Positions 1 to 64,000 of a stretch of 64,000 nucleotides of DNA are shown piece by piece. The stretch covers positions 619,739 to 683,738 of the forward strand of contig CP064977.1 of assembly GCA_016699465.1 (NCBI GenBank), written 5' to 3'. Position 1 is the first letter of the stretch. The number at the start of each line of letters is the position of its first letter. The stretch comes from Candidatus Campbellbacteria bacterium (GTDB taxonomy: Bacteria; Patescibacteriota; Minisyncoccia; Phycocordibacterales; EsbW-18). The notes under the pieces were generated by a model. That model saw only the letters and a list, made by a program, of their open reading frames with translations, had not been told where the DNA came from and did not search any database. The translations under genes were made by a program, and so were the position numbers.

Positions 1-131
1 GTCCCCTCGTCGATGTCGGTCACGTGACCGACGATGGAGGACGTTCCTGGGCCGTGTACACGGACCTGCCGCCCCTGACTGTGCGCCCGCTTCAAAACCT
101 CAAACTTCTCGCACATGTGATTCTCCCTCAT
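1..131 (-). CDS. hypothetical protein, N-terminal fragment running off window start
   Basis: Minus-strand ATG at 131 gives an open frame to position 1 (MREN..KFEVLKRAHSQGRQVRVHGPGTSSIV...). Local GC is high. No recognisable family. Confidence 0.2.
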   Translation of the reverse strand, partial: MRENHMCEKFEVLKRAHSQGRQVRVHGPGTSSIVGHVTDIDEG

Positions 132-762
132 AATCCACTCGCAGTATTGCGAGACAGGATTTCTGCATACCTTCAAATCCCTTTAAAGAACACCCATTTC
201 TGACTATACCCTATATATTAAAAAGAGCAAGTGTGCAGTAGGTTTTTCGCAAGCCTCGTATACAATGTCGCCAAAAAATGAGTTTGTTGAGTATTTGTAG
301 ATACAATCAAGGCGCCGCAGAGCGACGCCTTTGCTTTTGAGCCACGAAGGGCTCTCCTCTATTCAGTACTTCAGTTTTCAGTACTTCTTCTGGCTGATGG
401 GGCGGTCTGGTTACCTGCTTGCCGGTGTCAATTCGATGCTGTGGAAATGGTAGAAATTGAAGAAATTTCTACCAATCTTCACTCCGACCGACCCGTCGTT
501 GCAGCGGCAGATGATGCCGCACTTCTTCCGGTTACTTCTCCAGAAGATGCACCTGACCCGCCTACCAATTTCTGACTCCATCTGCCTTCTCCCTTTTAAG
601 ACCAGCGCGCCATTGCACCAGTCGATTTACCGTGGGAGGATACGTCTGAATGTCATTATATAATGTTCTAAGGAAACTGCAACTTTTTTGTTGAAAACCT
701 CTACAAAAAAAGATGTTGAACTTGGGTAGGGTTTGGTTAGGTCCGCTCGGTTAATGAAAGGT

Positions 763-790
763 TTGACATCTGCTCACTTTTTGCTATTAT
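763..790 (+). promoter_or_regulatory. sigma70-like promoter (TTGACA-16-TATTAT) ahead of rpsS
   Basis: ttgaca at 763-768 and tattat at 785-790 with a 16-nt spacer, about 35 nt upstream of the rpsS start. No rplB lies upstream. Confidence 0.55.
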
Positions 791-823
791 CTCCTGAGGC
801 CACGAGGCCGATTTTTATTCAAC

Positions 824-1171
824 ATGACACGATCGCTCAAAAAAGGACCCTACCTCAACGTTCGCCTTATGGAGAAGGTTGCGAAACGAAAGGCCACAGA
901 CGGCCCTATTAAGACGTGGGCACGTCCAAGTGTGATTTCACCTGAAATGGTTGGGTACACATTTGCTGTTCACAACGGTAAAAACTTCATTGATGTGTTC
1001 GTTACAGAAGAAATGGTGGGTCACCGCCTCGGTGAATTTTCACCTTCAAAGACCTTTAAGCGTCACGGAGGACAAATGCAGAAAGCACTCGACTCTGCAA
1101 AGAAGGAGGCAGAAATTGCAGCAGCTAAATCAGCAAAAACTGCAGCTGATGCTACGGTAGCTAAGAAATAA
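824..1171 (+). CDS. rpsS: 30S ribosomal protein S19 (K/A-rich C-terminal extension)
   Basis: Translation [12 protein letters not shown]...[23 protein letters not shown] is a typical S19 core; operon context. Confidence 0.93.
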
Positions 1172-1173
1172 GT

Positions 1174-1581
1174 ATGAAAGCGTACCTCAAAAACTACCGC
1201 CAATCACCACGAAAGGTTCGCCTCGTTGCGAGTCTTGTAAAAGGTAAGACGGTTGCGCGTGCGCTCGTCCTTTTGAATGCTACACAGAAACGAGCAACAG
1301 GCCCTCTTGCAAAGATGATTAATTCTGCGGCTGCAAATGCAAAGACACACGGTGTTGCAGATACAGGAGCACTGGTGATTAAAGAATTTCGTGTTGATAA
1401 GGGTTTGACGATGCACCGAGCGCTCCCACGAGCACAAGGTCGTTCATCAAAGATTGATAAGCACTCAAGTAACATCATCCTCACTCTCGCAGTAGCTCCA
1501 AGTGAGAAGCCTAAAGCACAAAGTTCAAAGCTCAAAACGAATAAAGTCACAAAACCTAAAACACCAAAAACCAAACAATAA
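1174..1581 (+). CDS. rplV: 50S ribosomal protein L22
   Basis: RKVRLVASLVKGKTVARALVLLN...IKEFRVDKG core; follows rpsS by 3 nt. Confidence 0.93.
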   Translation: MKAYLKNYRQSPRKVRLVASLVKGKTVARALVLLNATQKRATGPLAKMINSAAANAKTHGVADTGALVIKEFRVDKGLTMHRALPRAQGRSSKIDKHSSNIILTLAVAPSEKPKAQSSKLKTNKVTKPKTPKTKQ

Positions 1582-1626
1582 TTTTTTGAGCTTTATATTT
1601 TAAATTTTGAATTTCATTTATCATTT

Positions 1627-2286
1627 ATGACACATCGAGTACATCCATTTGCACACCGTCTTGGTATCTTGCGTGACTGGCAGTCACGATGGTTTGCTCG
1701 TGCAGGCGAGTATCAAGCATTTCTCCGAACCGATGTGTTGCTTCGTCGCAAAATCGCACAGCTTACTCGAATGATGTATGTGAGTGGTGTAGATATCGAA
1801 CGACGTAACTCACAGTTGCGTATCGTCATCAAAACATCCCGTCCTGGTCTTATTATTGGACGTTCTGGTGAGGGTATCGCAAAGCTTAAGAAAGAGTTGG
1901 ATGCGTTTGTGGTAAAGAATAAGCTTGCAAGCGCAGACACACTTAAGTTGGAAGTTGAAGAAATCAAATCTCCTGAATCACAGGCAGCAATTGTTGCGGC
2001 GATGGCGGTTGAGGGTATTGAAAAACGAACCCCATTCCGTCGTGTGTTGAAGCAGACTGTTGAAAAGGTTATGGCAAATCGCGATGTACAAGGAGTTCGT
2101 ATCCATCTTTCAGGGCGCCTTGGTGGTGCTGACATGGCACGACGTGAACAAATTAAGCGTGGGCGTATTCCCCTTCAGACATTCCGTGCGGATATTGATT
2201 ACGCGCATGATGAGGCACACATTCCACAGGGTCAGATTGGTATTCGTGTGTGGATTTACCGTGGGGATATCTTCGAGAAGAAATAA
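1627..2286 (+). CDS. rpsC: 30S ribosomal protein S3
   Basis: HPFAHRLGILRDWQSRWFA, KH-domain and C-terminal S3 motifs; conserved order. Confidence 0.93.
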   Translation: MTHRVHPFAHRLGILRDWQSRWFARAGEYQAFLRTDVLLRRKIAQLTRMMYVSGVDIERRNSQLRIVIKTSRPGLIIGRSGEGIAKLKKELDAFVVKNKLASADTLKLEVEEIKSPESQAAIVAAMAVEGIEKRTPFRRVLKQTVEKVMANRDVQGVRIHLSGRLGGADMARREQIKRGRIPLQTFRADIDYAHDEAHIPQGQIGIRVWIYRGDIFEKK

Positions 2287-2298
2287 ACCAATACCTAT

Positions 2299-2721
2299 AT
2301 GTTGTTTCCTAAGAAAGTAAAATACAGAAAGTGGCAGACAAAGCGCCAAAATCCAAAAAAGGCGATTACTGCAACACGTGGATCAACGCTTGCGTTTGGT
2401 TCGTTTGGTCTCAAGGCCATGTCACCATCACGTGTGACATCAAATCAGATTGAAGCATCCCGCCGTGTGATGCGACGCGCACTTGGTAAGAATGGAAACA
2501 TTTGGACTCGCGTATTTCCTGATCGTCCGTACACAGCAAAAGGTGCTGAGGTAGGTATGGGTAAAGGAAAAGGAGATCCAAAAGGATTCGTTGTTGAGGT
2601 ATTCCAAGGACGAGTATTGTTTGAAGTAGACGGTGTATCAGAGGCAATTGCACGAGAAGTATTGCGCAAAGGTGGTGCAAAAATGCCTGTGAAGACAAAG
2701 GTTGTTACACGAAGCCGTTAG
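2299..2721 (+). CDS. rplP: 50S ribosomal protein L16
   Basis: MLFPKKVKYRKWQ...GMGKGKGDPKGFVVEVFQGRVLFEV is the L16 signature. Confidence 0.93.
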   Translation: MLFPKKVKYRKWQTKRQNPKKAITATRGSTLAFGSFGLKAMSPSRVTSNQIEASRRVMRRALGKNGNIWTRVFPDRPYTAKGAEVGMGKGKGDPKGFVVEVFQGRVLFEVDGVSEAIAREVLRKGGAKMPVKTKVVTRSR

Positions 2722-2758
2722 TTGCAGAAATAGTGTGAAGACTGTAGTATACGCGAAC

Positions 2759-2950
2759 ATGACAAAAATACTCGATATACAAAAGAAAAGCGACCACGAA
2801 CTGATGGCTTTTGTAGCAGAAAAGAGGGAAGCGCTTCGACAAGATCGATTTGCCCTCTCAGGAAGTAAGGGTCGTGATGTAAAGAAGATGCGAGAGAGTA
2901 AAAAAGATGTTGCACGCGCTCTCACAGCACTCGCACAGAGAAACAAATAG
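2759..2950 (+). CDS. rpmC: 50S ribosomal protein L29
   Basis: Short basic protein MTKILDIQKKSDHELMAFVAEKREALRQDRF in the L16-L29-S17 order. Start chosen at the internal ATG 2759 of ORF 2702..2950. Confidence 0.8.
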   Translation: MTKILDIQKKSDHELMAFVAEKREALRQDRFALSGSKGRDVKKMRESKKDVARALTALAQRNK

Positions 2951-2951
2951 T

Positions 2952-3191
2952 ATGGAAACAAAAGATACAAAACAAAAAACACTTGTCGGCACTGTGGTGT
3001 CAGACAAAATGAAAGACACAATTGTGGTGCTTGTTGAGCGTTACGTCAAAGACGAGAAGTATCAGAAGTACGTTGTAAAGCACAAAAAATTTAAGGCACA
3101 CGATGCCGGTAATACAAAAAAGATTGGTGACAAGGTAACGATTGTTGCAACACGACCAATTTCAAAAGATAAGCACTTTCGAGTTGCATAA
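2952..3191 (+). CDS. rpsQ: 30S ribosomal protein S17
   Basis: KTLVGTVVSDKMKDTIVVLVERYVKDEKYQKYVVKHKKFKAHD is S17; start at ATG 2952 right after the rpmC stop. Confidence 0.9.
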   Translation: METKDTKQKTLVGTVVSDKMKDTIVVLVERYVKDEKYQKYVVKHKKFKAHDAGNTKKIGDKVTIVATRPISKDKHFRVA

Positions 3192-3200
3192 TACATTTAT

Positions 3201-3572
3201 ATGATTCAACCACGTTCAATTGTTGTGATAGCTGATAACTCCGGAGGAACTCTCGGACGTGTGTTCAAAGTGCTCGGTGGTTCAAAGCGTCGCTATGCCG
3301 AAATCGGCGACAAGGTAGTTATTTCAATTCAAGTTGCACAACCTCGTAAGACAACAAAGAAGAAAGACGTGGTACACGCGGTAGTTGTTCGTCAAACAAA
3401 GGCGTTTCGTCGTAAAGATGGTTCATACGTTCGTTTTGATGAAAACGCAGTAGTGCTTGTTGATAAGGTAAAACCAGAGCCAAAGGCAAACCGTATCTTT
3501 GGTCCAGTGCCACGCGAACTTGCTGATCACGGTTTTCAAAAGATTGTTTCAATGGCACCAGAAGTGGTATAG
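3201..3572 (+). CDS. rplN: 50S ribosomal protein L14
   Basis: MIQPRSIVVIADNSGG...RIFGPVPREL is L14. Confidence 0.93.
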   Translation: MIQPRSIVVIADNSGGTLGRVFKVLGGSKRRYAEIGDKVVISIQVAQPRKTTKKKDVVHAVVVRQTKAFRRKDGSYVRFDENAVVLVDKVKPEPKANRIFGPVPRELADHGFQKIVSMAPEVV

Positions 3573-3680
3573 ATATAAGAATAAGCACAAAGTACAAAGC
3601 ACAAAATCCAAAAAATTAAAAAATACCAAATCAAAAATTTTGAGCTTTGAAATTTGAACTTTGGATTTATCATCATCATT
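3573..3680. repeat. family-A intergenic palindromic repeat, copy 1 (gcacaaagcacaaaatccaaaaa...tttgaactttggattt)
   Basis: Near-identical to 3903..3990; related copies at 5051..5139, 5530..5632, 30985..31060 (inverted) and 45655..45776 inside the 16S gene. Fills the rplN-rplX spacer. Confidence 0.8.
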
Positions 3681-3902
3681 ATGCACGTTAAAAAAGGAGA
3701 CAAAATCACCGTACTAACCGGAAAAGACAAAGGAGCCTCAGGCACGATTCTTAAGGCGTTGCCAAAGAAGGATATGGTTATTGTTGAGGGTGTAAACAAA
3801 GCAAAACGACACCAGAAAGCACGAAAAGGTAACCAGAAAGGTCAAATTCTTGAGAAGTCTATGCCAATTCACGTGTCGAACGTAAAGAAGGTAAAAGCAT
3901 AA
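3681..3902 (+). CDS. rplX: 50S ribosomal protein L24
   Basis: [39 protein letters not shown] (KOW motif) is L24; start at ATG 3681. Confidence 0.9.
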
Positions 3903-3990
3903 AGCTCAAAGCACAAAATCCAAAAAAATTAAAAAATACCAAATCAAAAATTTTGAGCTTTGAAATTTGAACTTTGGATTTATACATATC
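3903..3990. repeat. family-A intergenic palindromic repeat, copy 2
   Basis: About 85% identical to 3573..3680; fills the rplX-rplE spacer and ends at the rplE start. Confidence 0.8.
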
Positions 3991-4554
3991 ATGATTACGG
4001 TAAAAGAAAAACAGAATAAGGCATTTGAAGCCCTCAAGGAAACACTCGGTGTTAAAAACCGCATGGCTATTCCACGTGTTACGAAGGTTATTGTGTCTGT
4101 TGGTACAGGTTCAGCAAAGGATAAGAACAAGATTGAGGTTATCCAGGATCGTTTGATGAAAATTACTGGGCAGAAACCAGCTGGACGTGTTGCAAAGAAA
4201 TCAATTGCATCATTTAAACTTCGAGAAGGACAGGTGATTGGCTATCAGATTACACTTCGTGGTGATCGTATGTACGATTTTCTTGATCGACTCATCAACA
4301 TTGCTTTTCCTCGTACGCGTGACTTCCGTGGTATTGAACGAGACTCCATTGATCCTATGGGAAACATAACTATTGGTATCAAAGAACACAGTATTTTTCC
4401 TGAAACAGCCGACGAAGAAATTCGAGATGTGTTCGGCCTTGCTGTAAGTATCGTAACAACAGCAAAGAATAAGGAAACAGCGGAGAAATTCCTTGAATAC
4501 ATCGGCATTCCATTTAAGAAAGCAGGGGAAGTAAAAACAAAGAAGAAAAAATAA
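3991..4554 (+). CDS. rplE: 50S ribosomal protein L5
   Basis: NRMAIPRVTKVIVSVGTGSA...ITLRGDRMYDFLDRLINIAFPRTRDFRG is L5. Confidence 0.93.
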   Translation: MITVKEKQNKAFEALKETLGVKNRMAIPRVTKVIVSVGTGSAKDKNKIEVIQDRLMKITGQKPAGRVAKKSIASFKLREGQVIGYQITLRGDRMYDFLDRLINIAFPRTRDFRGIERDSIDPMGNITIGIKEHSIFPETADEEIRDVFGLAVSIVTTAKNKETAEKFLEYIGIPFKKAGEVKTKKKK

Positions 4555-4562
4555 GAGACAGA

Positions 4563-4600
4563 AAAGCCCCGCCCGGCAAAGAGGGTGGGGTTTTTCCTTT
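4563..4600 (+). terminator. intrinsic-terminator-like hairpin between rplE and rpsN
   Basis: ccccgccc-ggcaaagag-gggtgggg stem-loop (one G-U) followed by ttttt ccttttct. Confidence 0.55.
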
Positions 4601-4603
4601 TCT

Positions 4604-4632
4604 ATTGCACAAAAAGCCGGGTTCTGGTAGTA
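4604..4632 (+). promoter_or_regulatory. candidate promoter TTGCAC-17-TAGTAT for rpsN, followed by ~150-nt leader
   Basis: ttgcac aaaaagccgggttctgg tagtat immediately after the terminator hairpin; the leader 4633-4780 has several palindromic segments. Confidence 0.4.
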
Positions 4633-4780
4633 TACGTGGGCTTAACTTTGAGTTGAGCTTGTCCTCTTAGAGCCAATAGGCACCGGAGGAGACCATCGCC
4701 TCGTTATCTGTCAGCCGGTCAATTCGCAAGAATTGGTCCATGGACACATCGAGAGGCAGCATTTTTTTTGGAAAAAATAT

Positions 4781-5050
4781 ATGGCACGAAAAGCAATTAT
4801 TGCACGAGACAAAAAAAGAGTAGCGATGCGAGTGAAGTCAGCTCCCAAGCGAGCAGCGCTCAAGGAAGCCCACGATTACGAGGGTCTTCAGGTATTGCGC
4901 AAAAATGCATCACCGGTTCGCACAAAGAATCGTTGTTTTAAATGCGGTCGCCCACGAGGATATATGCGCGAATTCGGCCTCTGCCGTATTTGTTTCCGTG
5001 AACTCGCAAACAAGGGAATGATTCCAGGTGTTAAGAAGGCAAGTTGGTAA
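4781..5050 (+). CDS. rpsN: 30S ribosomal protein S14 (long Zn-ribbon C+ form)
   Basis: [13 protein letters not shown]...[29 protein letters not shown] has four Cys; start at ATG 4781 inside ORF 4733..5050. Confidence 0.9.
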
Positions 5051-5139
5051 TAGAGTAAGCACAAAGCTCAAAGCACAAAATCCAAAAATATTAATCTAAC
5101 TTTTTTGAACTTTGAATTTTGAACTTTGAATTTGAAATT
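5051..5139. repeat. family-A intergenic repeat, copy 3
   Basis: aagcacaaagctcaaagcacaaaatccaaaaa...tttgaactttgaattttgaactttgaatttgaaatt in the rpsN-rpsH spacer. Confidence 0.75.
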
Positions 5140-5529
5140 ATGATAACCGATCCTCTCGCAAACTTCATAACAGCACTTCAAAACGCAGCAAAAGCTGGTG
5201 TTGAAACCGTTGTGGTACCTCATTCACGCCTCAAGGATTCCGTTGCAACTATTTTGAAAAAGGAAGGATATCTTTCAAGTGTTGAACGTAAGGGTAAAAA
5301 GACAAGTAAGATTGAGGTAACGCTTGCATATGACAATGGTGAAGCACACGTTCATGGTGTAAAGCGCATTTCAAAACCATCTCGTCGTATGTATCTTGGA
5401 GTTTCTGAGATTTACGGAGTGAAGAATGGATACGGACATCTCGTTCTCTCAACGCCAGAAGGTATTATGACTGGTCAGCAAGCAAAGAAAGCAAAGGTTG
5501 GAGGAGAAGTCCTTTTTGAGATTTGGTAA
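5140..5529 (+). CDS. rpsH: 30S ribosomal protein S8
   Basis: MITDPLANFITALQNA...GHLVLSTPEGIMTGQQAKK..GGEVLFEIW is S8. Confidence 0.93.
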   Translation: MITDPLANFITALQNAAKAGVETVVVPHSRLKDSVATILKKEGYLSSVERKGKKTSKIEVTLAYDNGEAHVHGVKRISKPSRRMYLGVSEIYGVKNGYGHLVLSTPEGIMTGQQAKKAKVGGEVLFEIW

Positions 5530-5632
5530 AAGATAATAAAAGCATAAAACACAAAGCACAAAATCCAAAAATAAAATCTAAATCTAATTTTTTGAACTTT
5601 GAATTTTAGATTTTGAACTTACACCATCATTT
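5530..5632. repeat. family-A intergenic repeat, copy 4
   Basis: cacaaagcacaaaatccaaaaataaaatctaaatctaattttttgaactttgaattttagattttgaactt in the rpsH-rplF spacer. Confidence 0.75.
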
Positions 5633-6166
5633 ATGTCCCGCATCGGAAAACAACACATCACACTACCACCGAAGACAGAACTCACTGTTGTGAATGGCGA
5701 CGTGGTTGTAAAAGGTCCTCTCGGTGAACTTCGCCGATCATTTAAGACTGATATTTCTATTTCAGTTGTTGATGGTGTTGTGACACTCGTGCCAAAAGAA
5801 AATCCAGAAGAGCACTCAGCATTGTGGGGAACATACGCATCACACATCAAGAACATGGTTGCAGGTGTTAACAAACCATACGAAAAGAAACTCATTCTCG
5901 ATGGGGTTGGATATCGTTCTGAAGTAAAAGGAAAGGAGCTTGTTATGCAACTCGGTTTTTCTCACCCGGTTGTGCTCCAGATTCCTGATGGCATTACGCT
6001 TTCAGTTGAGAAGAACACCATGACAATGTCTGCAATTGATAAAGAAGTTCTTGGACAGTTTGCCGCAACTGTGCGTGCACAGAAGCCACCAGAGCCATAC
6101 AAAGGAAAGGGGTTCCGATACTCAGATGAAGTGATTCGTCGCAAGGAAGGAAAGAGGGCGGCGTAG
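5633..6166 (+). CDS. rplF: 50S ribosomal protein L6
   Basis: MSRIGKQHITLPPKTELTV..GDVVVKGPLGEL...VGYRSEVKGKELVMQLGFSHPV is L6. Confidence 0.93.
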   Translation: MSRIGKQHITLPPKTELTVVNGDVVVKGPLGELRRSFKTDISISVVDGVVTLVPKENPEEHSALWGTYASHIKNMVAGVNKPYEKKLILDGVGYRSEVKGKELVMQLGFSHPVVLQIPDGITLSVEKNTMTMSAIDKEVLGQFAATVRAQKPPEPYKGKGFRYSDEVIRRKEGKRAA

Positions 6167-6206
6167 GGTAGAGATTAGAGACTAGATACTGAAGATTAGA
6201 AAAAAT

Positions 6207-6554
6207 ATGAAAGTAACATCAAAAAAAGAAAAACGAGTTCGCCGACAAGGACGCATCCGCGCGAAGATTTCTGGTACGGAAACGCGACCACGTTTGGCTG
6301 TGTTTAAATCAAACCGATTTACCACACTTCAAGTTATTGATGATACGAAAGGGATGACGCTTGTTGCAGGTACAACGAAGGGTATGAAGAAGGGAACTGC
6401 AAAAGAAAAAGCAGCTGAACTCGGAGAGACTGTTGCAAAGGCCGCTCTCGCAAAAAAGATTACGACAGTTGTCTTTGATCGAGGGGGATTTGCATACACA
6501 GGTGTTATTCAAGAGGTTGCGGACGGTGCGCGTAAGGGGGGGCTAACATTCTAA
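6207..6554 (+). CDS. rplR: 50S ribosomal protein L18
   Basis: RQGRIRAKISGTETRPRLAVFKSNRFTTLQVIDD...GFAYTGVIQEVADGARKGGL is L18. Confidence 0.92.
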   Translation: MKVTSKKEKRVRRQGRIRAKISGTETRPRLAVFKSNRFTTLQVIDDTKGMTLVAGTTKGMKKGTAKEKAAELGETVAKAALAKKITTVVFDRGGFAYTGVIQEVADGARKGGLTF

Positions 6555-6650
6555 GAAGAAGTACGGAACAATATCAAATTTCAAATAGCAAATAACCAAA
6601 CTAAAACTAACCACTAACGTCTCACTTCCAATTTCCAACATTTATTATTT

Positions 6651-7328
6651 ATGACCGACGACATTCGCACAACAGAAAATGAGGTTGATATTACAGATGC
6701 TGAAACTGTGGAAGAAATTGCTACAGCAGAAGCTATTGTTGCTCCACGTAGTACTGGCCCTGTAAGTGCGTCACGCGAAGATCGACGCATGCAGAAAAAC
6801 TCTCGCCGTTCACCACGTACTCGTGCGCCACGTATTAAACCTGAATTTGATCAACGTATTATTGATATCCGTCGTGTGACTCGTGTGGTTGCTGGAGGAC
6901 GTCGCTTCAGTTTCAGTGTATGTGTTGTTGCAGGTAACCGCCGTGGTTCGGTTGGTGTAGGTACAGGAAAAGCGGGCGATACAGCAGTTGCTGTAGAAAA
7001 GGCATACCGAAGCGCTCTCAAAAACAAAATCATCATTTCACAAACAGAAGATGGTTCAATTCCACACGAAGTACAAGTGAAGTACTCAAGTGGTATTGTG
7101 AAGCTCTATCCTGCTCCAGGACGCGGTATTATTGCTGGAGGTGCAGTACGTGACGTGCTCGAACTCGCAGGGGTACGCGGTGTTGGTGCAAAAATTCTTT
7201 CACGCAGTAAGAACAAGCTCAATAACGCGGCGGCAACAATCAAGGCGCTCTCGCAACTCACAAAGAACATTAAGACGCACAATATACAAAAGCACGAAAC
7301 ACGAAGCACGAAACACGAAGCAAATTAA
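6651..7328 (+). CDS. rpsE: 30S ribosomal protein S5 (N- and C-terminal extensions)
   Basis: VTRVVAGGRRFSFSVCVVAGNRRGSVGVGTGKAGD...GRGIIAGGAVRDVLELAGV is S5; no L30 gene follows. Confidence 0.92.
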   Translation: MTDDIRTTENEVDITDAETVEEIATAEAIVAPRSTGPVSASREDRRMQKNSRRSPRTRAPRIKPEFDQRIIDIRRVTRVVAGGRRFSFSVCVVAGNRRGSVGVGTGKAGDTAVAVEKAYRSALKNKIIISQTEDGSIPHEVQVKYSSGIVKLYPAPGRGIIAGGAVRDVLELAGVRGVGAKILSRSKNKLNNAAATIKALSQLTKNIKTHNIQKHETRSTKHEAN

Positions 7329-7373
7329 ATATTCTTTCGGATTTCGATATTCGAATTTCGGATTTACACAAAT

Positions 7374-7823
7374 ATGCAACTCAATAACCTAAAAAGAAAA
7401 ACAGCACTAAAGAAAGGAAAGCGTGTTGGCCGTGGTGGCAAACGTGGTAAGACTTCTGGACGTGGAACGAAAGGACAAAAGGCACGTGCAGGACACCGCA
7501 TTCGTCCAGAATTTCGCGACATGATCAAGAAACTTCCAAAGCGTCGCGGATACGGAAAACACCGCGCTGACAGTATTAACGATAGTCGTGTGAAGCCGTT
7601 TCCTATCAATCTTTCTGTTCTCGAGGCGGTATTTAACGCAGGTGATGCAGTTACCCCACAAACGCTCGTTGCAAAGAAAATACTTCGCGCACGCGAAGGC
7701 AACAATCCAATTGTGAAGATTCTCGGTACAGGAGCACTCACGAAGAAACTTTTAGTTTCAGGTGTGACCGTTTCAGCTAGCGCAAAAGAAAGTATCGAAA
7801 AAGCAGGTGGTTCGATTGCGTAA
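7374..7823 (+). CDS. rplO: 50S ribosomal protein L15
   Basis: GKRVGRGGKRGKTSGRGTKGQKARAGH...VKILGTGALTKKL is L15. Confidence 0.92.
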   Translation: MQLNNLKRKTALKKGKRVGRGGKRGKTSGRGTKGQKARAGHRIRPEFRDMIKKLPKRRGYGKHRADSINDSRVKPFPINLSVLEAVFNAGDAVTPQTLVAKKILRAREGNNPIVKILGTGALTKKLLVSGVTVSASAKESIEKAGGSIA

Positions 7824-7829
7824 CACACA

Positions 7830-9110
7830 GTGTTCTCTATGAAAAACTTTGTACAAAAATTTTCCATCATTCTGGGAGATCGCCAATTGCGAACCCGAAT
7901 TCTTTTTGTTATCGGCGGACTTGCACTCACGCGTGTGTTTGCAGCGATTCCGATTCCAGGCGTTGATATCAATGCGCTTTCTCAGTTTTTTGCAAACAAT
8001 CAGTTTTTTGGACTTCTCAACCTTTTTTCAGGAGGAGGTCTTTCAGGTTTGTCTATTGTGATGTTGGGTGTTGGTCCGTACATCACGGGTTCTATCATCA
8101 TGCAGTTGCTCACCATTCTCTCTCCACAACTCAAGGCAATGTTTCATGAAGAAGGGGAGGCAGGGCGCCGTCGTATTGCACAGTACTCTCGCTTGCTCAC
8201 TATTCCACTCGCGGCACTCTCGTCGTTTGGATTTATTACACTGTTACAGAAAAATGGTGTTATTGGTGACCTTTCAACACTTTCACTTATCACAAACATC
8301 GTTGTGATTATTGCAGGATCGGTACTTCTCATGTGGATTGGAGAGCTCATTTCTGAATTTGGTATCGGCAATGGTATGTCGCTCATCATCTTTGCGGGTA
8401 TTGTGTCACGCATTCCTGGTGCCCTACAAAATTTTGCATTTACATTTACCCCAGAACAGTTGCCAATGTACCTCGCATTCTTCATTGTCGCACTTGTGAT
8501 TATTATGGGTGTTGTGATTGTGACCGAAGCAGAACGACCAATTCCTATTACCTACGCAAAACAAATTCGCGGCAATAAAGTGTACGGAGGTGTATCAACA
8601 TACTTGCCGCTTCGTGTGAATCAAGCAGGTGTGATGCCTATCATTTTTGCACTCTCTATTTTGTTGTTCCCGGGCATGATTGCAAACTTTCTTGCGAGCG
8701 TAACAAATCCTATTGTGCAAAAAATAGTTGCAGGTGTGCAGTGGTTTTTGAATAACGGATGGACATACGGTATTGCGTACTTCTTCCTTGTATTTTTGTT
8801 CACATACTTCTACACGGCGGTAACGTTTGACCCAGATGCAATTTCAAAGAACCTGCAACGAGGTGGTGCGTTTATTCCAGGTGTACGTCCAGGTCAATCA
8901 ACGTCTGAGTACATCGCAAACATTCTCACACGATTAACACTTCTCGGCGCGCTCTTCTTAGGCGTGATTGCTATTCTTCCACTCATCATGAAAGGGTTGA
9001 CGGGTATTACCTCAATTGCCGTTGGTGGTACAGGACTTCTCATCGCCGTGTCAGTTATTATCGATTTGGTGAAGAAAATTGACGCGCAGGTTTCACTCCG
9101 CGAATACTAA
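7830..9110 (+). CDS. secY: preprotein translocase subunit SecY
   Basis: 426 aa, 10 predicted TM helices, GGLALTRVFAAIPIPGV...GVMPIIFALSILLFPG; the L15-SecY-Adk-Map order is conserved. Confidence 0.93.
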   Translation: MFSMKNFVQKFSIILGDRQLRTRILFVIGGLALTRVFAAIPIPGVDINALSQFFANNQFFGLLNLFSGGGLSGLSIVMLGVGPYITGSIIMQLLTILSPQLKAMFHEEGEAGRRRIAQYSRLLTIPLAALSSFGFITLLQKNGVIGDLSTLSLITNIVVIIAGSVLLMWIGELISEFGIGNGMSLIIFAGIVSRIPGALQNFAFTFTPEQLPMYLAFFIVALVIIMGVVIVTEAERPIPITYAKQIRGNKVYGGVSTYLPLRVNQAGVMPIIFALSILLFPGMIANFLASVTNPIVQKIVAGVQWFLNNGWTYGIAYFFLVFLFTYFYTAVTFDPDAISKNLQRGGAFIPGVRPGQSTSEYIANILTRLTLLGALFLGVIAILPLIMKGLTGITSIAVGGTGLLIAVSVIIDLVKKIDAQVSLREY

Positions 9111-9153
9111 AACTAGCTGATAGCTTCGTTAGCTTGTTAGCTTTGAAAACAAG

Positions 9154-9180
9154 AAAACCGCCTACTGGCGGTTTTCTTTG
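9154..9180 (+). terminator. rho-independent terminator after secY
   Basis: accgcc-tact-ggcggt hairpin followed by tttctttg. Confidence 0.7.
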
Positions 9181-9263
9181 TTGGTTTGACATTCTTTTTT
9201 GCGAAGTGTATTGCTCAGGAAGAACTTGTAAATTTACAAATCCACGGATATAGGAGAACTGTC

Positions 9264-9794
9264 ATGTTTCAACACGACGATGTTATTCTCGTCGGAGTAG
9301 GCCATTGGTCATGTTCGAGGAACCCTCAAGATCTCGCGTATCCATTCTGGAGCTGGCGGGTCTCAATTGACGGAGTATTCCTCGAAGACGAAGAGTACAT
9401 TAACACGGGGATCGGGATTCATGGGAAAAGTGGGGCCGACAAGCTCATCGAGCGTCTTGGCCACATCTACCCAAGCCAATTCCTGAAGATTTTTTTGATT
9501 TTCCTGTTCATGTTCCCGGTGATCACACGTTCCTGTATCTACGTCTTTCGAAGATGCTCAATCCGGAGGCGCTCTCGTGGTTCTCAAGGAATTCTTTCCG
9601 TTTGTGTTTTCAAGAGCGGAAGAGACCTTGAGTCCATAAACATCCGCCCGAAGAGACGCCTGCTCTCGGGCGGCTCTTTTATTTATGGGATGGACGAGTT
9701 TAAACCTCGCTCATACTCAGAATTTGGGTCATTTGGACTTCAAATTTGTTTCGGATTTCGATATTCGGATTTTGGATTTTTGCTATATACTTGA
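9264..9794 (+). CDS. hypothetical protein (only the N-terminal ~80 aa looks protein-like; rest doubtful)
   Basis: ATG 9264 preceded by aggaga. The frame stays open to 9794 but runs through a terminator-like hairpin (9646-9685) and the family-B repeat (9736-9785). Confidence 0.25.
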   Translation: MFQHDDVILVGVGHWSCSRNPQDLAYPFWSWRVSIDGVFLEDEEYINTGIGIHGKSGADKLIERLGHIYPSQFLKIFLIFLFMFPVITRSCIYVFRRCSIRRRSRGSQGILSVCVFKSGRDLESINIRPKRRLLSGGSFIYGMDEFKPRSYSEFGSFGLQICFGFRYSDFGFLLYT

Positions 9795-9797
9795 GAT

Positions 9798-10370
9798 ATG
9801 CAATACAACACCATCGTCATTCTTGGAAAGCCTGGTTCTGGAAAAGGTACGCAGGCAAAACTTTTATCAGACAACGTCGGATTTCCTGTGTTTTCGGCAT
9901 CAGGACAACTTAAGGCTCTCGCGGCGTCACATCCAGATCTCGGTGAAGAAATTCTTAACGATATGGATCACGGTATTCTTGTGCCTCATTGGATTATTTC
10001 ATATTTGTGGATTTCGGCAGTCGTTGATTTAGGGCACGACAAGGGAATTATTTTTGATGGGGCGGTTCGTAAGATGGAAGAGGCAACACTTTTTAATGAG
10101 GTAATGCAGTATTTGAAACGTCCATATGTGGTTGTCTATCTCACTATTCCTGACGAAGAATTGCGCACTCGTATTAAAGAGCGTGCGCGTGTTGAAGATC
10201 GAGCCGACGACGATGAGACCATCATCACCAAGCGTTTAGAAGAATACCAAAATAATACACAAGGTTCACTCGATTTTTTCAAACGACAGGGAACACTTCT
10301 CGAAGTTGAGGGTATGGGAACCGTTGAAGAAGTGCACGAGCGAATTATCAAAGCACTTTCCAATCAATAA
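9798..10370 (+). CDS. adk: adenylate kinase (short form)
   Basis: VILGKPGSGKGTQAKLLS P-loop; TKRLEEYQNNTQGSLDFF; directly downstream of secY. Confidence 0.85.
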   Translation: MQYNTIVILGKPGSGKGTQAKLLSDNVGFPVFSASGQLKALAASHPDLGEEILNDMDHGILVPHWIISYLWISAVVDLGHDKGIIFDGAVRKMEEATLFNEVMQYLKRPYVVVYLTIPDEELRTRIKERARVEDRADDDETIITKRLEEYQNNTQGSLDFFKRQGTLLEVEGMGTVEEVHERIIKALSNQ

Positions 10371-10376
10371 AAATAA

Positions 10377-10402
10377 TTTTGTACCGATATATCGGTACAA
10401 AA
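10377..10402. repeat. perfect palindrome ttttGTACCGATATATCGGTACaaaa (copy 1 of 3)
   Basis: 26-bp perfect palindrome in the adk-map spacer; the same 20-bp core recurs at 47119-47138 and 51489-51508. Confidence 0.85.
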
Positions 10403-10421
10403 GGCATCTACACCCATTACT

Positions 10422-11189
10422 ATGTCTCTCATTAAAACACCTGAAGATCTAGAGCTTATACGAATCGCAGGAAAACGCCTTGCTCGTATTTTGGATGTGG
10501 TCGGCAAAGCGACAGTGCCTGGCGTTTCAACACAAGAGCTTGATGAAATGACAGAAGATCTTATTCGTGCAGGAGGGGACATTCCCGCATTTCTCAACTA
10601 CAAACCCGCTGGCGCTCCACGTGCATTTCCCGCAACGCTGTGTGTTTCAATAAATAATGAAGCGGTGCACGGTATTCCGCGAGAGGATCGCATTTTGAAA
10701 GAGGGAGATATTGTGAGTTTGGATACAGGACTTATCCACAAAGGGCGTGTCGCTGATATGTGTATCACCGTTGGTGTTGGTGCTATCGATGACACGGCAC
10801 AACGTTTGATTGAGGTTACAAAAAAAGCTCTTTTTTTGGGTATTGATGTGGCGCGTGCTGGTGCGTACATCAATGCAATTGGAAACGTTATTGAACCGTA
10901 CATTCTTTCAGAAGGATTTGAAGTGGTCGCTGACCTTGGTGGGCATGGTACAGGACTTGCGGTGCACGAAGATCCACATATTTTCCATATTGCGCAAAAA
11001 AACAAAGGCGTACAATTGTTGCCTGGCATGGTGATTACCATCGAACCAACGGTTGCTGAAGGGGAAGGTGAGGTAGATATTGCGGATGATGAGTGGACAT
11101 ACAAAACAGTCGACGGGTCTCGTTGCGCACAGTGGGAGCACACTATTGTGATTACCGATGGTGCACCAGAAATTTTGACGGCACTATAG
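10422..11189 (+). CDS. map: methionine aminopeptidase, type I
   Basis: HGIPREDRILKEGDIVSLDTG...DLGGHGTGLAVHEDPHIFH...MVITIEPTV carries the metal-ligand motifs. Confidence 0.92.
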   Translation: MSLIKTPEDLELIRIAGKRLARILDVVGKATVPGVSTQELDEMTEDLIRAGGDIPAFLNYKPAGAPRAFPATLCVSINNEAVHGIPREDRILKEGDIVSLDTGLIHKGRVADMCITVGVGAIDDTAQRLIEVTKKALFLGIDVARAGAYINAIGNVIEPYILSEGFEVVADLGGHGTGLAVHEDPHIFHIAQKNKGVQLLPGMVITIEPTVAEGEGEVDIADDEWTYKTVDGSRCAQWEHTIVITDGAPEILTAL

Positions 11190-11349
11190 GTATAGTATAC
11201 GTTTTAATCAAATACTATAAAAGGGTAATGTAGTATACGCGGTATTCATTTTTTGTATTTCTAACATAAAACACAAAACACTTTGGGTGGTACTAAGGTG
11301 TTTTGTGTATACAAAAACGTAACTCTAGTCTCCACTATCAAAAAGAGTA

Positions 11350-11366
11350 AGTGCTGGGTATAATGA
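11350..11366 (+). promoter_or_regulatory. extended -10 promoter element (tgggTATAAT) upstream of the T4CP-like gene
   Basis: gtgctgggtataatg at 11352-11366, about 80 nt before ATG 11447. The A/C-rich leader caaactaaaaccaatcaccaacttctcactcccaacccctcacc resembles the leaders of rpmI and infC. Confidence 0.4.
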
Positions 11367-11446
11367 ATGCAACGTCCAAAACACAAAAAGTTTCAAACTA
11401 AAACCAATCACCAACTTCTCACTCCCAACCCCTCACCTCTAGTACT

Positions 11447-14212
11447 ATGGAAACCTTCTCATTGACGCCTGAAAAAAAGTTCACCACACCCGATGAAGAG
11501 GTTACTTTTTTGCGTGAGCGTTTAAAGCAACTTGAGACAAACGTGAATGCGGGAACACATGAACTAACGCATGAAACTCCTGAAAAAGAGGTAATACACA
11601 CATATGCACAGCATGAACCGCAAAACATTCTCGCCAAAGGTCATGAAATGCTCCAACCGGAAGTTGATGCGATTGTGTTAGACCTTGCCCCAGAGGAACA
11701 TGACTCGGTCATTGCGGAGCTTCTCTCGGTGATGCAAAAAAAAGGAATACGCAACGCACTTTCCATTGTCGAAAAAATGAACAACCCTCACGTGGAAGAT
11801 GATTTTCACAGGTTTCTAGCTGAATATTTGAAAGAAGGACATGTTGCAAGGGGAATCAAAGAAGGCGAACCGTTGTGGAAGGCTCTCCACATGACACTTC
11901 TTGAAGTATTACTGCCATTTACCTCAAAAGAGGCACAAGAACACCAGAAACCACTCAAAGAACTCCTCTCATCGATGGAGCAATTGTATGCTGGTGCGTT
12001 GTCGGTTGCGTCTGAAAAAGGATCAAAGAAAAAATATTTTTCTCTCGAGCTTGCCGTTGAGGCGCACCTTGAACATGTAACGCTCTACATGTCGGTACCA
12101 TCTGAAAAGAAGGACACTTTTGAAAAACAAATACTTTCTATTTTTCCACAAGCACGCGTGATGGAGTGCAAGAATGACTACAATATTTTTGTTCCCGAAG
12201 GAAAAACAGCTGGCTCGATTGCTGCATACGCACGATCATGTGCGTATCCGCTGAAAACGTATGAGCATTTTGATCAAGATCCACTCACCATTCTTCTTTC
12301 TGCGTTTGCAAAATTGTTGCGTGTGGGAGAAGGGGCCGCACTCCAAGTGCTTGTTCGTCCGGCTGAAACTAACTATACAGAAAAACTAAGAAAGGCGTTA
12401 GAAAAACTTTCAAAAGGAACCCCTACAAAAAAAGCTCTCGATCTCTCATCGTCATTTATTGATGATGTCGGTAAGGAAATGAAAGAGGTGAAGAAAATGT
12501 TTTTTCCTGAGAAAAAGAAAGAAGACGAAGATACAAAGCCAAAAATTATTGATGAAGTTGCTATTGAGCAGGTCAAGCAAAAAATGGCACACACAATTGT
12601 TGAGGCTAACATTCGACTTCTTGCTTCATCAACAACACAGGTGCGTTCAGACGCGATTCTTTCTGAAATGGAGGCGACGTTTAATCAACTTGAGGACCCA
12701 CGTGGTAACGCTTTGAAATTTACGCGTTACACAAAGGTAAAACTTGCGAAACTTGTAAAGGATTTTGCGTTTCGGTTGTTTTCTTCCGATGCCCTACTTC
12801 CTATGAATCTCCAGGAACTTGCAACGTTTGCGCATGTACCGGCGGTGGGAAGTGACTCGTCTCGTGAATTGAAGCGCGTGAAGGCGGGGGGTTCTCCAGC
12901 GCCAGTTGATTTACCAATAGAAGGTTTGTTGCTTGGTGAAAATATATACGGAAATACCAAGACGCCTGTTTATATGACGGAGGAAGATCGACTACGTCAT
13001 TTCTACTGTATCGGACAGACTGGAGTGGGAAAGACAACGCTCCTCAAAAACATGATTATTCAGGACATCAAAAATGGGGAGGGGGTGTGCATGGTTGACC
13101 CGCATGGTTCTGATCTCATGGAAGTGCTTGCAAATATTCCACCAGAACGTGTTGATGATGTCATTTACTTTGATCCAGCATATACGGCGCGACCGATGGG
13201 GCTCAATATGCTTGAGTATGATGTAACGCGCCCGGAGCAGAAGACATTTGTAGTGAATGAACTCTTTTCTATTTTTCAAAAATTGTACGAAGGTTCTCCA
13301 GAGAGTATGGGGCCAATGTTTGAGCAGTACTTCCGTAATGCAACAATGCTGGTTATTGAGGATCCAGAGACAGGAAACACGCTTTTTGACGTATCGCGTG
13401 TTATGTCAGAAAAAGCATTTCGTGATCTAAAGCTCTCGAGATGTAAAAATCCTGTGGTGGTGCAGTTTTGGCGGGAGGTTGCTGAAAAAGCTGGTGGGGA
13501 AGCATCTCTGGCAAACATGGTGCCCTACATCACGAGTAAATTCGATGTATTTCTTGCCAATGACATCATGCGTCCGATTGTGATGCAAAAACACTCCGCA
13601 TTTAACTTTAGGGATATCATGGATAATCGTAAAATTCTTTTGGTGAACCTTTCCAAAGGGCGTCTCGGTGATATCAACGCAAATCTCATTGGTATGATTA
13701 TTGTCGGCAAGATTCTTATGGCCGCTCTCTCCCGTGTGGACGCGGTGAGCGCTGGTCAAAAACTTCCGAATTTTTATCTGTATATTGATGAATTCCAAAA
13801 TATAAGTACGGACTCTATTGCCACAATTCTTTCGGAGGCACGTAAATATAAACTAGGGCTGATTATTTTTCACCAATTTATCAAACAGTTGAGTGAAAAA
13901 ATAAAAGACGCCGTGTTTGGTAACGTGGGAACGATATGTGCGTACCGTGTTGGCTCTGAAGATGCTGAATTTTTGGAAAAACAATTTGCGCCCGTCTTTA
14001 CTGCATACGATTTGATGAATGTAGACAACTTCAATGGATTTTTAAAGATGTTGGTGCGCAATAAAACAGAACGCCCATTTTCACTCCATGCGTATAATTC
14101 TCCAAAAGGTGACAGGGCCACATTGGAAAAAATGAAAGAGCTTTCGTATTTGAAGTACGGTCGTCCTCGCGAAGAACTTGAAGCTGAAATTAATTCGAAG
14201 TACAAAATCTGA
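11447..14212 (+). CDS. TraD/TrwB/VirD4-like (type IV coupling protein family) P-loop ATPase with a ~500-aa N-terminal domain of unknown function; no predicted TM segment
   Basis: C-terminal half has Walker A YCIGQTGVGKTTLL, DPHGSD, Walker B FYLYIDEFQ and ARKYKLGLIIFHQFIKQL...AVFGN, the layout of TrwB/TraD/VirD4. N-terminal 500 aa is unrecognised. Paralog at 56911..58773. Confidence 0.7.
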   Translation: METFSLTPEKKFTTPDEEVTFLRERLKQLETNVNAGTHELTHETPEKEVIHTYAQHEPQNILAKGHEMLQPEVDAIVLDLAPEEHDSVIAELLSVMQKKGIRNALSIVEKMNNPHVEDDFHRFLAEYLKEGHVARGIKEGEPLWKALHMTLLEVLLPFTSKEAQEHQKPLKELLSSMEQLYAGALSVASEKGSKKKYFSLELAVEAHLEHVTLYMSVPSEKKDTFEKQILSIFPQARVMECKNDYNIFVPEGKTAGSIAAYARSCAYPLKTYEHFDQDPLTILLSAFAKLLRVGEGAALQVLVRPAETNYTEKLRKALEKLSKGTPTKKALDLSSSFIDDVGKEMKEVKKMFFPEKKKEDEDTKPKIIDEVAIEQVKQKMAHTIVEANIRLLASSTTQVRSDAILSEMEATFNQLEDPRGNALKFTRYTKVKLAKLVKDFAFRLFSSDALLPMNLQELATFAHVPAVGSDSSRELKRVKAGGSPAPVDLPIEGLLLGENIYGNTKTPVYMTEEDRLRHFYCIGQTGVGKTTLLKNMIIQDIKNGEGVCMVDPHGSDLMEVLANIPPERVDDVIYFDPAYTARPMGLNMLEYDVTRPEQKTFVVNELFSIFQKLYEGSPESMGPMFEQYFRNATMLVIEDPETGNTLFDVSRVMSEKAFRDLKLSRCKNPVVVQFWREVAEKAGGEASLANMVPYITSKFDVFLANDIMRPIVMQKHSAFNFRDIMDNRKILLVNLSKGRLGDINANLIGMIIVGKILMAALSRVDAVSAGQKLPNFYLYIDEFQNISTDSIATILSEARKYKLGLIIFHQFIKQLSEKIKDAVFGNVGTICAYRVGSEDAEFLEKQFAPVFTAYDLMNVDNFNGFLKMLVRNKTERPFSLHAYNSPKGDRATLEKMKELSYLKYGRPREELEAEINSKYKI

Positions 14213-14345
14213 TAGTTGAATTTTTCCTACATACTACTTTCTATATACCAGCTACCACATACTACCTACGAGTGGCTAAAATGGGTACTTTTTGGTACTA
14301 TGGCTCATCGATACAACTAATAGTTAAAAAGTAATTTACGTATTT

Positions 14346-14936
14346 ATGCAACGAAACCCAAAAGAAGAGAGGACATTTGTGATGATTAAACCCGATGGTG
14401 TTCGGAAGGGTCTTATTGGTGAAATTATTCACCGTTTTGAACAGCGCGACATGAAAATCGTTGCTCTTGAGATGTTTCAGCCAACACTGAAACAGATTGA
14501 TAATCATTATCCAAAGAGCAAAGCATGGATTACGCGTCTTGGTGAAAAGACGTCGGCTACGTATGAGAAGTATGGATACTCCTTAAAGAAAGATTTTGGT
14601 ACTAACGACAAGTTTCAAATAGGAAAAATGGTTCGTGGATGGCTTATTAAGTACATGGTTTCAGCACCATTGGTTAAAATGGTGGTGCAGGGCATTCATT
14701 CTGTTGATTTGGTTCGTAAAATTGTTGGTCCAACATTGCCATACATGGCTGAAATGGGAACTATTCGAGGAGATTTTTCAGCTGATTCTCCAGCGCTTGC
14801 TAATGCGGAGAAGCGTGCCGTTATGAATCTTGTGCACGCATCAGAGACACCTGAAGAAGCACTACACGAAATAGAGCACTGGTTTGGAAAGACTCCTGTC
14901 TATGCATACAAGCGATTTGGAATTGATGAAGGATAA
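14346..14936 (+). CDS. ndk: nucleoside diphosphate kinase (with ~45-aa internal insertion)
   Basis: ERTFVMIKPDGVRKGLIGEIIHRFE...NLVHASETPEEA.HEIEHWF; at 196 aa it is longer than canonical Ndk. Confidence 0.8.
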   Translation: MQRNPKEERTFVMIKPDGVRKGLIGEIIHRFEQRDMKIVALEMFQPTLKQIDNHYPKSKAWITRLGEKTSATYEKYGYSLKKDFGTNDKFQIGKMVRGWLIKYMVSAPLVKMVVQGIHSVDLVRKIVGPTLPYMAEMGTIRGDFSADSPALANAEKRAVMNLVHASETPEEALHEIEHWFGKTPVYAYKRFGIDEG

Positions 14937-14950
14937 AAATGAAAAACAAA

Positions 14951-14977
14951 AAAACCGCCATGTAGGCGGTTTTTTTG
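14951..14977 (+). terminator. rho-independent terminator after ndk
   Basis: aaccgcc-atgta-ggcggtt followed by ttttttt. Confidence 0.75.
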
Positions 14978-15451
14978 ACCTATACACTTCACTTTTTTCT
15001 ATACTGTAGCGCAACGCCTTGTCCCCCTTGTCAGGGCTCTTTCGTAGAGAGTAGGATATATGTAGGGGTTATTTTGGATATTATCTAGATCAAATTTATT
15101 GTTACAGGGAGTTCGATGTTGTCTCAAACCATACGCCTTGGTGTATGTACTCAGAACACCCACCTAGCACATGCTAGGTAACACATCTGAGATAGCCCCC
15201 ACACGAGCACTTCGGCTTCCCATAGGTCGGAGTTTTCGTTTTTCAGGCCATTTCTTTCTTAATATTTGTCATTTGATATTGTTATTGCCTACTACTTCCC
15301 ACGCCTCTAGCGGGGCACGCTACTTCTTTGCTATTTGAAATTTAACATTGAATTCCCCCACATTCCACATTTCAGATACCACATTCTATGTATATTTTTG
15401 CTATACTACCTACGTAGAAACAGACTTTATATACCCTAATGCAACACCATC

Positions 15452-15865
15452 GTGCCTTTACGACATCAAAAAATTTTCCTCTTTACTCTATTGTTCCTTG
15501 CAGTAGCTGTGTATTTTCTTAATGAAACAGGACAAGTGCACTTTTTTTACTGGAAGTACTGGTGGTATGACATCATGATGCATTTTCTCGGTGGTTTTGT
15601 TGTATCTGGATTTGGATCGTGGGTATATATTTGTCCTACCTCATCAAATAGTATGACTCTTCGACGTACACTCGCACTCTCTGTTGGTATTGGTATGAGT
15701 ATTGGTATCGGCTGGGAGTTGTTTGAATATTTCAACGGTATATATGCCGATCAACCCGGCATCGTTGCTGACACGGCAGGAGATTTGTTCATGGATTGTA
15801 TCGGCTCAATTGTTTCAGGGCTTGTGGTGTACTGTACATTTATACGACTACGTTGCATAGAATAA
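15452..15865 (+). CDS. hypothetical membrane protein
   Basis: 137 aa with 3-4 hydrophobic helices, W/Y-rich; no recognised family. Confidence 0.45.
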   Translation: MPLRHQKIFLFTLLFLAVAVYFLNETGQVHFFYWKYWWYDIMMHFLGGFVVSGFGSWVYICPTSSNSMTLRRTLALSVGIGMSIGIGWELFEYFNGIYADQPGIVADTAGDLFMDCIGSIVSGLVVYCTFIRLRCIE

Positions 15866-15867
15866 CT

Positions 15868-17262
15868 ATGTCAGACACTATGAATACACACACAGAGAAG
15901 GGGCATGTAACACTTGGATTTTATGGTGGCGTTGGTACCGTAACTGGTGCGAATTTCCTTTTAAGTACTCCGGAAGGAAACGTTATTGTTGATTGTGGTA
16001 TGTTTCAGGGTATGCGTATGTGCAATCCAAATAATGCAAATATGTTTGGATATGATCTCTCGACACTCGATGCCCTCATTGTGACACACGCACATATTGA
16101 TCATATTGGACGTATTCCAAAATTAGTGAAGGATGGATTCCGTGGCCCTATTTACTCAACTATCGAAACACGGGAGCTTGCCGAAGTAATGCTTCCTGAC
16201 GCTGCTGGTCTCATTGTGAAAGAGGCGATTTTGTGCGGAGAAGAACCTTCATATACTGCCGAAGATGTTGCGCCAGTGTTTCTTCAGTGGAAAACGGTTC
16301 CGTACTATACGCCGTTTACCATTGCTGATATGACGTTTGAATTTAAAAATGCAGGCCACATTCTTGGTTCGGCGCTTGTGCAATGTATCCACCCGTCCGT
16401 TGGAAAGATTATATTTACAGGTGATTTGGGTAACTCGCCGTCGCTCATTATGAAAGACACGGATGTTATTGAGGATGCAAATATTTTAGTAATGGAGAGC
16501 GTGTATGGGGATCGTGTGCACGAAGAGGTGCCTGACCGTCTCGCACAATTAGAAGACGTTATTGAAAACACCATTAAAAACAAAGGTACACTTCTTATTC
16601 CAACATTTTCGATTGAACGCACACAAAATATTCTGTATGAAGTAAATATGCTCATTGAAGAAGCACGTATTCCACACATTGATGTGTATCTTGATTCGCC
16701 ACTGGCGACAGCGGTAACTGAAGTGTACAAACGTCATCCAGATAACTTTAACGAAAAAACACAACAAGCGATTGCGGCGGGGGATGATGTGTTTGCGTTC
16801 AAAGGATTGAGGGTGGTGAGCTCTACACAAGAGTCAAAGGCGATTTATGAAACTCCGGGGCCAAAAATTATTATTGCTGGTTCAGGTATGTCACACGGAG
16901 GACGCATTATCGGGCACGAAAAGCATTACCTCTCAGATCCGTTGTGTACGTTGTTGATTGTTGGATATCAAACGCCGGGAAGTTTGGGGCGACAGCTCGC
17001 CGATGGTGCAAAGAAAGTTACGATCGGAAAAGAAGAAATTGATATTCACGCCACGGTGCGCTCAGTATCAGGGTATTCAGGTCACCGTGATATGAATGGC
17101 CTCATCCGTTTTGTGAATGCGACAAGTTTAACCCTACGAAAAGTGTTTGTAACAATGGGCGAGCCAAAGACATCTCAATTTTTTGCACAACGACTTCGTG
17201 ACTACCTTGGTGTGAATGCTGTCTATCCAAATCTCCATGATGTGGTGGATATCTCAAAGTAG
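15868..17262 (+). CDS. MBL-fold beta-CASP family hydrolase (RNA-metabolising metallo-beta-lactamase-like)
   Basis: HAHIDHIGRIPKL motif (HxHxDH), GDLGNSP and later Asp/His motifs, C-terminal beta-CASP-like region; start at ATG 15868. Confidence 0.7.
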   Translation: MSDTMNTHTEKGHVTLGFYGGVGTVTGANFLLSTPEGNVIVDCGMFQGMRMCNPNNANMFGYDLSTLDALIVTHAHIDHIGRIPKLVKDGFRGPIYSTIETRELAEVMLPDAAGLIVKEAILCGEEPSYTAEDVAPVFLQWKTVPYYTPFTIADMTFEFKNAGHILGSALVQCIHPSVGKIIFTGDLGNSPSLIMKDTDVIEDANILVMESVYGDRVHEEVPDRLAQLEDVIENTIKNKGTLLIPTFSIERTQNILYEVNMLIEEARIPHIDVYLDSPLATAVTEVYKRHPDNFNEKTQQAIAAGDDVFAFKGLRVVSSTQESKAIYETPGPKIIIAGSGMSHGGRIIGHEKHYLSDPLCTLLIVGYQTPGSLGRQLADGAKKVTIGKEEIDIHATVRSVSGYSGHRDMNGLIRFVNATSLTLRKVFVTMGEPKTSQFFAQRLRDYLGVNAVYPNLHDVVDISK

Positions 17263-17469
17263 GGGACGTTAGGGGCGGGAGGTTGGAACTCGGCGATTAG
17301 TTTTAGTTTGGTTATTGGTCATTTGCTATTTGATGTTGTTTCGGATTTCGGTGTTCGTCTTTCGAATTTTCGTTGATTATTGTTGTTTGGTTATTGGATA
17401 TTTGCTATTTGATGCTAATATTTAAGTGCACCTTTCTAGCTTCTAGTCTCTAATATCTAGTATCCAACC

Positions 17470-18090
17470 ATGTCTCTCCGAAAAAAAGTAATTCACGATA
17501 TAAAAATATGTGTGTCGGGTGCCGCCGAGACATCATCGTGTGGTCCACGTGCGTATGAAGTTGCAAAAGAACTCGGACGCGAAATTGCTCGGCAAGGAGC
17601 GGTGATTGTTACAGGTGCGACAACGGGTTTTCCGTTGTGGGCAGCAATGGGTGCAAAAGATGCAGGTGGGCAATCAATAGGTATTTCTCCGGCCGCGTCT
17701 GAACGCGAGCACGTTGAGGCATTTCGGTTGCCATTGGATTATATGGATATGATTGTGTACACAGGTTTTGGCTATTCTGGTCGCGATCTCATTCTCACGC
17801 GTTCCTCAGATGCAGTATTGTTTGGGTGCGGACGCATTGGGACGATTCACGAGTTTACGATTGCATTTGAAGACAATAAGCCGATTGGTATTTTGGAAGG
17901 GGAGTGGATGACCGATGAAACAATCAAAACTATTTTAGAGCGAAGCAATCGCACGCACGACAGGGTGGTGTTTGATACAAATCCAAAAAAACTCGTTGAA
18001 AAAGTGATGCTTCTCGTCAAAAAAGATAAAGCTGACGACCGCATGACTTCCAGCTACCGCCCCGCTGAAGAAGGGGATATTCTCGGCTAA
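17470..18090 (+). CDS. LOG/SLOG-family Rossmann-fold protein (TIGR00725-like)
   Basis: ICVSGAAETSSCGP...VIVTGATTGFPLWAAMGAKDAGGQSIGISP...AVLFGCGRIGTIHEFT is the SLOG/LOG-like architecture. Confidence 0.6.
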   Translation: MSLRKKVIHDIKICVSGAAETSSCGPRAYEVAKELGREIARQGAVIVTGATTGFPLWAAMGAKDAGGQSIGISPAASEREHVEAFRLPLDYMDMIVYTGFGYSGRDLILTRSSDAVLFGCGRIGTIHEFTIAFEDNKPIGILEGEWMTDETIKTILERSNRTHDRVVFDTNPKKLVEKVMLLVKKDKADDRMTSSYRPAEEGDILG

Positions 18091-18096
18091 TTCACC

Positions 18097-18150
18097 GACC
18101 TGCCTGCGTAGGCAGGTCGCCCCGCCATTCTGTAGAATGGCGGGGCTCAC
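18097..18150 (+). terminator. tandem hairpins after LOG-like gene
   Basis: gacctgcctgcgtaggcaggtc then ccccgccattctgtagaatggcgggg; U-tract weak. Confidence 0.45.
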
Positions 18151-18163
18151 TTCGTATGTTTAT

Positions 18164-18188
18164 GGAGATAAAATTTTGATAAAGTCGA
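18164..18188 (+). repeat. 25-nt motif ggagataaaattttgataaagtcga (copy 1 of 2)
   Basis: Identical 25-mer at 25681..25705; both copies lie ~15-20 nt upstream of promoter-like elements (here TTGCAT-17-TAGTAT). Confidence 0.7.
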
Positions 18189-18283
18189 TTACTATAGGTG
18201 GTTGCATTTCTTTAGGTCGGGGCGTAGTATTTCATCAGATTATACCCAGTTGCTTGCGAAACTATCTAGTGTGGAGGTATCCA

Positions 18284-18868
18284 GTGTCTTCCAAAGAGAT
18301 TATTGGAAGAAGGTTAATTCTCCGTCCAATACGAGAGGGTGATCTCCAACTTCTCTACGAGTGGCGTAATGAGATACATTTCCGAAACCGATGCTCAAAC
18401 CGGAAGTATAAAGTTACTTTCCAGGAGTTTATCTCTGAAATTCGTGCTGATTTTTCAAAAGATCGACACGAACAGTGGATAATCTTGAGGAAGCCATCAC
18501 GGGGTCCGGTTGGAACAGTTTACACCTACAACTTTGACAAAGACGGAAAACACAGCTTTCTAAGTCTGTATGCCGTTCCGCGTCTCTGGGGTTCGGGTCT
18601 CGGGGTTGAGTGTCTGGCTCTTCTCGCGGAGTATCTGTTCGGCGAGTTTGAGCTGTACAAGTTATATATGGACGTATATGAGTACAACGCTCGAGTTGTT
18701 TCAGCACTAACAAAAGCGGGACTTTCCGTTGAGGGAAGATTCAGGGGTCATAGACTTTTAAGAGGAAAGCGCTACGATGTTGTTAGGTTTGCTCTATACC
18801 CAGACGTGTTGTTCAAACACGAAAAGCTCATAAGGTCTTTTCAGGTACACAACGCGGAAAGGAGGTGA
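18284..18868 (+). CDS. GNAT family N-acetyltransferase
   Basis: RRLILRPIREGDLQLLYEWRN...GLGVECLALLAEYLFGEFELYKLYMDVYEYNARVV; GTG 18284 preceded by ggagg. ORF 18137 upstream extension overlaps the terminator hairpins. Confidence 0.65.
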   Translation: MSSKEIIGRRLILRPIREGDLQLLYEWRNEIHFRNRCSNRKYKVTFQEFISEIRADFSKDRHEQWIILRKPSRGPVGTVYTYNFDKDGKHSFLSLYAVPRLWGSGLGVECLALLAEYLFGEFELYKLYMDVYEYNARVVSALTKAGLSVEGRFRGHRLLRGKRYDVVRFALYPDVLFKHEKLIRSFQVHNAERR

Positions 18869-18873
18869 TATAC

Positions 18874-19089
18874 GTGAGCAAGTACAGCGAGAAGGACGCC
18901 AGCAAGGATACAGGCTCCTCTTCTAAGGAGACCTCTCGTTCCTGGCATGACGCTCGAGATGACTCTGGTGCTCGTAGTGGTGGAGACAAGGAGCATTTTG
19001 AGAGTGCTCCTTCGTGGGCAGACTCAACCACAGAGTCAGGTATTTCGCTTTTTCCCGAAAGAAGTTCGTCGGGCGGAAGCGGCAAGTAG
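18874..19089 (+). CDS. hypothetical small acidic Ser-rich protein
   Basis: GTG 18874 preceded by aaaggagg; 71 aa, low complexity. Confidence 0.3.
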   Translation: MSKYSEKDASKDTGSSSKETSRSWHDARDDSGARSGGDKEHFESAPSWADSTTESGISLFPERSSSGGSGK

Positions 19090-19150
19090 CACAGGGTAGT
19101 ACAATGATGGGGGTGCTGAAGCCGGCATCCCCATTTTCTATACGACAATC

Positions 19151-19423
19151 ATGGATATTCGAAAACTAAAAATTAAAGCGGGAGAGTATTGTCTTGTTAT
19201 ATATCAAGATGCTTCGTATGCGTATCAGTTGCCAAAAATAAAAAATACTTTTTTATATCCAAAACTTTCAAAAAGCGTCGGGCGTGTGCGACTACTTCAC
19301 AGAGACTATCTTGATTTGGGTACGGTATGGGTTTGTGAAACAGATATGTTTAAAAATGGTCTCATCATTCCCATGTCTGCGATACGTTCTATCAAAAGGT
19401 TATCTTTGTATGGTAAAAAATAA
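19151..19423 (+). CDS. hypothetical protein
   Basis: 90-aa ORF in an AT-rich segment; no family recognised. Confidence 0.35.
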   Translation: MDIRKLKIKAGEYCLVIYQDASYAYQLPKIKNTFLYPKLSKSVGRVRLLHRDYLDLGTVWVCETDMFKNGLIIPMSAIRSIKRLSLYGKK

Positions 19424-19676
19424 TGACAAAAAGAAGAAGGTGACAATCTATTGGAACGATATTTTTGTGTACCACGACGGTGCAATACATAAACCAACCC
19501 CCGCATATACCGAGGGTGAACTGATACGTCAGAATAAGAGGTTTCTGTTTCTAAAGAATCCAGAGACGATCCTCTTCTCCCCTCGTGGTCCCAAAAATCA
19601 TCCAAACAGAAAAGCGAAGTGGTATGTCATCCCACGTGTTTTGATATCAAGTATAGTGTATGTTGAAAAAAAATAG
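19410..19676 (+). CDS. hypothetical protein
   Basis: ATG 19410 (MVKNNDKKKK...) overlaps the previous ORF end at an A-run; could be one gene with a frameshift. Confidence 0.3.
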   Translation: MVKNNDKKKKVTIYWNDIFVYHDGAIHKPTPAYTEGELIRQNKRFLFLKNPETILFSPRGPKNHPNRKAKWYVIPRVLISSIVYVEKK

Positions 19677-19887
19677 CACAACAAAAAATATCGAACTGTT
19701 TACGTGGAGTATTAAAAAAACAAATCCACTCAATCCTCTTGGTCATGATGTGACTGTTTGCACGGCAGGGTTTGTTGTACGGGAATCAAAAACATATGTC
19801 TGGGTTGCTAACTCCGAAGGAAATAGCGGATACCTAGATATCAACCGTATACCTAAAAATGATATTATTTCTAGGGCTAGGTTTTAA
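19660..19887 (+). CDS. hypothetical protein
   Basis: 75-aa ORF overlapping the previous stop. Confidence 0.3.
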   Translation: MLKKNSTTKNIELFTWSIKKTNPLNPLGHDVTVCTAGFVVRESKTYVWVANSEGNSGYLDINRIPKNDIISRARF

Positions 19888-20062
19888 AATAGGAGAATCT
19901 GGTCTATAGGGGATAGAAATACCCTTACATACATGGTTTTTTGTTTGTTTGAGTGGAAGCTACTGAACCATAACGGTGAGGTTGACAATGTGTTTCTTTG
20001 TGATATAATAGAAATCAGAAAACATGTGGGACGACCCCCTCATGTAGAAATAGGAGGATGCC

Positions 20063-20560
20063 ATGAACTGGGTGACGGGATCTGTTCTCGCGCTCGTCTG
20101 TTGGGCGGCGATTTACGTTTTCGCCGCAAAAGCTGCGCACAACGGGGCAGAGATCAATCTTGTCCTCGAAGTGCTCGGATCCCTCGCTGTCGTGGCCTTC
20201 ATGTGCCGTAACATCAGCTGGGGCATGATCAAGGCCAACGAGGTCACCCTCGAGTCCTGCCTCTACGGACTTGCGGGCGGTGTGCTCTACGGACTGGGGC
20301 TGTATTTTTCCCTCTCCGTGTTCACGAGCACTCCCGAACGTATCAACGAGAGTTCGGTTATCGCTGGGATGAATCCCGTCCTGGCGGTGGTTCTCATCCT
20401 CATCGTCCAGAAGTTGTTCCCAAAGTTCATCAGTGAGGTGGGGACGCTTCGGCCGACGCAGTGGGCCGGTGTACTGTTCGCCGCTCTGGCCCTTGTCCTG
20501 ATTACGTGGGACGAGGGGTGGACCGAAGGTATCACCACTGCTGTTAAGAAGTTCTTTTAA
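20063..20560 (+). CDS. hypothetical membrane protein in GC-rich island
   Basis: aggagga RBS 7 nt before ATG; 165 aa with 4-5 TM helices; GC much higher than flanks. The antisense ORF 20015..20590 is a shadow. Confidence 0.55.
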   Translation: MNWVTGSVLALVCWAAIYVFAAKAAHNGAEINLVLEVLGSLAVVAFMCRNISWGMIKANEVTLESCLYGLAGGVLYGLGLYFSLSVFTSTPERINESSVIAGMNPVLAVVLILIVQKLFPKFISEVGTLRPTQWAGVLFAALALVLITWDEGWTEGITTAVKKFF

Positions 20561-20585
20561 CCAACGACTGGTTGTCGTTGATGCA

Positions 20586-20620
20586 GCCACAGGATTAGGA
20601 ACCCTGTGGCTTTTGCGTTC
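20586..20620 (+). terminator. rho-independent terminator
   Basis: gccacagg-attaggaac-cctgtggc followed by ttttgcgtt. Confidence 0.65.
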
Positions 20621-20664
20621 TTAGGTTTTTGATAGATAATGGATAGTACTAATTTTAACCTTAT

Positions 20665-21060
20665 ATGGAAACAATCAACTTTGGTGAGCATCTAACAATT
20701 GATGGATACGACGGTAACCCGGACAAACTCAACGACAAAGAGCTCGTGTTGTCATGTTTACACGAACTTCCAAAATTGCTAGGCATGGGTATTCTTTCAG
20801 AACCACAAATATTTTTTGCTAAAGGAGATGACCAGAAAGACCCAGGTGGATGGAGCGGATTTGTGGTTATTATCGAAAGCCATATCAGCATTCACACATT
20901 TCCAAAGCGAAAATTTTTAAGTGCGGATGTGTACACGTGTAAAAATGGTTTAGATGTTGATTTTATTCTAGATTTTTTTAAGAAGAAATTTGAACTTCAG
21001 GAGATAGAAAAAAATTTCATTAAACGTGGGACGCGATACCCTCTGCACGATATAGTGTAG
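20665..21060 (+). CDS. speH: S-adenosylmethionine decarboxylase proenzyme (pyruvoyl-dependent, SpeH/SpeD class)
   Basis: VVIIESHISIHTFPKRKFLSADVYTCKNG matches the ES/H serinolysis site and the TCG-like motif of class 1 AdoMetDC. Confidence 0.7.
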   Translation: METINFGEHLTIDGYDGNPDKLNDKELVLSCLHELPKLLGMGILSEPQIFFAKGDDQKDPGGWSGFVVIIESHISIHTFPKRKFLSADVYTCKNGLDVDFILDFFKKKFELQEIEKNFIKRGTRYPLHDIV

Positions 21061-21071
21061 TTCGTGTGGAA

Positions 21072-22361
21072 TTACAGGTACCCCCATTTTTTTAGTTTTT
21101 CTTCATCTTTTTCAACAAAAGATTTTGCAAGATCATTTCTATAAAACATTTTGGGAATGTGGATGTCTTCAATGCGTCTGTACAAAAGCTTTTGAGCCTC
21201 GGGAACCGTATTGGCAAGCGCAGTAACATACATCGCGTATCCTCTATCGCCAGAGATAAAGTAACTTTCTTCTTCCTTTTTTGATATTTCTTCAAAATGT
21301 ATATGTTTAATTTCTTCTGTGGCGTATGGACCAAGGGTAACAGGAACTCCGCGACTTGAGATGGGGTGGCCTTTAAAGTGAAATGGAAATGGCGGGAGAG
21401 CAATTGTGGCCACAATGCCGTAACCAGGCTTCCACTTCAAGTCATAGGGCTCTCCACTAGCAACTGCAAATAAAAATTCACCCCATGGAGAAGAGTGAAT
21501 TTCAGTGTGAAGGTGAATTATTGGGCAACCAAAACGAGCTGTTGCTTCAGTGGGGAATGCGCCGTTTTCATTAACAATACAATTGATACTAAAATCCCCA
21601 CGAAAATCAGCTTTTTGTAAAAAAGGTTTGATTTTCGCGAGGGTTTCCTGAAACAATGTGTTGTTTTCGTTGTCGTCGTACCATGCAAGGGTTCCCATTT
21701 CAAATGTCGTTGGGCCAATGTCGCCAGGGAAGAGACGTTTGTGTTCTAGGCTTATTTCTATCGGTCCTACCCAGTCTTTTCCATTAAAATATCTTGCAGC
21801 ACCGATTTCTATCCCGTCTATTTTTTTATGGAGGGTAATTCTGTCATATCCGTAGCCGCTCACTTCTTTGTAGTTTTCAAGCACGCAGATTGTATCTTCA
21901 CCGCTCTCTAGACATCCAACATAGTTAAATTCTTTTTCGGGACCATTTTGTTTTATCACCCACGTACCTTTATTCTCCCTAATAAAATCGATTGCCTTAT
22001 CAATATCGGTAAAATCGAGGAGGGGCACAGTTTTTATTCCATGGTGTCTAAAGATCTCTTGCCCGAAGTAGCGATTTGTTTCGAGTCGCTCTCCAAATTC
22101 GGAACCACCGAACACTCTATATCCACTTGCCCTGAGTCTATTCTGGATTCTGGCGAATCCAACATCATCAAAAACAATAAGTCCATCTTCGCCGACCCAA
22201 GATAGCTCAGCGTGCCAGTCCAAGGTTTGGGTAATGAGCCCCTTTAAGTTGTCGCGCCTGTCAGGGTCATCAATATAGAGCTTAACTTCATGCCCCTCGT
22301 CCTGAAGGATGAGGGCAAGATTTCCGGCAAGTAGGTCCTTTGAGATAAATAGTATTTTCAT
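21072..22361 (-). CDS. ATP-grasp family protein (PurD/GARS-like)
   Basis: MKILFISKDLLAGNLALILQDEGHEV pre-ATP-grasp N-domain and GTWVIKQNGPEKEF in the ATP-grasp core; 429 aa. Confidence 0.55.
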   Translation of the reverse strand: MKILFISKDLLAGNLALILQDEGHEVKLYIDDPDRRDNLKGLITQTLDWHAELSWVGEDGLIVFDDVGFARIQNRLRASGYRVFGGSEFGERLETNRYFGQEIFRHHGIKTVPLLDFTDIDKAIDFIRENKGTWVIKQNGPEKEFNYVGCLESGEDTICVLENYKEVSGYGYDRITLHKKIDGIEIGAARYFNGKDWVGPIEISLEHKRLFPGDIGPTTFEMGTLAWYDDNENNTLFQETLAKIKPFLQKADFRGDFSINCIVNENGAFPTEATARFGCPIIHLHTEIHSSPWGEFLFAVASGEPYDLKWKPGYGIVATIALPPFPFHFKGHPISSRGVPVTLGPYATEEIKHIHFEEISKKEEESYFISGDRGYAMYVTALANTVPEAQKLLYRRIEDIHIPKMFYRNDLAKSFVEKDEEKLKKWGYL

Positions 22362-22530
22362 GTAAGATGGTATATGTCATAGTAACTGTATATGGACAAA
22401 AAATCAAAACTCCTAATAGGTCTTGTAGTGCTCGCCGTTTTCTTGTCAGTGAGCTACACATTTTATAAAAGTGTTATTTTGAAAGACATTCGGTTTATTA
22501 ATACTGATGTAGGAACGCCACAAGAGGTGG

Positions 22531-23397
22531 TTGAGACTATTTGATAACTCTATGATTACTGAGAAAAAAAATGAAAAGTATTGGTCAATGACAGAGGGTG
22601 TATTTAATTGTCTGATTGATTCTAAAAGAACACTTGCTTTTGGAAAAGCAATAAAAAATACAGTAAAACCAGGTGATGTTGTGGTTGACACCGGAGCTGG
22701 TTCGGGTGTTTTAGCAATGCTTGCTGCTGATGCAGGTGCTCGAATTGTGTATGCGATTGAAGTTGATAAAAAAAATAGTGATTTTCTTCAAAAAACCTTT
22801 GAAATGAATGGATATGATAAAAAAATTAAACTTATAAAGGGTGATGCGACCAAGGTTGATCTTCCGGAAAAGGTCGATTTTATTATGTGTGAAATGATAG
22901 CAACAGGTTTAATTGAAGAGCTTCAAATACCGGCAATGAACAATATTTTGCGTTTTGCTAAGAAAAAAACAAAAGTATTGTTAGAAAAATATGATAATTA
23001 TGTCGATCTTGTATTCAATAAAAATTTTTTCTACGGACATGAATTTCCAATTGTTCGATATGAATATGCCGATTTAAAAAATTTAAAATCAAAAGTTCTT
23101 ACGAAAAAATATCGTTATTCAACCACAAATCTTTCAAGGATTAATACGAATTCTATTGTCGATACGAGTATGAGCATTAAAATTACTCACCCAGGTTTGC
23201 TCAATGCAATTCGTATAAGTAGCGAAAGTATGTTTTGTGATAAAACAAAATTCTGGGATTCGTTTGCGTATAGTTACCCGATACTCCTTCCTGTAGATGC
23301 TCAAAATGTAAAACAGGGAGACGTTTTGAAACTTAATCTAAAATATGAAATGTGTGGAGGATTTAAGACGCTAAGTTATTCTTTGGTAAAAAAATAA
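22531..23397 (+). CDS. class I SAM-dependent methyltransferase (PRMT-like motifs)
   Basis: VVDTGAGSGVLAMLAADAGARIVYAIEVD (motif I and post-I), KGDATKVDLPEKVDFIMCEMIATGL. Confidence 0.6.
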   Translation: MRLFDNSMITEKKNEKYWSMTEGVFNCLIDSKRTLAFGKAIKNTVKPGDVVVDTGAGSGVLAMLAADAGARIVYAIEVDKKNSDFLQKTFEMNGYDKKIKLIKGDATKVDLPEKVDFIMCEMIATGLIEELQIPAMNNILRFAKKKTKVLLEKYDNYVDLVFNKNFFYGHEFPIVRYEYADLKNLKSKVLTKKYRYSTTNLSRINTNSIVDTSMSIKITHPGLLNAIRISSESMFCDKTKFWDSFAYSYPILLPVDAQNVKQGDVLKLNLKYEMCGGFKTLSYSLVKK

Positions 23398-23411
23398 AAG
23401 TAGTTATTTTT

Positions 23412-25046
23412 ATGAATATTCCATATTGTGAAGGTACGCCAAATTTTCTTTATATTTTTGATACTAGTTTTGCTCCAACCCTGCTTTTTTATGCTTATGT
23501 GCCCGTCGTGTGTGTTGCTCTTTTTTTGGGAATTTTTGTTTTAATAAAAGACAAGAATTCATTACTTAGTAAGATTTTATTTGCAATTTCTCTTGCGTTT
23601 TCACTTTGGACTCTAAATATAATTGCGCAGTGGTTGACCCCCGCGTCACACCTCAACTACTTTTTTTGGCAGATTACACCACTTTTAGAGATTTTTATTC
23701 CGATTCTTCTTGTTTATTTTGCTTATGTGTTTTTATGGAAAAAAGATATAAGTATTTTAGGTAAAAATATTGGTTTTTTGGCCCTGGTCCCAGTTTTGAT
23801 GTTGCTTCCGACAACATACAACATGAGTGCTTTTGATCCGAGTGCCTGTGAATCTGTAGTTGGACCACTTCTTGGATATGTGTACGGAATCGAAATTTTA
23901 TCTATATTGTTTATAGTTTTTCTTGGCGTAAGGAGATATGCACAAAAAAATATTTCCATCTCTTTTTTACAGGTGTTGTTAGTTACTCTTGGCTCAGCTC
24001 TGTTTCTAGGTATTTTTTCGGCAACAAATATTTTTGGTGAATTAACCAAGCTATATGAAATAAACCTCATTGGTCCGATAGGGATGGTTTTATTTCTTGC
24101 TCTGCTTGCATACATGATGGTGAAGTTTTATGTCTTTAACACTCGTGTTATCGGAACACAAATGCTTGTGGCGGTGCTCTCTGTTCTTGTGTTCGCGATG
24201 TTGTTTGTGAGAAAAATTGAAAATATTAGGTACGTTATTATTGTGACTTTAGGATTAGTTTTTGCCGTCGGGGTTGCATTGGTTAAAAGTGTGAAGCACG
24301 AAATTACCTTGCGCGAAGAAACGCAGAAGCTTGCGAAGAATTTGGAATTTGCGAACATGCGTCAACTTGAGACCATGCGGTTCATCACACACGAAGTTAA
24401 GGGATATTTGACGGACGCGTCTGCGGGGTTTGATGCCATCACGAGTGGAAGTTTTGGTCCTGTTGCCTCAGACATTAAAGACATGTCACAAGAAGCACTT
24501 GCCCGTGTGCAGTATGGTGTGAATGAAGTAAAAAACTTCTTGCATGTGTCTGACTTTAAGACGGGAAAGGTAACATATGCCATGGAGAAAATAAATCTCA
24601 CAGAGCTTCTCGTAAAAAGTGCTGAAGAGCTCAAAAAACGTGCGTCAGATAAAAAACTTACACTGGCGGTGAGCGTTCCAGAAGGGGATATGTGCACGAT
24701 CTTGGGAGATGCTGATTATATCGTCAATCACATCTTGAAAAACCTTATCGATAACGCCATCAACTACACACCAGAGGGTTCGGTGACGGTGTCTCTTGCA
24801 CACAAAGATGGTAAGGTGCTCTTCTCGGTGAAAGATAGTGGTGTTGGTTTGACGGATGAGGATAAGAAAGTGCTCTTCACTGAGGGTGGACGTGGAAAAG
24901 ATTCACGCACCGTGAACGTGCACAGTACTGGTTATGGTCTCTTTATCGCAAAGCAAATTGTTACTGCACACAACGGACGCATCTGGGCCGAGTCCGGAGG
25001 ACGAGGTAAAGGCTCCACTTTCCTCGTCGAATTCCCCGAAGTGTAG
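23412..25046 (+). CDS. sensor histidine kinase with N-terminal multi-TM sensor domain
   Basis: About 8 TM helices, then HisKA (RFITHEVKGYL) and HATPase_c (LIDNAINYT, DSGVGL, GYGLFIAKQIV). Confidence 0.85.
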   Translation: MNIPYCEGTPNFLYIFDTSFAPTLLFYAYVPVVCVALFLGIFVLIKDKNSLLSKILFAISLAFSLWTLNIIAQWLTPASHLNYFFWQITPLLEIFIPILLVYFAYVFLWKKDISILGKNIGFLALVPVLMLLPTTYNMSAFDPSACESVVGPLLGYVYGIEILSILFIVFLGVRRYAQKNISISFLQVLLVTLGSALFLGIFSATNIFGELTKLYEINLIGPIGMVLFLALLAYMMVKFYVFNTRVIGTQMLVAVLSVLVFAMLFVRKIENIRYVIIVTLGLVFAVGVALVKSVKHEITLREETQKLAKNLEFANMRQLETMRFITHEVKGYLTDASAGFDAITSGSFGPVASDIKDMSQEALARVQYGVNEVKNFLHVSDFKTGKVTYAMEKINLTELLVKSAEELKKRASDKKLTLAVSVPEGDMCTILGDADYIVNHILKNLIDNAINYTPEGSVTVSLAHKDGKVLFSVKDSGVGLTDEDKKVLFTEGGRGKDSRTVNVHSTGYGLFIAKQIVTAHNGRIWAESGGRGKGSTFLVEFPEV

Positions 25047-25047
25047 G
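25010..25047 (+). repeat. 38-bp direct repeat, copy 1 (3' end of the kinase gene)
   Basis: aggctccactttcctcgtcgaattccccgaagtgtagg; 32/38 identical to 25645..25682. The two copies flank the CYTH gene. Confidence 0.8.
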
Positions 25048-25069
25048 CATGGTGTAGTATGTGTGGATT

Positions 25070-25639
25070 ATGAAAAGAGAGGTTGAAATATTGGCGGAGG
25101 TATTTGATACGAAGAAAGCGGCTCTACGCAAGCTCAAAGGTTTGACGTTTCAGGGCAATAAAAAGACCCTAGACGTGTATTTTTTTGACCCTAAGAGAAA
25201 AGACCTACAACCAGACAAGCGTGGTCAACTAAAGCAGTGTTTGCGGGTTAGAAGTAAGGATGGAAAAGCATCCGTTGCATATAAGGTAGACCATTTTGAT
25301 ACGAAAGGGGTGTGGCTCTATTCAGATGAATATGAGACAGCGGTTGAGAATTTTTTGAAGACAGAAGAGATTTTTAAGAAGTTGGGATTGAAAGAATTGG
25401 TGCGGATAGAAAACACCAAGTCAACATTTGTAAATGATATCTATGAAGTTGTTCTTGAAGATGTTAAGGGTTTAGGTCTTTTTATGGAGGTTGAAAGGCA
25501 CAATGTTGGCGCTCGGGAAAATATTGTAAAGGTGAAAAAAGAGATTGTGGATTGGATACAAAAAATGGGTATACGTGTGAGTGCTGAGCTTACGATGGGT
25601 AAACCAGAATTAATGTTACGAAAGAAAAAGGAGAAGTAG
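25070..25639 (+). CDS. CYTH-domain protein (CyaB/thiamine-triphosphatase-like)
   Basis: MKREVEILAEVFD start (ExE motif) and later acidic and basic CYTH-like residues; 189 aa. Confidence 0.5.
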   Translation: MKREVEILAEVFDTKKAALRKLKGLTFQGNKKTLDVYFFDPKRKDLQPDKRGQLKQCLRVRSKDGKASVAYKVDHFDTKGVWLYSDEYETAVENFLKTEEIFKKLGLKELVRIENTKSTFVNDIYEVVLEDVKGLGLFMEVERHNVGARENIVKVKKEIVDWIQKMGIRVSAELTMGKPELMLRKKKEK

Positions 25640-25644
25640 GGCAC

Positions 25645-25682
25645 AGGCTCCACCCTCCTCGTCAAATTCCCTGGGGTGTAGG
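25645..25682 (+). repeat. 38-bp direct repeat, copy 2
   Basis: aggctccaccctcctcgtcaaattccctggggtgtagg immediately after the CYTH stop; abuts the 25-mer motif. Confidence 0.8.
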
Positions 25683-25705
25683 AGATAAAATTTTGATAAA
25701 GTCGA
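25681..25705 (+). repeat. 25-nt motif ggagataaaattttgataaagtcga (copy 2 of 2)
   Basis: Identical to 18164..18188. Confidence 0.7.
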
Positions 25706-25718
25706 AAGTTGCTAAACC

Positions 25719-25746
25719 TTGACAACAGTTTTTGTAGTGATATAGT
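25719..25746 (+). promoter_or_regulatory. sigma70-like promoter TTGACA-16-TATAGT
   Basis: ttgaca at 25719-25724, tatagt at 25741-25746; drives a ~200-nt unit ending at the terminator at 25929. Confidence 0.55.
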
Positions 25747-25928
25747 AAATTTACCCACTATTTTGGGCACACATACTATGACAACAACTTCTCACATTTC
25801 GAATATTGAAACATCTTGGATGCGCGGTAGCGTTGTGCTTCCTGCATTCAAGAAAAACGCTCGTTTTTCAGCGTTTTCAAGCCATAGGCGGTGTGTTCCG
25901 AGTACTTAATTTTCTTATTGAGTCTTTC

Positions 25929-25966
25929 AAACACCCCGCCTAGCAAGGCGGGGTGTTTCGTTCTTT
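25929..25966 (+). terminator. rho-independent terminator
   Basis: aacaccccgcc-tagcaa-ggcggggtgtt followed by tcgttcttt; lies just upstream of the ABC exporter RBS. Confidence 0.7.
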
Positions 25967-26015
25967 AACAACCGAATACCCAACAAACACTCTTCCAACG
26001 AAAGGGGAGAATACT

Positions 26016-27845
26016 ATGAGCAACGAGATGGAGGCAAAGGCACCGGCAACGTTCAAGGAGTTTCTGGCGGAGTTCAAAGAGACATGTGACACTGTTCGCT
26101 ATGTGTTTCGTCTCACCGATTCTCCGGACGCACGCACGTGGCTCTACAGGAAGTACTTTCTTGTGGTTGTACTGATTCTCATGAGCATGTTTCAACCGAG
26201 AGTGACGGGAATGATTTTCAAAGGCGTCGTGAACAACAACGCCAACCGAATCATCCTGTCTGTCGCTCTTCTTGGCGCACTCATGCTCTTCGAGAAACTT
26301 GTTGCGCTTCTCTACTGGAGGGCGCACGAGTATCTCTTTGGACTGTCCACAGGAAATCTCTATGTACGGATTACCGAGCGGTTTTTTGAAAAGTCGCCCG
26401 GGCAACACCGTCATGTGAAGTCGCTCAACTACGAAAGTGTTAACAAAGGCAAAGACAAAGCTTTTGATATGCACGTTAATCAAGTTCCTGAGCTCGCGGA
26501 AGCAACGCTCACCATCGTGATCGCGTACGCTCTCGTGTGGACTGTTTCACCGTTTGGTGGAATAGTACTCGGGATTGCCATGTGCATTAACATTGCATGG
26601 TCAATCTACCTGAATTATCTCGTCGCGGTCGTGTGCACTCCCATCGAGCGCGACTTCAGTCGCTTCAGGCGTTTTTTTGCTGAGGTGTTTCGTCTCTTTG
26701 AACGTGTGTACGTCTCAAACCGAAAACAGTTTGAAGTCGAACGCATCACACAGCGGTGGCAAGATCTTGCTGTTCGTGATCGAACGTTTTGGTTGCGTCA
26801 CGGCAAGCATGCGACTGCTATGGATATGGTTATGGTTCTCGCAGCACTGATTGTGATTGGTCGTGAATCACTGCACAGTATAGTAAACGACCAAGGCGCA
26901 GGTGCTGTTGCTGTGTTGTATCCACTCTTCGCGTGGTCGAGGCAGATTATCGGCGATATTTGGCGCATCAGACACACTGAACGCCGGATTTACGAGTCGG
27001 TTTCGTCGGTACGGGTTATGCGCGAAACACTCGACATCGTTCCTGATGTTGTTGACAGTGAAAACGCGCGCACACTCGATGCTGAGCACGCGTTGACGCT
27101 TGCGTTCGAGAACATCTCGTACTCGTATCCTCATTCAAACGGCACAATCCAGAACGTTTCGTTCTCGGTGTGTCCGGGAGAAAAAATCGCACTTATTGGT
27201 CCCACCGGGTCTGGTAAGTCAACGATTGAGTATCTTGCGATGCGCTTCATGGACCCGACATCTGGGCGCGTGTGCATCAACGGGCGTGACATTCGGGAGT
27301 ATCAAAGCGGTTCGCGTCTCAACGCAATCGGATACATTCCGCAGAAGCCCCTCATCTTTGATGGAACCGTGCGGGAGAATCTCCTGTACGGTGTTTCTCC
27401 GCATGAGGGGTGTGTGTGGACCGACGCAGAACTTCTCGAACTCATGAACGATCTCGCGATTGACTTCGGGGTGCGTCCAGAGGGTGAAAATCCTCTCGAC
27501 ATCATCGTCGGTCGTGACGGTGTTCAGCTTTCGGGTGGGCAGGCACAACGTCTCGCAATCGGAGCGGCGGTTATCAAACAGCCGAAGCTTCTCATTGTTG
27601 ACGAGGCAACGAGTGCGCTTGATTCGTCCACGGAAACGCAGACACTTGAAGGTTTGCGTAAGTGGATTAACGGATCCGGTATGCTCGTTGTAGCGCATCG
27701 TCTGTCGACGGTGCGCGATGCCGACCGCATTATCGTTCTTGCGAACGGTAAAATTGAAGCGGTCGGAACGTCGTTTGACGAGCTCGTTGGTTCTTCGGAA
27801 ACGTTCCGGAAACTGATTGCTCATCAGGACCATCTGTTGGGGTAG
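26016..27845 (+). CDS. ABC transporter, fused permease/ATP-binding exporter
   Basis: N-terminal 6-TM domain; NBD with GPTGSGKST Walker A, LSGGQAQRLAIGAAV signature, LLIVDEATSALD Walker B. Start at ATG 26016 after aaaggggag. Confidence 0.88.
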   Translation: MSNEMEAKAPATFKEFLAEFKETCDTVRYVFRLTDSPDARTWLYRKYFLVVVLILMSMFQPRVTGMIFKGVVNNNANRIILSVALLGALMLFEKLVALLYWRAHEYLFGLSTGNLYVRITERFFEKSPGQHRHVKSLNYESVNKGKDKAFDMHVNQVPELAEATLTIVIAYALVWTVSPFGGIVLGIAMCINIAWSIYLNYLVAVVCTPIERDFSRFRRFFAEVFRLFERVYVSNRKQFEVERITQRWQDLAVRDRTFWLRHGKHATAMDMVMVLAALIVIGRESLHSIVNDQGAGAVAVLYPLFAWSRQIIGDIWRIRHTERRIYESVSSVRVMRETLDIVPDVVDSENARTLDAEHALTLAFENISYSYPHSNGTIQNVSFSVCPGEKIALIGPTGSGKSTIEYLAMRFMDPTSGRVCINGRDIREYQSGSRLNAIGYIPQKPLIFDGTVRENLLYGVSPHEGCVWTDAELLELMNDLAIDFGVRPEGENPLDIIVGRDGVQLSGGQAQRLAIGAAVIKQPKLLIVDEATSALDSSTETQTLEGLRKWINGSGMLVVAHRLSTVRDADRIIVLANGKIEAVGTSFDELVGSSETFRKLIAHQDHLLG

Positions 27846-27860
27846 GGTTGTACATTCAAA

Positions 27861-27892
27861 AACCCGCAGCACCGAAGTGCTGCGGGTTTTCT
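27861..27892. terminator. bidirectional terminator between convergent ABC gene and rplT
   Basis: aaaaacccgcagcac-cgaa-gtgctgcgggtttt has A/U tracts on both sides. Confidence 0.7.
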
Positions 27893-27904
27893 CTGTATGA
27901 GATT

Positions 27905-28276
27905 TTATTTTGCGGTTGTCTTTGTTTGAGGAGTAACTACTTGTTTAACGATGCGCTCGAATGTCTGAGGATGTGAGACAGCGATTTCTGCGAGCATCTT
28001 ACGGTTGAGAGAAAACTTATTCTTGTGTACGAGCCCTATGAATTTACTGTATGAAATGTTGTGGGGAGCAATGGCTGCTGAAATACGAGTCTGCCACAAT
28101 CGGCGGAAGTCGTTCTTTTTGTCTTTGCGGTGTGCAAATGCGTGCATTCCTGACTTAACGAGTGATTCTTTTGCGAGTTTCTCCTTACTTTTACGTGTAT
28201 TACGAAAACCTTTTGCTCGTTTGAGCACGTTTCGTCGGCGCTTCATTGCAATTGTTCCTCGTTTTACTCGTGTCAT
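27905..28276 (-). CDS. rplT: 50S ribosomal protein L20
   Basis: MTRVKRGTIAMKRRRNVLKRAKGFRN...IAPHNISYSKFI is L20. Confidence 0.92.
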   Translation of the reverse strand: MTRVKRGTIAMKRRRNVLKRAKGFRNTRKSKEKLAKESLVKSGMHAFAHRKDKKNDFRRLWQTRISAAIAPHNISYSKFIGLVHKNKFSLNRKMLAEIAVSHPQTFERIVKQVVTPQTKTTAK

Positions 28277-28305
28277 GGTACAGGTTAGATATTAGAAATA
28301 GGGAA

Positions 28306-28491
28306 TTACTTACTTGGGAGGTAGCGTGTGCGAACCTTTGGTGTCAACGAAATAATCTTTGAACGCTTACGTGCGAGTTGGGTACTTCGGGACTCCTTGG
28401 CATTGTAGTGGTTACCACCAGCTTTTCGGCCAACGAGTTTTCCCGTCTTGGTCACACGAAGTCGTTTTGAATATGCTTTGTTGGTTTTCAT
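28306..28491 (-). CDS. rpmI: 50S ribosomal protein L35
   Basis: MKTNKAYSKRLRVTKTGKLVGRKAGGNHYNAKESR is L35; infC-rpmI-rplT order. Confidence 0.88.
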   Translation of the reverse strand: MKTNKAYSKRLRVTKTGKLVGRKAGGNHYNAKESRSTQLARKRSKIISLTPKVRTRYLPSK

Positions 28492-28563
28492 AGTACTGGG
28501 GGGTGAGAGGTTGGGAGTTGGGTGTTAGTGATTGGTTTTGGTTTTGCGGTTAGTTTGGTTTGG

Positions 28564-28589
28564 TTTAAAAAAGCCCGTTAGGGCTCACC
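28564..28589 (-). terminator. terminator/attenuator hairpin between infC and rpmI (minus strand)
   Basis: Minus-strand gagccc-taac-gggctc followed by tttttt. Confidence 0.5.
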
Positions 28590-28661
28590 TATAATACATT
28601 TTTTGGGTATTTTTGCAAGCCCATTTCCCAGTCCCAAGTATCTAGTCTCCAGTCTCTATTT

Positions 28662-29183
28662 TTACTTCTTTTCAAGCACCATACTCATTCCCTTGGGTGC
28701 CTGCTTCACAGGCTCGGCAATTTTGAAGTCAACGGTAATGAATTTGAGAAATCGTTCCATACGATCCTTAAGAAATGTTTTGTCGAGGTATTTTGCACGT
28801 CCTTGCAGGTAGAGTTCAAAACGAACACGGTGACCTTCTGCAAGCCATTCGGAGGCTTGTTTGGCCTTGATGCCCATACTGTGTTCTGAGGTACCAATTT
28901 TGACCTGCACACTCTTTGTTTCTGTTTGGTGTGATTTTGCCTTGTTTTCGCGAGCCTTTTTTGACTGTTCGTACAAGTATTTTCCGTACTCAATAATTTT
29001 TACAACAGGTGGAGTTGCGTTTGGAGAAATTTCGACGAGATCGAGTCCGTATTCGCGCGCTTTGCTAAGCGCTTCTTCGCGGGGAAGAACGCCGAAATTT
29101 TCTCCATCGGGACCCATCACGCGCATTTCAGGTGCGGTAATAAATGCATTTATACGAACACGATTTCTGTTTGGGGTACTCAA
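28662..29183 (-). CDS. infC: translation initiation factor IF-3
   Basis: INAFITAPEMRVMGPDGE..GVLPREEALSKAREYGLDLVEISPNATPPVVKIIEYGKY is IF3. The annotated start codon is non-ATG (TTG), as is common for infC. Confidence 0.88.
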   Translation of the reverse strand: MSTPNRNRVRINAFITAPEMRVMGPDGENFGVLPREEALSKAREYGLDLVEISPNATPPVVKIIEYGKYLYEQSKKARENKAKSHQTETKSVQVKIGTSEHSMGIKAKQASEWLAEGHRVRFELYLQGRAKYLDKTFLKDRMERFLKFITVDFKIAEPVKQAPKGMSMVLEKK

Positions 29184-29362
29184 AGTAGTAGAAGTTAGAA
29201 GTTGGTGATTGGTTTTGGTTTGGTGGTTGGTTAAAATGTAGCGCTACTATAGCACATTTTCCTGTTTATACAATATTTTATCGGTGGTTCTTTTTGCTGG
29301 CGCGCTTCTGTAGTTTTGCTATAGTTAGTCTGCACAATAATAATGCACAACACAGGTTACGT

Positions 29363-29764
29363 ATGGATACTATTCAAAATAATCAAAACAAACAGAAGAT
29401 TCTCATGGTAGATGATGACGAGTTTCTTGTGTCGTTGTATCAAAAAAAAGCAGAGAGTTATCCTGTGGAACTCCACGTTGCTCTGAGTGGTGAAGACGCG
29501 CTTGCGCAACTTCGTGAGGGATTCGTTCCTGACATCATCGCACTCGACGTTACCATGGCAGGATTGAGTGGTATTGATGTGGTTAAAGCGATGCGAGCTG
29601 AAAAACTTGCACCAAACGCGCGTGTTGTTATTCTTTCAAACAATAATGAAAATGATCTTGCAAAAGATATGCAGGAATATGGTGTGTCAAAGTTTATTAT
29701 GAAGGCATCACTGCTGCCTTCGCAGGTGTTTGATGAACTCCTGTCGATTGTACAATCTAAGTAG
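29363..29764 (+). CDS. response regulator, stand-alone receiver (CheY-like)
   Basis: KILMVDDDEF...PDIIALDVTMAGLSGIDV...KFIMKA carries the receiver Asp/Lys positions; no output domain. Confidence 0.75.
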   Translation: MDTIQNNQNKQKILMVDDDEFLVSLYQKKAESYPVELHVALSGEDALAQLREGFVPDIIALDVTMAGLSGIDVVKAMRAEKLAPNARVVILSNNNENDLAKDMQEYGVSKFIMKASLLPSQVFDELLSIVQSK

Positions 29765-29805
29765 TACAGACGAGACGTTCTCTCACTGTTAAACTCTCAT
29801 TTTGT

Positions 29806-30201
29806 ATGGAAACAGCTCACAAAAAAGTACTCATGGTTGACGACGATGAGTTTCTTTTGTCGTTATACCAAAAACGTGCAACAGCAGAAGGTCTCAATTT
29901 GCGTACTGCATCAAATGGAAAAGATGCTCTCGAAATTCTTCGAAAGAATGAGTTTGTGCCAGATATTGTGGCACTCGATATTACGATGCCGGGTATGTCG
30001 GGTCTTGATGTGTTGAAGGTGGTGCGTGAAGAGCACCTTGTTCCAGACGCAGAAATTGCGATTCTATCTAATACAGCTGACGATGCGGCGATTGCGGTTG
30101 CAAAAAAAATGAATGTACACACATTTATTTTTAAAGCAGCATTTCCACCCTCACAAATTTTTGATGAACTGTTTTCGATGAAAAAAGAAGAGGGAAAGTA
30201 G
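29806..30201 (+). CDS. response regulator, stand-alone receiver (paralog of previous)
   Basis: KVLMVDDDEFLLSLYQKR...PDIVALDITMPGMSGLDV...TFIFKA; tandem paralog. Confidence 0.75.
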   Translation: METAHKKVLMVDDDEFLLSLYQKRATAEGLNLRTASNGKDALEILRKNEFVPDIVALDITMPGMSGLDVLKVVREEHLVPDAEIAILSNTADDAAIAVAKKMNVHTFIFKAAFPPSQIFDELFSMKKEEGK

Positions 30202-30513
30202 TGGGATGGTATCTGGTATCTGGTATCTGGAATGTGGAATGTGGGGGGAATTCAATAGCAAATTTCAAATAACAAAGAAGTAGAAAGTAGCGTGCTCCGC
30301 TAGAGGCGGGGGAAGTAGAAAGCAAAAAGAAAAAACCCCGCACATGAAAGCTGTGTGGGGTTTTGCGCGGGGCGAACTCGCGTGTTAGCGAGCTTTGCAG
30401 AGCTTCATCTTGATGAGAAGATCGCGGACGACGTGCTCGAGCAAATCCGAGATGGGGAGTCTAGCGAATTAGTCCATCTCTGAGTTGGTGGACGAAAATG
30501 ATATAGTAGACAT

Positions 30514-30963
30514 ATGGCACAGTTGATTCAAAACAAAAAAGTACTCCGTGATGTTGAAGTTCTCGAACATGTTGAGGCAGGCATTGAGCTCAAAGGGTAC
30601 GAGGTGAAATCAATACGCGCAGGTAACGGCTCACTTGATGGGGCGTATATTGTTGTGCGTGCAGGGGAAGCGTTTTTGGTGAAGATGCACATTGGGCCAT
30701 ACCAACCTAAGAATCAACCTGAAAACTATGATCCTGAAAAAACACGAAAACTCCTCCTTTCTAAGAAACAAATTCAGGAATTAGCTGATGGAGAAAAACA
30801 GAAAGGATTGACAATAGTGCCATTATCGATGTATAATAAGAAAGGGTTTATAAAAGTTGATTGTGCCCTCGTGCGTGGAAAGAAGAAGGGAGATAAGCGC
30901 GAGTCACTCAAAAAGAAAGAAGCGCAAAAAGATATGCGTCGTACTTTGAAAAGAGAATACTGA
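30514..30963 (+). CDS. smpB: SsrA-binding protein SmpB
   Basis: KVLRDVEVLEHVEAGIELKGYEVKSIRAG..SLDGAYIVVRAGEAFLVKMHIGPY is SmpB; tmRNA gene follows. Confidence 0.9.
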   Translation: MAQLIQNKKVLRDVEVLEHVEAGIELKGYEVKSIRAGNGSLDGAYIVVRAGEAFLVKMHIGPYQPKNQPENYDPEKTRKLLLSKKQIQELADGEKQKGLTIVPLSMYNKKGFIKVDCALVRGKKKGDKRESLKKKEAQKDMRRTLKREY

Positions 30964-30984
30964 TGAGGCACCGCCGAGGCGGTG

Positions 30985-31060
30985 CAAGTTCAAAATCCAA
31001 ATATCAAAATCCAAAATATATTTTTTTGAGTTTTGTACTTTGAGCTTTGTGCTTGTTTCA
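30985..31060. repeat. family-A repeat, inverted/partial copy
   Basis: caaaatccaaatatcaaaatccaaaatat...tttttgagttttgtactttgagctttgtgcttg is the reverse-complement flavour of the ribosomal-operon spacer repeat. Confidence 0.6.
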
Positions 31061-31065
31061 TCTCG

Positions 31066-31467
31066 GGGGATGCCTCGTTTCGACAATGTGACAATTGTTA
31101 TACGTGCGTGGTGGAAGTGTGCTGACTTCCTTAAAACAGTACAAACATACCTGCAAAATCTGCAGTCAAAAGTCCATACTTCACAGTATCGGATTTCGCT
31201 TACGCTCTTGCATAAAGATTCTTGTCCTTCGGGACAAGTTGCCTAAGCGACGTCTTCTGACATCTTCGTTCGAGAGGTGTTAGCGGGTGTAAACCAATTC
31301 GAACTAGCGTACTCGGATGTTCCGACGAATACGTAACACTAATCGGTTCTGGCACGCTATCGTTTCGCCTGTCTTTAAGATAGTGTGTAAGACCTCAAGA
31401 CAACGCTAGATTACGTAGACTCGTATGGCATTACATATTGGACGTGGGGTCAAACCCACCATCTCCA
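31066..31467 (+). ncRNA. ssrA: tmRNA (ssrA), one-piece
   Basis: 5' GGGGAUGCCUCGUUUCGAC pairs with 3' ...GUGGGGUCAAACCCAC CAUCUCC A. Internal tag reading frame ends gct tac gct ctt gca taa (..AYALA*), as tmRNA tags do. Confidence 0.75.
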
Positions 31468-31799
31468 CATTTCAAAAATCAGCTCCGCATGTCGGAGCGA
31501 TTTTTGTTATGTGGAGATGAACACAACACCTGCGTGTTGTGTGGGCGGGTTTGAGCGGTCGGAGCGATGTGCCAAGGGCACACGCGAGACGAGCCTACGA
31601 GCACTTAGGATTTTGGAGCACAGAGTGCGAACAAAATACTTAGTGACTTGGAGGTCATCGCCACCATCTCCACAAAATTAATGAGTCGTAGACGAATATA
31701 ATTTTGTAGGCTCCCGATTTTTCTGTCGAGTACGACATTTAAAATCGCAGTCCCATTTCGGGGATGCCGCACATTGTGCGGCGCCACATCATTATTTTA

Positions 31800-31828
31800 A
31801 ACGAACCGCCCAAAGGCGGTTTTCGTTT
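31800..31828 (+). terminator. rho-independent terminator
   Basis: aaccgcc-caaa-ggcggtt followed by ttcgttt. Confidence 0.65.
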
Positions 31829-31928
31829 ATGGACTAATTCGCACGAATAAGACCATCGTTGACATTAATAGAATGCGCGGGTATCTTCGTCAGTAGCAGT
31901 GTGTTCTTTATCAACAGAGGAGAACTTC

Positions 31929-32156
31929 ATGAATAAGAAGAAGCGGTTTGTATGTCCGATGTGCCTCAAGTTTGCCAAGACCAGGTGGGTAGTGGTTAGA
32001 GATCGACGTTTGCGTCGTTTTTTCTTCCAAAGTCCGGTGCACAGGTGGCGAAGGGTTACCGTGTGTCACAACAGGTGGGTAGGCGAGTTTCGAGTTGGAA
32101 AGGTTGCTCCAAATGGGAGTAAGCCTAATTCACGACATCTGTTGTATTGGGATTAA
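31929..32156 (+). CDS. hypothetical small Arg-rich protein
   Basis: ATG 31929 after gaggag; MNKKKRFVCPMCLKFAKTR...; weak. Confidence 0.25.
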   Translation: MNKKKRFVCPMCLKFAKTRWVVVRDRRLRRFFFQSPVHRWRRVTVCHNRWVGEFRVGKVAPNGSKPNSRHLLYWD

Positions 32157-32169
32157 CGGAGGAGGTACA

Positions 32170-32335
32170 CATGTTCAAAGAACCTGTGGAGTGGATTGAA
32201 ATTGACAGGGACATCTCTGGAAATGGTTGCCTTGTCAGCGTAGGTCTCGCGCTCGGTCTCATCGGACTTTTGTTCGTTCGCTGTTTCTCCTCGGGATACG
32301 CGTTTTTCAAAAAGAAGTTTCAAAAGAAGTTCTAG
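32170..32335 (+). CDS. hypothetical small membrane protein
   Basis: Strong SD ggaggagg then ATG; one TM helix; 54 aa. Confidence 0.35.
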
Positions 32336-32491
32336 GTCACAACACAAGCTCCAAACGAAAAAGCCCACACAACATGCTTTACGTAAGGAGCTTTTTCGTT
32401 TGCTTTGATTTATTGACAAACGGAGGGTTCGTAGATACATTCATTCGTAGAAAAAGTTCGTTTCATTAGCCACAGACAAAAGGAGATTGCA

Positions 32492-32791
32492 ATGTTGTTC
32501 ACATTGCTCAAAGCGCTTTTGATGCTCATTGGTCCATTGGGAATGGTAGTTGTGGGTTTCGTTACTGTCATACTGTACGCTCCACGGAAGATTCAGGACG
32601 TCTCTGGTTGTCTCGGCGCGATTGTGGGAGTGATTCTCTGGGGAGAATTGGTGTACCTTGGATATCGCGCGGACACTGACCAGTATCTTTTCTGGTCATG
32701 GGTCGCTGTGTGTGGTGTTGGTTGGGCGATTTTTCTCGCCGCCTGCGCCGCCTATGGCATTGCGTGCGTCTTGGCCAGTCAAAAAGAGTAG
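32492..32791 (+). CDS. hypothetical small membrane protein
   Basis: aaggag RBS; 99 aa with 3 TM helices. Confidence 0.4.
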   Translation: MLFTLLKALLMLIGPLGMVVVGFVTVILYAPRKIQDVSGCLGAIVGVILWGELVYLGYRADTDQYLFWSWVAVCGVGWAIFLAACAAYGIACVLASQKE

Positions 32792-32889
32792 TTGTCTGTT
32801 CGTTACGGCGCCCCGCGTGTGGGGCGCTTTCGTTTTTTATACTGTTTTGTGTTACATGCTATACATCTCTCGTGTATAATAACGTTCAC

Positions 32890-34827
32890 ATGAAGTCTAC
32901 AACACCAAAACAACAGCAGGGTGGAAAAAAGAATGAGCCAGGGGAAAAAATAGGATCACCGTTTAAAAATAACCCATTTATGGTGAATGTGGGGCTCACT
33001 ATTTTATTACTTATTGTCCTTTCGTTTGGATATGATTTTTTTAGTACACAAAAAACTCCAGAAGATATTCCTCTGTCACAAGTTGCCAATGATGTTGCTG
33101 GGGGAAGTGTGAAATCAATTATCGTACGTGGGGACAAACTCGAGCTTACCTACACGGATGATGTTGTAAAAAAATCTGAAAAAGAGACAGGAAGCTCTCT
33201 TGTTGAAACACTTGCATCATATGGAGTTTCTCAAGAACAACTTGCAACAACAACACTCTCAATCAAACAGGAGTCTGGCTTTTGGTATTGGGTGTTAAAC
33301 CTAGCACCAATTCTTCTTCCGCTTGGTTTCATTATCTTTTTCATTTGGATGCTCACACGACAGGTAAAGGGTGCGGGGATGCAGGCATTTTCATTTGGCC
33401 AATCACGCGCAAAGTTCTTTGACCCACGAGATAAACTCAAAATTACATTTAAGGATGTTGCTGGTGTAAAAGAAGCAAAAGAGGAACTGCTTGAAATTGT
33501 CGACTTCCTCAAAAATCCAAAAAAGTTTTTGAAAATCGGTGCGCGTATTCCGAAGGGTGTGCTCTTGATGGGTGCTCCTGGAACAGGGAAGACACTCTTG
33601 GCACGTGCCGTTGCAGGTGAAGCGAATGTTCCATTCTTCTCCATTTCTGGTTCTGAATTTGTTGAGATGTTTGTAGGAGTTGGTGCATCACGTGTTCGTG
33701 ATTTGTTTCAAACGGTAAAGCGTTCTGGTCCAGCAATTATTTTTATTGATGAAATTGATGCTGTTGGGCGTATTCGTGGTGCTGGTCTTGGTGGAGGTAA
33801 TGATGAGCGTGAACAAACACTCAACCAAATTCTTGTTGAAATGGACGGATTTGAACCAAATGCAGAAATTATTGTGATGGCTGCAACCAACCGACCAGAT
33901 GTGCTTGACCCAGCTCTCCTTCGTCCCGGACGATTTGATAGACGTGTACGTCTTGACTTACCTGACCGCGCCGATCGCGAAGCAATTCTTGGTATTCACG
34001 CACGAAGTAAACCTCTTGCGGAAGATGCAAATTTGAAAGTGATTGCAGAACGGACCCCAGGATTCTCGGGTGCAGATTTACAATCGCTTATGAATGAGGC
34101 AGCGATTCTTGCAGCACGAGAGAACCGTACATCCGTATCACAGTTTGATTTGATCCGCTCCATTGAAAAGGTGATGCTTGGTCCAGAGCGAAAGAGTCAC
34201 ATTTTGACAGACAAAGAAAAGAAAATTACTGCATACCACGAAGCGGGTCACGCACTTGTTGCATCGGTGCTTCCGAACTCAGATCCAATTCACAAAATTT
34301 CTATCATTGCGCGCGGTCATGCAGGAGGATACACACTCTCACTTCCTCTCGAGGAGCGTCGATTGCTCTCACGTAAAGAATTTATTGATCGGCTTGCAAT
34401 GACGCTCGGTGGCTACGCAGCAGAGATGCTCATCTTTGGTGATGTGACGACAGGGCCATCAAATGATTTGCAAGTAGCGTCTGCTCTTGCTCGAGATATG
34501 GTGATGCGATACGGCATGTCAGAAAAACTTGGACCAATCGCGTTTGAAGATGATGATATGAAGATGGCAACGAATGGAGTAATGCAGGAAGGTGCGGGAT
34601 ACTCAGAAAAAGTTGCAGCTCTTATTGATGAAGAGGTGAGCAGCTTCATTAAGAGTGCGCTTGTTGAAGCAGAAAATGCACTGAAGAATCACCGTACGCC
34701 GTTGGATGCAATTGTGGTGCACTTGCTCGAAAAAGAGACGATAGAACAAGACGAATTCGAGGCTATTTTGCGCACACACGGTATTGCGGTTAAGAAAGAC
34801 GCACACACAGAAAAAGTGGTATCATAG
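32890..34827 (+). CDS. ftsH: ATP-dependent zinc metalloprotease FtsH
   Basis: TM-periplasmic-TM region, AAA module [26 protein letters not shown], zinc site HEAGHALV; start at ATG 32890. Confidence 0.92.
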
Positions 34828-34851
34828 TTTATACACTCTAATTATCTATAT

Positions 34852-35445
34852 ATGTTTGGAAATATCTTTGAAAAAAGATCAGAAGGCCGACTGGTTCCTT
34901 CGCGGGGAAGTGAGGATATTGCAACAAAGACTCCAGGATTAGACGGAGTTGATCGCGCAAGAGGCGCTGTTGTTGGTCAAGTTGAGGGCACAAATACACC
35001 AGGTCTTGATACGCTTGATCCATCAATAGAATCCCCAGTTGTGGCATTGGCCGAAAGTTTTGGTGCATCAGTAGAGAGTGGGGAGGCTATTATTAGACGC
35101 CCTATTTCTGTGGCAAAAGTTGGACCGATTGGTCCTCATACCCCAGAGGAAATAAATAAAGGGAAGAGGCTTTCTGGCACTGTTGGGAATATTGCGCAAC
35201 CACAGGAGAGTAACAATGAAAGTCCTGAGGAACGAGAAGAAAGGTGGCGACTGGGTGTGATAGAAGCATTCAAAAAATTGCCATTTCGTCCTGAAGAGGC
35301 TGTTGGTGGGATTGAGCTTCAAGAAGTTGTGCGAAAAATACAGGAACTTGGTTTTGCAACAGAAAAAGATGCACGTATGTCGGGGTTTGAAGAAGGTATG
35401 ATTAGAATAATAAAAGATCTGGTACGGCAGAAAAAGACAGGGTAG
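34852..35445 (+). CDS. hypothetical protein
   Basis: 197-aa ORF immediately after ftsH; no family recognised. Confidence 0.45.
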   Translation: MFGNIFEKRSEGRLVPSRGSEDIATKTPGLDGVDRARGAVVGQVEGTNTPGLDTLDPSIESPVVALAESFGASVESGEAIIRRPISVAKVGPIGPHTPEEINKGKRLSGTVGNIAQPQESNNESPEEREERWRLGVIEAFKKLPFRPEEAVGGIELQEVVRKIQELGFATEKDARMSGFEEGMIRIIKDLVRQKKTG

Positions 35446-35510
35446 ATTTGACTTCTTCTATTTTTGTAATATATTTATCTTAGTAACGTTCCTACTCATG
35501 GAGGTGGTAT

Positions 35511-35819
35511 ATGAGAGTCGCTCACGCGGTCTCTCGAGACCGCCACCAACTTCGACTTGTTCCTCGCGAAGGAACGAAGCTCTCAACTGACCAGAAAGAG
35601 TTTCTCGACATACTGCACCGAGAGGCGATTCTATCGCCCCGAGCAACGGTCGTGTGGAAAGAGCTTCAAAGTCAGGGGCTCAGTGCTCGGCAAGCGTTTG
35701 CTGCGTACTGGCTCATGAGAGATTTGTTTGTCGGGAAAGGTTTCAAGGGGTTTAATCAGGATGAACTTTTTGCGGTTCTTCGCGAAATCGAGGAGCAAAA
35801 TCCACCGCTTGTGGGGTGA
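35511..35819 (+). CDS. hypothetical protein
   Basis: 102 aa; tggaggtggtat RBS before ATG. Confidence 0.45.
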   Translation: MRVAHAVSRDRHQLRLVPREGTKLSTDQKEFLDILHREAILSPRATVVWKELQSQGLSARQAFAAYWLMRDLFVGKGFKGFNQDELFAVLREIEEQNPPLVG

Positions 35820-35837
35820 GGTACCCCGCAAGCGTCA

Positions 35838-35875
35838 GGGCAGATGCACATCGTGCATCTGCCCAATTTCTTTTC
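35838..35875 (+). terminator. rho-independent terminator
   Basis: gggcagatgcac-atc-gtgcatctgccc followed by aatttcttttcc. Confidence 0.7.
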
Positions 35876-35932
35876 CACAGAGAAGGTGCCGATAGCCAAA
35901 CATGTGTGTCTTTTTTGTAGTACCATTAGTGT

Positions 35933-36316
35933 ATGGCTGATTCAAAAAAACGTATCCTTATTATTGAAGATGAAATGCCATTGCGGGGCGCACTTCGTGA
36001 GTTTTTAATACGTGAAGGATTTGCTGTTCTTGAAGCCGAAAATGGTGAGAAAGGTTTAGAGATTGCAACACGCGAACATCCAGACCTCATCTTGCTTGAT
36101 ATTGTTATGCCTCACATGGACGGTATGACCATGCTTTCGTTCTTGCGAAAGGACGCGTGGGGAAAAACAGTGCCTGTTATTATTTTGACAAACCTTTCAA
36201 CAACAGACGAAAAACGAAACAGCGACATTACCGAATTGTTGCCGTCATTTTATTTGATAAAAAGTGATTGGAAATTGGAAGATCTCCTCGAAAAAATACA
36301 GGAGTGTCTCGTTTAG
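35933..36316 (+). CDS. response regulator, stand-alone receiver (CheY-like)
   Basis: KRILIIEDEMPLRGAL...PDLILLDIVMPHMDGMTML...PVIILTN; no output domain. Confidence 0.75.
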   Translation: MADSKKRILIIEDEMPLRGALREFLIREGFAVLEAENGEKGLEIATREHPDLILLDIVMPHMDGMTMLSFLRKDAWGKTVPVIILTNLSTTDEKRNSDITELLPSFYLIKSDWKLEDLLEKIQECLV

Positions 36317-37494
36317 TTTTTTTCTTGCGTGAGTATTTTGTTGAGTGTAAGTAGTGATGAAATATTGTGTTGCACGTAATCAATGCGAATTGAGTAGTTC
36401 TCTAAACTTTCGTGAAATCCTCCAACTCCATCAAGGTTTCCGTGTATGTCGCGTAATTGCTGTGCGGTAAATTGTGTTTGTAGTTGAAACGCGATAGCGC
36501 GCTTCATTGTGTTGAGTGCTTTTGATGCGTAGAGTGTATCTCCTGTTTTTGTAAAAAGAGTATATGCAGCGCCGAGGCCCTCGCTTCGTGTTGCTGTTGG
36601 TGTCGAGCGTGGTGGGTCATAAAAACCACCATTCCATTGTGTCCGTGCACCGGTTTCGTTGATGTGTTGTGCCGAGATAATAGAATCAACAATACGTTGT
36701 GTATGTGTGTAGTAGAGTTCGTCTGGACGGTTTGAATAGAGTTCATTGAGTGCGTAGAGAAGCCAGTGATCATGATTGAGATTTGTGGTTGTAACATTCG
36801 CGTCGCGGGCTTCAATGAGCCAGTGTGCTCCTCTGTGTGCTGCGTCAATCCACTGTATATTTTTATCAAGTGCGTAAAGTCGTGTAAGGGCAAAAATAGA
36901 TTCTCCAGGATAATAGTCTGATTCAAATGTAGTTTGGTCACCTGTGTCTGTTGCAACTTTGTGAACAGTAAATTCTCCGTTGGGTGCTTGTACTGCTGTG
37001 ATGAAATGTGCAAGTTTTTGTGCAAGGGTGAGATAGGGGTGCGTGCCGATGACAGGTGTTGTGAGAGAGACGTATTTTGAAAAGGCGAGTACGGCGAGTG
37101 CATTCCCACCAAGTTTTGTTTCGCTGTTTTCTTCAATACAGAGTGCGTTGGGTATGTTTGGACACGGAACTGCAGAGCGCGCGAGGTACTCGAGGGCGTG
37201 CTCTGCTACGGTGAGATATGTTTGTTCGCCCGTTGCTTCATAGAGCTCAAGAAGTGCGTAGGTTGTTCCCGCGTGGCGAACGATATTGTATGCATATGAT
37301 TCTTCGTTCGTAACAGGATTATACTCATATACAAAAGAGCCATCAGCATTTGCGTTGGTAACAAGGTAGTTGCCACCGAGACGCGCAGAGTCAAGGTATA
37401 CACTCTCGCGTGTGAAATATGAAAAAAGACCAATCCCGAGTAGTAGGGTGCCACCAACAATCATCATGTACAGTCCCTTTCTTTTTTCTTTCAT
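36313..37494 (-). CDS. hypothetical membrane-anchored protein, possibly alpha/alpha-barrel fold
   Basis: N-terminal signal-anchor helix; 393 aa rich in aromatic and Asn residues. Fold guess only. Confidence 0.4.
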   Translation of the reverse strand: MKEKRKGLYMMIVGGTLLLGIGLFSYFTRESVYLDSARLGGNYLVTNANADGSFVYEYNPVTNEESYAYNIVRHAGTTYALLELYEATGEQTYLTVAEHALEYLARSAVPCPNIPNALCIEENSETKLGGNALAVLAFSKYVSLTTPVIGTHPYLTLAQKLAHFITAVQAPNGEFTVHKVATDTGDQTTFESDYYPGESIFALTRLYALDKNIQWIDAAHRGAHWLIEARDANVTTTNLNHDHWLLYALNELYSNRPDELYYTHTQRIVDSIISAQHINETGARTQWNGGFYDPPRSTPTATRSEGLGAAYTLFTKTGDTLYASKALNTMKRAIAFQLQTQFTAQQLRDIHGNLDGVGGFHESLENYSIRIDYVQHNISSLLTLNKILTQEKN

Positions 37495-37500
37495 AACGCT

Positions 37501-37537
37501 GTCCGTCCCTATGGATTCGAACCATGAACCGCCGAGG
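37501..37537 (-). repeat. diverged partial copy of tRNA 3' half (T-arm plus acceptor)
   Basis: gtccgtccctatggattcgaaccatgaaccgccgagg resembles the 3' half of the intact tRNA 40 nt away; the 5' portion is unrelated. Confidence 0.6.
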
Positions 37538-37580
37538 ATATCTTTGATATGAAACTTCGTTCGGACTATGCAAATCTGTG

Positions 37581-37654
37581 TCCGCCCCCATGGACTCGAA
37601 CCATGAACCGCCGAGGTATAAGCTCGGTGCTCTAACCAATTGAGCTAGGGGCGG
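37581..37654 (-). tRNA. tRNA with anticodon UAU (Ile, AUA-decoding)
   Basis: Minus-strand cloverleaf: acceptor CCGCCCC/GGGGCGG, D arm GCTC-AATTGGTTA-GAGC, anticodon arm CCGAG-CTTATAC-CTCGG, T arm CATGG-TTCGAGT-CCATG. Anticodon TAT read by eye; C1-G72 start unusual. Confidence 0.7.
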
Positions 37655-37758
37655 ACACAAATTTTCAAAAATCCTCACTCGTTTCCATATCTACGATACA
37701 CCAGGTTCACTCGCTCGGAGAAGAAAACAAGTTCTCTTCTCCTCACTCGTTGCCTGCC

Positions 37759-37796
37759 GTAAGCTCGGTGCTCTAACCAATTGAGCTAGGGGCGGG
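37759..37796 (-). repeat. partial copy of tRNA 5' half (acceptor through anticodon stem)
   Basis: gtaagctcggtgctctaaccaattgagctaggggcgg is identical to the 5' half of the intact tRNA at 37617-37654; no 3' half follows. Confidence 0.7.
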
Positions 37797-37938
37797 CAAC
37801 AGTAGCTATTGTGATATCTGAAGTGCTTGAATGCAACTGTTTAATAACCACGTGGTCAAACGTTGTACGCTATAAAAGACGGTCGTCTTCTATGGCGTAC
37901 ATGTCTTTGCCTAGCAGTTTAGCTGTAACTTTACTACA

Positions 37939-38499
37939 ATGGGAGCACATTCATCTATGGGAGCACCACTCACAGGGTACAACAGTCTTGCTGACGCACT
38001 GGCGAAAGCACAATTAGGACACGAAATTGCGTTTCGTGCGATTTATGAACATCTTGTAGATCGCATATTTTCTTTCGTCCGTCCTCGAGCTCGTTCACGT
38101 GATGAAGCAACAGACATTGTACAAGATATTTTTGTGGATGTGTGGGGGGCGATGCCGCGTTTTACGTATATATCGGATGCGCACTTCTACAGTTTTGTGT
38201 TTACGATTGCGAAACGTCGTCTCATTCGTCACTACAAAACACACACTCACGAGTCATTGGATGATTTTGAACAGTATGAGCTCCCGCGTATTGAGGCAGA
38301 TATTGTTGATCCGGATGGTATGCAAAAGCTCGTTAATCAGTTATCAGAAAAATATCGCGAAGTGGTTACGCTTCGATATTTTTCTGGGCTATCATTTGCT
38401 GAAATTGGTGACCTGTTGGGGACCACAGAAACAAACGCTAAGGTTCGCCATCACCGAGCACTTAAAGAGCTTCGAGAGTTAATGCAAAAATATGAATAA
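37939..38499 (+). CDS. ECF-type RNA polymerase sigma factor
   Basis: Region 2 (DIVQDIFVDVWGAMPRF) and region 4 (LSFAEIGDLLGTTETNAKVRHHRALKELR). Confidence 0.8.
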   Translation: MGAHSSMGAPLTGYNSLADALAKAQLGHEIAFRAIYEHLVDRIFSFVRPRARSRDEATDIVQDIFVDVWGAMPRFTYISDAHFYSFVFTIAKRRLIRHYKTHTHESLDDFEQYELPRIEADIVDPDGMQKLVNQLSEKYREVVTLRYFSGLSFAEIGDLLGTTETNAKVRHHRALKELRELMQKYE

Positions 38500-39481
38500 C
38501 GAATTTTCAACAATCGAAGACCAACTCAAAAAGGTTTCCGTACATACGCTGTCACATGAGGAAAAAGATATGCTCTGGGTGTCTGTTGTGCGTGCGCATA
38601 CCGTACGACCAGTGGTGTCACCGTACTCATGGATGGTGTTGGTGCACCGTCGTTTGATGGTGACTGTTTCTGCAGTACTTATTTTTGTTCTTGCTGGCGG
38701 AAGTACCGTTGCTCTTGCTGATAGCGCAAAACCAGGTGACACACTGTTTGCACTGGATCGTGCAACGGAAAACGTTGTTCTTGCGCTTACATCTGAGAGT
38801 AATAAAGACACGGTGCGTCTCGCAATTGCCGATGAACGTATTTCTGAACTTGAATCTCTTATTTCTGACGAATCCTCACGACGTCTTGCAATAGCAGCAG
38901 AGAATCCTCGAACTCTAACTGAAACAGAAGCAATGCGTGCTGCGTCGTCGTTTATGCCGGCGACATTTGCAACTGATGTTGCCACAAATACCGAGGAAAG
39001 TATTGGACAGGAGCCTCTATTTTCTAAGCAGGTAGCACCGGCGGATTCTTCGGAAGAAGTCACGCAGAATAAAGACAAAGAAAAAACAGAAGTAAAAGAT
39101 AAAAAACAAACAGATATTGAAGAGGCACTGTCACTTGTTGGACAGATTTCAAATGATCTTGAGAAGAAAGGAAATAAAAAAGATCATGATTCTGTACGTC
39201 GTGCAATGAAACGTCTTTCAGGTAAGCTCGATAAACTTCCATCTGAAAAACATGACGTGTTTAAGGAGTCGTTTAAAAATATTTCTCCAGAAGTTGATAC
39301 AGCGTTTCAGCCAGAAGAGAATGATGATGAAAAAATTCCTCAAGATGAAGTGAGTCCAATTCCTCCTTCTACTGAAGACCCTGCACAGGTTGGAACAACA
39401 ACACAAAATGGGGAAGGAGGTGTGCAAGGTGAAAGTATCCACACAGGAGAAAAAATAGAAGATACGGAGAATACTAGGTGA
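38492..39481 (+). CDS. putative anti-sigma factor (single TM, long acidic C-terminal region)
   Basis: Overlaps the sigma gene by 8 nt; one TM helix (MVTVSAVLIFVLAGG); remainder E/D/K-rich. Confidence 0.5.
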   Translation: MNNEFSTIEDQLKKVSVHTLSHEEKDMLWVSVVRAHTVRPVVSPYSWMVLVHRRLMVTVSAVLIFVLAGGSTVALADSAKPGDTLFALDRATENVVLALTSESNKDTVRLAIADERISELESLISDESSRRLAIAAENPRTLTETEAMRAASSFMPATFATDVATNTEESIGQEPLFSKQVAPADSSEEVTQNKDKEKTEVKDKKQTDIEEALSLVGQISNDLEKKGNKKDHDSVRRAMKRLSGKLDKLPSEKHDVFKESFKNISPEVDTAFQPEENDDEKIPQDEVSPIPPSTEDPAQVGTTTQNGEGGVQGESIHTGEKIEDTENTR

Positions 39482-39736
39482 TATAGAATATAGGCGCTTC
39501 TTAGCACACCGGCTAATTCGTGCGAATTAGCCGGTGTGGTTGGTGTATACGGCGTACTTGCGATTTTTTCAGGGGGGGTAGCATGGAGATATTAGGAATT
39601 AAACATTTTTATGAAACAGGAAAAATATCAACCAACACCAGAGGAGATGAAGGCAGCGGAGGAAATGATGACGAAAGAAGAGAAAATGTAGAGCGAGGCA
39701 CGAGCAGAGGGATTTGGAGTAGCAAAGAAGGAAGCA

Positions 39737-40126
39737 ATGATAGAGAGTGGGAAGTACCAGTCGATTGGTGATTTTCATGAGGGGTACGCAGTAGCGACAA
39801 AGGTTAATTCTGGAGGGGAAGTATGGTCATCCTTCGAGGGAAAGTTTCAACAGCATGGTCCAAGCACTCGCCTCTATATTCTCAATGAACATTTTGAAGA
39901 AGTGGGTGGCCCATATTCGAGCGTTGAAGACTTTTTTGAAGATCGAGCTATAGTCGGTGTTATGAACGAAGGATATTTTTATGTCGATAAGGATTTTAAA
40001 AAAATAGCGGGCCCCTTTGACTCCGCTGAACCATTTTTAGATGGTCGTGCGCAAGTTGCTAAACAGGGAAAATCTTACTGGATTGGACTCGATGGGGAAG
40101 AAATCGCTGGAGTGGCAAAAATCTAG
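39737..40126 (+). CDS. WG-repeat (KWG) protein
   Basis: Repeated F.EGyAvv...G.wG.id motifs (FHEGYAVA, FEDRAIVGV, FLDGRAQVAKQGKSYWIGLDGEEI). Confidence 0.55.
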   Translation: MIESGKYQSIGDFHEGYAVATKVNSGGEVWSSFEGKFQQHGPSTRLYILNEHFEEVGGPYSSVEDFFEDRAIVGVMNEGYFYVDKDFKKIAGPFDSAEPFLDGRAQVAKQGKSYWIGLDGEEIAGVAKI

Positions 40127-40129
40127 TTT

Positions 40130-42370
40130 CTACTCAAAATGTACTTCACCGCGCTCGGTGAGGGCTTTTTGTAATTCGGGGTATTTTGTGAGGTGGGCGT
40201 CTGATTCAACGATTCGTTTTGCTTCGGCACGTGCGGCTTCAACAAGTTTGAGGTTCTTGAGTGCTTCCATGCCGACATCGGTGATACCCCATTGGCGCCC
40301 ACCGTACAGTTCTCCCGAACCACGCAGTTCCAAATCGCGCTCTGCAAGTTCAAATCCATTTGCGGATGAGGCGAGCGCCTTGAGGCGATCTCCTGTTGAG
40401 GCACTCTTTGATTCAGTGAAGAGATAACAGTAGGCTTGGTAACTACTTCGCAATACACGTCCGCGGAGTTGATGGAGTTGTGCGAGTCCAAAGCGGTCTG
40501 CACCTTCAATAATAATTGCTGTCGCATTCGGTACGTTCACACCAACTTCAATCACCGATGTGGCAACTAGAATATTTAATTTTCCATCCGCAAACTCTTT
40601 CATCACATCTTCTTTTTCTTGTGGTTTCATTTTTCCATGCACAATACCAATGTGTGCCTTTGGAAACACATCATGTTTAAGACGTTTTGCTTCTTCAACA
40701 ACTGATTTTGCGCGAAGCGCCGTTTCTTTTGCTGGGTCTGGTTCATCAATACGCGGACAGACCACAAATGCTTGTCGTCCTTCGTCTAGGAGTGTCTGAA
40801 TGTGTGCGTATGTTTTTGCGCGTCCTGATGGCGTAACGATTTCTGTTTTGATTTCCTTGCGTCCTTTTGGTTGTTCATCAAGAAGTGTGAGGTCGAGGTC
40901 GCCGTACACAGTGAGCGCAAGTGTGCGGGGAATTGGTGTTGCGGTCATTGAGAGTAGGTGAGGCATACGCCATGCGTCGCGATCGGGAGCATCTGTTTTT
41001 CGTGCGAGAAGTGCGCGTTGATTTGTTCCAAAGCGGTGTTGCTCGTCGATAACCACGTAGGCAAGATGTTTGAATTTCACGGACTTCTGAATGAGTGCGT
41101 GTGTACCAATGAGAATAGGGATTTCGCCATTTGCCACCCACTTGAGTAATTGTGGGCGAGAAATATCGGTCCATGAATTCGGATTTACTTTTGATGGAAA
41201 CTTTTTGCATCCTGAAGATGTGATGAGTCCAATTTGGATAGGAAGGCTTGCCCCGCCACGGCGGGGTGAAAAGAATTCAATAAAGGATTCAAAATGTTGT
41301 TGGGCAAGAATTTCCGTCGGTGCCATGTAGGCGACTTGGAGATTTCCGAAGTCTTGGTCTCTTCCTTCAGTACTCTTTGGCCGGCTTGTGACGACACAGT
41401 ATGAAGTTGCTGCTGCAACAAACGTTTTTCCAGAACCCACGTCTCCTTCAAGGAGTCGTGACATTGCATGTGGTGAGTCAAAGTTTTCAAGAATACTTTT
41501 GATAGCTCGTGTTTGTGCGTTCGTGGGAGTAAATGGAAAACGTTTAATAAATGTTGAGAGTTCTTTTTCAGAAACGGTGATGTCCCACGTCGGGAGGGCA
41601 TCCGCACGCCAGCGTTCTTGTTGTTTTTGGAGTTGGATGAAAAATACCTCTTCAAATGCAAATCTTTTTCGTGCAGCGATTGCATCTGTTTCAGTTTTTG
41701 GTGTGTGCATCCACACGAGTGCAGTACTTAGTGCGGGCAAATTATATTTTTTCAAAATGTCTTTTGGAATTGGATCGTGCAAAGCATCCAATACGTCTTG
41801 TGTGAGAATTTTTTGAATTGTGTAGAGAAACCATCGTGAGGTAACGCCGCGACTTTCAGGATACACGGGGATAAGGGGCATGTCTGGATCGGGTTCTGTG
41901 TCTGAGCCGAATAACGGACTTCCTAAGAGTGCTTTATTTTTGTCAGCGTGCGTAATTTCTGGATTTATCATTGAACGCTTGCTATCCTTCTTTTTTATTT
42001 TTCCTGCAACGACAACGAGTGACCCTTCAGGAAACATTTTTGAAATGTATGGTTGATGAAGCCAGAGGAGGTGTAAACTCCCAGATTCATCTTTGAGTGT
42101 TGCCTCGGTCATAGGAATTTTACTTTTCCACGCCTTGCGTGCTTTCGTTTTTGAAATGGTACCAACAAGAGACACCACTCCGTCTGATGTGGCTGTTTGA
42201 ATGACACCTTCGTTTGCTGATGAAATGTATCGTGCAGGGAAGTGGTAGAGGAGATCGCGCACAGTTACTACACCAAGCTTTTTGAGGGCTTTTGTTTGAT
42301 ACTCATTGATTCGGAAATGTTTAGCTACAGGTTCGGTAAGATTCATGTCCCCATTGTACCGTAGGGACAT
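40130..42370 (-). CDS. recG: ATP-dependent DNA helicase RecG
   Basis: Wedge domain then helicase motifs GDVGSGKTFVAAA, DEQHRFG, SMTATPIPRTL, QLHQLRGRVLR; 746 aa. Confidence 0.9.
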   Translation of the reverse strand: MSLRYNGDMNLTEPVAKHFRINEYQTKALKKLGVVTVRDLLYHFPARYISSANEGVIQTATSDGVVSLVGTISKTKARKAWKSKIPMTEATLKDESGSLHLLWLHQPYISKMFPEGSLVVVAGKIKKKDSKRSMINPEITHADKNKALLGSPLFGSDTEPDPDMPLIPVYPESRGVTSRWFLYTIQKILTQDVLDALHDPIPKDILKKYNLPALSTALVWMHTPKTETDAIAARKRFAFEEVFFIQLQKQQERWRADALPTWDITVSEKELSTFIKRFPFTPTNAQTRAIKSILENFDSPHAMSRLLEGDVGSGKTFVAAATSYCVVTSRPKSTEGRDQDFGNLQVAYMAPTEILAQQHFESFIEFFSPRRGGASLPIQIGLITSSGCKKFPSKVNPNSWTDISRPQLLKWVANGEIPILIGTHALIQKSVKFKHLAYVVIDEQHRFGTNQRALLARKTDAPDRDAWRMPHLLSMTATPIPRTLALTVYGDLDLTLLDEQPKGRKEIKTEIVTPSGRAKTYAHIQTLLDEGRQAFVVCPRIDEPDPAKETALRAKSVVEEAKRLKHDVFPKAHIGIVHGKMKPQEKEDVMKEFADGKLNILVATSVIEVGVNVPNATAIIIEGADRFGLAQLHQLRGRVLRSSYQAYCYLFTESKSASTGDRLKALASSANGFELAERDLELRGSGELYGGRQWGITDVGMEALKNLKLVEAARAEAKRIVESDAHLTKYPELQKALTERGEVHFE

Positions 42371-42445
42371 AAAATAGTTATTCCTTGACTCTTTGGGTAT
42401 TGAGGGAATAATGAAGGTATTATAAAAAGCTGTTTTACATTATTT

Positions 42446-43492
42446 ATGAAAAAATATATCTCTCTGCTCGCCGGTGCCCTTATCGTTGGGGCTTTTTTTG
42501 TGCAACCAGTGCGCGCGGAAACAAACTTGGGTTCTCTTGCGACACTTATTCAGTCACTCATGGCGCAGGTGCAGGAGCTCCAAAAGCAACTTGCTGTTTT
42601 GCAAAACAACACGGGTTCTCAGGGTGATTCGGGTATCCCCGGCGATGATCCAATAATCCAGGTCGTTTCACCAGATGGGGGTGAAGAATTTAAGATGAAT
42701 TCTATCGAAAAAATTGAGTGGACATACTCTCCGTTGCCACCCTCAAATTTTGCTATCAATCTTCTTAAAAGCGATGGTTCAGAGGCGGTTGCGCATATTC
42801 GTTATTGTGACTCATCCGAATACTTTCAAGATAATTATCCCAACGCCGACCACTTTTGGTTCAATTGGAAGGTTGGGTATGATGCTTCTGGAGCAAAAAT
42901 TCCAAATGGGAGTTATCGCATAAGGGTGTCTAACTGTGGTGATGTGAACGATATGAGTGATAGCTCATTTAAAATTGCACGAGGGAGTGCAATCACAAAA
43001 GAAACGATTACTGTGACGAATCCAGTTGGTGGTGAAAGATACATTCCTGGGCAGGCCATTCCTCTTACGTTTGAAGTAAAGAGTTCTGACGGAACACCAG
43101 ATGTAGCAATTAGAGTATTGCAGCATACAGAAGGAAAAGATCTTGTGGTTAACGAAGCATACTATCTTTACGAGGATGGATTTATTAAGAATGGAAAAAA
43201 CACTCTTGATTTCTATCCTGCAAAAGGTTCAAGTTATCCAACGGAGAAACTTGTGGGTGAATTTAGGTTGGAGCTTAGTGTTGGGAAAATATCTTGTTGT
43301 AAATGGTGGATTGAGCCGACTGACTCTGACATAACGGGCTGGTTTAAAATTTCATATGACAAGGCCACGGACAAGGATCCATACGAACTATCATCAAAGG
43401 TGCTTGGTGCGTCTACGTCGTACCAAGATGTATTGAGCCAAATGACGAATACGTTGAAGGGGATGCAAGGGTTTTTACAGGGATTAAAATAA
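42446..43492 (+). CDS. hypothetical secreted protein
   Basis: Signal peptide MKKYISLLAGALIVGAFFVQPVRA, coiled-coil segment, 348 aa. Confidence 0.5.
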   Translation: MKKYISLLAGALIVGAFFVQPVRAETNLGSLATLIQSLMAQVQELQKQLAVLQNNTGSQGDSGIPGDDPIIQVVSPDGGEEFKMNSIEKIEWTYSPLPPSNFAINLLKSDGSEAVAHIRYCDSSEYFQDNYPNADHFWFNWKVGYDASGAKIPNGSYRIRVSNCGDVNDMSDSSFKIARGSAITKETITVTNPVGGERYIPGQAIPLTFEVKSSDGTPDVAIRVLQHTEGKDLVVNEAYYLYEDGFIKNGKNTLDFYPAKGSSYPTEKLVGEFRLELSVGKISCCKWWIEPTDSDITGWFKISYDKATDKDPYELSSKVLGASTSYQDVLSQMTNTLKGMQGFLQGLK

Positions 43493-43508
43493 AGAATATA
43501 CGACACAA

Positions 43509-43541
43509 AAAACACCCCGCCAAAAGCAGGGTGTTTTTTGT
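43509..43541 (+). terminator. rho-independent terminator
   Basis: aacaccc-cgccaaaagca-gggtgtt followed by ttttgttt. Confidence 0.7.
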
Positions 43542-43774
43542 TTGACTCTTTTTTGTTTGGGGAGTAAGGCCTCCGTCAAGAAGAAGGTTTCCCGTCGGAG
43601 AACTCCTCCAACGGTGATGAGGGCGAAGAAGCGTTGCACGTAATGCGACGTCATATCAGCCCCGTCGCTAGCGACGGGGCGCTATTTATAAAGTTTTCTT
43701 TTGTTGACTGAAATACTATGCAGGTGTACGTTTTGAGTAGAAGTTAACAGTCAAACTCCCGAAAGGAGGAGCCC

Positions 43775-44122
43775 GTGAGTCGAAGGGAAAGAAGAAAAAT
43801 TGTAAGGGTGCGCTTCAGTTGCCTGGTTGAAGAGGGCATCGATGACCACCCTGGAAATACGCTTTGGATGGAACTCGAGGGCGGCAGTCCTTTGCGGTAC
43901 GAGCTCGAGCTCGCCATTCCGGGAGCGTTCTCTGACGGGGATGTGAGGGATCTCCTTTCTCGCATGGTCCCGTTCTTTCTAGAGCGAGCGAGGAAGGACA
44001 TGATGGAAACGTTCCCAAGGATTCGAAAGAGAGTCCTGGAGTGGAACGTGTCATGGAGACTCCTCAGGAAGGGCGAGGCGAAAGCGGAAGCTCGTCTCCA
44101 GCGACTCCTCCGGGGCTTTTGA
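43775..44122 (+). CDS. hypothetical protein encoded in GC-rich island
   Basis: GTG start preceded by aaggagga; Arg-rich 115 aa; the 43.55-44.2 kb segment is much more GC-rich than flanks. Confidence 0.4.
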   Translation: MSRRERRKIVRVRFSCLVEEGIDDHPGNTLWMELEGGSPLRYELELAIPGAFSDGDVRDLLSRMVPFFLERARKDMMETFPRIRKRVLEWNVSWRLLRKGEAKAEARLQRLLRGF

Positions 44123-44217
44123 TGACCTGTTGAGGATCTGTTCATTTCGCTCGCGCCGTCGGCATTGCCGGCGGCGTTTTGCTATCCACTCTCTTTCCCC
44201 AGATTTTTTGGTAAGGC

Positions 44218-44245
44218 TTGACATGGTGTTTTCTGTGGCTATAAT
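44218..44245 (+). promoter_or_regulatory. consensus sigma70 promoter TTGACA-16-TATAAT, candidate rRNA promoter
   Basis: cttgacatggtgttttctgtggctataatg lies ~300 nt upstream of the 16S 5' end. Confidence 0.6.
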
Positions 44246-44549
44246 GGGTGCTCCTCTAGTAATCAGTCCCGTTCGTCGGTTCGACTGGCGATCGGGACTT
44301 TTCTAGACAGATCTTTGACAACTGAATGTAGACCAGCTTGTACACCGAGTACGTGTATGAGTTGGATAGCCAGCACGCACTTGCCACCGCTTGTACGTGC
44401 TGGAAAACCCGTCTTTTTCCGACGCAGATTGTCGTACAACATCTGTGTCAAAAAAGAAATACAAAATATAGAAAATTAGAATGGAGAAAAAGAGCTAATC
44501 ACAATTTTTCTTTTGTTCTGCTCATTTGGGTGAAAATTTATTTTCATCT

Positions 44550-46135
<1,586 letters not shown>

Positions 46136-46311
46136 AGTCAAATGACAATCGTTGAACATCGAAATTTTTTCATGTTTGATCTAGGCGGTCGATATCATGT
46201 ACCTCAATTGAGTACGTGATGGATAGTAACTGGACATCTTTAAGTCAGTTGGACACCAGGGAAAGACCGGTTGAGCAGAACAAAAGAAAGACTGTGATTT
46301 TAAAAAAATAG

Positions 46312-46350
46312 GGAGCCCCGTTTTCGTATCGCGAAAACGGGGCTTTCCTC
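46312..46350 (+). terminator. strong hairpin downstream of 16S
   Basis: gagccccgttttcg-tatc-gcgaaaacggggctt has a 14-bp stem; U-tract weak. Confidence 0.5.
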
Positions 46351-46412
46351 TATACAAAATTATTTTAAGGAGCATACTTCCTGCAGATGTGTACACATAA
46401 GGGAGAAGAAAC

Positions 46413-46559
46413 ATGCTTTCAGTTCGTGACACTTCAACTATTGGCATGGTCGGAATTTGGCTTGTTTCTACGACGGTAGCACTCACCATTAGTGTGGCGG
46501 CAGTGTTGCTCTCAGTCCTTCATAGGTCGGTATCAAAGGGAATTACCTCGACGAAGTAA
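46413..46559 (+). CDS. hypothetical small membrane protein (48 aa)
   Basis: gggagaagaaac ATG; hydrophobic MLSVRDTSTIGMVGIWLVSTTVALTISVAAVLLSVL; followed by a terminator. Confidence 0.35.
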   Translation: MLSVRDTSTIGMVGIWLVSTTVALTISVAAVLLSVLHRSVSKGITSTK

Positions 46560-46560
46560 G

Positions 46561-46600
46561 CCCTGCAAGCTCAAATACTCTTGCGGGGCCTTGTTTTTTA
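46561..46600 (+). terminator. rho-independent terminator
   Basis: gccctgcaag-ctcaaatactc-ttgcggggc followed by cttgtttttt. Confidence 0.65.
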
Positions 46601-46688
46601 GTGCTTGACAAAGTCATTGTTTGTGCTACTATTGAAAACAGAAGAAATCGGGGAATTACCCCCACAAGGACTTCGGGAGAAGAATTTT

Positions 46689-46931
46689 ATGAATCCGCAC
46701 AGTCGTTCGTTGAAGTGCAGTGGCCAGAAGGTGGTGGCTCGTCGGCGCGATTTTCGCGTCGTAAGCGCCGCGTGCGGGCTCTTCAGTTTCCTGCTCATTC
46801 TCTCGTCGGTGTCTGAGCATACGACACCGACGGGAAGCGTCGTCGCCCTCACCCTCGCCGCCGCTTTCGGGCTGGCGGCCTGGGCACTCGGATCCCGCCG
46901 TGGTGGGATCCGGATCCGCATCGACAACTGA
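46689..46931 (+). CDS. hypothetical membrane protein in GC-rich island
   Basis: gggagaagaatttt ATG; 80 aa with 2 TM helices; GC-rich 46.69-46.99 kb. Confidence 0.35.
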   Translation: MNPHSRSLKCSGQKVVARRRDFRVVSAACGLFSFLLILSSVSEHTTPTGSVVALTLAAAFGLAAWALGSRRGGIRIRIDN

Positions 46932-46942
46932 TGCAAATCCAC

Positions 46943-46967
46943 CGCCGGTTCAAGTCCGGCAACAACA
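46943..46967 (+). other. tRNA 3'-end-like fragment (T-arm plus acceptor) with no complete tRNA
   Basis: gccgg-ttcaagt-ccggc-aacaaca has the T-stem/loop/stem and 7-nt acceptor layout, but no matching 5' half upstream. Confidence 0.4.
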
Positions 46968-47114
46968 GTACGCGCCCTTCGGGGAAAGGCGGCTGTTTTT
47001 TTATCTAGTATTTAACTTAAGTGCTGGATTTATACAAAGTGGAAATTGTGGGTTGGAGGTGGGAAGTGGCAAATTGGAAATTTATTAGATTGGGATTATT
47101 TTGATACACCACAT

Positions 47115-47142
47115 CAACTGTACCGATATATCGGTACAGTTG
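47115..47142. repeat. perfect palindrome caacTGTACCGATATATCGGTACAgttg (copy 2 of 3)
   Basis: 28-bp perfect palindrome; same 20-bp core as 10380-10399 with different, still palindromic flanks. Confidence 0.85.
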
Positions 47143-47348
47143 AGAAATTTGGTGCGCGTTAGGGTGGGCGGCCACAGATATTTTTCTGCTGAAAAATTTT
47201 ACGAAGCCTCCTTCGGCACGATCTTCTGATCGCTCGTCTCAATGAGTACATTGACCTACTGGGTCATACCGTCGCGTTCCGACCTTCGACCTCTGTCGAC
47301 ACGGTAAAACAAAATCGCCGAAAGCTTTCGCCCTCGGCTCATTTGTTT

Positions 47349-47424
47349 TGGTGCGCGCGCTAGGGATCGAACCTAGGACCTTTCGAGTATCAGTCGAATG
47401 CTCTACCAGCTGAGCTACGCGCGC
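47349..47424 (-). tRNA. tRNA-Ile (anticodon GAU), CCA encoded
   Basis: Minus strand GCGCGCG TA GCTC AGCTGGTA GAGC A TTCGA CTGATAC TCGAA AGGTC CTAGG TTCGATC CCTAG CGCGCGC A CCA. Confidence 0.85.
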
Positions 47425-47623
47425 AAGAGAGGATGACACGCAGTTTGGGGCGCAGTCTTCGAGGTAAGAAAGAAAAAGAGCTTGTTCTTTTTCTTTTGAA
47501 ACTGAGAAGATGGGGGCTTCCCTAACTACGTGGTCCGAACGCCGCGCTCGTATAGTATTCTATACAAGCACAACCACAGTGAATATAACAAAATCGAGAC
47601 AATTTTGCTACTATGCACGTATT

Positions 47624-47705
47624 GGGCACGTGGCGGAATTGGTATACGCGTACGCTTCAGGAGCGTATGGGGAAACCCTTGAGAGTTCAAATCTCTCCGT
47701 GCCCA
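47624..47705 (+). tRNA. tRNA-Leu (anticodon CAG), long variable arm
   Basis: GGGCACG..TACGC TTCAGGA GCGTA, variable arm TGGGGAAACCCTT, T arm GAGAG TTCAAAT CTCTC, acceptor CGTGCCC A. Confidence 0.8.
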
Positions 47706-47706
47706 C

Positions 47707-48117
47707 ATGGAAGAACAAAAACCAAAGGTAGGAGTTGGGGTTATTATCATTAAAGACGGTAAGGTTTTATTAGGTAAACGAAAAGGTTCACATGGAGAAG
47801 GCTTGTGGGCTTTTTCAGGTGGACATCTTGAGTTTGGTGAAGATATTTTTACATGCGCAAAACGTGAAGTTATGGAGGAAACAGGAGTTGAAATTACCAA
47901 TCTTCGCAATGCGACATTTACAAATGATATTTTTGAAAAGGAAGGAAAACATTATGTTACATTGTTTGTAGTTGCAGAGATTCTTTCTGGGGTTGTAGAA
48001 GTGAAAGAGCCAAACAAATGTGAGGGATGGGAGTGGTTTTCATGGGACTCGTTACCTCAACCACTCTTTGTACCTATTCAAAACCTTCTTGTGCAAGACT
48101 TTTCTCCGTTCGAGTAA
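47707..48117 (+). CDS. NUDIX hydrolase
   Basis: GGHLEFGEDIFTCAKREVMEETGVEI is the Nudix box. Confidence 0.8.
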   Translation: MEEQKPKVGVGVIIIKDGKVLLGKRKGSHGEGLWAFSGGHLEFGEDIFTCAKREVMEETGVEITNLRNATFTNDIFEKEGKHYVTLFVVAEILSGVVEVKEPNKCEGWEWFSWDSLPQPLFVPIQNLLVQDFSPFE

Positions 48118-48142
48118 CCCTTTCATGGTATAGTTTTGTGGC

Positions 48143-49675
48143 ATGTGGGATGACTATTTCAAAGGAAAAAAGATTACGTTGATGGGGCTCGGGCTCCTTG
48201 GGCGAGGCATCGGCGATGCTGTTTTTTTGGCGAAGCACGGAGCAGAGCTGTGTGTAACAGATATGAAAACTGCAGAACAGCTTGCGGAGTCAGTTGAAAA
48301 GTTGAAAGAATTTCCAAATGTCTCGTTCACGTTAGGTGAGCACCGTCTCGAAGATTTTCAAAATCGCGACATTATTATTCGTGCCGCAAATGTTCCACTT
48401 GATTCAGTCTTTCTTGCCGAAGCAAAAAAATATAACACGCCTATTGAACAAAGTGTGTCTCTCTTTGTGCGGCTGCTTCGAGAGTATAAAAAAAGTATTG
48501 GAAAAGAACATGAAAAATATCTCGTAGGTGTGACGGGGAGTAAGGGAAAGACAACGACAACACATTTGATTGCAGAAATGTTGGTACGCGCGTTTCCAAA
48601 CAAACGAATTCGTATGGGTGGAAACATCCAAGGTGTTTCGACTCTTTCATATCTAGATGACCTCCAACCAGACGACATTTTTGTGCTTGAGCTCGATTCG
48701 TGGCAACTTGCCAGTTTCGGAGACTCAAAAATGAGTCCGCACGTCTCTGTGTTTACGACGTTTATGCCGGATCACATGGATTATTATTTGAAAGCTACCG
48801 GCGGAAACACTGGGAGCGATACGACTAGTACGAGCGGTGGTGCGCACACTATCAAACAAGCCGACCCCGGTGTCGCCAAAGGCGACTCGGCGTATCGAGG
48901 AGATACCTCAACAGCGCTGGGGGCGCTAGAGAAAGCAATGGATCGGTATTTCAACGACAAAGCAAACATCTTTTGTTTTCAAGGAGAAAGAGATGTGTGT
49001 TTTATTGGAACAAATGTATCTCCGTGGGTTGAAAAACATCATCCTCAGTACACAGCACGTCTAAAACAGGGGGTACATAAAGAATTTCAAGAGAGGTCGC
49101 TGTCTCTCCAGGGAAAACATAATGAAGAAAACATTGCGCTCGCCGCATCCGCGGCTCGCGAATTGGGAGTTGAAGAAAATATAGTTGAAGATGTTGTTGC
49201 GCATTTTGCTGGTGTCGCGGGTCGTTTGCAATTTGTATGTGAAAAAGAAGGTGTGAAGTACTACAACGACACCACCGCAACGATGCCGGAGGCAACGCGA
49301 GCGGCACTGCGTGCCTTGCATACCAATGACCAAGCACCACATTCCAAACAAAAAGAGAGGAATATTATTTTGATTATGGGAGGTATGGATAAACAGCTTC
49401 CGATGGATGCGTTTATCGTCGAATTACCACAACACTGCAAAGCACTTGTTCTTTTAAAAGGTGTTGGTACGACGCGGATTCGCGGTATGATTCACGATGC
49501 AGATTTTGATTCTGTAACAGAGGTCGACAGTATGCAGGAGGCGGTTTCTGTGGCGCGCAGTGTCGCACACAGCGGTGATACAATACTCTTAAGCCCAGCG
49601 TTTTCGTCAAAAGGAATGTTTATCAACGAGTACGATCGCGGGGATCAGTTTATGAAAGCAGTTTCAAATATCTAA
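48143..49675 (+). CDS. murD: UDP-N-acetylmuramoylalanine--D-glutamate ligase MurD (with ~60-aa GC-rich low-complexity insertion)
   Basis: ITLMGLGLLGRGIGDAVFLAKHGAE (Rossmann), GVTGSKGKTTTTHLIAEML (Mur ligase P-loop); insertion around GGNTGSDTTSTSGGAH. Confidence 0.8.
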   Translation: MWDDYFKGKKITLMGLGLLGRGIGDAVFLAKHGAELCVTDMKTAEQLAESVEKLKEFPNVSFTLGEHRLEDFQNRDIIIRAANVPLDSVFLAEAKKYNTPIEQSVSLFVRLLREYKKSIGKEHEKYLVGVTGSKGKTTTTHLIAEMLVRAFPNKRIRMGGNIQGVSTLSYLDDLQPDDIFVLELDSWQLASFGDSKMSPHVSVFTTFMPDHMDYYLKATGGNTGSDTTSTSGGAHTIKQADPGVAKGDSAYRGDTSTALGALEKAMDRYFNDKANIFCFQGERDVCFIGTNVSPWVEKHHPQYTARLKQGVHKEFQERSLSLQGKHNEENIALAASAARELGVEENIVEDVVAHFAGVAGRLQFVCEKEGVKYYNDTTATMPEATRAALRALHTNDQAPHSKQKERNIILIMGGMDKQLPMDAFIVELPQHCKALVLLKGVGTTRIRGMIHDADFDSVTEVDSMQEAVSVARSVAHSGDTILLSPAFSSKGMFINEYDRGDQFMKAVSNI

Positions 49676-49696
49676 CGTGATAAGACGTGACGGTGT

Positions 49697-50185
49697 ATGC
49701 ACAAAAGAAAGCTGACATTCTGGCAAAAAGGTATTCATTTTTTTAATCCAGTGATGTATCCGTTTGTACATCTGTACTGGTTTTTGACACGGCCGCGCTC
49801 TGCAGGGGCAAAGGTTGTTATCACACATGAAGATCACGTGCTCGTTGTTGAACACACGTATGGCTCGGGTTCAAATATGTTTCCAGGTGGAGTGATTGAG
49901 CGTGGTGAAGAACCAGATAGGACTGCATTGAGAGAAGTGGAAGAAGAACTGGGCATTGTACTCGAAGAAGTTATTCCACTAGGCTCTTTTGAGTTTGAGG
50001 GGCATTATAAACAAGATACGATACACGTGTTTCATGGAAGGGTACAAAGTAGAGAGGTGTACCCTGATCCATTTGAAATCAGGAATGTGTTTTGGTTTCC
50101 AGTGCACAGCATGCCACAATTAAGTCGGGCATCAAAAACCATTTTTGATATGTACCAAGATTATGCACAACGTACTCAATCATAA
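49697..50185 (+). CDS. NUDIX hydrolase
   Basis: PGGVIERGEEPDRTALREVEEELGIV is the Nudix box. Confidence 0.75.
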   Translation: MHKRKLTFWQKGIHFFNPVMYPFVHLYWFLTRPRSAGAKVVITHEDHVLVVEHTYGSGSNMFPGGVIERGEEPDRTALREVEEELGIVLEEVIPLGSFEFEGHYKQDTIHVFHGRVQSREVYPDPFEIRNVFWFPVHSMPQLSRASKTIFDMYQDYAQRTQS

Positions 50186-51458
50186 CAACATAAAACACAT
50201 TCACTTCGTCGGCGTTGGAGGTATTGGTGTTTCTGCTATGGCGCGAATGATGAAGTACCACGGTAAACATGTGAGTGGTTCTGATAGAACTATGACACCG
50301 ATTACGCGCGATTTGGAGGGTCTTGGTATACGTGTGCGGCCAGGACATGACGAGCACCATGTGCCTCTATTTGCCGATTTGGTTGTGTACTCACCAGCAA
50401 TAACTCCTGACAATCCAGAACTTGTTCGTGCTCGTGCGCTTTCTATCCCAACACTCTCATACCCGGAGGTACTTGGGGAAATTTCACAGAACGCGTTTAC
50501 GATTGCGGTATCAGGTACACACGGAAAGACGACAACAACCGCAATGATTGCTGACGTGTTGGCAAAGGAGATTTATCCAACAGTGATTGTCGGCTCACTT
50601 CTCAAGGGTGGACGAAGTAATTTTGTTCCAGGACACACAAAACGTTTTCTTGTGGAGGCATGTGAGTACAAACGTTCATTTTTACATCTACATCCAAGTG
50701 TGTTGGTTATTACGAATATTGATGAAGACCATCTCGACTACTACAAAGATTTGAAAGATATTCAGAGTGCATTTCGTGAGTTGGCTCTCAAGGTTCCTGC
50801 GCATGGCGCTATTGTGTGTGACACGAGTGATCCGATTGTACAAGAAACACTCGCAGGTATTTCAGTTCCTATACTCAACTACATGGCGCACTATAATCCA
50901 AACCGAGAACTTTTTGTGTTTGGTGAACACAACACAAAAAACGCCGCTATTGCACATACGGTAGGGGACTTCTTTGAAATTCCAGAAGAAACTATTAATG
51001 AGGCGTTAAAAAACTTTCAAGGAACCTGGCGACGATCTGAGCACAAAGGACGCACCGTGCGGGGGACTGAAGTGTTCGATGACTACGCGCATCATCCGAA
51101 GGAAATCGCTACTACTCTTGCTGGTTTTAAGAAACGTTTTCCTGATAAAAATATTGTTGTGGTATTTCAGCCGCACCTCTACAGCCGAACAAAACTTTTC
51201 TTCAATGACTTTGTAGATAGTTTACAGGGTGCTGACAGAATTCTCCTTGCTCCAATTTACGCTGCACGTGAGGCGCACGATTCTTCAATATCTCACCACA
51301 TGCTTGGTGATGTGTTACGTCAGTATGGAAAGAAAGCGGAATCATACGAATCGCTTGATGCGCTGACGCACGCGTTGTCTCGAAGTGTTGAGCCAGATGA
51401 TGTTGTGGTAACGATGGGGGCAGGAGATATCTACCAAGTTGGCGAGAAATTTTTGTAA
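50163..51458 (+). CDS. murC: UDP-N-acetylmuramate--L-alanine ligase MurC
   Basis: HIHFVGVGGIGVSAMARMM, VSGTHGKTTTTAMIADVL, C-terminal Mur ligase domain; start at ATG 50163. Confidence 0.82.
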   Translation: MHNVLNHNNIKHIHFVGVGGIGVSAMARMMKYHGKHVSGSDRTMTPITRDLEGLGIRVRPGHDEHHVPLFADLVVYSPAITPDNPELVRARALSIPTLSYPEVLGEISQNAFTIAVSGTHGKTTTTAMIADVLAKEIYPTVIVGSLLKGGRSNFVPGHTKRFLVEACEYKRSFLHLHPSVLVITNIDEDHLDYYKDLKDIQSAFRELALKVPAHGAIVCDTSDPIVQETLAGISVPILNYMAHYNPNRELFVFGEHNTKNAAIAHTVGDFFEIPEETINEALKNFQGTWRRSEHKGRTVRGTEVFDDYAHHPKEIATTLAGFKKRFPDKNIVVVFQPHLYSRTKLFFNDFVDSLQGADRILLAPIYAAREAHDSSISHHMLGDVLRQYGKKAESYESLDALTHALSRSVEPDDVVVTMGAGDIYQVGEKFL

Positions 51459-51484
51459 AAAGATATTATTCAAAATACTTGCAT

Positions 51485-51512
51485 ACTCTGTACCGATATA
51501 TCGGTACAGAGT
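51485..51512. repeat. perfect palindrome actcTGTACCGATATATCGGTACAgagt (copy 3 of 3)
   Basis: 28-bp perfect palindrome after murC. Confidence 0.85.
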
Positions 51513-51592
51513 GCGTGCTGTGAATATAAAATTTTTATGCAAACCCGGAAACACTCTTGTAAAACAATCGACCTGGATTTTTCTATAGATAT

Positions 51593-51931
51593 GTGGCATA
51601 TTCTTTCAAGAAAGAAGCCGTTTTCTACACACCAACCAGAGGAGAAAAGGTTGTGATACAAGCAGTGCAGACGCGTCCCGCATTCCCCGCAGTCGGTACA
51701 GTCTTCGAGCCCACCGCGAGCTCGGAGATCACCCCGCTTGGTCTCGTCCTCGACTTTGGATACAACTCCGAGAGCCGGCCTCTGGCTGGAGTTCGTCGAG
51801 GTCGCCGAGTAGCGTTTCGTTTCCAACTCATGCCCCGCCCGTTTTCTGTAACAATACAAAAACGAGGCAGGGCATTCTTGTTTTTAAAAATCGTAAAGGC
51901 GTTGTTTTTAGAGAAGGGAAACCGTGTCTGA
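51593..51931 (+). CDS. hypothetical ORF in short GC-rich island (strand and frame uncertain)
   Basis: ORF 51593..51931 (+) and antisense ORF 51470..51859 (-) are both open. A plus-strand terminator hairpin at 51828-51895 lies inside the 3' end of the + ORF, so neither model is clean. Confidence 0.2.
   Translation: MAYSFKKEAVFYTPTRGEKVVIQAVQTRPAFPAVGTVFEPTASSEITPLGLVLDFGYNSESRPLAGVRRGRRVAFRFQLMPRPFSVTIQKRGRAFLFLKIVKALFLEKGNRV
51828..51895 (+). terminator. extended hairpin plus U-tract
   Basis: atgccccgcccgtttt-ctgtaacaatac-aaaaacgaggcagggcat followed by tcttgttttt. Confidence 0.5.
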
Positions 51932-51970
51932 AATTTAATTTTGAGATATACTGCCTAGTGTAATTGTTAT

Positions 51971-52693
51971 ATGTACACACCTGACGAAAAACAGAATTTG
52001 GAAAATGTGCCACTTGGAACGCTTTTTGTTGTGGGGACACCAATTGGTAATTTGGAAGACGTCACGCTTCGCGCGCTCCGTATTTTGAAAGAAGCGGATG
52101 TTATTTTTTGTGAAGATACACGCGTGACCAAACGATTGTTGGATAAGTATGATATTCACACACGTACATCATCTCTCAATGCGCGAACTGAGCATGCAAA
52201 AATTGGTTCCGTGATGGGGGCGTTGACGGAAGGGAAGAAAGTTGCATTGGTGTCAGATGCGGGCACACCAGGAATTTCTGATCCAGGTTCGCTCGTTGTT
52301 TCAGTGATTCGAGAAAAAATGCCGGACGTGCGCATTGAAGCAATCCCAGGACCCTCGGCGCTGACCACAGCACTTTCAATCGCAGGTGTACCAATTGCTG
52401 ACTTTGTATTCTTGGGATTTTTACCTCACAAGAAAGGACGACAAACACTCTTTAAAGAAATGGAAGAATCGAAACGTGCGACAGTATTCTATGAATCTCC
52501 GCACCGAATTATGAAAACACTCGCAGTGCTTGCGGAATCACTTGATGGCGCGCGCACAATTTCAATTGCGCGTGAACTCACCAAAATTTATGAAGAAATT
52601 GTGCGTGGAAATGCACAAGAAGTGCTGAGTTACTTTGAATCAAACGAAGACAAACAACGAGGTGAGTTTGTAGTAATTGTCTCAGGGAAATAA
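51971..52693 (+). CDS. rsmI: 16S rRNA (cytidine1402-2'-O)-methyltransferase RsmI
   Basis: GTLFVVGTPIGNLEDVTLRALRILKEADVIFCEDTRVTKRLL is the tetrapyrrole-methylase-fold RsmI N-terminus; 240 aa. Confidence 0.85.
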   Translation: MYTPDEKQNLENVPLGTLFVVGTPIGNLEDVTLRALRILKEADVIFCEDTRVTKRLLDKYDIHTRTSSLNARTEHAKIGSVMGALTEGKKVALVSDAGTPGISDPGSLVVSVIREKMPDVRIEAIPGPSALTTALSIAGVPIADFVFLGFLPHKKGRQTLFKEMEESKRATVFYESPHRIMKTLAVLAESLDGARTISIARELTKIYEEIVRGNAQEVLSYFESNEDKQRGEFVVIVSGK

Positions 52694-52709
52694 ATAGGGA
52701 ATAAGGTAA

Positions 52710-52738
52710 GGGCCGCTCGTGGAGAGCGGCCCTGTTCT
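52710..52738 (+). terminator. terminator hairpin after rsmI
   Basis: gggccgctc-gtggaga-gcggccc followed by tgttctg. Confidence 0.55.
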
Positions 52739-53056
52739 GATGTGCTACGGAGAGCGTTCGTGAGACTGAGCCCACGAGCGAGATGCTGGATCACCCCCTT
52801 AGGAAGCGGTACCTTGGCCGAAACGGCTCTTGGTACCGGTGCTGGTCGAACCGTTGACGTTGACCTTCACCGGGCACGCGGCGCTTCCCATCACCCCTCC
52901 TCACCATGAGTATGTGTCCGTTCTAGTACGGAAGTCACACCTCACAGTATCCGTTGTGATACTAGCATAGTATTTTATTTGGATACAGTACTTTGTGGCG
53001 CATGTTTTGTATGTATCCCACATGATTGTATATCCGCATATTTGGTAAGATGCTGA

Positions 53057-53365
53057 GTGCAGGATATATCCCGCACTAATTTTTTGAAGGTTATGCCATC
53101 TACAAAATTTGTTGGTATGGTTACTGCGGGGTATACTCGTATCTATATGACCAGTAAACAAACTATGTTTTGTATAGTTCTCGGCATTGTCCTGATTGTA
53201 AGTCATATCATTGGCATTCCTCTTGCATGGAAAGAATTTGTAAGTGTGTGTGCCGGCATGTTGTTTCTCGGATGGGGATTGTATGAACGATATTACAAAG
53301 AAAGTACACCACCTACATCAGAGAGTGTTTCTTCTGCACGCGATATGCATCCCACACACGTATGA
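53057..53365 (+). CDS. hypothetical small membrane protein
   Basis: Two TM helices; overlaps the next gene start by 4 nt. Confidence 0.4.
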   Translation: MQDISRTNFLKVMPSTKFVGMVTAGYTRIYMTSKQTMFCIVLGIVLIVSHIIGIPLAWKEFVSVCAGMLFLGWGLYERYYKESTPPTSESVSSARDMHPTHV

Positions 53366-54690
53366 GTGTACCTTCTCTGAACAAAACATCTCGTGTTAAA
53401 AAAATATACACACGTACACGGTATGCACTCATTGGGTGTGGTGGTCTCATTGCGGTTTTTTGTTTTGGTTTTTTTATTGCGCCAGCTCTTTTTTCTTCAA
53501 CATACACACGGATGTCAGGAAATACAGAGGTGCTTGCTGAAAAAATAGAAAAAAAGGAAACAACAGATGTGGTGCACATACCAACACCGAGTGCGGTTAA
53601 GGCGATTTACATGTCGCAGTGTGTTGTGGGCACTCCTTCGTTTCGCGATAAACTAGTTGCGCTTATCGATGACACAGAACTTAACAGCGTCATCATCGAT
53701 GTAAAAGATTTTTCTGGAAAAATTGGATTTACAACCGACAATCCCGTTCTCGCTGGCGCAGTATCAGACGCGTGCGGTGCTCGTGATATGAAAGAGTTTA
53801 TCAAAGTGCTCCACAGTAAAAATATTTACACGATTGCGCGTATTACGGTTTTTCAAGATCCATACTATACAAAAGCGCACCCGGAACTTGCGGTGAAAAA
53901 AGCAAGTGATGGCAGTGTGTGGAAAGATAATAAAGGCCTTTCGTTTATTGATGTTGGGGCACAGCCATTTTGGGAATACATTGTGGAGCTTGGGCGTGCG
54001 TCGTATGCGCTTGGGTTTGATGAACTCAACTTTGATTATGTTCGCTACCCCTCCGATGGAAACATGAAAGACATTGCGTTTACGTTTTCAAAAGGAGTTT
54101 CAAAGGCAGATATGCTTGAACGATTTTTTTCGTACCTCTATGAGTCGTTTGATACAGGAGAAACACCGACGTTTGGGTTGCGTCCGTCACGTCGTGATGC
54201 GTTGGATAGTACACGACCCGCGCTGTCTGTTGATTTGTTTGGATACACAACAACAAATACTGACGACCTTGGGATTGGGCAAGTGCTCGAGCGTGCTCTC
54301 CCATACTTTGATTACGTAATGCCGATGGTGTATCCATCTCACTACAACTCTGGATTTATTAATATTCCAAAACCAGCAACGGAGCCATACAAGGTGGTGA
54401 AGTATTCTATGGATGCATCGGTTCGTCGTGCGCGACTCTTGGGTCTTGCTGGTGCGTCGGAAGCAACATCGACCGAGATGGTATTCTTGCGCGGGCAATC
54501 ACAAAAAGGTCACGGTAATATCACCATTCAGCAAATGCGTCCATGGCTACAAGATTTTGATATGGGAGCGACGTATACGCCGGAGATGGTGCGTGCGCAG
54601 ATGCAGGCAACATACGACGCTGGTTTGACCTCGTGGGCGCTGTGGGACGCGGGGAACACGTATACGCGCGGTGCCTTGAATGCACAATAA
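53362..54690 (+). CDS. putative glycoside-hydrolase-like TIM-barrel protein (COG1306/GHL family) with N-terminal membrane anchor
   Basis: N-terminal TM helix then VKAIYMSQCVVGTPS...NSVIIDVKDFSGKIGF...GFDELNFDYVRYPSDG, typical of the putative glycosyl hydrolase DUF4015 family. Confidence 0.55.
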   Translation: MSVPSLNKTSRVKKIYTRTRYALIGCGGLIAVFCFGFFIAPALFSSTYTRMSGNTEVLAEKIEKKETTDVVHIPTPSAVKAIYMSQCVVGTPSFRDKLVALIDDTELNSVIIDVKDFSGKIGFTTDNPVLAGAVSDACGARDMKEFIKVLHSKNIYTIARITVFQDPYYTKAHPELAVKKASDGSVWKDNKGLSFIDVGAQPFWEYIVELGRASYALGFDELNFDYVRYPSDGNMKDIAFTFSKGVSKADMLERFFSYLYESFDTGETPTFGLRPSRRDALDSTRPALSVDLFGYTTTNTDDLGIGQVLERALPYFDYVMPMVYPSHYNSGFINIPKPATEPYKVVKYSMDASVRRARLLGLAGASEATSTEMVFLRGQSQKGHGNITIQQMRPWLQDFDMGATYTPEMVRAQMQATYDAGLTSWALWDAGNTYTRGALNAQ

Positions 54691-55948
54691 GTGTATGTTG
54701 GATAGATTTTCAATTTCAAAATCATTCTGGGCACTCTTTTTATTTGCACTGTTTTTTAAATTTGGCGCAGGATTGCACTACACGCTTCTCTCAACTCTCG
54801 GTGAGCGCGTATTTCCTGTGTGGGTAGCGGGTTGTATTATCAGCGCCGCGTCAGTCCTTCAGATGATTGGTGATGTTCCTGCGGGCATGCTCTTGGATAA
54901 ATATGGGTACACACGAATGCTCAAAATTTTTGTGTGCGTTTTTATTCTTGCTGGAGGAGTACTCTTTTTTGGTTTAACACCAGTGACGTTTATTGGTACC
55001 GTTATTCTCTCGACACTCGGATGGCTCTTTTTTGGTCCTGGGGTGAATGCGTACGTTCTTGCAGAGGCGCCACATCGAAGCGCGGGCAGGGCAATGGGAA
55101 TGTTGCACATGTTTGATAGTACAGGTGTTGTTGGTGCAACAGCACTGCTTGCGTTTGTTATTTCTGCTTCTCCACAATATATAGGATTTGTTATCTCAAT
55201 GCTTCTTTTGTGTGCACTTATGTTTTTGTTGTTTGTTCCAAAAGAATCGGTATCGGTGCATCGTGTAGAAAAAACTCCTCGTCACCAGTACTACATTCGC
55301 CGACATTTTTTGCATACAGTTGTAGGTGCGGTTCGGAAACTGAATCCTGCAAGTATGATACTTGCATTGCAAAGTTTTGCTGCAGCATCGTTTTACGGAA
55401 TGATCTGGTTTGTTGTTCCTCTTGCGATTGCTGGTGGTTTGGCAGGCACGTTGCCAAGTATTGGTTTGGGTGTTTTTGATCTTGCAGTGGTACTGCTCGG
55501 TGCGTTTTTTGGAAAACTTGCAGACACGACGCATAAACCATTTCTTGTTGCGCTTGGATTGTTTCTTTTTGCTGGGGCTGGTTTGTTACTTGGTTTTAAT
55601 CTCAACATACTTTTTCTGTTACTTGGTTTTATTGCGACTGCAGGAGATGAACTTTCTAATGTCTCGCTGTGGGCGTGGCTTGATACACTTGATGCTGACC
55701 ACGCACAAGATGGTCTTGTTAATGGAGTCATTACTTTTTTTGAGGATGTAGGATGGGCTGTTGGTCCGGCAATTGCAGGTGCGTTGTTTACTCGTATTGG
55801 ACCAGGGGGTGTCATTATCGTCGGTGCAAGTATTCTTTGTATCGTTTGGCTTATTGTGTTGGTGGTTCTATTTCAACAGAGAGGACGTACTATTCTTGGA
55901 CACAGGCATGCATTAGGTGCTCCATACCGCTCTCGTCATAAGCGATAG
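54680..55948 (+). CDS. MFS transporter
   Basis: 12 predicted TM helices, GDVPAGMLLDKYGYTRML-like loop motif; 422 aa. Confidence 0.7.
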   Translation: MHNKCMLDRFSISKSFWALFLFALFFKFGAGLHYTLLSTLGERVFPVWVAGCIISAASVLQMIGDVPAGMLLDKYGYTRMLKIFVCVFILAGGVLFFGLTPVTFIGTVILSTLGWLFFGPGVNAYVLAEAPHRSAGRAMGMLHMFDSTGVVGATALLAFVISASPQYIGFVISMLLLCALMFLLFVPKESVSVHRVEKTPRHQYYIRRHFLHTVVGAVRKLNPASMILALQSFAAASFYGMIWFVVPLAIAGGLAGTLPSIGLGVFDLAVVLLGAFFGKLADTTHKPFLVALGLFLFAGAGLLLGFNLNILFLLLGFIATAGDELSNVSLWAWLDTLDADHAQDGLVNGVITFFEDVGWAVGPAIAGALFTRIGPGGVIIVGASILCIVWLIVLVVLFQQRGRTILGHRHALGAPYRSRHKR

Positions 55949-56010
55949 TTCTTGCTATTTCTTCTTTTGGGATGTAGGGTGTCTGTGGATATATACAGAA
56001 AGGAGGTGGC

Positions 56011-56767
56011 GTGAACACTTTCCCCGTCTTTGTTTCGTGCTCAGTTCGCATTACGAGTCACGCAGTGACCCGCTACCTTCATTGGAAGCGGAAGTTGCTT
56101 GGGTGGCCTAGTTCGAAGTCGCTCGCTCGTCAGGAAATCCTCCACGCACTTGGGTTCGCGGTTCCCTGCACGTTAGATAATCTTCTAACGTACCGTCAGA
56201 GTTCCGATAAGTGGGGATTCCCGGTCATTTTTTATCATACGTCTCCGTGGAGATTCGTGATAAAAGATGAAAATCCGTACGAGTGGGTCGTTCTCACCAT
56301 CGAGCCCGATGTGTACCCAAACAACACGGGTCCATGGAAGGGGGTTGAGGGGGTTTCAGAAATTGCCCTCGATCCACCGTTCACCATTGGTGATATTGTG
56401 CGCTACAAGGGGTACAAGACTCAGGCCGATAGACGCCAACAAAGGGAGGAGAAAGGAGATGGTGAACCCATCGTGTTGCTTCTTGGTGGGTCGACTCGAA
56501 GTGGGAGATGTTATCCTTACTTTGACAAGTTACACCAAGGGGAACGTGCGGGTGCGGGTTGTGCGCGGCGGGAGGGCCTTGCAGTGGGTCCACTCACGTG
56601 ACGGTTTTCAGTTCGAGGGGTGGTTTGACGGTATCTCATGTCCCACAGAGTTGGGACGAACACTCAAGGTCGTTGCCAACATGTCTGGTTGTACGGGCGT
56701 CGTTGAGCATTCTCTCGACGAAGAGTTGAAGAGCGGGGGGTGGGTCGCGTTTCGCCTCGTGCAATAG
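56011..56767 (+). pseudogene. hypothetical gene in GC-rich island, apparently frameshifted
   Basis: Protein-like frame from GTG 56011 (RBS aaaggagg) to about 56465, continuing in the +1 frame from about 56475 to 56767. Region 55.95-56.78 kb is GC-rich. Confidence 0.4.
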
Positions 56768-56910
56768 CTGTAGTTGTTCTTGTGGGAAAAAAGTGTGCCG
56801 AGATGTCTGCGAGGACAGCTCGGCGCTTTTTCTTTTCTCCTTTTGTGTTTTATACTACTATTGATAATTTTATATTCTACATTCATTCTTTTGTATTCTA
56901 TTTTTCACAC

Positions 56911-58773
56911 ATGTCTGATCCAAATCGTATTACATACATCGGCGAAACGGATTATCGCAACAAGCGAGTGAAGTTTGGTATTAAAGCAAAGGACAGGCTT
57001 CGTCATGTGTACGCTATCGGAAAAACTGGAACAGGTAAGTCGACGCTTCTTGAAAACATGGCAGTGCAAGATATTCAGAACGGTGAAGGATTTGCGTTCA
57101 TTGATCCGCACGGAAAAAGTGCCGACTTACTTCTCGATTACATCCCCGAAAATCGTGTAAATGATGTTTTATACTTTGCACCATTTGATCTCAATAATCC
57201 GGTGTCATTCAACGTTATGGAAGATGTTGGTGCTGATAAGCGCCACCTTGTCGTTGCGGGTTTGATGTCTGTATTTAAAAAGATTTGGGTTGATGCGTGG
57301 AGTGCTCGTATGGAATATATTTTGAGTAACACTATTGCAGCACTTCTCGAATACCCAGGATCGACGCTTCTCTCGGTGAATCGAATGCTCGTTGATAAAG
57401 AGTTTAGAAACACCGTTGTGTCACATGTGACTGATCCAGGCGTAAAAGCGTTTTGGGAACAAGAGTTTGCAAAATATACCGATAAGTTTGCCGCCGAAGC
57501 AACACCTGCAATACAAAACAAAGTGGGACAATTTACTGGAAATCCAGTTATCCGAAATCTCATTGGTCAACCAAAGTCCACATTCAATATTCGTGACATG
57601 ATGGATCAGAAAAAAATTATTATCATAAACCTTTCAAAAGGGCAGGTTGGTGAAGATAATGCAAACCTTCTTGGGTCAATGCTCATTACAAAAATTTATC
57701 TTGCCGCAATGTCGCGCGCTGATTTACGAGAACAAGATTTAAACAAATTGCCAAATTTCTATTTGTACGTGGACGAATTTCAGTCTTTTGCAAACGAATC
57801 ATTTGCCGACATTCTTTCAGAAGCTCGAAAATATAAATTGAATCTTACTATCGCACATCAGTACATTGAACAAATGTCTGAAGAAGTACGTGCGGCAGTA
57901 TTTGGTAACGTGGGAACACTCGTCACTTTCCGTGTCGGTGCAACAGATGCAGAATATTTGGAAAAAGAATTTACACCGACGTTTCTTGCAGAGGATTTAG
58001 TTGGTATTGGTGCATACAGGATGTATTTGAAACTTATGATTGATGGTATGGCATCAGCTCCTTTCTCAGCTGCGGGACTGCCACCAATTACACTACCTCC
58101 GATTTCATATCGTGATGTTGCTATCGGTCGTTCGCGTGCACAATTTTCGCGTCCTCGAGCAATTGTTGAGGATGAGATTTTGAAGTGGCATCAAAAAAAG
58201 TTCACTGTTGCCAGCGATGGTGTAAAAAAAGAAAAAGAGGGTGAGAAAGGAGTAAAAGAACATTCACACGAAGAGGATCGTGGACACACAGAACAGCCGC
58301 GACCACAAACACAATCTCAACCGTTAGTACAACATCAGCCGCGGTCCCAGCCACAACCTCATTCTCAGTCACGATTTCAAAATAATCTGAGTAGGCGTTT
58401 TAATGACAAAAAACCATTAAGCCCCGCGGATAGGGAAACAGAACTTAGAAAGGCAGTGTCTCTTTCGCAACTTCGACCTGAAGAAAAACTACACGAGAAA
58501 AAACCGAACAAAGGACCAACGCCAGAACATTTATCGGCTCTTAGGGATGCGCTGTCGGCAGTTGTGGGAAAAATGCCTGTATCCTCTGAAAAAAAACAAG
58601 CCCCGATGTCTGCACCTGCACCAGCTTCCAAAATAGAGACAAATCCTCAACATGGAGGATCAGTTTCTTTTGCACAAAAAACCTCTGAAGAAAAATCAAA
58701 AGAACCAAAGGCAAATGAAGTTCCTGAAGTTGTCCTGAAAAAACTCTTTGAGCGCGAAACGGAAGGAAAATAA
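56911..58773 (+). CDS. TraD/TrwB/VirD4-like P-loop ATPase (paralog of 11447..14212) with Q/P-rich disordered C-terminal tail
   Basis: Walker A VYAIGKTGTGKSTLL, DPHGKS, Walker B FYLYVDEFQ, ARKYKLNLTIAHQYIEQM...AVFGN; collinear with residues ~500-900 of the first paralog; start at ATG 56911. Confidence 0.7.
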   Translation: MSDPNRITYIGETDYRNKRVKFGIKAKDRLRHVYAIGKTGTGKSTLLENMAVQDIQNGEGFAFIDPHGKSADLLLDYIPENRVNDVLYFAPFDLNNPVSFNVMEDVGADKRHLVVAGLMSVFKKIWVDAWSARMEYILSNTIAALLEYPGSTLLSVNRMLVDKEFRNTVVSHVTDPGVKAFWEQEFAKYTDKFAAEATPAIQNKVGQFTGNPVIRNLIGQPKSTFNIRDMMDQKKIIIINLSKGQVGEDNANLLGSMLITKIYLAAMSRADLREQDLNKLPNFYLYVDEFQSFANESFADILSEARKYKLNLTIAHQYIEQMSEEVRAAVFGNVGTLVTFRVGATDAEYLEKEFTPTFLAEDLVGIGAYRMYLKLMIDGMASAPFSAAGLPPITLPPISYRDVAIGRSRAQFSRPRAIVEDEILKWHQKKFTVASDGVKKEKEGEKGVKEHSHEEDRGHTEQPRPQTQSQPLVQHQPRSQPQPHSQSRFQNNLSRRFNDKKPLSPADRETELRKAVSLSQLRPEEKLHEKKPNKGPTPEHLSALRDALSAVVGKMPVSSEKKQAPMSAPAPASKIETNPQHGGSVSFAQKTSEEKSKEPKANEVPEVVLKKLFERETEGK

Positions 58774-58852
58774 TGTAAAAAGAAAGAAACGCGGTCTCCG
58801 GAAGGGGGGCGCGTTTTAGATTTATTTTATCTTTCAGTGGTAGCGTGTATGC

Positions 58853-60034
58853 ATGATTAAAAAAATAATAGCATGTTTGTGTGTTGGTGGTATGTTGCCT
58901 GCAGTGGCGCATGCTCAAATTACTATAAATGAAATTGCGTGGATGGGTACGTCGGCGTCTGCAAATGACGAGTGGATTGAGCTCTACAACTCTGGAAGTG
59001 ATTCGGTAGCTCTCTCGGGGTGGTTTCTGAAGGCAAGTGACGGTGACCCGGCCATTGCGCTTACTGGTGATATTCCAGCCGGAGGGTATTTTCTACTTGA
59101 ACGTAGTGATGATGAGTCAGTTCCAGGTGTTCCTGCTGGCGTGATATACACAGGTGCGCTTGGTAATGCTGGAGAAACACTTACGCTGTTTGATACAGGG
59201 GGAGTAGTGATAGATAGTGTTATTGGTGGCACAAACTGGTCTCTTGGTGGAGATAATGTGATAAAAAATACACCACAACGACAAGCGGATAATTCGTGGA
59301 TTACAGGTATTCCAACTCCGGGTGTACAAAATAGTACACAACCAATTCAAATAGGTGGTGGCACAGTTTTGGGGAGTAGTACAAGTACATCTGCAACATC
59401 AACAGCATCATCAACAACAAAGAAACCAACTGTTGTGGGATATGTGCAAAATGTGTTTGCGTATGCCGGTGTTGATATACAAACAGTTGCTGATGCATAC
59501 GCTTTTCTCGAGGCGTCTGGTGTTGATGCAAAAGGTGAGCATATAAGCGCAACATCGTATCAGTGGTCATTTGGAGACGGAGACGCGGGTGATGCAAAAG
59601 AGACCGCGCATATATACAGATTTCCAGGGACGTATACAGCCGCTGTGTCACTTATGTCTCAATATCAGCGAGCCCAAGACAACATTCTCGTGCAGGTATT
59701 TCCTGCAGACATTACAATTTCTTCGGTCATGTATGGCGATAGTGGGTTTGTTGAGCTCTATAATAAAAGTGATAGGGCATTAGATCTCTCACTGTGGAAA
59801 TTACAAATAGAGTATGCTGAAGGTAAAAAGATAGGACATACATTTACGTTTCCACGCATGACAACCATTGCTCCACATGCGCAGGTTCCGTTTCCTGCTT
59901 TTACAACAAAAGTGTACATGGCAGAAAAAGATCGTGTCGTACTCTATTACCCAAGTGGAAAAGAAGCTGCCGTGTTTGAAGGTATTTTGTATGATGCCGA
60001 GCATATGAATACGCGCCTTTCAAAAAAGAAATAG
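58853..60034 (+). CDS. secreted lamin-tail-domain (LTD) protein, two LTD copies
   Basis: Signal peptide; ITINEIAWMG...EWIELYNSGSDSVALSGWFL and C-terminal FVELYNKSDRALDLSLWKLQ match the lamin tail domain pattern. Confidence 0.6.
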   Translation: MIKKIIACLCVGGMLPAVAHAQITINEIAWMGTSASANDEWIELYNSGSDSVALSGWFLKASDGDPAIALTGDIPAGGYFLLERSDDESVPGVPAGVIYTGALGNAGETLTLFDTGGVVIDSVIGGTNWSLGGDNVIKNTPQRQADNSWITGIPTPGVQNSTQPIQIGGGTVLGSSTSTSATSTASSTTKKPTVVGYVQNVFAYAGVDIQTVADAYAFLEASGVDAKGEHISATSYQWSFGDGDAGDAKETAHIYRFPGTYTAAVSLMSQYQRAQDNILVQVFPADITISSVMYGDSGFVELYNKSDRALDLSLWKLQIEYAEGKKIGHTFTFPRMTTIAPHAQVPFPAFTTKVYMAEKDRVVLYYPSGKEAAVFEGILYDAEHMNTRLSKKK

Positions 60035-60223
60035 TATATGTGGCCGTTTGTGTGCATGGTGTGCGTTGTTGTTTTTGGAACGATGGCGTTGGTGGTGTAT
60101 CACTACTTTTTTGAAAGGCGTGAAGTTAGTTCATTGTCGGATGTGGTAGGTGATATAGAAATTATTGAGGAATTCCGATAGTTCCAACACAACACACTGA
60201 CGTGGTAGGATAGGGGGACCTGT

Positions 60224-60338
60224 CCCGATAGAGGCTACGGTCGTATCTTTGCTGGGCCGGGTTAAACATATTTCTAGCAAATTTTAACGACTACTGCAGG
60301 TTGCGTATATTCCAGAGTTACAACCTGCCTCTATCGGG
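60224..60338 (+). promoter_or_regulatory. leader inverted repeat that would sequester the start codon of the first glycosyltransferase gene
   Basis: cccgatagaggc (60224-60235) pairs with gcctctatcggg (60327-60338) directly abutting ATG 60339; two internal hairpins (gttaaa/tttaac, ggttg/caacc). Confidence 0.4.
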
Positions 60339-61559
60339 ATGAACAAACCTCGTCGTATTCTCATATTTTCTCTCATGTATTCGCCGTTTATGAGTGGTGG
60401 AGAACTGGCGCCTGATGAAATCACGCGCCGAATTTCGAAAGAAGATATCCACTTCGATCTCATTGCACTCCGTGCTGACAGGCGGTTGTCTGAAGTTGAG
60501 CAGGTTGGCAATGTCACCCTGCACCGGATTGGTCCGGCAAAGGAAAAGATTACCTTTCTCGAACTGGGACGTTTTCCGTGGTATCTCATTAAGGTCTTGT
60601 ATATACCACTTGCAGTGCTCAAGGCTCGCCAACTTATGCGTAAGCGCACATATGACGCATACTGGTGTATTATGACCAATATGGGATTTGTCCCTGTGAT
60701 CTTGCGCATGTTCTTTGGTGATAAAACCCCCTTTGTGCTAACACTCCAAGATGGCGATACTAGAGAGCATATTGTTGAAAGAAAGCGTATCAAGTTTTTT
60801 GGAAGATTATTTAGACACATCTTTACCGATGCGGCATGTGTGCAGGCAATTTCAAGACATTTGGCTGTTTTTGCAAAAGATATGGGATACCCTGGCGAAC
60901 CTAGCATCATTCCAAACGGTGTTGCAGTGGCCGAATATATCAATGCACCGTCAGACGCTATTGTGGGTGTTACACAAGAACTTGAGAAGAAAAAAGGAGA
61001 AATATTTCTCGTCACAACATCACGTCTTGTTGAAAAAAATGGACTTGGAGATGTCGTCGCCGCGTTGCCGCTTCTCGATGTGTCTATCCGTTTTGTTGTG
61101 CTCGGTGATGGTCCACTATTACATGAGTTGCAAAAGCAGGCAGAACGTCTTGGTGTGCGAGACAGGGTTGTGTTCCTTGGTAACGTATCTCGTGAGCTCG
61201 TACCTGCATACCTTCACGCGTCAGATATTTTTATCCGGCCGTCACTTTCAGAAGGGTTGGGAAGTAGTTTTTTAGAAGCAATGGCAGCAGGTCTTCCTGT
61301 GATTGCAACACCTGTTGGAGGTATCCCCGATTTTTTGTTTGATATTGAAGAATATGATGAGAAAGCAACTGGCGTTTTTTGCCAACCACATAATCCCGAG
61401 AGTATCGCGTTTGCTGTGAAGCGGCTTATTAAAGATGTTGGTATGCGTCAAAAGATTTCTCAAAATGGTCGAGCCCTCGTTCTGGAGAAATATGATTGGG
61501 ATCTCGTGGCGCGCTCTATGAAAGAGGTTTTTGAACAAGTATCAGTAGCAGAAAAATAA
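60339..61559 (+). CDS. glycosyltransferase family 4
   Basis: C-terminal GT4 motifs RLVEKNG, FLGNVSRELVPAYLHASDIFIRPSLSEGLGSSFLEAMAAGLPVIATPVGG. Confidence 0.8.
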   Translation: MNKPRRILIFSLMYSPFMSGGELAPDEITRRISKEDIHFDLIALRADRRLSEVEQVGNVTLHRIGPAKEKITFLELGRFPWYLIKVLYIPLAVLKARQLMRKRTYDAYWCIMTNMGFVPVILRMFFGDKTPFVLTLQDGDTREHIVERKRIKFFGRLFRHIFTDAACVQAISRHLAVFAKDMGYPGEPSIIPNGVAVAEYINAPSDAIVGVTQELEKKKGEIFLVTTSRLVEKNGLGDVVAALPLLDVSIRFVVLGDGPLLHELQKQAERLGVRDRVVFLGNVSRELVPAYLHASDIFIRPSLSEGLGSSFLEAMAAGLPVIATPVGGIPDFLFDIEEYDEKATGVFCQPHNPESIAFAVKRLIKDVGMRQKISQNGRALVLEKYDWDLVARSMKEVFEQVSVAEK

Positions 61560-61575
61560 CTTTCAGTTTATCTAT

Positions 61576-62586
61576 ATGCGTATTTTGATAGCAACAGGAA
61601 TATATCCACCGTACGCGGGCGGACCATCGTATTACGCAAAATCTCTCAAAGATGCATTTGAGAAATTAGGTCACACCGTTATCGTTCGAACATTTACCAT
61701 TGAGCATAATCTTCCAACAGGAATTCGGCACTTGGTGTTTTTTTTCAAAACAGTAGTTGCATACATTCGCGCCGATGTAACGCTTGTATTTGACACCTTT
61801 TCTGTCGCATTGCCCGTTGTGCTTCTTCAAAAGTTATTTGGTGGGAAAATGATTATTCGTACAGGAGGGGATTTTTTGTGGGAACAGTACGTGGAACGTA
61901 CACATGAAAAAGTGCCCTTTTCAAAGTTCTATCTACAGGAGCGACACTTTACGCGAAAAGAAAAAATGATTTTTAGTTTAACACGATGGGTGCTTAGATG
62001 TGCTGATCACGTTGTGTTTAATTCAGAATATCAACGACGAATATGGTGTATTCCGTACGTACTTACATTTAAAAAAACATCCATCATTGAAAATGCGTTT
62101 GATGGAAGTACTGTAGACTCATGTTTGCATACAAAGAAAAATTTTCTTTGTATTACTCGTAACATACAAATTAAAAATACAGACATATTACGAAATGCGT
62201 TTGTGTTAGCGCAAAAAAGAAACCCAACCATTTCATTGGATGTGTACTATGATATTCCGCATTCTGAGGCAATGCGCATGCTCGGCTCGTGTTACTGTGC
62301 GATCCTTGTTTCTGTAAGTGATATTGCGCCAAATTTTGCTCTGGAAGCACTTTCTATGCAAAAGCCAATTATTCTGACAAAAGAAAATGGTATTAGTGAT
62401 CGAATTGGAACAATGGCGCTGTATGTTGATCCATTAGATACACAAGCAATTGCTGATGCTATGGTTACAATGGCCGATGATACTACATATGATGCGTATG
62501 TATCACAGATAAAAAAGTTTTCGTATAGGCGAATATATGATGATATCGCGCGTGATTTTATTCAATGTATACAAAATCTTGGTTAG
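61576..62586 (+). CDS. glycosyltransferase (GT4-like)
   Basis: MRILIATGIYPPYAGGPSYYAKSL N-terminus and C-terminal GT-B half. Confidence 0.6.
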   Translation: MRILIATGIYPPYAGGPSYYAKSLKDAFEKLGHTVIVRTFTIEHNLPTGIRHLVFFFKTVVAYIRADVTLVFDTFSVALPVVLLQKLFGGKMIIRTGGDFLWEQYVERTHEKVPFSKFYLQERHFTRKEKMIFSLTRWVLRCADHVVFNSEYQRRIWCIPYVLTFKKTSIIENAFDGSTVDSCLHTKKNFLCITRNIQIKNTDILRNAFVLAQKRNPTISLDVYYDIPHSEAMRMLGSCYCAILVSVSDIAPNFALEALSMQKPIILTKENGISDRIGTMALYVDPLDTQAIADAMVTMADDTTYDAYVSQIKKFSYRRIYDDIARDFIQCIQNLG

Positions 62587-62593
62587 AACGTAT

Positions 62594-63694
62594 ATGAAAA
62601 TAATTTCAATTGGTTCAGATGCAAATCTTTTACTTGAAGGAAGTCCAGTTCGTGATCGAATGAAAGTAATTGGACAAGCGTGTGATGAGCTTCATAGTAT
62701 TGTACCAGGTCATGGCGCTGTACAAAAAATTTCCCCTACTGTATTTGTACATCCAACAAATACAACAAATCCATTTACGCGTGTACGTGCTGCAGTTGCT
62801 GTGGGATGTTCGTTGTCATCGTGTGATCTTGTTACTGCACAGGATCCATTTGAATATGGTATTGCTGCGCTTGCGCTCGGAAAAAAACTCGGTGTTCCTG
62901 TAGAGATACAAGTTCACACCGACATAGGGAGCCCGTTTTTTGGTAGGGGGTGTTCGTGGCAAGAAATGCGAAATAAAATCAGAATGATTGGTGTCAGTGG
63001 ACGTTTGAAACGAGCGGCGAGTGTCCGAGTTGTATCAGAACGAGTTGCGCGCGCAGTTGAACGTCGTGGAGTTGATCGAAAGCGCATTACGGTGTTACCC
63101 GTATATATACAGGGACAAAACTATACCTCTATAGCGCGTACGCCATCGAATCATGAAAAATCTATTCTTATGATCGGACGTCTAGAGGTGGAAAAAGGAT
63201 ATCCGGCAGCGTTTGAGGCATTTGCTCGTGTTCTTAATAGATTCCCTGAAGCGCGTTTGTATATAGCAGGTAATGGACGTTTGCACGCATACTTAATGTC
63301 GTGTGTACAAAAATATAATATTGCACATGCTGTTATTTTTCTCGGCGTAGTAACGGATGTATCTCCATATCTTGCATCTGCAGACGTTTTCTTACATGCA
63401 GCAGTGTATGAAGGATTTGGAGTTGCTGTTGCTGAGGCGGTTCTCGCAGGTGTTCCGTTTGTAAGTACGGATGTTGGTATTGTTGGAACAATACTTCACA
63501 ACGAAAAACATGGGCACGTTGTACCCGTTGGTGATGTTGACGCTATTGCGGACGCGCTCATTGAAACATTATCGTATCCTCAGAGGGCACACGAACAGGC
63601 ACTGTTGGCTGGTGGAGTACTGGCACAATATATATTATCAGCAGATGCGTACGTTGCGCGGTTAAAAAATAATTGGAGTTCAATCAAAAAATAA
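62594..63694 (+). CDS. glycosyltransferase family 4
   Basis: MIGRLEVEKGYPAAFEAF...HAAVYEGFGVAVAEAVLAGVPFVSTDVG; start at ATG 62594. Confidence 0.78.
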   Translation: MKIISIGSDANLLLEGSPVRDRMKVIGQACDELHSIVPGHGAVQKISPTVFVHPTNTTNPFTRVRAAVAVGCSLSSCDLVTAQDPFEYGIAALALGKKLGVPVEIQVHTDIGSPFFGRGCSWQEMRNKIRMIGVSGRLKRAASVRVVSERVARAVERRGVDRKRITVLPVYIQGQNYTSIARTPSNHEKSILMIGRLEVEKGYPAAFEAFARVLNRFPEARLYIAGNGRLHAYLMSCVQKYNIAHAVIFLGVVTDVSPYLASADVFLHAAVYEGFGVAVAEAVLAGVPFVSTDVGIVGTILHNEKHGHVVPVGDVDAIADALIETLSYPQRAHEQALLAGGVLAQYILSADAYVARLKNNWSSIKK

Positions 63695-63698
63695 ATGT

Positions 63699-64000
63699 AT
63701 GCGCTTATTACTAGTTACACAGGTACTTGATACGGAGCATCCAATACTTGGTTTTTTTCATGCGTGGATTGAGGAATTTGCAAAACATTGCGAATCAGTG
63801 ATTGTTATTTGTTTACAAGAAGGAACGTATGCGTTACCACAAAATGTTCGCGTCCTTTCTCTGGGAAAAGAAGAAGGCGTATCACGAATTGAGTATTTGA
63901 GACGATTTTTTCGTTACATATATAACGAGCGAAATAGCTACGATAGTGTATTCGTGCACATGAATCAAATATATGTTGTTCTCGGCGGGGTATTGTGGAG
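63699..64000 (+). CDS. glycosyltransferase, N-terminal fragment (runs off window end)
   Basis: MRLLLVTQVLDTEHPILGFFHAWIEEFAKHCESVIVI is a GT-B N-terminal pattern. Confidence 0.5.
   Translation, partial: MRLLLVTQVLDTEHPILGFFHAWIEEFAKHCESVIVICLQEGTYALPQNVRVLSLGKEEGVSRIEYLRRFFRYIYNERNSYDSVFVHMNQIYVVLGGVLW

Follow-up and report, generated by a model that had tools for sequence, protein, structure and literature searches.

A 16S rRNA Gene without an Anti-Shine-Dalgarno Sequence and Hairpin Repeats ahead of Ribosomal Protein Genes in a Candidatus Campbellbacteria Genome

The window analyzed here is a 64-kb stretch of an 811-kb contig from a Paceibacteria (Parcubacteria, CPR) MAG, listed at NCBI as "Candidatus Campbellbacteria." Its closest relatives by L5 are Paceibacterota/Parcubacteria MAGs, in agreement with membership in the Parcubacteria/Paceibacteria (CPR). 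The window contains 18 ribosomal protein operon genes, adk, smpB and the tmRNA gene, a 16S rRNA gene with its processing stem and a terminator-like hairpin, an ABC exporter gene, and several orphan open reading frames (ORFs) led by Shine-Dalgarno (SD) sites (Table 1). Consistent with the Parcubacteria placement, no uL30 gene is present between S5 (6651 to 7328) and L15 (7374), where there is just a 45-nt spacer. The organism, or a 92% relative of it, is represented in the Logan runs SRR11674038 and SRR11673994. The rplK-rplA locus falls outside the 64-kb window. Gene starts are our own calls, made from ORFs and codon usage and not from annotation. SD energies were calculated for 64 window genes as the duplex of positions -25 to -1 with GAUCACCUCCUUA.

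Table 1. Coordinates of the features in the window
Feature	Coordinates	Strand	Basis or details
Family-A repeat, L22-S3	1513..1614	+	arm pairing, fold; ORF end at 1581
Family-A repeat, L14-L24 spacer; 5' arm AAGCACAAAGTACAAAGCACAAAAT, A-rich loop, 3' arm ATTTTGAGCTTTGAAATTTGAACTTTGGATTT	3583..3668	+	25-nt arms, 80%; -13.9 kcal/mol, z -2.1
G-free linker ATCATCATCATT plus rplX ATG; context A-6, A-3, U-1 between repeat and start	3669..3683	+	sequence
Family-A repeat, L24-L5 spacer; 5' arm overlaps L24 stop codon	3894..3981	+	26-nt arms, 77%
Family-A repeat, S14-S8 spacer	5057..5133	+	24- to 32-nt arms, 75%
Family-A repeat, S8-L6 spacer, weakest copy	5541..5620	+	23-nt arms, 78%; -8.1 kcal/mol, z -1.05
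Family-B heptads TTTCGGA TTTCGAT ATTCGAA TTTCGGA TTT before rplO	7335..7366	+	repeat search
Family-B heptad repeat before adk	9749..9780	+	repeat search
Orphan ORF with the strongest canonical SD (AAAGGAGGTGAT)	18874..19089	+	-18.9 kcal/mol; GC3 0.53, codon score z -4.8; no family
Family-A repeat, smpB-tmRNA spacer	30986..31054	+	30960-31070 region -35.1 kcal/mol, z -3.5
Orphan ORF, SD GGAGGTGG, NCBI IPJ70_03690	35511..35819	+	SD energy, composition
Pre-16S processing stem, leader strand (TTTTTCTTTTGTTCTGCTCA)	44505..44524	+	pairs with trailer strand
16S rRNA gene through helix 45	44550..46130	+	RF00177, 1368 bits, model positions 1-1533
Family-A repeat inside 16S, extending helix 40 tip	45667..45765	+	-53.7 kcal/mol, z -8.05
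Noncanonical 16S 3' tail GAUUUAGUCAAAUGACAA replacing GAUCACCUCCUUA; no anti-SD	46131..46148	+	sequence; relatives
Conserved structured 3' trailer	46149..46270	+	covariation among related loci
Pre-16S processing stem, trailer strand (TTGAGCAGAACAAAAGAAA)	46271..46289	+	complementary to leader 44505-44524
Terminator-like GC hairpin with T-rich tail, end of 16S transcription unit	46314..46350	+	sequence, fold
SD-led orphan ORF (AAAGGAGGTGG) upstream of T4SS coupling-protein gene	56011..56601	+	SD energy, composition

The 16S gene (44550 to 46143) matches the full Rfam model. Helix 45, read directly from the sequence at 46107 to 46130, is a fully paired 10-bp stem capped by GGAA, and C1406-G1495 forms a compensated pair. 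Helix 45 is followed by GAUUUAGUCAAAUGACA, with GATTTAGTCAAATGACAATCG at the position of the expected GATCACCTCCTTA. An earlier note on this DNA had claimed a 16S without the CCUCC anti-SD, and this is confirmed: CCTCC has zero occurrences from 44400 to 46420 (150 nt upstream of 16S to beyond the terminator). The same tail and a structured trailer of ~140 nt occur at five related 16S loci from metagenomes, which comprise four distinct sequences, and CCTCC was not found within 250 nt past helix 45 in any of them. The tail is almost invariant in L082, L086/L092, L090, and L094; identity to the window 16S is ~95% for L090 and 89.5% for L094, the two alignable loci. Unrelated matches of the same 16S scan do carry CCTCC, at offset 5. 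No 16S gene lies within the 80 ribosomal protein loci compared. An anti-SD hidden farther downstream, such as one beyond an intron-like insert, was rejected on the absence of CCTCC from the whole pre-rRNA and the relatives' trailers and of any additional GATCACCTCCTT-like site, none of which rises above chance across the 64-kb window. A CCUC at 46201 is not conserved. Judged from these gene sequences, the 16S rRNA of this bacterium has lost the anti-SD.

The trailer consists, in order, of a variable hairpin, the invariant AGGCGGUCGAUAU, a 12-bp hairpin, and a CCGG-GAAAGA-CCGG hairpin. The GGAU after helix 45 pairs with an AUCC-like sequence ~125 nt downstream, and this GGAU/AUCC helix is predicted to close a 3' domain at 46131 to 46270. 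In the trailer alignment, 93% of cells are paired, versus 33 to 45% with slid partners, and nine pairs show compensatory change. Rfam holds no family matching the trailer, and the L5-S14 spacer gave no significant known RNA family. Both strands of the pre-16S processing stem are conserved in L094.

SD use among the 64 window genes is at chance level, with a mean duplex energy of -3.45 kcal/mol versus -3.34 for shuffled upstreams and -4.06 for random windows. The 18 ribosomal protein operon genes average -2.6 kcal/mol and are thus without SD, as the earlier note had said of the core ribosomal protein genes; the corresponding operons of 68 Paceibacteria average -0.4 to -4.5 kcal/mol and those of 10 outgroups -7 to -12. 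Since the anti-SD is absent, also in relatives, and SD use is at chance, initiation must be SD independent, as proposed; a 16S that has lost its anti-SD implies that translation of native genes begins without pairing to an SD. A new anti-SD, in which UCAAAU of the tail would pair with AUUUGA of the repeats, was rejected: shuffled sequence pairs better with the actual tail than the leaders do, and leader complementarity to GGAUUUAGUCAAAUGACA is not enriched (mean -3.96, versus -4.82 with shuffled upstreams and -4.78 in random windows).

Starts in this lineage share a context instead, in which positions -12 to -1 are G depleted and A rich, early codons are A rich, and local structure is weak. 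The base at -1 is U or C in about 86 to 90%, mostly U (70% in the window and 66% in 860 lineage genes). A-6 is found in 69% of the 860 genes, A-3 in 49 to 51%, and A-11 in 53%. This signal remains in 344 genes having spacers of at least 20 nt. In the window, the 50-nt minimum free energy is -5.25 at starts versus -8.46 internally (P = 4e-5).

The tttgaactttggattt motifs of the window are the 3' arms of 90- to 110-nt imperfect hairpins of 7-nt units, with the architecture (CAAAGNN)n, a loop (A rich in the operon copies), and (NNCUUUG)n. Allowing at most 2 mismatches, the motif TTTGAACTTTGRATTT has 16 matches versus 0.41 expected; seven family-A and three family-B copies were counted. Arm pairs are 18 to 48 nt long and 71 to 84% complementary (23 to 32 nt and 75 to 80% in the four main operon spacers), and the operon copies have low stability (-8 to -16 kcal/mol, z -0.6 to -2.1). 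In the L22-S3 copy, the 5' arm and loop fall within the L22 ORF and encode its Lys-rich C-terminal extension, and the smpB-ssrA copy aligns better to the other family-A copies in reverse complement. At 16S helix 40, L090 has a different insert of ~60 nt. In relative L003, a 133-nt hairpin of family B lies between S8 and L6, and analogous heptad hairpins occupy other junctions in relatives. The orthologous spacers of 68 equally SD-less relatives have medians of 5 to 20 nt and mostly lack such an element; repeat positions are not conserved in these relatives, which are too divergent to reveal empty sites or target duplications. Insertion would have placed copies in spacers between cistrons, between smpB and ssrA, and at the tip of 16S helix 40. 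The operon would tolerate them because the stem keeps a stop codon and the next start only ~15 to 22 single-stranded nt apart (18, ~15, and 22 nt as read from predicted folds). This gap would approximate the normal spacer length, and a G-free linker of 9 to 18 nt with the usual context of the lineage would stay ahead of the AUG. The repeats were rejected as promoters (6 promoter-like sites versus 9.8 expected) and as terminators, the sole strong terminator-like site (14-pair stem) lying outside them at 4561 to 4596, after rplE.

Strong GGAGG sites precede the ORFs at 18874 (AAAGGAGGTGAT), 35511, 56011, 32171, 43775, 20063, and 56459, and weaker SD-like sites precede 46413 and the ABC exporter at 26016 (AAAGGGGAG). 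The SD-led ORFs have a GC3 of 0.46 to 0.73 versus 0.36 +/- 0.045 in native genes. Pfam and PHROG searches with them gave no match, and homology searches returned matches solely from their own genome or one close relative. Very strong SDs are confined to the leaders of compositionally foreign orphan ORFs and are most simply relics of acquisition. To that extent the split between native and acquired genes drawn in the earlier note stands; its inclusion of the ABC exporter does not. The exporter is not evidently acquired and, from sequence comparison, is probably native, because its full-length homologs are restricted to Parcubacteria-like contigs; its GC exceeds that of the locus in relatives as well. 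Across the window, the association of GGAGG with downstream starts is weakly above that of control pentamers. Strong SD-plus-ORF combinations fall outside native genes in 15 of 34 cases, in 25% of the sequence, a modest enrichment that is partly circular because the foreign class is partly defined by codon usage and so not fully independent. In four anti-SD-less relatives, the first gene downstream of 16S is again preceded by an SD-like site, and L096 has one before its exporter ortholog; neither would be expected if the SDs were purely relics.

We favor a joint reading, with a probability of about 0.65, in which the anti-SD has been lost, starts are set in an unstructured context, the hairpin repeats are not the start signal, and the strong SDs are relics of acquisition. 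An unstructured Kozak-like context would guide the 30S subunit to start codons, as in Bacteroidia, and re-initiation by terminating ribosomes probably contributes within tightly packed operons. That an anti-SD persists instead in a second rrs copy or another RNA, so that SD-led genes are canonical and the window 16S is unrepresentative of the ribosome population, is hardly credible. Perfect, optimally spaced SDs do stand before some ORFs here and in four anti-SD-less relatives, and the SD of the 35511 ORF is unchanged in L095, but that relative is too close (87 to 92% identity) for its conservation to weigh much, the SD signal is wholly absent from native genes, the tail is conserved across 89- to 95%-identical relatives, and CCUCC is missing from the pre-rRNA, with no hidden tail carrying it across the 64 kb. 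A highly doubtful reading has the anti-SD replaced by the multihelix 3' domain (~140 nt), which would either have a role in start selection or contribute a nuclease-recognized duplex shared with the hairpins. If kept in mature 16S, the domain would lie on the 30S platform, where mRNA exits, and join in SD-independent start selection; alternatively, one nuclease recognizing a GGAUUU/AAAUCC duplex would cleave polycistronic mRNAs into short-leader cistrons as well as maturing the 16S 3' end. Either version would still need to account for the perfect SDs that persist ahead of a minority of ORFs in several anti-SD-less genomes.

The hairpins themselves admit two other roles. The earlier note had placed U-rich motifs before the starts of seven genes, and exactly those seven have repeat arms finishing 0 to 18 nt upstream of the ATG: S3 (1627), L24 (3681), L5 (3991), S8 (5140), L6 (5633), L15 (7374), and adk (9798). 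Its further proposal, that the U-rich 3' arms act as single-stranded, S1-binding standby sites and enhance initiation of ribosomal protein genes independently of an SD, is distinctly unlikely. The positions of the arms favor it, as do the weakness of the operon hairpins, which could leave the tract accessible, and the near-palindromic build of the element from an A/C-rich and a U/G-rich arm, by which either insertion orientation puts a U/G-rich arm at the 3' end. An S1-type enhancer is, however, a single-stranded U-rich tract found generally at initiation sites; here, arms precede just 7 of 64 genes, and every U/G-rich tract has a complementary A/C-rich partner arm. Moreover, 11 of the 18 operon genes have no arm and are equally SD-less, the same element sits inside 16S helix 40 and before tmRNA, relatives mostly lack it at these junctions, and the other SD-less leaders in the window are C/A rich or purine rich, not U rich. 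No bS1 gene was found within the 64-kb window. The tttgaactttggattt motifs are not the start signal; a modest enhancer effect is conceivable, as the U/G-rich arm may be open in vivo given the weak operon hairpins. It is also unlikely that the hairpins serve as substrates for RNA processing, whether of the RNase III/IVS type or like Neisseria Correia elements, whose cleavage would excise the helix 40 insert, aid pre-tmRNA maturation, and cut polycistronic mRNA into short-leader cistrons, and might use the GGAUUU/AAAUCC duplex that also closes the 16S trailer. Long imperfect duplexes at an rRNA helix tip and beside a stable RNA speak for processing, and short ORF-less CPR rRNA insertions are suspected RNase III IVSs in the part of PMC11270868 considered here. 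GGAUUU ends four family-A/B copies (3668, 3981, 45762, and 7366; the fifth, 9780, reads GGATTTT) and opens the 16S tail, where it pairs with the downstream AUCC-like sequence, and a beta-CASP RNase is encoded at 15868 to 17262. Against processing, the operon copies are of low stability with many internal loops, the GGAUUU match is a mere 6-mer in AT-rich DNA, and no RNase III gene was identified within the window.

To our knowledge, almost all bacteria keep the anti-SD, even lineages that do not use it, and real loss is therefore rare. Loss in a Parcubacteria subgroup has already been published (Tsurumaki et al. 2022, RNA 28:1041, PMC9297842), and the window genome, which agrees with that subgroup in lineage and in its CCUCC(U)-less 16S 3' end, is a clean example. 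According to the portion of that paper drawn on here, just 48% of Parcubacteria 16S genes carry CCUCC(U), SD helices are presumed not to form in the subgroup, and the lack of anti-SD is tied to uL1 loss; the same portion does not describe the replacement tail, structured trailer, start context, or residual SD-led ORFs. Bacteroidia also initiate SD independently, with SD lacking genome-wide (Baez et al. 2019, PMC6847099), and Flavobacterium starts combine A-3, A-6, and A-12/-13 with low structure (PMC6847099). The window resembles them in native genes without SD, low structure, and upstream adenines (here A-6, A-3, and A-11), although the positions are not identical. Bacteroidia keep the anti-SD hidden under bS21/bS18/bS6 (PMC7797042), whereas here the sequence itself is gone and not sequestered, and the strong preference for a pyrimidine (U) at -1 is apparently not part of the Bacteroidia motif (PMC6847099). 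The present analysis adds the replacement tail sequence, the covarying trailer, the lineage-wide start context (U-1, A-6, G depleted), and the sharp contrast between SD-less native genes and SD-bearing ORFs of foreign composition. Such genomes offer a natural test of other roles of the 16S 3' tail and of how start codons are found without an anti-SD. Gene callers and RBS calculators that reward SDs will mis-score their starts, and SD presence could flag recent acquisitions.

REP/BIME, MITEs, and Neisseria Correia elements are short, noncoding imperfect palindromes present in many copies between cotranscribed genes. The repeats described here are likewise multicopy intergenic imperfect palindromes, possibly in either orientation; unlike those elements, they are AU rich, thermodynamically weak, and 7-nt periodic, with one copy inside an rRNA helix. 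CPR bacteria basically have one rRNA gene copy, and short ORF-less rRNA insertions occur among them, as stated in the part of PMC11270868 considered. The helix 40 copy, known here from sequence and fold, resembles rRNA IVSs as an ORF-less extended stem-loop of ~100 nt at an rRNA helix tip, and that part of the survey of CPR rRNA insertions (PMC11270868) does not report an insert sharing a repeat family with intercistronic spacers. One repeat family connects intercistronic spacers, the tmRNA leader, and an rRNA expansion, and it may help explain the origin of short CPR rRNA insertions.

The 16S gene in the window ends without the CCUCC-type anti-Shine-Dalgarno (anti-SD) tail, as the earlier note had claimed from the sequence alone; the finding is genuine and has solid statistical support. 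Helix 45 (h45) is intact, with a 10-bp stem (46107-46116/46121-46130) and a GGAA loop, and is followed directly by GATTTAGTCAAATGACAATCG, where other bacteria have GATCACCTCCTTA. CCTCC does not occur across 44400-46420, and no GATCACCTCCTT-like site above chance was found in the 64 kb, the top match being an opposite-strand reading of the Shine-Dalgarno (SD) sequence of ORF 18874. A 16S pseudogene is ruled out by a score of 1368 bits across the entire model and by the compensation of the unusual C1406 by G1495. Metagenome contigs were scanned with one 16S pattern ending in the h45 loop, which left the tail unconstrained, and 13 loci were returned. Five are relatives (L082, L086 with the overlapping L092, L090, and L094), of which the two alignable ones share ~95% (L090) and 89.5% (L094) 16S identity with the window. 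All five have GATTT(A/T)GTC(A/C)AATGACA after h45 and lack CCTCC in the 250 nt past it; among the unrelated loci, six have CCTCC at offset 5, and the remaining two are cut off or lack it. The common tail argues that the 3′ boundary drawn in the earlier note was correct and that anti-SD loss is a trait of the lineage. The core of this finding has been published before, namely Parcubacteria 16S genes without an anti-SD and initiation that does not depend on SD pairing; in the excerpts consulted of Tsurumaki et al. 2022 (PMC9297842), the motif is present in just 48% of Parcubacteria 16S genes.

Rfam identified three tRNAs in the window and no 23S gene downstream of the 16S gene. Among species-representative genomes, the nearest L5 relatives are Paceibacterota/Parcubacteria MAGs (79% and 73% identity, then declining), and for three window proteins NCBI has identical entries from a 'Candidatus Campbellbacteria bacterium' MAG. 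No uL30 gene lies between S5 and L15, an absence that fits the Candidate Phyla Radiation (CPR).

A conserved structured RNA of ~140 nt, here called the trailer, lies 3′ of h45 and is common to the five sequences. It comprises a small GUC/GAC hairpin, a variable one in which compensatory changes occur, the invariant AGGCGGUCGAUAU, and two further hairpins, one of 12 bp and one of the form CCGG-GAAAGA-CCGG. A long-range pairing joins the GGAU directly after h45 to an AUCC-like sequence ~125 nt downstream. Pairing holds in 93% of alignment cells versus 33 to 45% with slid partners, and nine pairs changed on both sides. No Rfam family matched the trailer. The complementary strands flanking the gene (see table), both conserved in L094, would form the usual leader-trailer processing stem.

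Coordinates of features in the window and of SD sites in related loci
Feature	Position	Remarks
S10/spc ribosomal-protein cluster, S19 to Map	first 11 kb	+ strand
G-poor leader, T4SS coupling-like ATPase gene	11380-11446	
G-poor leader, rpmI	28492-28560	- strand
G-poor leader, infC	29184-29232	- strand
Beta-CASP/metallo-beta-lactamase RNase gene	15868-17262	RMMBL domain (RNase J/CPSF-like); product a candidate RNA-processing enzyme
Direct repeats, 25 nt, perfect	18164-18188; 25681-25705	GGAGATAAAATTTTGATAAAGTCGA; 7517 nt apart
Hairpin repeat between smpB and tmRNA	30986-31054	
tmRNA	31066-31470	Rfam
tRNA-half duplications	37500-37537; 37760-37798	match 37579-37616 and 37619-37657, respectively
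16S gene, complete bacterial	44550-46143	Rfam
Leader strand of processing stem	44505-44524	TTTTTCTTTTGTTCTGCTCA
Hairpin repeat in 16S gene, helix 40 tip	45667-45765	~100-nt extension
Trailer strand of processing stem	46271-46289	TTGAGCAGAACAAAAGAAA; complementary to leader strand
GC-rich terminator-like hairpin	~46314-46350	after processing stem
SD sites, L090	1351-1370	
SD sites, L082	~325-345	reverse complement
SD sites, L094	10575-10590; 10730-10750	
SD sites, L092	3206-5132	- strand

SD complementarity upstream of the window's genes proved to be at chance level; the earlier note had described core ribosomal-protein genes as SD-less. For 64 window genes, called from ORFs and self-trained codon usage, the mean duplex energy of positions -25 to -1 with GAUCACCUCCUUA was -3.45 kcal/mol, versus -3.34 for shuffled upstreams and -4.06 for random windows. 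As a method control, the starts of 18 operon genes were anchored by tblastn in 80 loci. The 68 Paceibacteria-type loci were likewise weak (means, -0.4 to -4.5 kcal/mol), and no more than one third of their genes reached -6 or lower, except in one locus with only two anchored genes, where half did; the 10 outgroup loci (Anaerolineae, Parvimonas, Planctomycetia, and others) had means of -7 to -12 and 75 to 100% of genes at or below -6. This difference argues that SD-less ribosomal-protein operons are general in the class and not peculiar to this genome.

Starts in the window are instead marked by U (70%) or any pyrimidine (90%) at position -1, by 40% A across +4 to +33, and by weak folding (-5.25 kcal/mol per 50-nt window versus -8.46 internally; p = 4e-5). 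The 860 Paceibacteria operon genes have U-1 in 66% (G in 3%), A-6 in 69%, and A-11 in 53%, with only 3 to 12% G across -12 to -1, whereas in outgroups G peaks at -13 to -8, as usual, and -1 has no preferred base. The signal is still present in the 344 genes with spacers of at least 20 nt, and upstream stop codons are therefore not its cause. It resembles the upstream-adenine start context of Bacteroidia, as given in the excerpts of PMC6847099 consulted, but adds the pyrimidine at -1.

The U-rich motifs belong to hairpin repeats. TTTGAACTTTGRATTT with up to two mismatches has 16 matches versus 0.41 expected, and these belong to a two-armed repeat: the 5′ arm is A/C-rich (AAGCAYAAAGYWCAAAGCACAAAATCCAAAAA), the 3′ arm U/G-rich (e.g., ATTTTGAGCTTTGAAATTTGAACTTTGGATTT), and the loop between them A-rich in operon copies. 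Each arm has a periodicity of 7 nt. The arms are inverted repeats in every copy (18 to 48 nt, 71 to 84% complementary; 23 to 32 nt and 75 to 80% in the four main operon-spacer copies). Copies fill the L14-L24, L24-L5, S14-S8, and S8-L6 spacers and part of the L22-S3 junction, in addition to the two tabulated. Predicted folding is -8 to -16 kcal/mol (z, -0.6 to -2.1) for operon copies, -35 kcal/mol (z, -3.5) for the region with the smpB-ssrA copy, whose reverse complement aligns better to the other copies, and -54 kcal/mol (z, -8) for the 16S copy. Helix 40 of L090 holds a different ~60-nt insert. The L22 reading frame includes the 5′ arm and loop of one copy (1513-1581), where a Lys/Thr/Pro-rich C-terminal extension is encoded; this element has thus become part of a ribosomal protein gene. 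A second family, TTTCGGATTTCGATATTCGRA, is found before rplO and adk and again at 17339.

The proposal that these repeats supply U-rich enhancers of initiation was not supported, as the motifs are arms of inserted hairpins found in rRNA and tmRNA contexts as well. Other SD-less leaders are of different low-complexity families, including a C/A-rich one (...AACCAATCACCAACTTCT...AGTACT) before 11447, rpmI, and infC and a purine-rich one (GGTAGAGATTAGAGACTAGA) before rplR, so that U-richness is not what the leaders have in common. Orthologous spacers have medians of 5 to 20 nt in other Paceibacteria versus 88 to 108 nt in the window, and analogous heptad-periodic hairpins occur at other junctions in a minority of Paceibacteria (e.g., L003, L014, L031, L042, L057, L023, and L022), the L003 S8-L6 hairpin belonging to the window's second family; gain and loss of the elements is thus rapid. 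They appear to lie outside the conserved initiation apparatus, and tests for promoter-like or terminator-like character of the repeats found none. In predicted folds of three copies, the single-stranded stop-to-AUG distance is 18, ~15, and 22 nt, near normal spacer length, and the hairpin would make insertion nearly silent for translational coupling. The G-free 9- to 18-nt linker after the arm (ATCATCATCATT, ATACATATC, ACACCATCATTT, ACACAAAT) has the usual A-6/A-3/U-1-type context. An altered anti-SD was also considered, UCAAAU of the new tail being complementary to AUUUGA of the repeats, yet leaders pair with GGAUUUAGUCAAAUGACA more weakly (-3.96) than shuffled ones (-4.82), and it was rejected.

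Two observations concern leaders. The G-poor family ..AAACCAAAACCAATCAC(C/T)AAC..AGTACT or ACTACT, followed by the start codon, stands in the same orientation before three genes. In L026, a Parcubacteria relative, the L24-L5 spacer has three tandem copies of GATTTAGT immediately before rplE; this octamer opens the window's new 16S tail, an agreement that may be coincidence.

Very strong, properly spaced canonical SDs precede ORFs 18874 (AAAGGAGGTGAT, -18.9 kcal/mol), 35511, 56011, 32171, 43775, 20063, and 56459, and weaker ones precede 46413 and 26016. All thirteen listed SD-led ORFs except 39737 are atypical in composition (GC3, 0.46 to 0.73 versus 0.362 ± 0.045 in 54 native genes; codon-usage z-scores, -2 to -6.6), a contrast that is partly circular because this "foreign" class was defined in part by codon usage. 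Besides the ABC exporter and 39737 (a WG-repeat match), no SD-led ORF matched Pfam; none of ten scanned matched PHROGs, and two searched against a protein collection were both orphans. The SD-led ORFs are concentrated after the tmRNA, around the 16S gene, and in a 7.5-kb segment bounded by the 25-nt direct repeats, where a GNAT gene and SD-led orphan ORFs lie alongside a stretch of low GC (0.37); the repeats suggest the boundaries of an integrated element. Full-length homologs of the ABC exporter occur solely in Parcubacteria-like contigs, and the exporter is GC-richer than its surroundings in relatives also. Of the contrast in SD use first drawn between native and acquired genes, the very strong SDs before ORFs of atypical composition stand, but the exporter looks native.

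SD-like sites likewise precede the first ORF after the 16S gene in four relatives without an anti-SD, and a run of small ORFs in L092. These are canonical (AAAGGAGG, AGGAGGTGG, GGGGAGG, AAGGAGGT) and normally spaced, and the larger native-looking genes close by have no SD. If the sites are relics only, their frequency is notable. The ftsH start called at 32698 is probably ~64 codons too far upstream, judged by the gene call in the close relative L095 (7349); the SD-led ORF 32492-32791, which overlaps the ftsH start region, has no coding-type substitution pattern against L095 (17/11/6 by codon position). Relative to the excerpts of literature consulted, the SD-led foreign ORFs, the structured trailer, the U-1/A-6 context, and the repeat family common to spacers and helix 40 appear to be new.

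The L5-S14 spacer (4555-4780) is unlike the others, with a GC-rich terminator-like hairpin (4561-4596), then a possible promoter and, 3′ of it, a strongly structured leader of ~130 nt before rpsN; its total folding is -81.6 kcal/mol, and Rfam gave no significant match to it. The tRNA gene at 37581-37654 is flanked (within 37500-37800) by partial duplications of its two halves that resemble scars left by integration or excision. A 22-nt perfect palindrome, CTGTACCGATATATCGGTACAG, has three intergenic copies (10379-10400, 47118-47139, and 51488-51509) and is a possible operator or bidirectional terminator.

Follow-up and report, generated by a model that had tools for sequence, protein, structure and literature searches.

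Within the Trp-repressor family (Pfam PF01371), the operators of both TrpR and HisR are 20-bp palindromes, with TGTAcTnGTnnACnAgTACA as the published TrpR motif (PMC9413887). The operators of HisR, also named YerC and found in Firmicutes and Proteobacteria, are lineage-specific; they were predicted by comparative genomics, and frequently one of them precedes the gene of the regulator itself (PMC9413887). REP/REPIN elements (BIMEs) are intergenic palindromes whose stems vary in sequence yet remain complementary. They are imperfect, contain a loop or bulge, carry a conserved 5' tetranucleotide and exist in tens to hundreds of copies per genome, and the single-copy gene for their Y1/HUH transposase, the RAYT protein, is bracketed by two of them. 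Finally, palindromes can be enlarged by mutation, as template switching extends the arms of quasi-palindromes and can generate perfect stems in one step (PMC3820800, PMC8794818). Transcriptional regulation in Patescibacteria is almost unexplored, and a full-text search for Patescibacteria together with Trp repressor or TrpR retrieved no paper.

The window analyzed here, a stretch of 64,000 nt from a Candidatus Campbellbacteria genome, contains a 20-bp palindrome, TGTACCGATATATCGGTACA, which, from its sequence and context, is best read as an operator of the TrpR family that is new and uncharacterised. In the full-text library searched, the motif string was found only in an unrelated geminivirus paper and no publication describing the palindrome was found. 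Three exact copies had been reported in the original prediction and were confirmed, with cores at positions 10380-10399, 47119-47138 and 51489-51508, where none is expected by chance. The number of matches in the window remained three when up to three mismatches were allowed (zero in 100 dinucleotide shuffles), and degenerate, shorter or looser versions of the motif yielded no extra copies within it. Each core is embedded in a longer perfect palindrome. Copy 1 spans 26 bp (10377-10402) and copy 3 spans 28 bp (51485-51512), as originally described, and copy 2 had to be corrected from 47115-47142 to a 30-bp palindrome at 47114-47143. Summed over the three copies, 12 complementary flank pairs are found outside of the core, which corresponds to a chance of about 4^-12 = 6e-8 by simple arithmetic. 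In total, five perfect palindromes of the window have arms of 10 nt or more and a loop of 0-1 nt, versus zero or one in Markov simulations. A larger repeat common to the 500-nt flanks of the window copies was not found, so that no MITE body is apparent. If transcribed, the hairpins would be stable (-13.4, -22.4 and -23.8 kcal/mol; z = -4.8 to -5.9). As had been stated, none of the copies is followed by a U-tract, and a scan for intrinsic terminators did not call the palindromes, which have no T-run and an AT-rich, palindromic centre. Rfam 15 covariance models returned only sub-threshold, chance miRNA-like matches to the hairpin at the window palindromes, the runs around copies 2 and 3 being performed with gathering thresholds and with permissive E-values. 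When the surroundings of copies 2 and 3 were scanned for promoter and terminator consensus sequences, the matches did not outnumber those in shuffled sequences, and nothing was called at the palindromes.

Copy 1 is indeed located in the gap between adk (9798-10370, plus strand; Pfam ADK, E = 1e-25) and map, the gene for methionine aminopeptidase (10422-11189, plus strand; Pfam Peptidase_M24, E = 1.2e-41). The spacer between both genes comprises 51 nt, and the end of copy 1 is 19 nt away from the ATG of map, which follows directly 3' and is a candidate regulated gene. Copy 2 is found in non-coding DNA ~970 nt beyond the lone 16S rRNA gene (44550-46143), between a remnant downstream of this gene and the terminator of tRNA-Ile(GAT) (47349-47424, minus strand). 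The tRNA gene has its own intrinsic terminator (47338-47317, minus strand), and copy 2 is situated ~170 nt past it. A companion motif, the 22-mer GATATTTTTCTGCTGAAAAATT, is located 34 nt from copy 2 (47177-47198) and is partly conserved in L093, a contig from a Campbellbacteria MAG. The identical 22-mer also occurs in the Paceibacterota MAG LejiaA_42_15 (LejiaA; locus L016, 2836-2857); in both genomes it lies between a tRNA gene and the palindrome, and its orientation relative to the tRNA is the same. Copy 3 starts 26 nt 3' of the stop codon of murC (50145-51458, plus strand; Pfam Mur_ligase domains) and opens a non-coding gap of 512 nt between murC and an rsmI-like TP_methylase gene (51971-52693, plus strand; Pfam TP_methylase, E = 8e-39), which is located 462 nt 3' of the copy. 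The RNA genes of the window are the lone 16S rRNA gene, one tmRNA gene and three tRNA genes. The "GC-rich ORFs" that had been given as neighbors of copies 2 and 3 show no Pfam or Rfam match and have low-complexity translations. They were rejected as genes, one of the regions being a shortened remnant in comparison with L093 and the other replacing a gene that relatives carry.

A scan of species-representative genomes with the 18-mer core of the motif detected it eight times in exact form in LejiaA and once in a MAG of Zambryskibacteria, and the other matches were scattered singletons. According to a simple ORF map, all Paceibacterota and Zambryskibacteria copies are intergenic. The LejiaA copies are located inside perfect palindromes of 22-40 bp with differing flanks and cluster with at least four other families of perfect palindromes. 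They are found where repeated modules of a mosaic, with 85-97% identity, adjoin each other, and the homology between these modules stops at the palindrome. A scan of metagenomes with TRTACCGATATATCGGTAYA yielded 63 loci. About half of all sites are located between convergent genes or otherwise without a facing gene start. Where a start does face the site, it belongs to map and the rsmI-like gene in the window and to nusA, pheS and obg in LejiaA, and several tRNA genes lie within ~200 nt. These neighbors hint at translation-related targets. However, translation-related genes dominate such small genomes and, consequently, no regulon function is claimed.

The Zambryskibacteria copy belongs to a locus (L013) in which an ORF of 133 aa matches the Pfam Trp_repressor family PF01371 with E = 9e-13, above the Pfam cutoff. 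This regulator gene carries TATACCGATATATCGGTATA 15 nt before its ATG and TGTACCGATATATCGGTACA after its stop codon. The copy 3' of the regulator gene belongs to the sites without a facing gene start. Genes of the PF01371 family were found to adjoin the motif, in the form of TGTACCGATATATCGGTACA or of TATACC...GGTATA, in at least nine lineages among the other genomes; besides L013, the loci are L021, L023, L034, L039/L056/L069, L040, L046, L076 and L080. The encoded proteins, identified by tblastn, Pfam and a family HMM, are only 33-40% identical to the L013 protein. The motif is usually present on both sides of the PF01371 gene, with the upstream copy overlapping the -10 box, and seven of the metagenomic loci contain two copies that bracket the regulator gene at a spacing of 458-482 nt. 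In a reverse test, five homologues (L084-L088) were chosen only for their long contigs, without reference to the motif. All five exhibit an ATATAT-centred palindrome 6-40 nt upstream of the ATG and another 6-61 nt after the stop codon. In total, 380 homologues of the L013 protein were found, most of them annotated as "Trp family transcriptional regulator" or "YerC" of Patescibacteria, and the clade, with protein lengths of ~132-136 aa, occurs widely among Paceibacterota and other Patescibacteria. Its gene has conserved chromosomal neighbors, namely smc, rnr, dnaE, thrS and gyrB. Owing to this conserved synteny, the idea that the gene and its two palindromes constitute a mobile cassette was rejected. 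A search of the window and of the eight LejiaA loci with tblastn and the family HMM did not reveal a TrpR-family gene, and we infer that a cognate regulator gene is present elsewhere in the genome of the window. The original prediction had set a known operator with a cognate regulator encoded elsewhere against its own hairpin reading, and the observed arrangement comes close to this case, with PF01371 genes adjoining the motif in other genomes.

The sequence of the core follows that of the protein. Ten proteins with the recognition helix S(I/T)ST..R share the core ...TACCGATATATCGGTA..., and proteins with the helices SPATVAR, SYTTVFK, SPSTVAK and SYPTLSR are associated with the other cores TTTATCATATATGATAAA, TATACAATATAT.GTATA, TACTACGATATAT..TAGTA and TTAAC..ATATATGTTA, respectively. 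The core co-varies with the recognition helix in this small sample of ten proteins with the shared core and four others. The palindrome TGTACCGATATATCGGTACA is identical to the published TrpR motif at 12 of 16 specified positions and shares its length and its TGTAC...GTACA ends. The recognition helix ISTVTRMS aligns with IATITRGS of the Escherichia coli protein, and four of six DNA-contact residues of TrpR are identical (Ile79, Thr81, Thr83 and Arg84; list from PMC9413887). In an AlphaFold model of the regulator (mean pLDDT 75), the top 34 Foldseek matches in the PDB are all chains of the TrpR family, with a probability of 1.00 and target-normalised TM values of 0.62-0.73.

The system resembles E. 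coli TrpR in the length and the ends of the operator, the Pfam family, the predicted TrpR fold and the overlap of the operator with the -10 box of the regulator's own promoter. Extra half-sites with a period of 8 bp at L052 and at a human-gut locus recall the tandem binding of TrpR (title of PDB entry 1trr). In contrast to E. coli TrpR, the operator has CCGAT in place of CTAG in its inner half-site and ATATAT at its centre, the protein exceeds TrpR by ~25 aa and carries a conserved GLPPRxGRGRW tail, a second operator is usually located 3' of the regulator gene, and the neighbors are housekeeping genes (map, nusA, pheS, obg and tRNA genes). The host is not known to have tryptophan biosynthesis. 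HisR likewise belongs to the same Pfam family and uses 20-bp palindromic operators, and some databases label the Patescibacteria proteins YerC. However, the HisR motifs, cacTTTAnnnnnnTAAAgtg or TGTAnTArnnnnyTnTTACA, are different, HisR is found beside his genes, of which there are none here, and in its DNA-contact residues the Patescibacteria protein resembles TrpR more than HisR.

Some of the sites coincide with promoters. At L022/L063 and L025, the motif occupies precisely the span of a TTGACA-17-TATAAT promoter, as judged by consensus match. At L034, L040, L046 and L080, a TATAAT or TATATT box composed of GGTATA and two flank bases is located 7-8 nt ahead of the start codon (ATG) of the regulator gene, an arrangement that suggests leaderless and autorepressed regulator genes. 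In the proposed model, a dimeric helix-turn-helix regulator of the Trp-repressor/YerC family would bind the palindrome, each half of the dimer reading one TGTACCGAT arm. At the regulator's own gene, binding to the copy over the -10 box would occlude RNA polymerase and result in autorepression, with a second copy located after the stop codon; transcription start sites would be expected 7-8 nt 3' of the predicted box GGTATAAT. The window copies would represent further binding sites, at which the bound protein might block initiation or act as a roadblock. No convincing promoter was seen at the three window sites, where the TGTACC variant gives a poor -10 box. As about half of all sites have no facing gene start, simple promoter occlusion cannot explain all of them.

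Flank complementarity was quantified for 47 unique sites from many genomes after removal of duplicates. The perfect extension beyond the 20-mer amounts to 3.43 bp on average and reaches up to 14 bp per side, compared with a mean of 0.58 and a maximum of 1.30 in 2000 permutations of the right flanks among sites. The complementary flanks noticed at the three window copies thus reflect a non-random pattern that is general and real. Beyond the first mismatch, the pairing drops to the level of chance, with 64 of 282 pairs (22.7%) being complementary over the next six positions, and G:T accounts for 8 of the 47 first mismatches, which equals the random expectation and represents no enrichment. The symmetry continues unbroken through the centre with a loop of zero; the true terminators of this genome have asymmetric loops of 4-5 nt and T-runs. 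Flanks that are perfect, end abruptly and show neither an excess of G:T nor a loop argue for a DNA copying process and not for a selected RNA fold. The original prediction had taken the flanks as a sign of selection on a hairpin and not just on a protein-binding half-site, a conclusion that these data do not support. The formation of a hairpin probably does matter.

Comparison of orthologous sites provides further insight into the origin of the flanks. The adk-map spacer reads AAATAATTT[core]AAAGGCATC in the window and AAATAACGT[core]ACGTTCATC in L091; in each lineage, the tract that has changed corresponds to the opposite flank in reverse complement, and the outer AAATAA and CATC are conserved. 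The flanks of copy 1 in L089, a 95% relative, are the same as in the window, whereas those in L091, an 83% relative, are different, longer and again complementary. The spacer is wholly absent in L090 and L092 (87% and 79% relatives). Copy 2 has its orthologue at L093 3448-3467, where the right flank (G/A)TTGAGAAA is common to both sequences and the left flank is complementary only in the window and not in L093. Copy 3 is absent from the respective position in L093 and L094, which contain a gene of 218-247 aa instead. Map and MurC of the window are 83-86% identical to the proteins of a Candidatus Campbellbacteria MAG, which identifies the window as part of a Paceibacterota/Patescibacteria genome; no record with the exact Map sequence was found.

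Both orthologous comparisons (n = 2 only) would be in line with template switching within one strand that overwrites a single flank, and they fit such growth better than selection on an RNA hairpin. A perfect 20-bp palindrome could fold back in single-stranded DNA during replication or repair, so that the nascent strand would use one flank as the template for a few bases of the other, as in quasi-palindrome correction. Such copying would keep the arms identical and allow the palindrome to grow by arbitrary sequence, and the variable flanks would be located outside of the recognition site. The clustered "compensatory" changes, their abrupt ends and the conversion of one flank into the reverse complement of the other are shared with quasi-palindrome correction. 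The difference is that the seed here would be a selected protein-binding palindrome and that the process is deduced from comparative data alone. In LejiaA (L016 2710-2781), the terminator hairpin 3' of tRNA-Met has been lengthened by 26 nt that repeat the tRNA 3' end in inverted orientation, which shows the same copying tendency in this clade.

On balance, the 20-bp core is probably a TrpR-family operator whose flanks are a by-product of template switching, rather than a selected hairpin or a REP element, and this explanation is held with moderate confidence. As the core behaves as a TrpR-family operator, the candidates named originally, a REP-like element, a 3'-stabilising hairpin or an attenuator, are not supported. 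It is nevertheless unusual for a regulon that the three window copies are identical at 20 of 20 positions without any weak sites. Moreover, point mutation cannot create a new exact 20-bp site, so that some copy mechanism must spread the sites. A REP/BIME- or MITE-like palindrome that is dispersed by copying and pasting, perhaps with help of the bracketed helix-turn-helix protein in the role of a RAYT, would provide such a mechanism. It would also account for solo copies that are exact and always intergenic, for the polymorphic presence of the adk-map spacer and of copy 3 among close relatives, and for the clustering with other palindrome families at the junctions of mosaic modules in LejiaA; moreover, a regulator gene bracketed by two copies is a hallmark of RAYT/REP systems. 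This origin is still considered unlikely. No HUH/Y1 or other transposase was found, the bracketed 133-aa protein has a TrpR fold without a catalytic motif, and its gene resides in conserved synteny. The copy number appears to be tens at most, with eight exact copies in LejiaA, one in the Zambryskibacteria genome and three per 64 kb in the window, the palindromes are perfect with zero loop, target-site duplications are lacking, and two of the three window sites occupy orthologous positions in a relative with ~83-86% protein identity. A different binder, such as a GntR/FCD or Cro/C1-type helix-turn-helix protein, would leave the operator as such in place. The same TATACC...GGTATA 20-mer is located between GntR/FCD and creatininase genes at a human-gut locus that was sampled 28 times. 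In L026/L033 it has a GntR/FCD gene as a neighbor, in L022/L063 it lies within an HTH_3 gene promoter, and the motif is therefore not exclusive to TrpR-like proteins. The contigs in question are unlike Patescibacteria in G+C and gene content, all associations found in contigs of the Patescibacteria type involve PF01371 genes, and the co-variation of helix and core is seen only in that family, which makes a binder from another family decidedly improbable for the window. Taken together, the identical copies, the sites without a facing gene start, the absence of copy 3 in relatives, the clustering in LejiaA and the GntR/HTH_3 sites leave REP-like spread and another binder as minority readings.

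A function at the RNA level, as a bidirectional terminator without U-tract, a 3' mRNA stabiliser or an RNase III site, would place the palindromes in transcripts of ribosomal-protein, rRNA/tRNA and mur operons. The computed stabilities, the position of many copies at gene 3' ends or between convergent genes and the complementarity that is kept at an orthologous site despite sequence change would all be in line with this function. However, an RNA hairpin needs a loop, whereas the symmetry of the palindrome has no gap at its centre, the conservation of an exact 20-nt sequence across distant lineages is more than a structural element would need, and many copies are found in promoters, 10-19 nt before start codons. 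Together with the missing U-tract, the chance pairing right after the first mismatch and the lack of enrichment of G:U-compatible mismatches, this renders a functional RNA hairpin distinctly unlikely. Least probable, and very much so, is a recombinase target or a fragile site that breaks at a cruciform. The copies do coincide with differences between relatives, namely an inverted tRNA-Ile at copy 2, a lost gene at copy 3 and the presence or absence of the adk-map spacer, and the homology of LejiaA modules ends at the palindrome. Yet no recombinase gene is linked to the sites, the breakpoint of the tRNA-Ile inversion does not lie at copy 2 because its right flank is conserved, and rearrangements are expected near any long palindrome and would leave the conservation of the core unexplained. 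Two further readings were dropped: a restriction-modification site, for which the motif is too long and no such genes are linked, and parS, as the sites are neither bracketed by nor linked to such genes.

A more speculative extension, which we regard as a long shot, is that the TrpR-like protein and the palindromes form a self-propagating system, in which the protein promotes copying to new intergenic sites. The helix-turn-helix protein might stabilise fold-back or cruciform intermediates that seed template switching between loci. If true, this would amount to a genome-colonising repeat system of the REP/RAYT kind that relies on a DNA-binding protein without catalytic activity; in the streamlined genomes of Patescibacteria, it would also rewire regulation and mark the junctions of rearrangements. 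The favored explanation, a TrpR-family operator with flanks generated by template switching, would offer a putative regulator-operator pair for a widespread clade, with an exact site, a lineage-specific code and candidate housekeeping targets that can be tested. It would also illustrate, in a clean natural case, how a palindrome bound by a protein lengthens through flanks that are arbitrary in sequence and yet perfectly complementary. For genome scans, a caution follows, as "compensatory" stem changes can result from mutational copying and, on their own, are no proof of structural selection.

Several additional features were noted around the sites. The intergenic regions of LejiaA contain arrays of different perfect zero-loop palindromes, for example TTCAACACGCCACCCGGGTGGCGTGTTGAA, TAAATGCGCACGCCGGCGTGCGCATTTA and TACAAGGGGWCCCCTTGTA, beside a TrpR-type site; such arrays or mosaic modules are located at L002 5689-6103, L011 1325-1560, L012 4323-4633 and L016 2881-2967. 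In 28 human-gut loci (L024-L079; for example L030 5665-5702), a 38-bp perfect palindrome with an 8-bp TATA periodicity, ATATACCATTATACCGATATATCGGTATAATGGTATAT, is situated between divergent genes for a GntR/FCD regulator and a creatininase, and A/G variants occur across strains on one arm or on both. Three scaffolds of one Megasphaera hutchinsoni assembly (L001, L014 and L017) end in the palindrome AGAGTACCGATATATCGGTACTCT, which may reflect an assembly break at a hairpin or the end of a repeated element. A second palindrome with a conserved core, GAGGTTWAACCTC, is present in the window (9696-9708, with one mismatch), in L089 (44-70), in L091 (9301-9319) and in L002, L007, L011 and L012; its core is common across genomes, and the flanks vary and are self-complementary. 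The palindrome GTCGGTCACGTGACCGAC is found at the very start of the window (15-32).

Near copy 2, tRNA-Ile(GAT) is inverted relative to its flanks when the window (47349-47424) is compared with L093 (3530-3604), and the region from the 16S rRNA gene to the palindrome is ~1.6 kb shorter in the window than in L093 and without a 303-aa gene. Downstream of copy 3, the window contains unrelated non-coding DNA (51513-51970) that is GC-rich at 51600-51799; the gene in the murC-rsmI interval of relatives is fast-evolving and has no Pfam match. After rsmI, L093 carries a site with one mismatch, TGTACCGATATATTGGTACA (10792-10811), inside a 28-bp near-palindrome. The aligned window sequence, TGTATCCCACATGATTGTATA, looks like a decayed copy of it, and the nearby palindrome AGTGCAGGATATATCCCGCACT is conserved in the window and L093 (window positions 53056-53077 and about 53000-53020). 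Fragments of tRNA genes were observed beside the intact gene for tRNA-Ile(TAT) in the window (37517-37795) and, as three copies of the 5' part, for tRNA-Thr in L004 (2536-3017). Finally, a hairpin-forming, AT-rich repeat of ~90 nt, which is composed of CAAAG/CTTTG units, occupies spacers of the ribosomal-protein operon and a position before the tmRNA gene (copies at 3582-3670, 3901-3983, 5057-5133, 5551-5607, 30986-31054 and 45670-45756), and one copy forms a low-GC insert inside the 16S rRNA gene that is shorter in L093.

What the first reader, a model, noticed from the sequence alone, without database searches (positions are those of the whole stretch)
11447..14212. Soluble TrwB/TraD/VirD4-like ATPase fused to a 500-aa unknown N-terminal domain, embedded after map in the ribosomal supercluster, with a second orphan paralog
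Where infA, rpmJ, rpsM, rpsK, rpsD, rpoA and rplQ normally follow map, this locus has a 921-aa protein. Its C-terminal half carries the full type IV coupling protein motif set (Walker A, DPHG, hhhhDEFQ, ARKYK..HQ...FGN). It has no N-terminal TM anchor and no neighbouring relaxase, VirB4 or other T4SS genes. A 620-aa paralog (56911-58773) with a Q/P-rich disordered tail sits next to a GC-rich frameshifted gene. Two orphan, apparently cytoplasmic T4CP-family ATPases, one under an extended -10 promoter with an A/C-rich leader shared with infC/rpmI, suggest these DNA/substrate-pumping ATPases have been co-opted for something other than conjugation. The N-terminal 500 aa could be a new effector or recognition domain.
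Basis: partly seen in the sequence, partly recalled or inferred. Interest (0 to 1): 0.7.

Follow-up and report, generated by a model that had tools for sequence, protein, structure and literature searches.

The report
Domesticated conjugation-type ATPase in Patescibacteria
This 921-residue protein belongs to a conserved core-gene family of ultrasmall Patescibacteria, related to the motor that feeds DNA into conjugation channels and carrying a VirB4-like docking domain at its N-terminus; the family has been catalogued, but its job is unknown.

Summary
A 921-aa ORF (11447-14212) follows secY-adk-map. It has every stated ATPase motif and no transmembrane helix, and no T4SS or relaxase gene lies in the 64-kb window. 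A 620-aa paralog (56911-58773) is 43% identical over the ATPase.

Neither gene is an orphan. The long form occurs in at least 594 species-representative genomes, all labelled as Patescibacteria or unclassified MAGs, and about half keep the map-X-ndk position. The short form gave more than 8000 hits. An ortholog is already listed as a "T4CP homologue not near virB4" in Quiñonero-Coronel et al. 2025.

Homologs with the same architecture sit immediately upstream of relaxases in Firmicutes conjugative plasmids and in Bacillus phage CP-51.

Most likely it is a vertically inherited coupling-type ATPase that docks on a membrane platform, probably the Patescibacteria T4SS. That function is inferred, not shown.

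The parts
11359..11364 (+). TATAAT -10-like box upstream of the ATPase gene. TG lies at 11355-11356, one base further upstream than in a canonical extended -10.
   Evidence: Read directly from the sequence. The consensus scan found no -35 partner. Promoter function is inferred.
11394..11423 (+). A/C-rich 5' leader element of about 30 nt, shared almost exactly with the infC leader (about 29193-29222, minus strand).
   Evidence: Exact 18-mer at 11402-11419 and at 29197-29214 (minus); 0.07 matches expected by chance. Alignment.
11447..14212 (+). CDS of the 921-aa DUF8128 + T4CP-type ATPase protein. It is identical to an NCBI entry named 'TraM recognition domain-containing protein [Candidatus Campbellbacteria bacterium]'.
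11447..11866 (+). aa 1-140: soluble all-helical head, conserved in the ~920-aa homologs aligned in A1 (PEEHD and DDFHRFL motifs). In the ~800-aa relatives a TM helix takes its place.
   Evidence: Alignment A1; AF2 model; TM variants P0373, P0380, P0383, P0355.
11888..12829 (+). aa 148-461: alpha/beta core of DUF8128, with a VirB4 N-terminal-domain-like fold.
12926..14086 (+). aa 494-880: P-loop ATPase domain of the VirB4/T4CP clade. Walker A is at nt 13013-13036. An all-helical insert spans aa 596-713 (nt 13232-13585). Walker B FYLYIDEFQ is at nt 13772-13798. ARKYK, HQ and FGN follow.
14117..14203 (+). aa 891-919: conserved C-terminal helical tail (LKELSYLKYGR..E.E motif).
   Evidence: Alignment A1; AF2 secondary structure.
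14346..14936 (+). ndk, the conserved downstream neighbour, probably co-transcribed with the ATPase gene.
   Evidence: Pfam NDK. ndk lies within five genes downstream in 30 of 61 related loci with enough flank. No terminator-like site lies between the two genes.
14947..14977 (.). Terminator-like hairpin flanked by A-run and T-run, just after ndk. It is the likely end of the ATPase-ndk transcript.
   Evidence: 13-bp stem with a T-tail.
56911..58773 (+). Short paralog (620 aa): T4CP-type ATPase without DUF8128, with a disordered Q/P-rich tail.
   Evidence: Conserved neighbours are murC, rsmI-like, LTD/PKD and glycosyltransferase genes.

Best explanation
The gene encodes a chromosomally fixed, vertically inherited member of a coupling-protein-related ATPase family. 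The family is Pfam DUF8128 fused to a T4CP-type P-loop domain. It descends from the DNA-transfer machinery of single-membrane (monoderm) bacteria.

**Anatomy (shown).**
- A 140-aa helical head.
- A VirB4-N-terminal-domain-like alpha/beta domain.
- A TrwB/VirB4-type ATPase with intact Walker A and B motifs and the other TrwB-aligned motifs, plus an all-helical insert.
- A conserved C-terminal tail.

**Mechanism (inferred).** Like TrwB and VirB4, it assembles into a ring-shaped NTPase. The VirB4-like N-terminal domain docks the ring on a membrane platform. In this lineage that domain and the helical head replace the transmembrane anchor seen in relatives. The platform is most probably the chromosomal T4SS-like apparatus of Patescibacteria, whose gene cluster lacks a recognisable coupling protein. 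ATP hydrolysis then recruits and pushes a macromolecular substrate (protein or DNA) into that channel. The short paralog at 56911-58773 probably acts in the same process.

The gene is probably transcribed with ndk from its own promoter, behind a leader it shares with infC. This fits a housekeeping gene rather than a mobile-element gene.
For: **Family size and vertical inheritance.**
- More than 120 full-length homologs of 54-88% identity were found.
- map lies within five genes upstream in 32 of 64 loci with enough flank, and ndk downstream in 30 of 61.
- GC content is native: 0.427 against 0.44 for the window.
- 179 residues, including the Walker A/B and ARKY/HQ/FGN motifs, are invariant across 30 sequences that share only 54-83% identity overall.

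**ATPase type.**
- The best PDB profile hit is TrwB, followed by DotL.
- NCBIfam gives partial TraD hits.
- Ortholog KKR20588.1 is listed as T4CP (t4cp1 profile, 88% coverage). That genome also encodes a separate VirB4, VirB3 and VirB2.

**Membrane link.**
- Relatives of about 800 aa have an N-terminal TM helix in front of the same core.
- In Uhrbacteria, a TM-anchored stand-alone DUF8128 protein is encoded directly before two soluble T4CP-type ATPases. One is the ortholog of the window's short paralog at 47% identity.

**Ancestral role.**
- Homologs covering aa ~194-880 (BLASTP E 8e-35) lie immediately upstream of a relaxase in B. subtilis and B. methanolicus plasmids. TcpC, TcpE and an AAA_10 VirB4-type ATPase follow.
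- In Bacillus phage CP-51 the homolog gp91 precedes a Replic_Relax protein. In phage G, gp156 follows a VirB4-like protein.
- phrog_5156 matches aa 173-917 (E 1e-76).

**Literature.**
- The Patescibacteria T4SS is essential in S. epibionticum and lacks a recognisable coupling protein in its cluster (PMC10633639).
- 5,713 T4CP homologues were found in 2,918 of 3,035 genomes, and only 148 lie near virB4 (PMC12102498).
Against: - The gene is never adjacent to virB4 or other T4SS genes in the 80 related loci.
- T4CP homologues are more widespread (2,918 of 3,035 genomes) than VirB4 (2,417 of 3,035). Some draft genomes scored VirB4-negative still carry them.
- A t4cp homologue of S. epibionticum was reported as not essential, while T4SS genes were. 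Which paralog that was is unknown.
- No relaxase lies in the window. Relaxases are rare in the phylum (109 in 3,035 genomes), so classical DNA conjugation is unlikely.
- Oligomeric state, ATPase activity, membrane docking and substrate are all untested.
- The structural fold cannot separate a T4CP from a VirB4 C-terminal domain.
Confidence: 0.5

Rival explanations
1. It is a T4SS-independent nucleic-acid translocase. The ATPase pulls DNA or RNA across or along the membrane, for example for uptake that feeds nucleotide salvage or for competence. It does not serve the T4SS.
For: - T4CP homologues are more prevalent than VirB4 and are almost never linked to it.
- The conserved neighbourhood is rich in nucleotide-handling genes. 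These are adk, an AA_kinase (UMP-kinase-like), cytidylate kinase, ndk, a beta-CASP nuclease, HD, CYTH and SLOG proteins. NUDIX and CYTH genes also lie elsewhere in the window.
- The ATPase and ndk are probably co-transcribed.
- Patescibacteria lack de novo nucleotide synthesis, and a comEC deletion is viable, so the route of nucleotide acquisition remains open.
- The family's relatives act on DNA: TrwB, and homologs paired with relaxases.
Against: - adk and map belong to the universal ribosomal-protein cluster, so part of the 'nucleotide' context is not specific.
- Half of the loci lie in other housekeeping contexts: dcw genes, recR/dnaB/cysS, sigma/anti-sigma.
- No membrane channel partner is encoded nearby.
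- No direct evidence of DNA binding exists.
Confidence: 0.2
2. It is functionally a second, divergent VirB4-type assembly ATPase, meaning N-terminal domain plus C-terminal domain and a role in machine or pilus biogenesis, and not a substrate-coupling protein.
For: - The whole architecture matches VirB4. Full-length Foldseek top hits are TrwK/VirB4 (E 2.4e-13, about 890-920 aligned columns).
- The TM-anchored 800-aa variants resemble VirB3-VirB4 fusions. This comparison is from my own knowledge and was not tested.
Against: - Sequence profiles favour T4CP: TrwB, TraD and the CONJscan t4cp1 profile. The only VirB4-type match is a 14-bit NCBIfam hit, and Pfam CagE_TrbE_VirB and AAA_10 give none.
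- Genomes with this protein also carry a canonical VirB4 with VirB3 and TrsD.
- In Firmicutes plasmids the homolog occupies the slot next to the relaxase, while a separate AAA_10 VirB4 is present.
Confidence: 0.15
3. It is a remnant of an integrated conjugative element, plasmid or prophage and has no host function.
For: Homologs occur in Firmicutes plasmids and Bacillus phages.
Against: - GC content is native.
- No integrase, relaxase or T4SS genes lie in the 64-kb window.
- The gene order is the same in about half of 77 species-level representatives.
- Identity is 54-88% over the full length in hundreds of genomes, with invariant catalytic motifs.
- PADLOC gives only weak hits.
Confidence: 0.03
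4. It is a HerA/FtsK-like housekeeping or defence ATPase, acting in DNA repair, chromosome segregation or anti-phage defence.
For: - Pfam DUF87 (HerA central domain) scores 27 bits, above its cut-off.
- PADLOC gives mad8 at E 1e-12.
- In a few loci the gene lies next to dcw cell-division genes.
Against: - The DUF87 hit covers only the Walker A region (aa 502-554).
- No HAS-barrel, FtsK gamma domain, or NurA, Sir2 or other partner gene is present.
- The fit to TrwB and VirB4 is better in both sequence and fold.
- Defence systems are not normally conserved in one position across a whole class.
Confidence: 0.07

Closest known systems
'Orphan' T4CP (VirD4-type) homologues of Patescibacteria, catalogued by Quiñonero-Coronel et al. 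2025 (PMC12102498); Pfam DUF8128 (PF26449)
   Same: This is the same family. The identical protein P0001 carries PF26449. UniRef names a homolog 'DUF8128 domain-containing protein'. Ortholog KKR20588.1 is in the paper's Table S3 as T4CP / t4cp1, not near virB4.
   Different: Nothing differs at the family level. No paper in the searched library mentions DUF8128, and the three papers consulted do not mention the VirB4-like fold, the TM or split variants, or the plasmid and phage relatives.
Conjugative coupling proteins TrwB (R388), VirD4, TraD and DotL
   Same: - The P-loop domain has the same motif order: RH..G.TG.GKT, DP.G, hhhhDE, R-K, Q.
- There is a helical insert between Walker A and Walker B.
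- TrwB is the best PDB sequence-profile hit.
   Different: - No N-terminal transmembrane domain.
- About 490 extra N-terminal residues with a VirB4-like domain.
- Not linked to a relaxase or T4SS genes.
- Pfam scores sit only at threshold, around 20 bits.
VirB4 / TrwK (R388) and T. pseudethanolicus VirB4
   Same: - The two-domain architecture is the same.
- The protein is soluble and docks on membrane partners.
   Different: - Only one faint VirB4-type sequence-profile hit (14 bits).
- A separate genuine VirB4 exists in related genomes.
- Not encoded with VirB3, VirB6 or VirB8.
'DUF87 domain-containing' proteins of 830-913 aa in Firmicutes plasmids (B. subtilis NRS6107_2 WP_213380696.1; B. methanolicus pBM69 WP_003349917.1; C. 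botulinum toxin plasmids)
   Same: - Homologous over the DUF8128 core plus the ATPase: aa ~194-880, 22% identity, E 8e-35.
- No TM helix.
   Different: - They are plasmid-borne.
- They lie immediately upstream of a replication-relaxation-type relaxase, inside a TcpC-TcpE-AAA_10 conjugation module.
- They lack the 140-aa helical head.
Bacillus phage proteins of phrog_5156 (phage G gp156, CP-51 gp91)
   Same: The profile match covers aa 173-917 (E 1e-76). BLASTP gives E 3e-39 to gp156.
   Different: - They are phage-encoded.
- They are paired with a VirB4-like protein (gp155) or a Replic_Relax nickase (gp90).
- Their function is unknown.
Soluble T4CP TraJ of pIP501 (from my own knowledge; not tested here)
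   Same: It is a coupling protein that lacks its own membrane anchor and relies on a partner for membrane recruitment.
   Different: As far as I know TraJ has no VirB4-like N-terminal domain. It belongs to a plasmid tra operon.

Membership tests
Type IV coupling protein (VirD4/TraD/TrwB) | P-loop nucleotide-binding domain with T4CP sequence signature | tested here: met
   - Pfam T4SS-DNA_transf scores 20.5 bits against a cut-off of 20.1. TrwB_AAD_bind (20.1 against 20.5) and TraG-D_C (21.4 against 22) fall just below.
- The PDB profile search puts TrwB first.
- NCBIfam gives partial TraD hits.
- The ortholog scores 88% coverage of the CONJscan t4cp1 profile in a published table.
- All of these scores are weak.
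Type IV coupling protein (VirD4/TraD/TrwB) | All-alpha domain inserted in the nucleotide-binding domain | tested here: inconclusive
   The AF2 model has a helical block at aa 596-713 between Walker A and Walker B. TM-score to TrwBΔN70 is about 0.63. Confidence in this block is mostly pLDDT 52-81, and the block was not superposed on its own.
Type IV coupling protein (VirD4/TraD/TrwB) | N-terminal transmembrane anchor | tested here: not met
   This protein has no hydrophobic segment in the first 500 aa. Relatives of about 800 aa do have one. The feature is not universal among T4CPs (PMC7431656 abstract).
Type IV coupling protein (VirD4/TraD/TrwB) | Genetic linkage to a relaxase and/or a mating-pair-formation (T4SS) cluster | tested here: not met
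   None is present in the 64-kb window or in 80 related loci. The feature is met for the Firmicutes plasmid and phage homologs.
Type IV coupling protein (VirD4/TraD/TrwB) | Recruits substrates to a T4SS channel | not testable with these tools
   Needs genetics or biochemistry.
VirB4 | VirB4-type N-terminal domain | tested here: met
   [not shown]
VirB4 | VirB4-type C-terminal ATPase by sequence (CagE_TrbE_VirB / AAA_10 / P-loop_TraG profiles) | tested here: not met
   [not shown]
VirB4 | Encoded with VirB3, VirB6 and VirB8 | tested here: not met
   Absent from the window and from related loci. A distinct VirB4 next to VirB3 exists elsewhere in a related genome.
DUF8128 (PF26449) | Match to the Pfam model | tested here: met
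   Precomputed Pfam hits exist for the identical protein P0001 and for all 120 listed homologs. The model is missing from the local Pfam copy, so it could not be re-scored.
HerA / FtsK-SpoIIIE | HerA central domain with HAS-barrel, or FtsK alpha/beta/gamma motor | tested here: not met
   [not shown]
Anti-phage defence ATPases (PADLOC) | Significant full-length match to a defence-system model, with partner genes | tested here: not met
   Only mad8 (46 bits, partial) and weak HerA hits were found. There are no partner genes, and the context is housekeeping.

The most novel reading that the evidence does not exclude
The DUF8128 ATPase, with its short paralog, is the missing motor of the essential Patescibacteria T4SS-like apparatus, or of a separate channel. 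It is used to move host-derived nucleic acid or other macromolecules for nutrient acquisition. This would explain three things: its retention as a core gene, its probable co-transcription with ndk, and its embedding among NMP/NDP kinases and a beta-CASP nuclease. The large, fast-evolving, signal-peptide-less proteins encoded next to it in about 15 related loci would then be its substrates or adaptors.
Probability: 0.12. Interest if true: 0.8.

Novelty: new variant of a known kind. Interest (0 to 1): 0.5.

Why it matters
Patescibacteria make up a large share of bacterial diversity and live attached to other microbes. How they obtain building blocks from their hosts is unknown. Their T4SS-like machine is essential in the one species tested, but no coupling ATPase has been assigned to it.

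This family is present in nearly every genome of the group and is conserved at housekeeping level. It derives from conjugative coupling proteins. That makes it an obvious candidate for the missing motor, or for a new non-conjugative use of this kind of motor.

Three observations give concrete handles for experiments: the VirB4-like docking domain, the membrane-anchored and split variants, and the plasmid and phage relatives paired with relaxases. They also suggest that T4CP and VirB4 architectures are less distinct than usually drawn.

The gene itself is an ordinary member of a catalogued family, so the value lies in the family and not in this locus.

Tried and rejected
- **Local Pfam on the N-terminus.** A scan of aa 1-518 at E ≤ 10 found only noise. 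PF26449 is not in the local copy.
- **Exact look-up of the short paralog.** The 620-aa form is not on record, because gene callers used an upstream GTG start.
- **Search for a conserved partner gene in 80 loci.** Clustering found none that is universal. DUF5663 small proteins are adjacent in only 8 loci. The Cys-rich ~580-aa family occurs in 7 loci. The large Pfam-less neighbours fall into several unrelated small clusters. What first looked like pilus genes (clusters c25, c33, c30) read, from their sequences and without a Pfam scan, as FtsI, MurF and RmuC, so there is no general link to type IV pili.
- **Profile search with the N-terminal core alone.** It returned only 22 hits, mostly fragments. 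It did lead to the Uhrbacteria split operon.
- **The AFDB Foldseek library** was unavailable.
- **Fold comparison** could not decide between VirB4 and T4CP for the C-terminal domain.
- **Literature.** A search for DUF8128 found nothing. A search combining Replic_Relax, DUF87, 'coupling protein' and 'VirB4 N-terminal' returned four papers, none of which by title or abstract concerns this architecture. pLS20's own T4CP is a canonical protein with two TM helices, so pLS20 is not the right comparator.
- **Mobile-element remnant, defence system and FtsK/HerA readings** were considered and rejected (see the rival explanations).
Full report
**1. What is in the sequence**

The ORF 11447-14212 (+) encodes 921 aa. 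Upstream lies the end of the ribosomal-protein cluster: S8, L6, L18, S5, L15, SecY, an unassigned ORF, Adk and Map. Downstream come ndk, a small ORF, a beta-CASP/MBL nuclease, a SLOG (LDcluster4) protein and a GNAT.

The genes infA to rplQ do not follow map, either here or elsewhere in the window.

There is no hydrophobic segment in the first 500 residues.

The second gene (56911-58773, 620 aa) is 43% identical over 385 aa of the ATPase domain (E 3e-104). It lacks the long N-terminus and ends in a Q/P-rich tail.

None of the window ORFs that were scanned, or that are covered by the gene table, is a VirB-type, relaxase or integrase gene. Rfam finds a 16S rRNA gene, a tmRNA and three tRNAs. The window is ordinary chromosome from a Candidatus Campbellbacteria genome. 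The identical protein is in NCBI under that name, on an 811-kb contig.

**2. Neither gene is an orphan**

- The 921-aa protein has more than 120 listed full-length homologs of 54-88% identity. All carry Pfam PF26449, which is DUF8128.
Every titled record is a Patescibacteria or unclassified MAG.
- Across 30 sequences that share only 54-83% identity, 179 residues are invariant, including the catalytic motifs.
- The short paralog saturated its search: all 8000 scored candidates were significant. Sources name these proteins 'type IV secretion system DNA-binding domain-containing protein'.
- The position is inherited. Among 77 species-representative loci, map lies within five genes upstream in 32 of 64 with enough flank. 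ndk lies downstream in 30 of 61, and both hold in 23 of 53.
- The remaining loci are also housekeeping. By reading the sequences, they hold rsmH-ftsL-ftsI-murF, rmuC/recR/dnaB/cysS, or a sigma/anti-sigma pair with tgt.
- The GC content of the gene equals that of the window.
- The short paralog has its own conserved setting: murC, an rsmI-like methylase, a small ORF, the paralog, an LTD/PKD protein and glycosyltransferases.

**3. The ATPase half**

Sequence profiles place it with coupling proteins, but weakly.
- Pfam T4SS-DNA_transf scores 20.5 bits against a cut-off of 20.1. TrwB_AAD_bind and TraG-D_C fall just below their cut-offs. DUF87 matches only around Walker A.
- NCBIfam gives partial TraD hits.
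- A profile of the family finds TrwB first and DotL second among all PDB sequences. The alignment shows the Walker B / R-K / Q block lining up with TrwB.

**4. The N-terminal half**

An AlphaFold2 model of aa 1-495, built on a 30-sequence alignment (mean pLDDT 80), shows two parts: a helical head (aa 1-130) and an alpha/beta domain (aa ~148-461).

P-loop ATPases, including the VirB4 C-terminal-only chain, are absent from that list. The match is therefore to the VirB4 N-terminal domain. The aligned length also exceeds the Hcp1 tag fused in that PDB entry.

Foldseek on the full-length model independently ranks TrwK chains first. It finds E 2.4e-13 with about 890-920 aligned columns, including native chains from 8rtd.

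So the 'unknown 500 aa' are a VirB4-type docking domain preceded by a lineage-specific helical head.

**5. Variants that point to the membrane**

An exhaustive phmmer search with aa 1-480 found 955 clusters at 50% identity. Besides the ~920-aa form there is a ~800-aa form. In it the match starts at about aa 145 of the query, and the head is replaced by an N-terminal TM helix (P0373, P0380, P0383, P0355).

In a Candidatus Uhrbacteria contig the module is split into four consecutive genes:
- A TM-anchored stand-alone DUF8128 protein (577 aa).
- A 654-aa soluble T4CP-type ATPase, which is the ortholog of the window's short paralog at 47% identity.
- A 481-aa ATPase of the same type.
- A Cys-rich 579-aa protein.

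This gene fusion and fission links DUF8128 functionally to both ATPase paralogs. It also indicates that the ancestral state was membrane-attached.

**6. Relatives outside Patescibacteria**

PHROGs family 5156 (function unknown) matches aa 173-917 at E 1e-76.

*Phages.* Bacillus phage G gp156 aligns over aa 175-872 and follows gp155, a VirB4-type protein (P-loop_TraG / AAA_10). Phage CP-51 gp91 is followed by gp90, a Replic_Relax protein.

*Plasmids.* In plasmids, 249 records have a match. In B. subtilis NRS6107_2 and B. methanolicus pBM69, a 'DUF87 domain-containing protein' of 913 or 833 aa is homologous over the DUF8128 core plus the ATPase (22% identity over 714 aa, E 8e-35). It has no TM helix. 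It sits directly upstream of a 'replication-relaxation family' relaxase. In the B. subtilis plasmid TcpC, TcpE and an 854-aa AAA_10 (VirB4-type) ATPase follow by Pfam, and pBM69 is annotated with the equivalent genes.

The same architecture therefore occupies the coupling-protein slot of monoderm conjugation modules. That it functions as the coupling protein there is inferred from position. I found no experiment on it.

**7. What the literature already says**

Quiñonero-Coronel et al. 2025 (PMC12102498) report three relevant points:
- 5,713 VirD4-type T4CP homologues occur in 2,918 of 3,035 Patescibacteria genomes, and only 148 lie near virB4.
- VirB4 is present in 2,417 genomes.
- Exaptation of the t4cp homologues 'cannot be ruled out'.

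I obtained NCBI accessions for orthologs. KKR20588.1, the L067 protein (921 aa), appears in their Table S3 as 'T4CP, t4cp1, 88% coverage, VirB4 proximity: No'. That genome also holds a separate VirB4, VirB3 and VirB2.

Wang et al. 2023 (PMC10633639) found the T4SS cluster essential in S. epibionticum and noted that it lacks recognisable coupling and relaxase proteins. No paper in the searched library mentions DUF8128.

**8. Mechanism**

*Shown.* The domain anatomy, the intact catalytic motifs, vertical inheritance, the membrane-anchored and split variants, and homology to plasmid and phage proteins paired with relaxases.

*Inferred.* The protein forms a ring ATPase, docks through the VirB4-like domain on a membrane platform, and drives a substrate into a channel. 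The most probable platform is the Patescibacteria T4SS.

*Points against a T4SS role.* The family is more widespread than VirB4, it is never linked to T4SS genes, and a t4cp homologue was reported as dispensable in S. epibionticum.

*Main rival.* A T4SS-independent nucleic-acid translocase. Three observations support it. The gene is probably co-transcribed with ndk, because no terminator lies between them and a terminator-like hairpin follows ndk at 14947-14977. The neighbourhood is rich in adk, UMP-kinase-like, cytidylate kinase, ndk, beta-CASP, HD and CYTH genes. How these organisms acquire nucleotides is still an open question.

*Second rival.* The protein acts as a second VirB4.

*Effectively excluded.* A mobile-element remnant, a defence ATPase, and FtsK/HerA.

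**9. Verdict**

It is wrong on two others: the genes are not orphans, and the N-terminus is not an unknown effector domain.

The locus is an ordinary member of a catalogued family of unknown function.

The added findings are these:
- The VirB4-like N-terminal domain.
- The TM and split variants.
- The link to relaxase-adjacent plasmid and phage proteins.
- The conserved housekeeping context.

They make the family a good experimental target. They do not make this locus categorically new.

Noticed in passing
window 11394-11423 (+) and about 29193-29222 (-): A near-identical A/C-rich leader of about 30 nt (CAAAC[T/C]AAAACCAATCACCAACTTCT[C/A]ACT) precedes both the ATPase gene and infC. In each case it lies downstream of a GTGCT..TATA(A/G)T box. 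The exact 18-mer occurs only at these two places in the window (0.07 expected). Among the 93 loci held at the time, a 14-nt core of it was found only in L001, the same genome.
   Followed up: partly
L094 6550-9969 (closest relative, 83% identical ortholog); also L002, L029, L036, L051, L071, L073, L075, L077 and others: Large proteins of 650-1740 aa lie within two genes of the ATPase in 15 loci. Most have no signal peptide or TM helix. The three sent to Pfam had no hit, and L002's has none on record. They evolve fast. In the close relative, a 1139-aa ORF fills the exact spot where the window has only a 257-bp spacer. They could be substrates or adaptors.
   Followed up: partly
L087 8001-14916 (Candidatus Uhrbacteria contig): A split operon: a TM-anchored stand-alone DUF8128 protein, two soluble T4CP-type ATPases (the 654-aa one has a treble-clef zinc finger in its tail), and a Cys-rich 579-aa protein. 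It lies next to secD/secF and lepA.
   Followed up: yes
L048 6901-8640; also L053, L056, L074, L076, L079; L087 13177-14916: A Pfam-less Cys-rich family of about 580 aa, with zinc-ribbon-like ends. One to three copies lie between adk and map, just upstream of the ATPase, in several Paceibacteria-type loci. One copy lies directly after the ATPases in Uhrbacteria (26% identity, E 3e-38).
   Followed up: partly
L002 9585-9896, L003 12977-13291, L051, L071, L075, L077, L049, L054: Small DUF5663 proteins of about 100 aa lie within three genes of the ATPase in 8 of 80 loci, often after a large unknown protein. None is present in the window.
   Followed up: yes
related loci L004-L083, between secY and the beta-CASP gene; window 9798-10370, 14346-14936, 25061-25639, 47707-48117, 49697-50185: The conserved neighbourhood concentrates nucleotide-handling genes: adk, an AA_kinase-family (UMP-kinase-like) gene, cytidylate kinase, ndk, HD, CYTH, SLOG and a beta-CASP nuclease. 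The window also holds a CYTH gene and two NUDIX genes further on.
   Followed up: partly
window 15796-17262: The best NCBIfam matches of the beta-CASP/MBL protein are the type VII CRISPR-associated Cas14 model (389 bits, cut-off 800) and archaeal aCPSF1 (307 bits, cut-off 580). RNase J matches are much weaker. It is an archaeal-type beta-CASP nuclease conserved next to DUF2238 in this gene order.
   Followed up: no
window 14346-14936: The NDK Pfam match is split into two stretches (aa 8-56 and 99-183). This suggests an insertion of about 40 residues in a 196-aa nucleoside diphosphate kinase.
   Followed up: no
window 56011-56767: A GC-rich island (53.6% against 44%) lies between the MFS transporter gene and the short paralog. 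It holds two overlapping ORFs (196 and 166 aa) with no Pfam hit. An inverted repeat followed by a T-run at about 56798-56832, read by eye and not scanned, follows it. It could be a frameshifted or foreign gene.
   Followed up: partly
[not shown]
   Followed up: no
L090 (Bacillus phage G gp155-gp156); L091 (phage CP-51 gp91-gp90): Bacillus phages carry the same long ATPase paired with a VirB4-type protein or with a Replic_Relax nickase. This is a conjugation-like DNA-processing pair inside phage genomes.
   Followed up: partly
L089 8001-10777: In one 516-kb contig the gene is called as three fragments (597 + 191 + 153 aa). This is probably frameshift errors or a pseudogene, not a true stand-alone DUF8128.
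   Followed up: no
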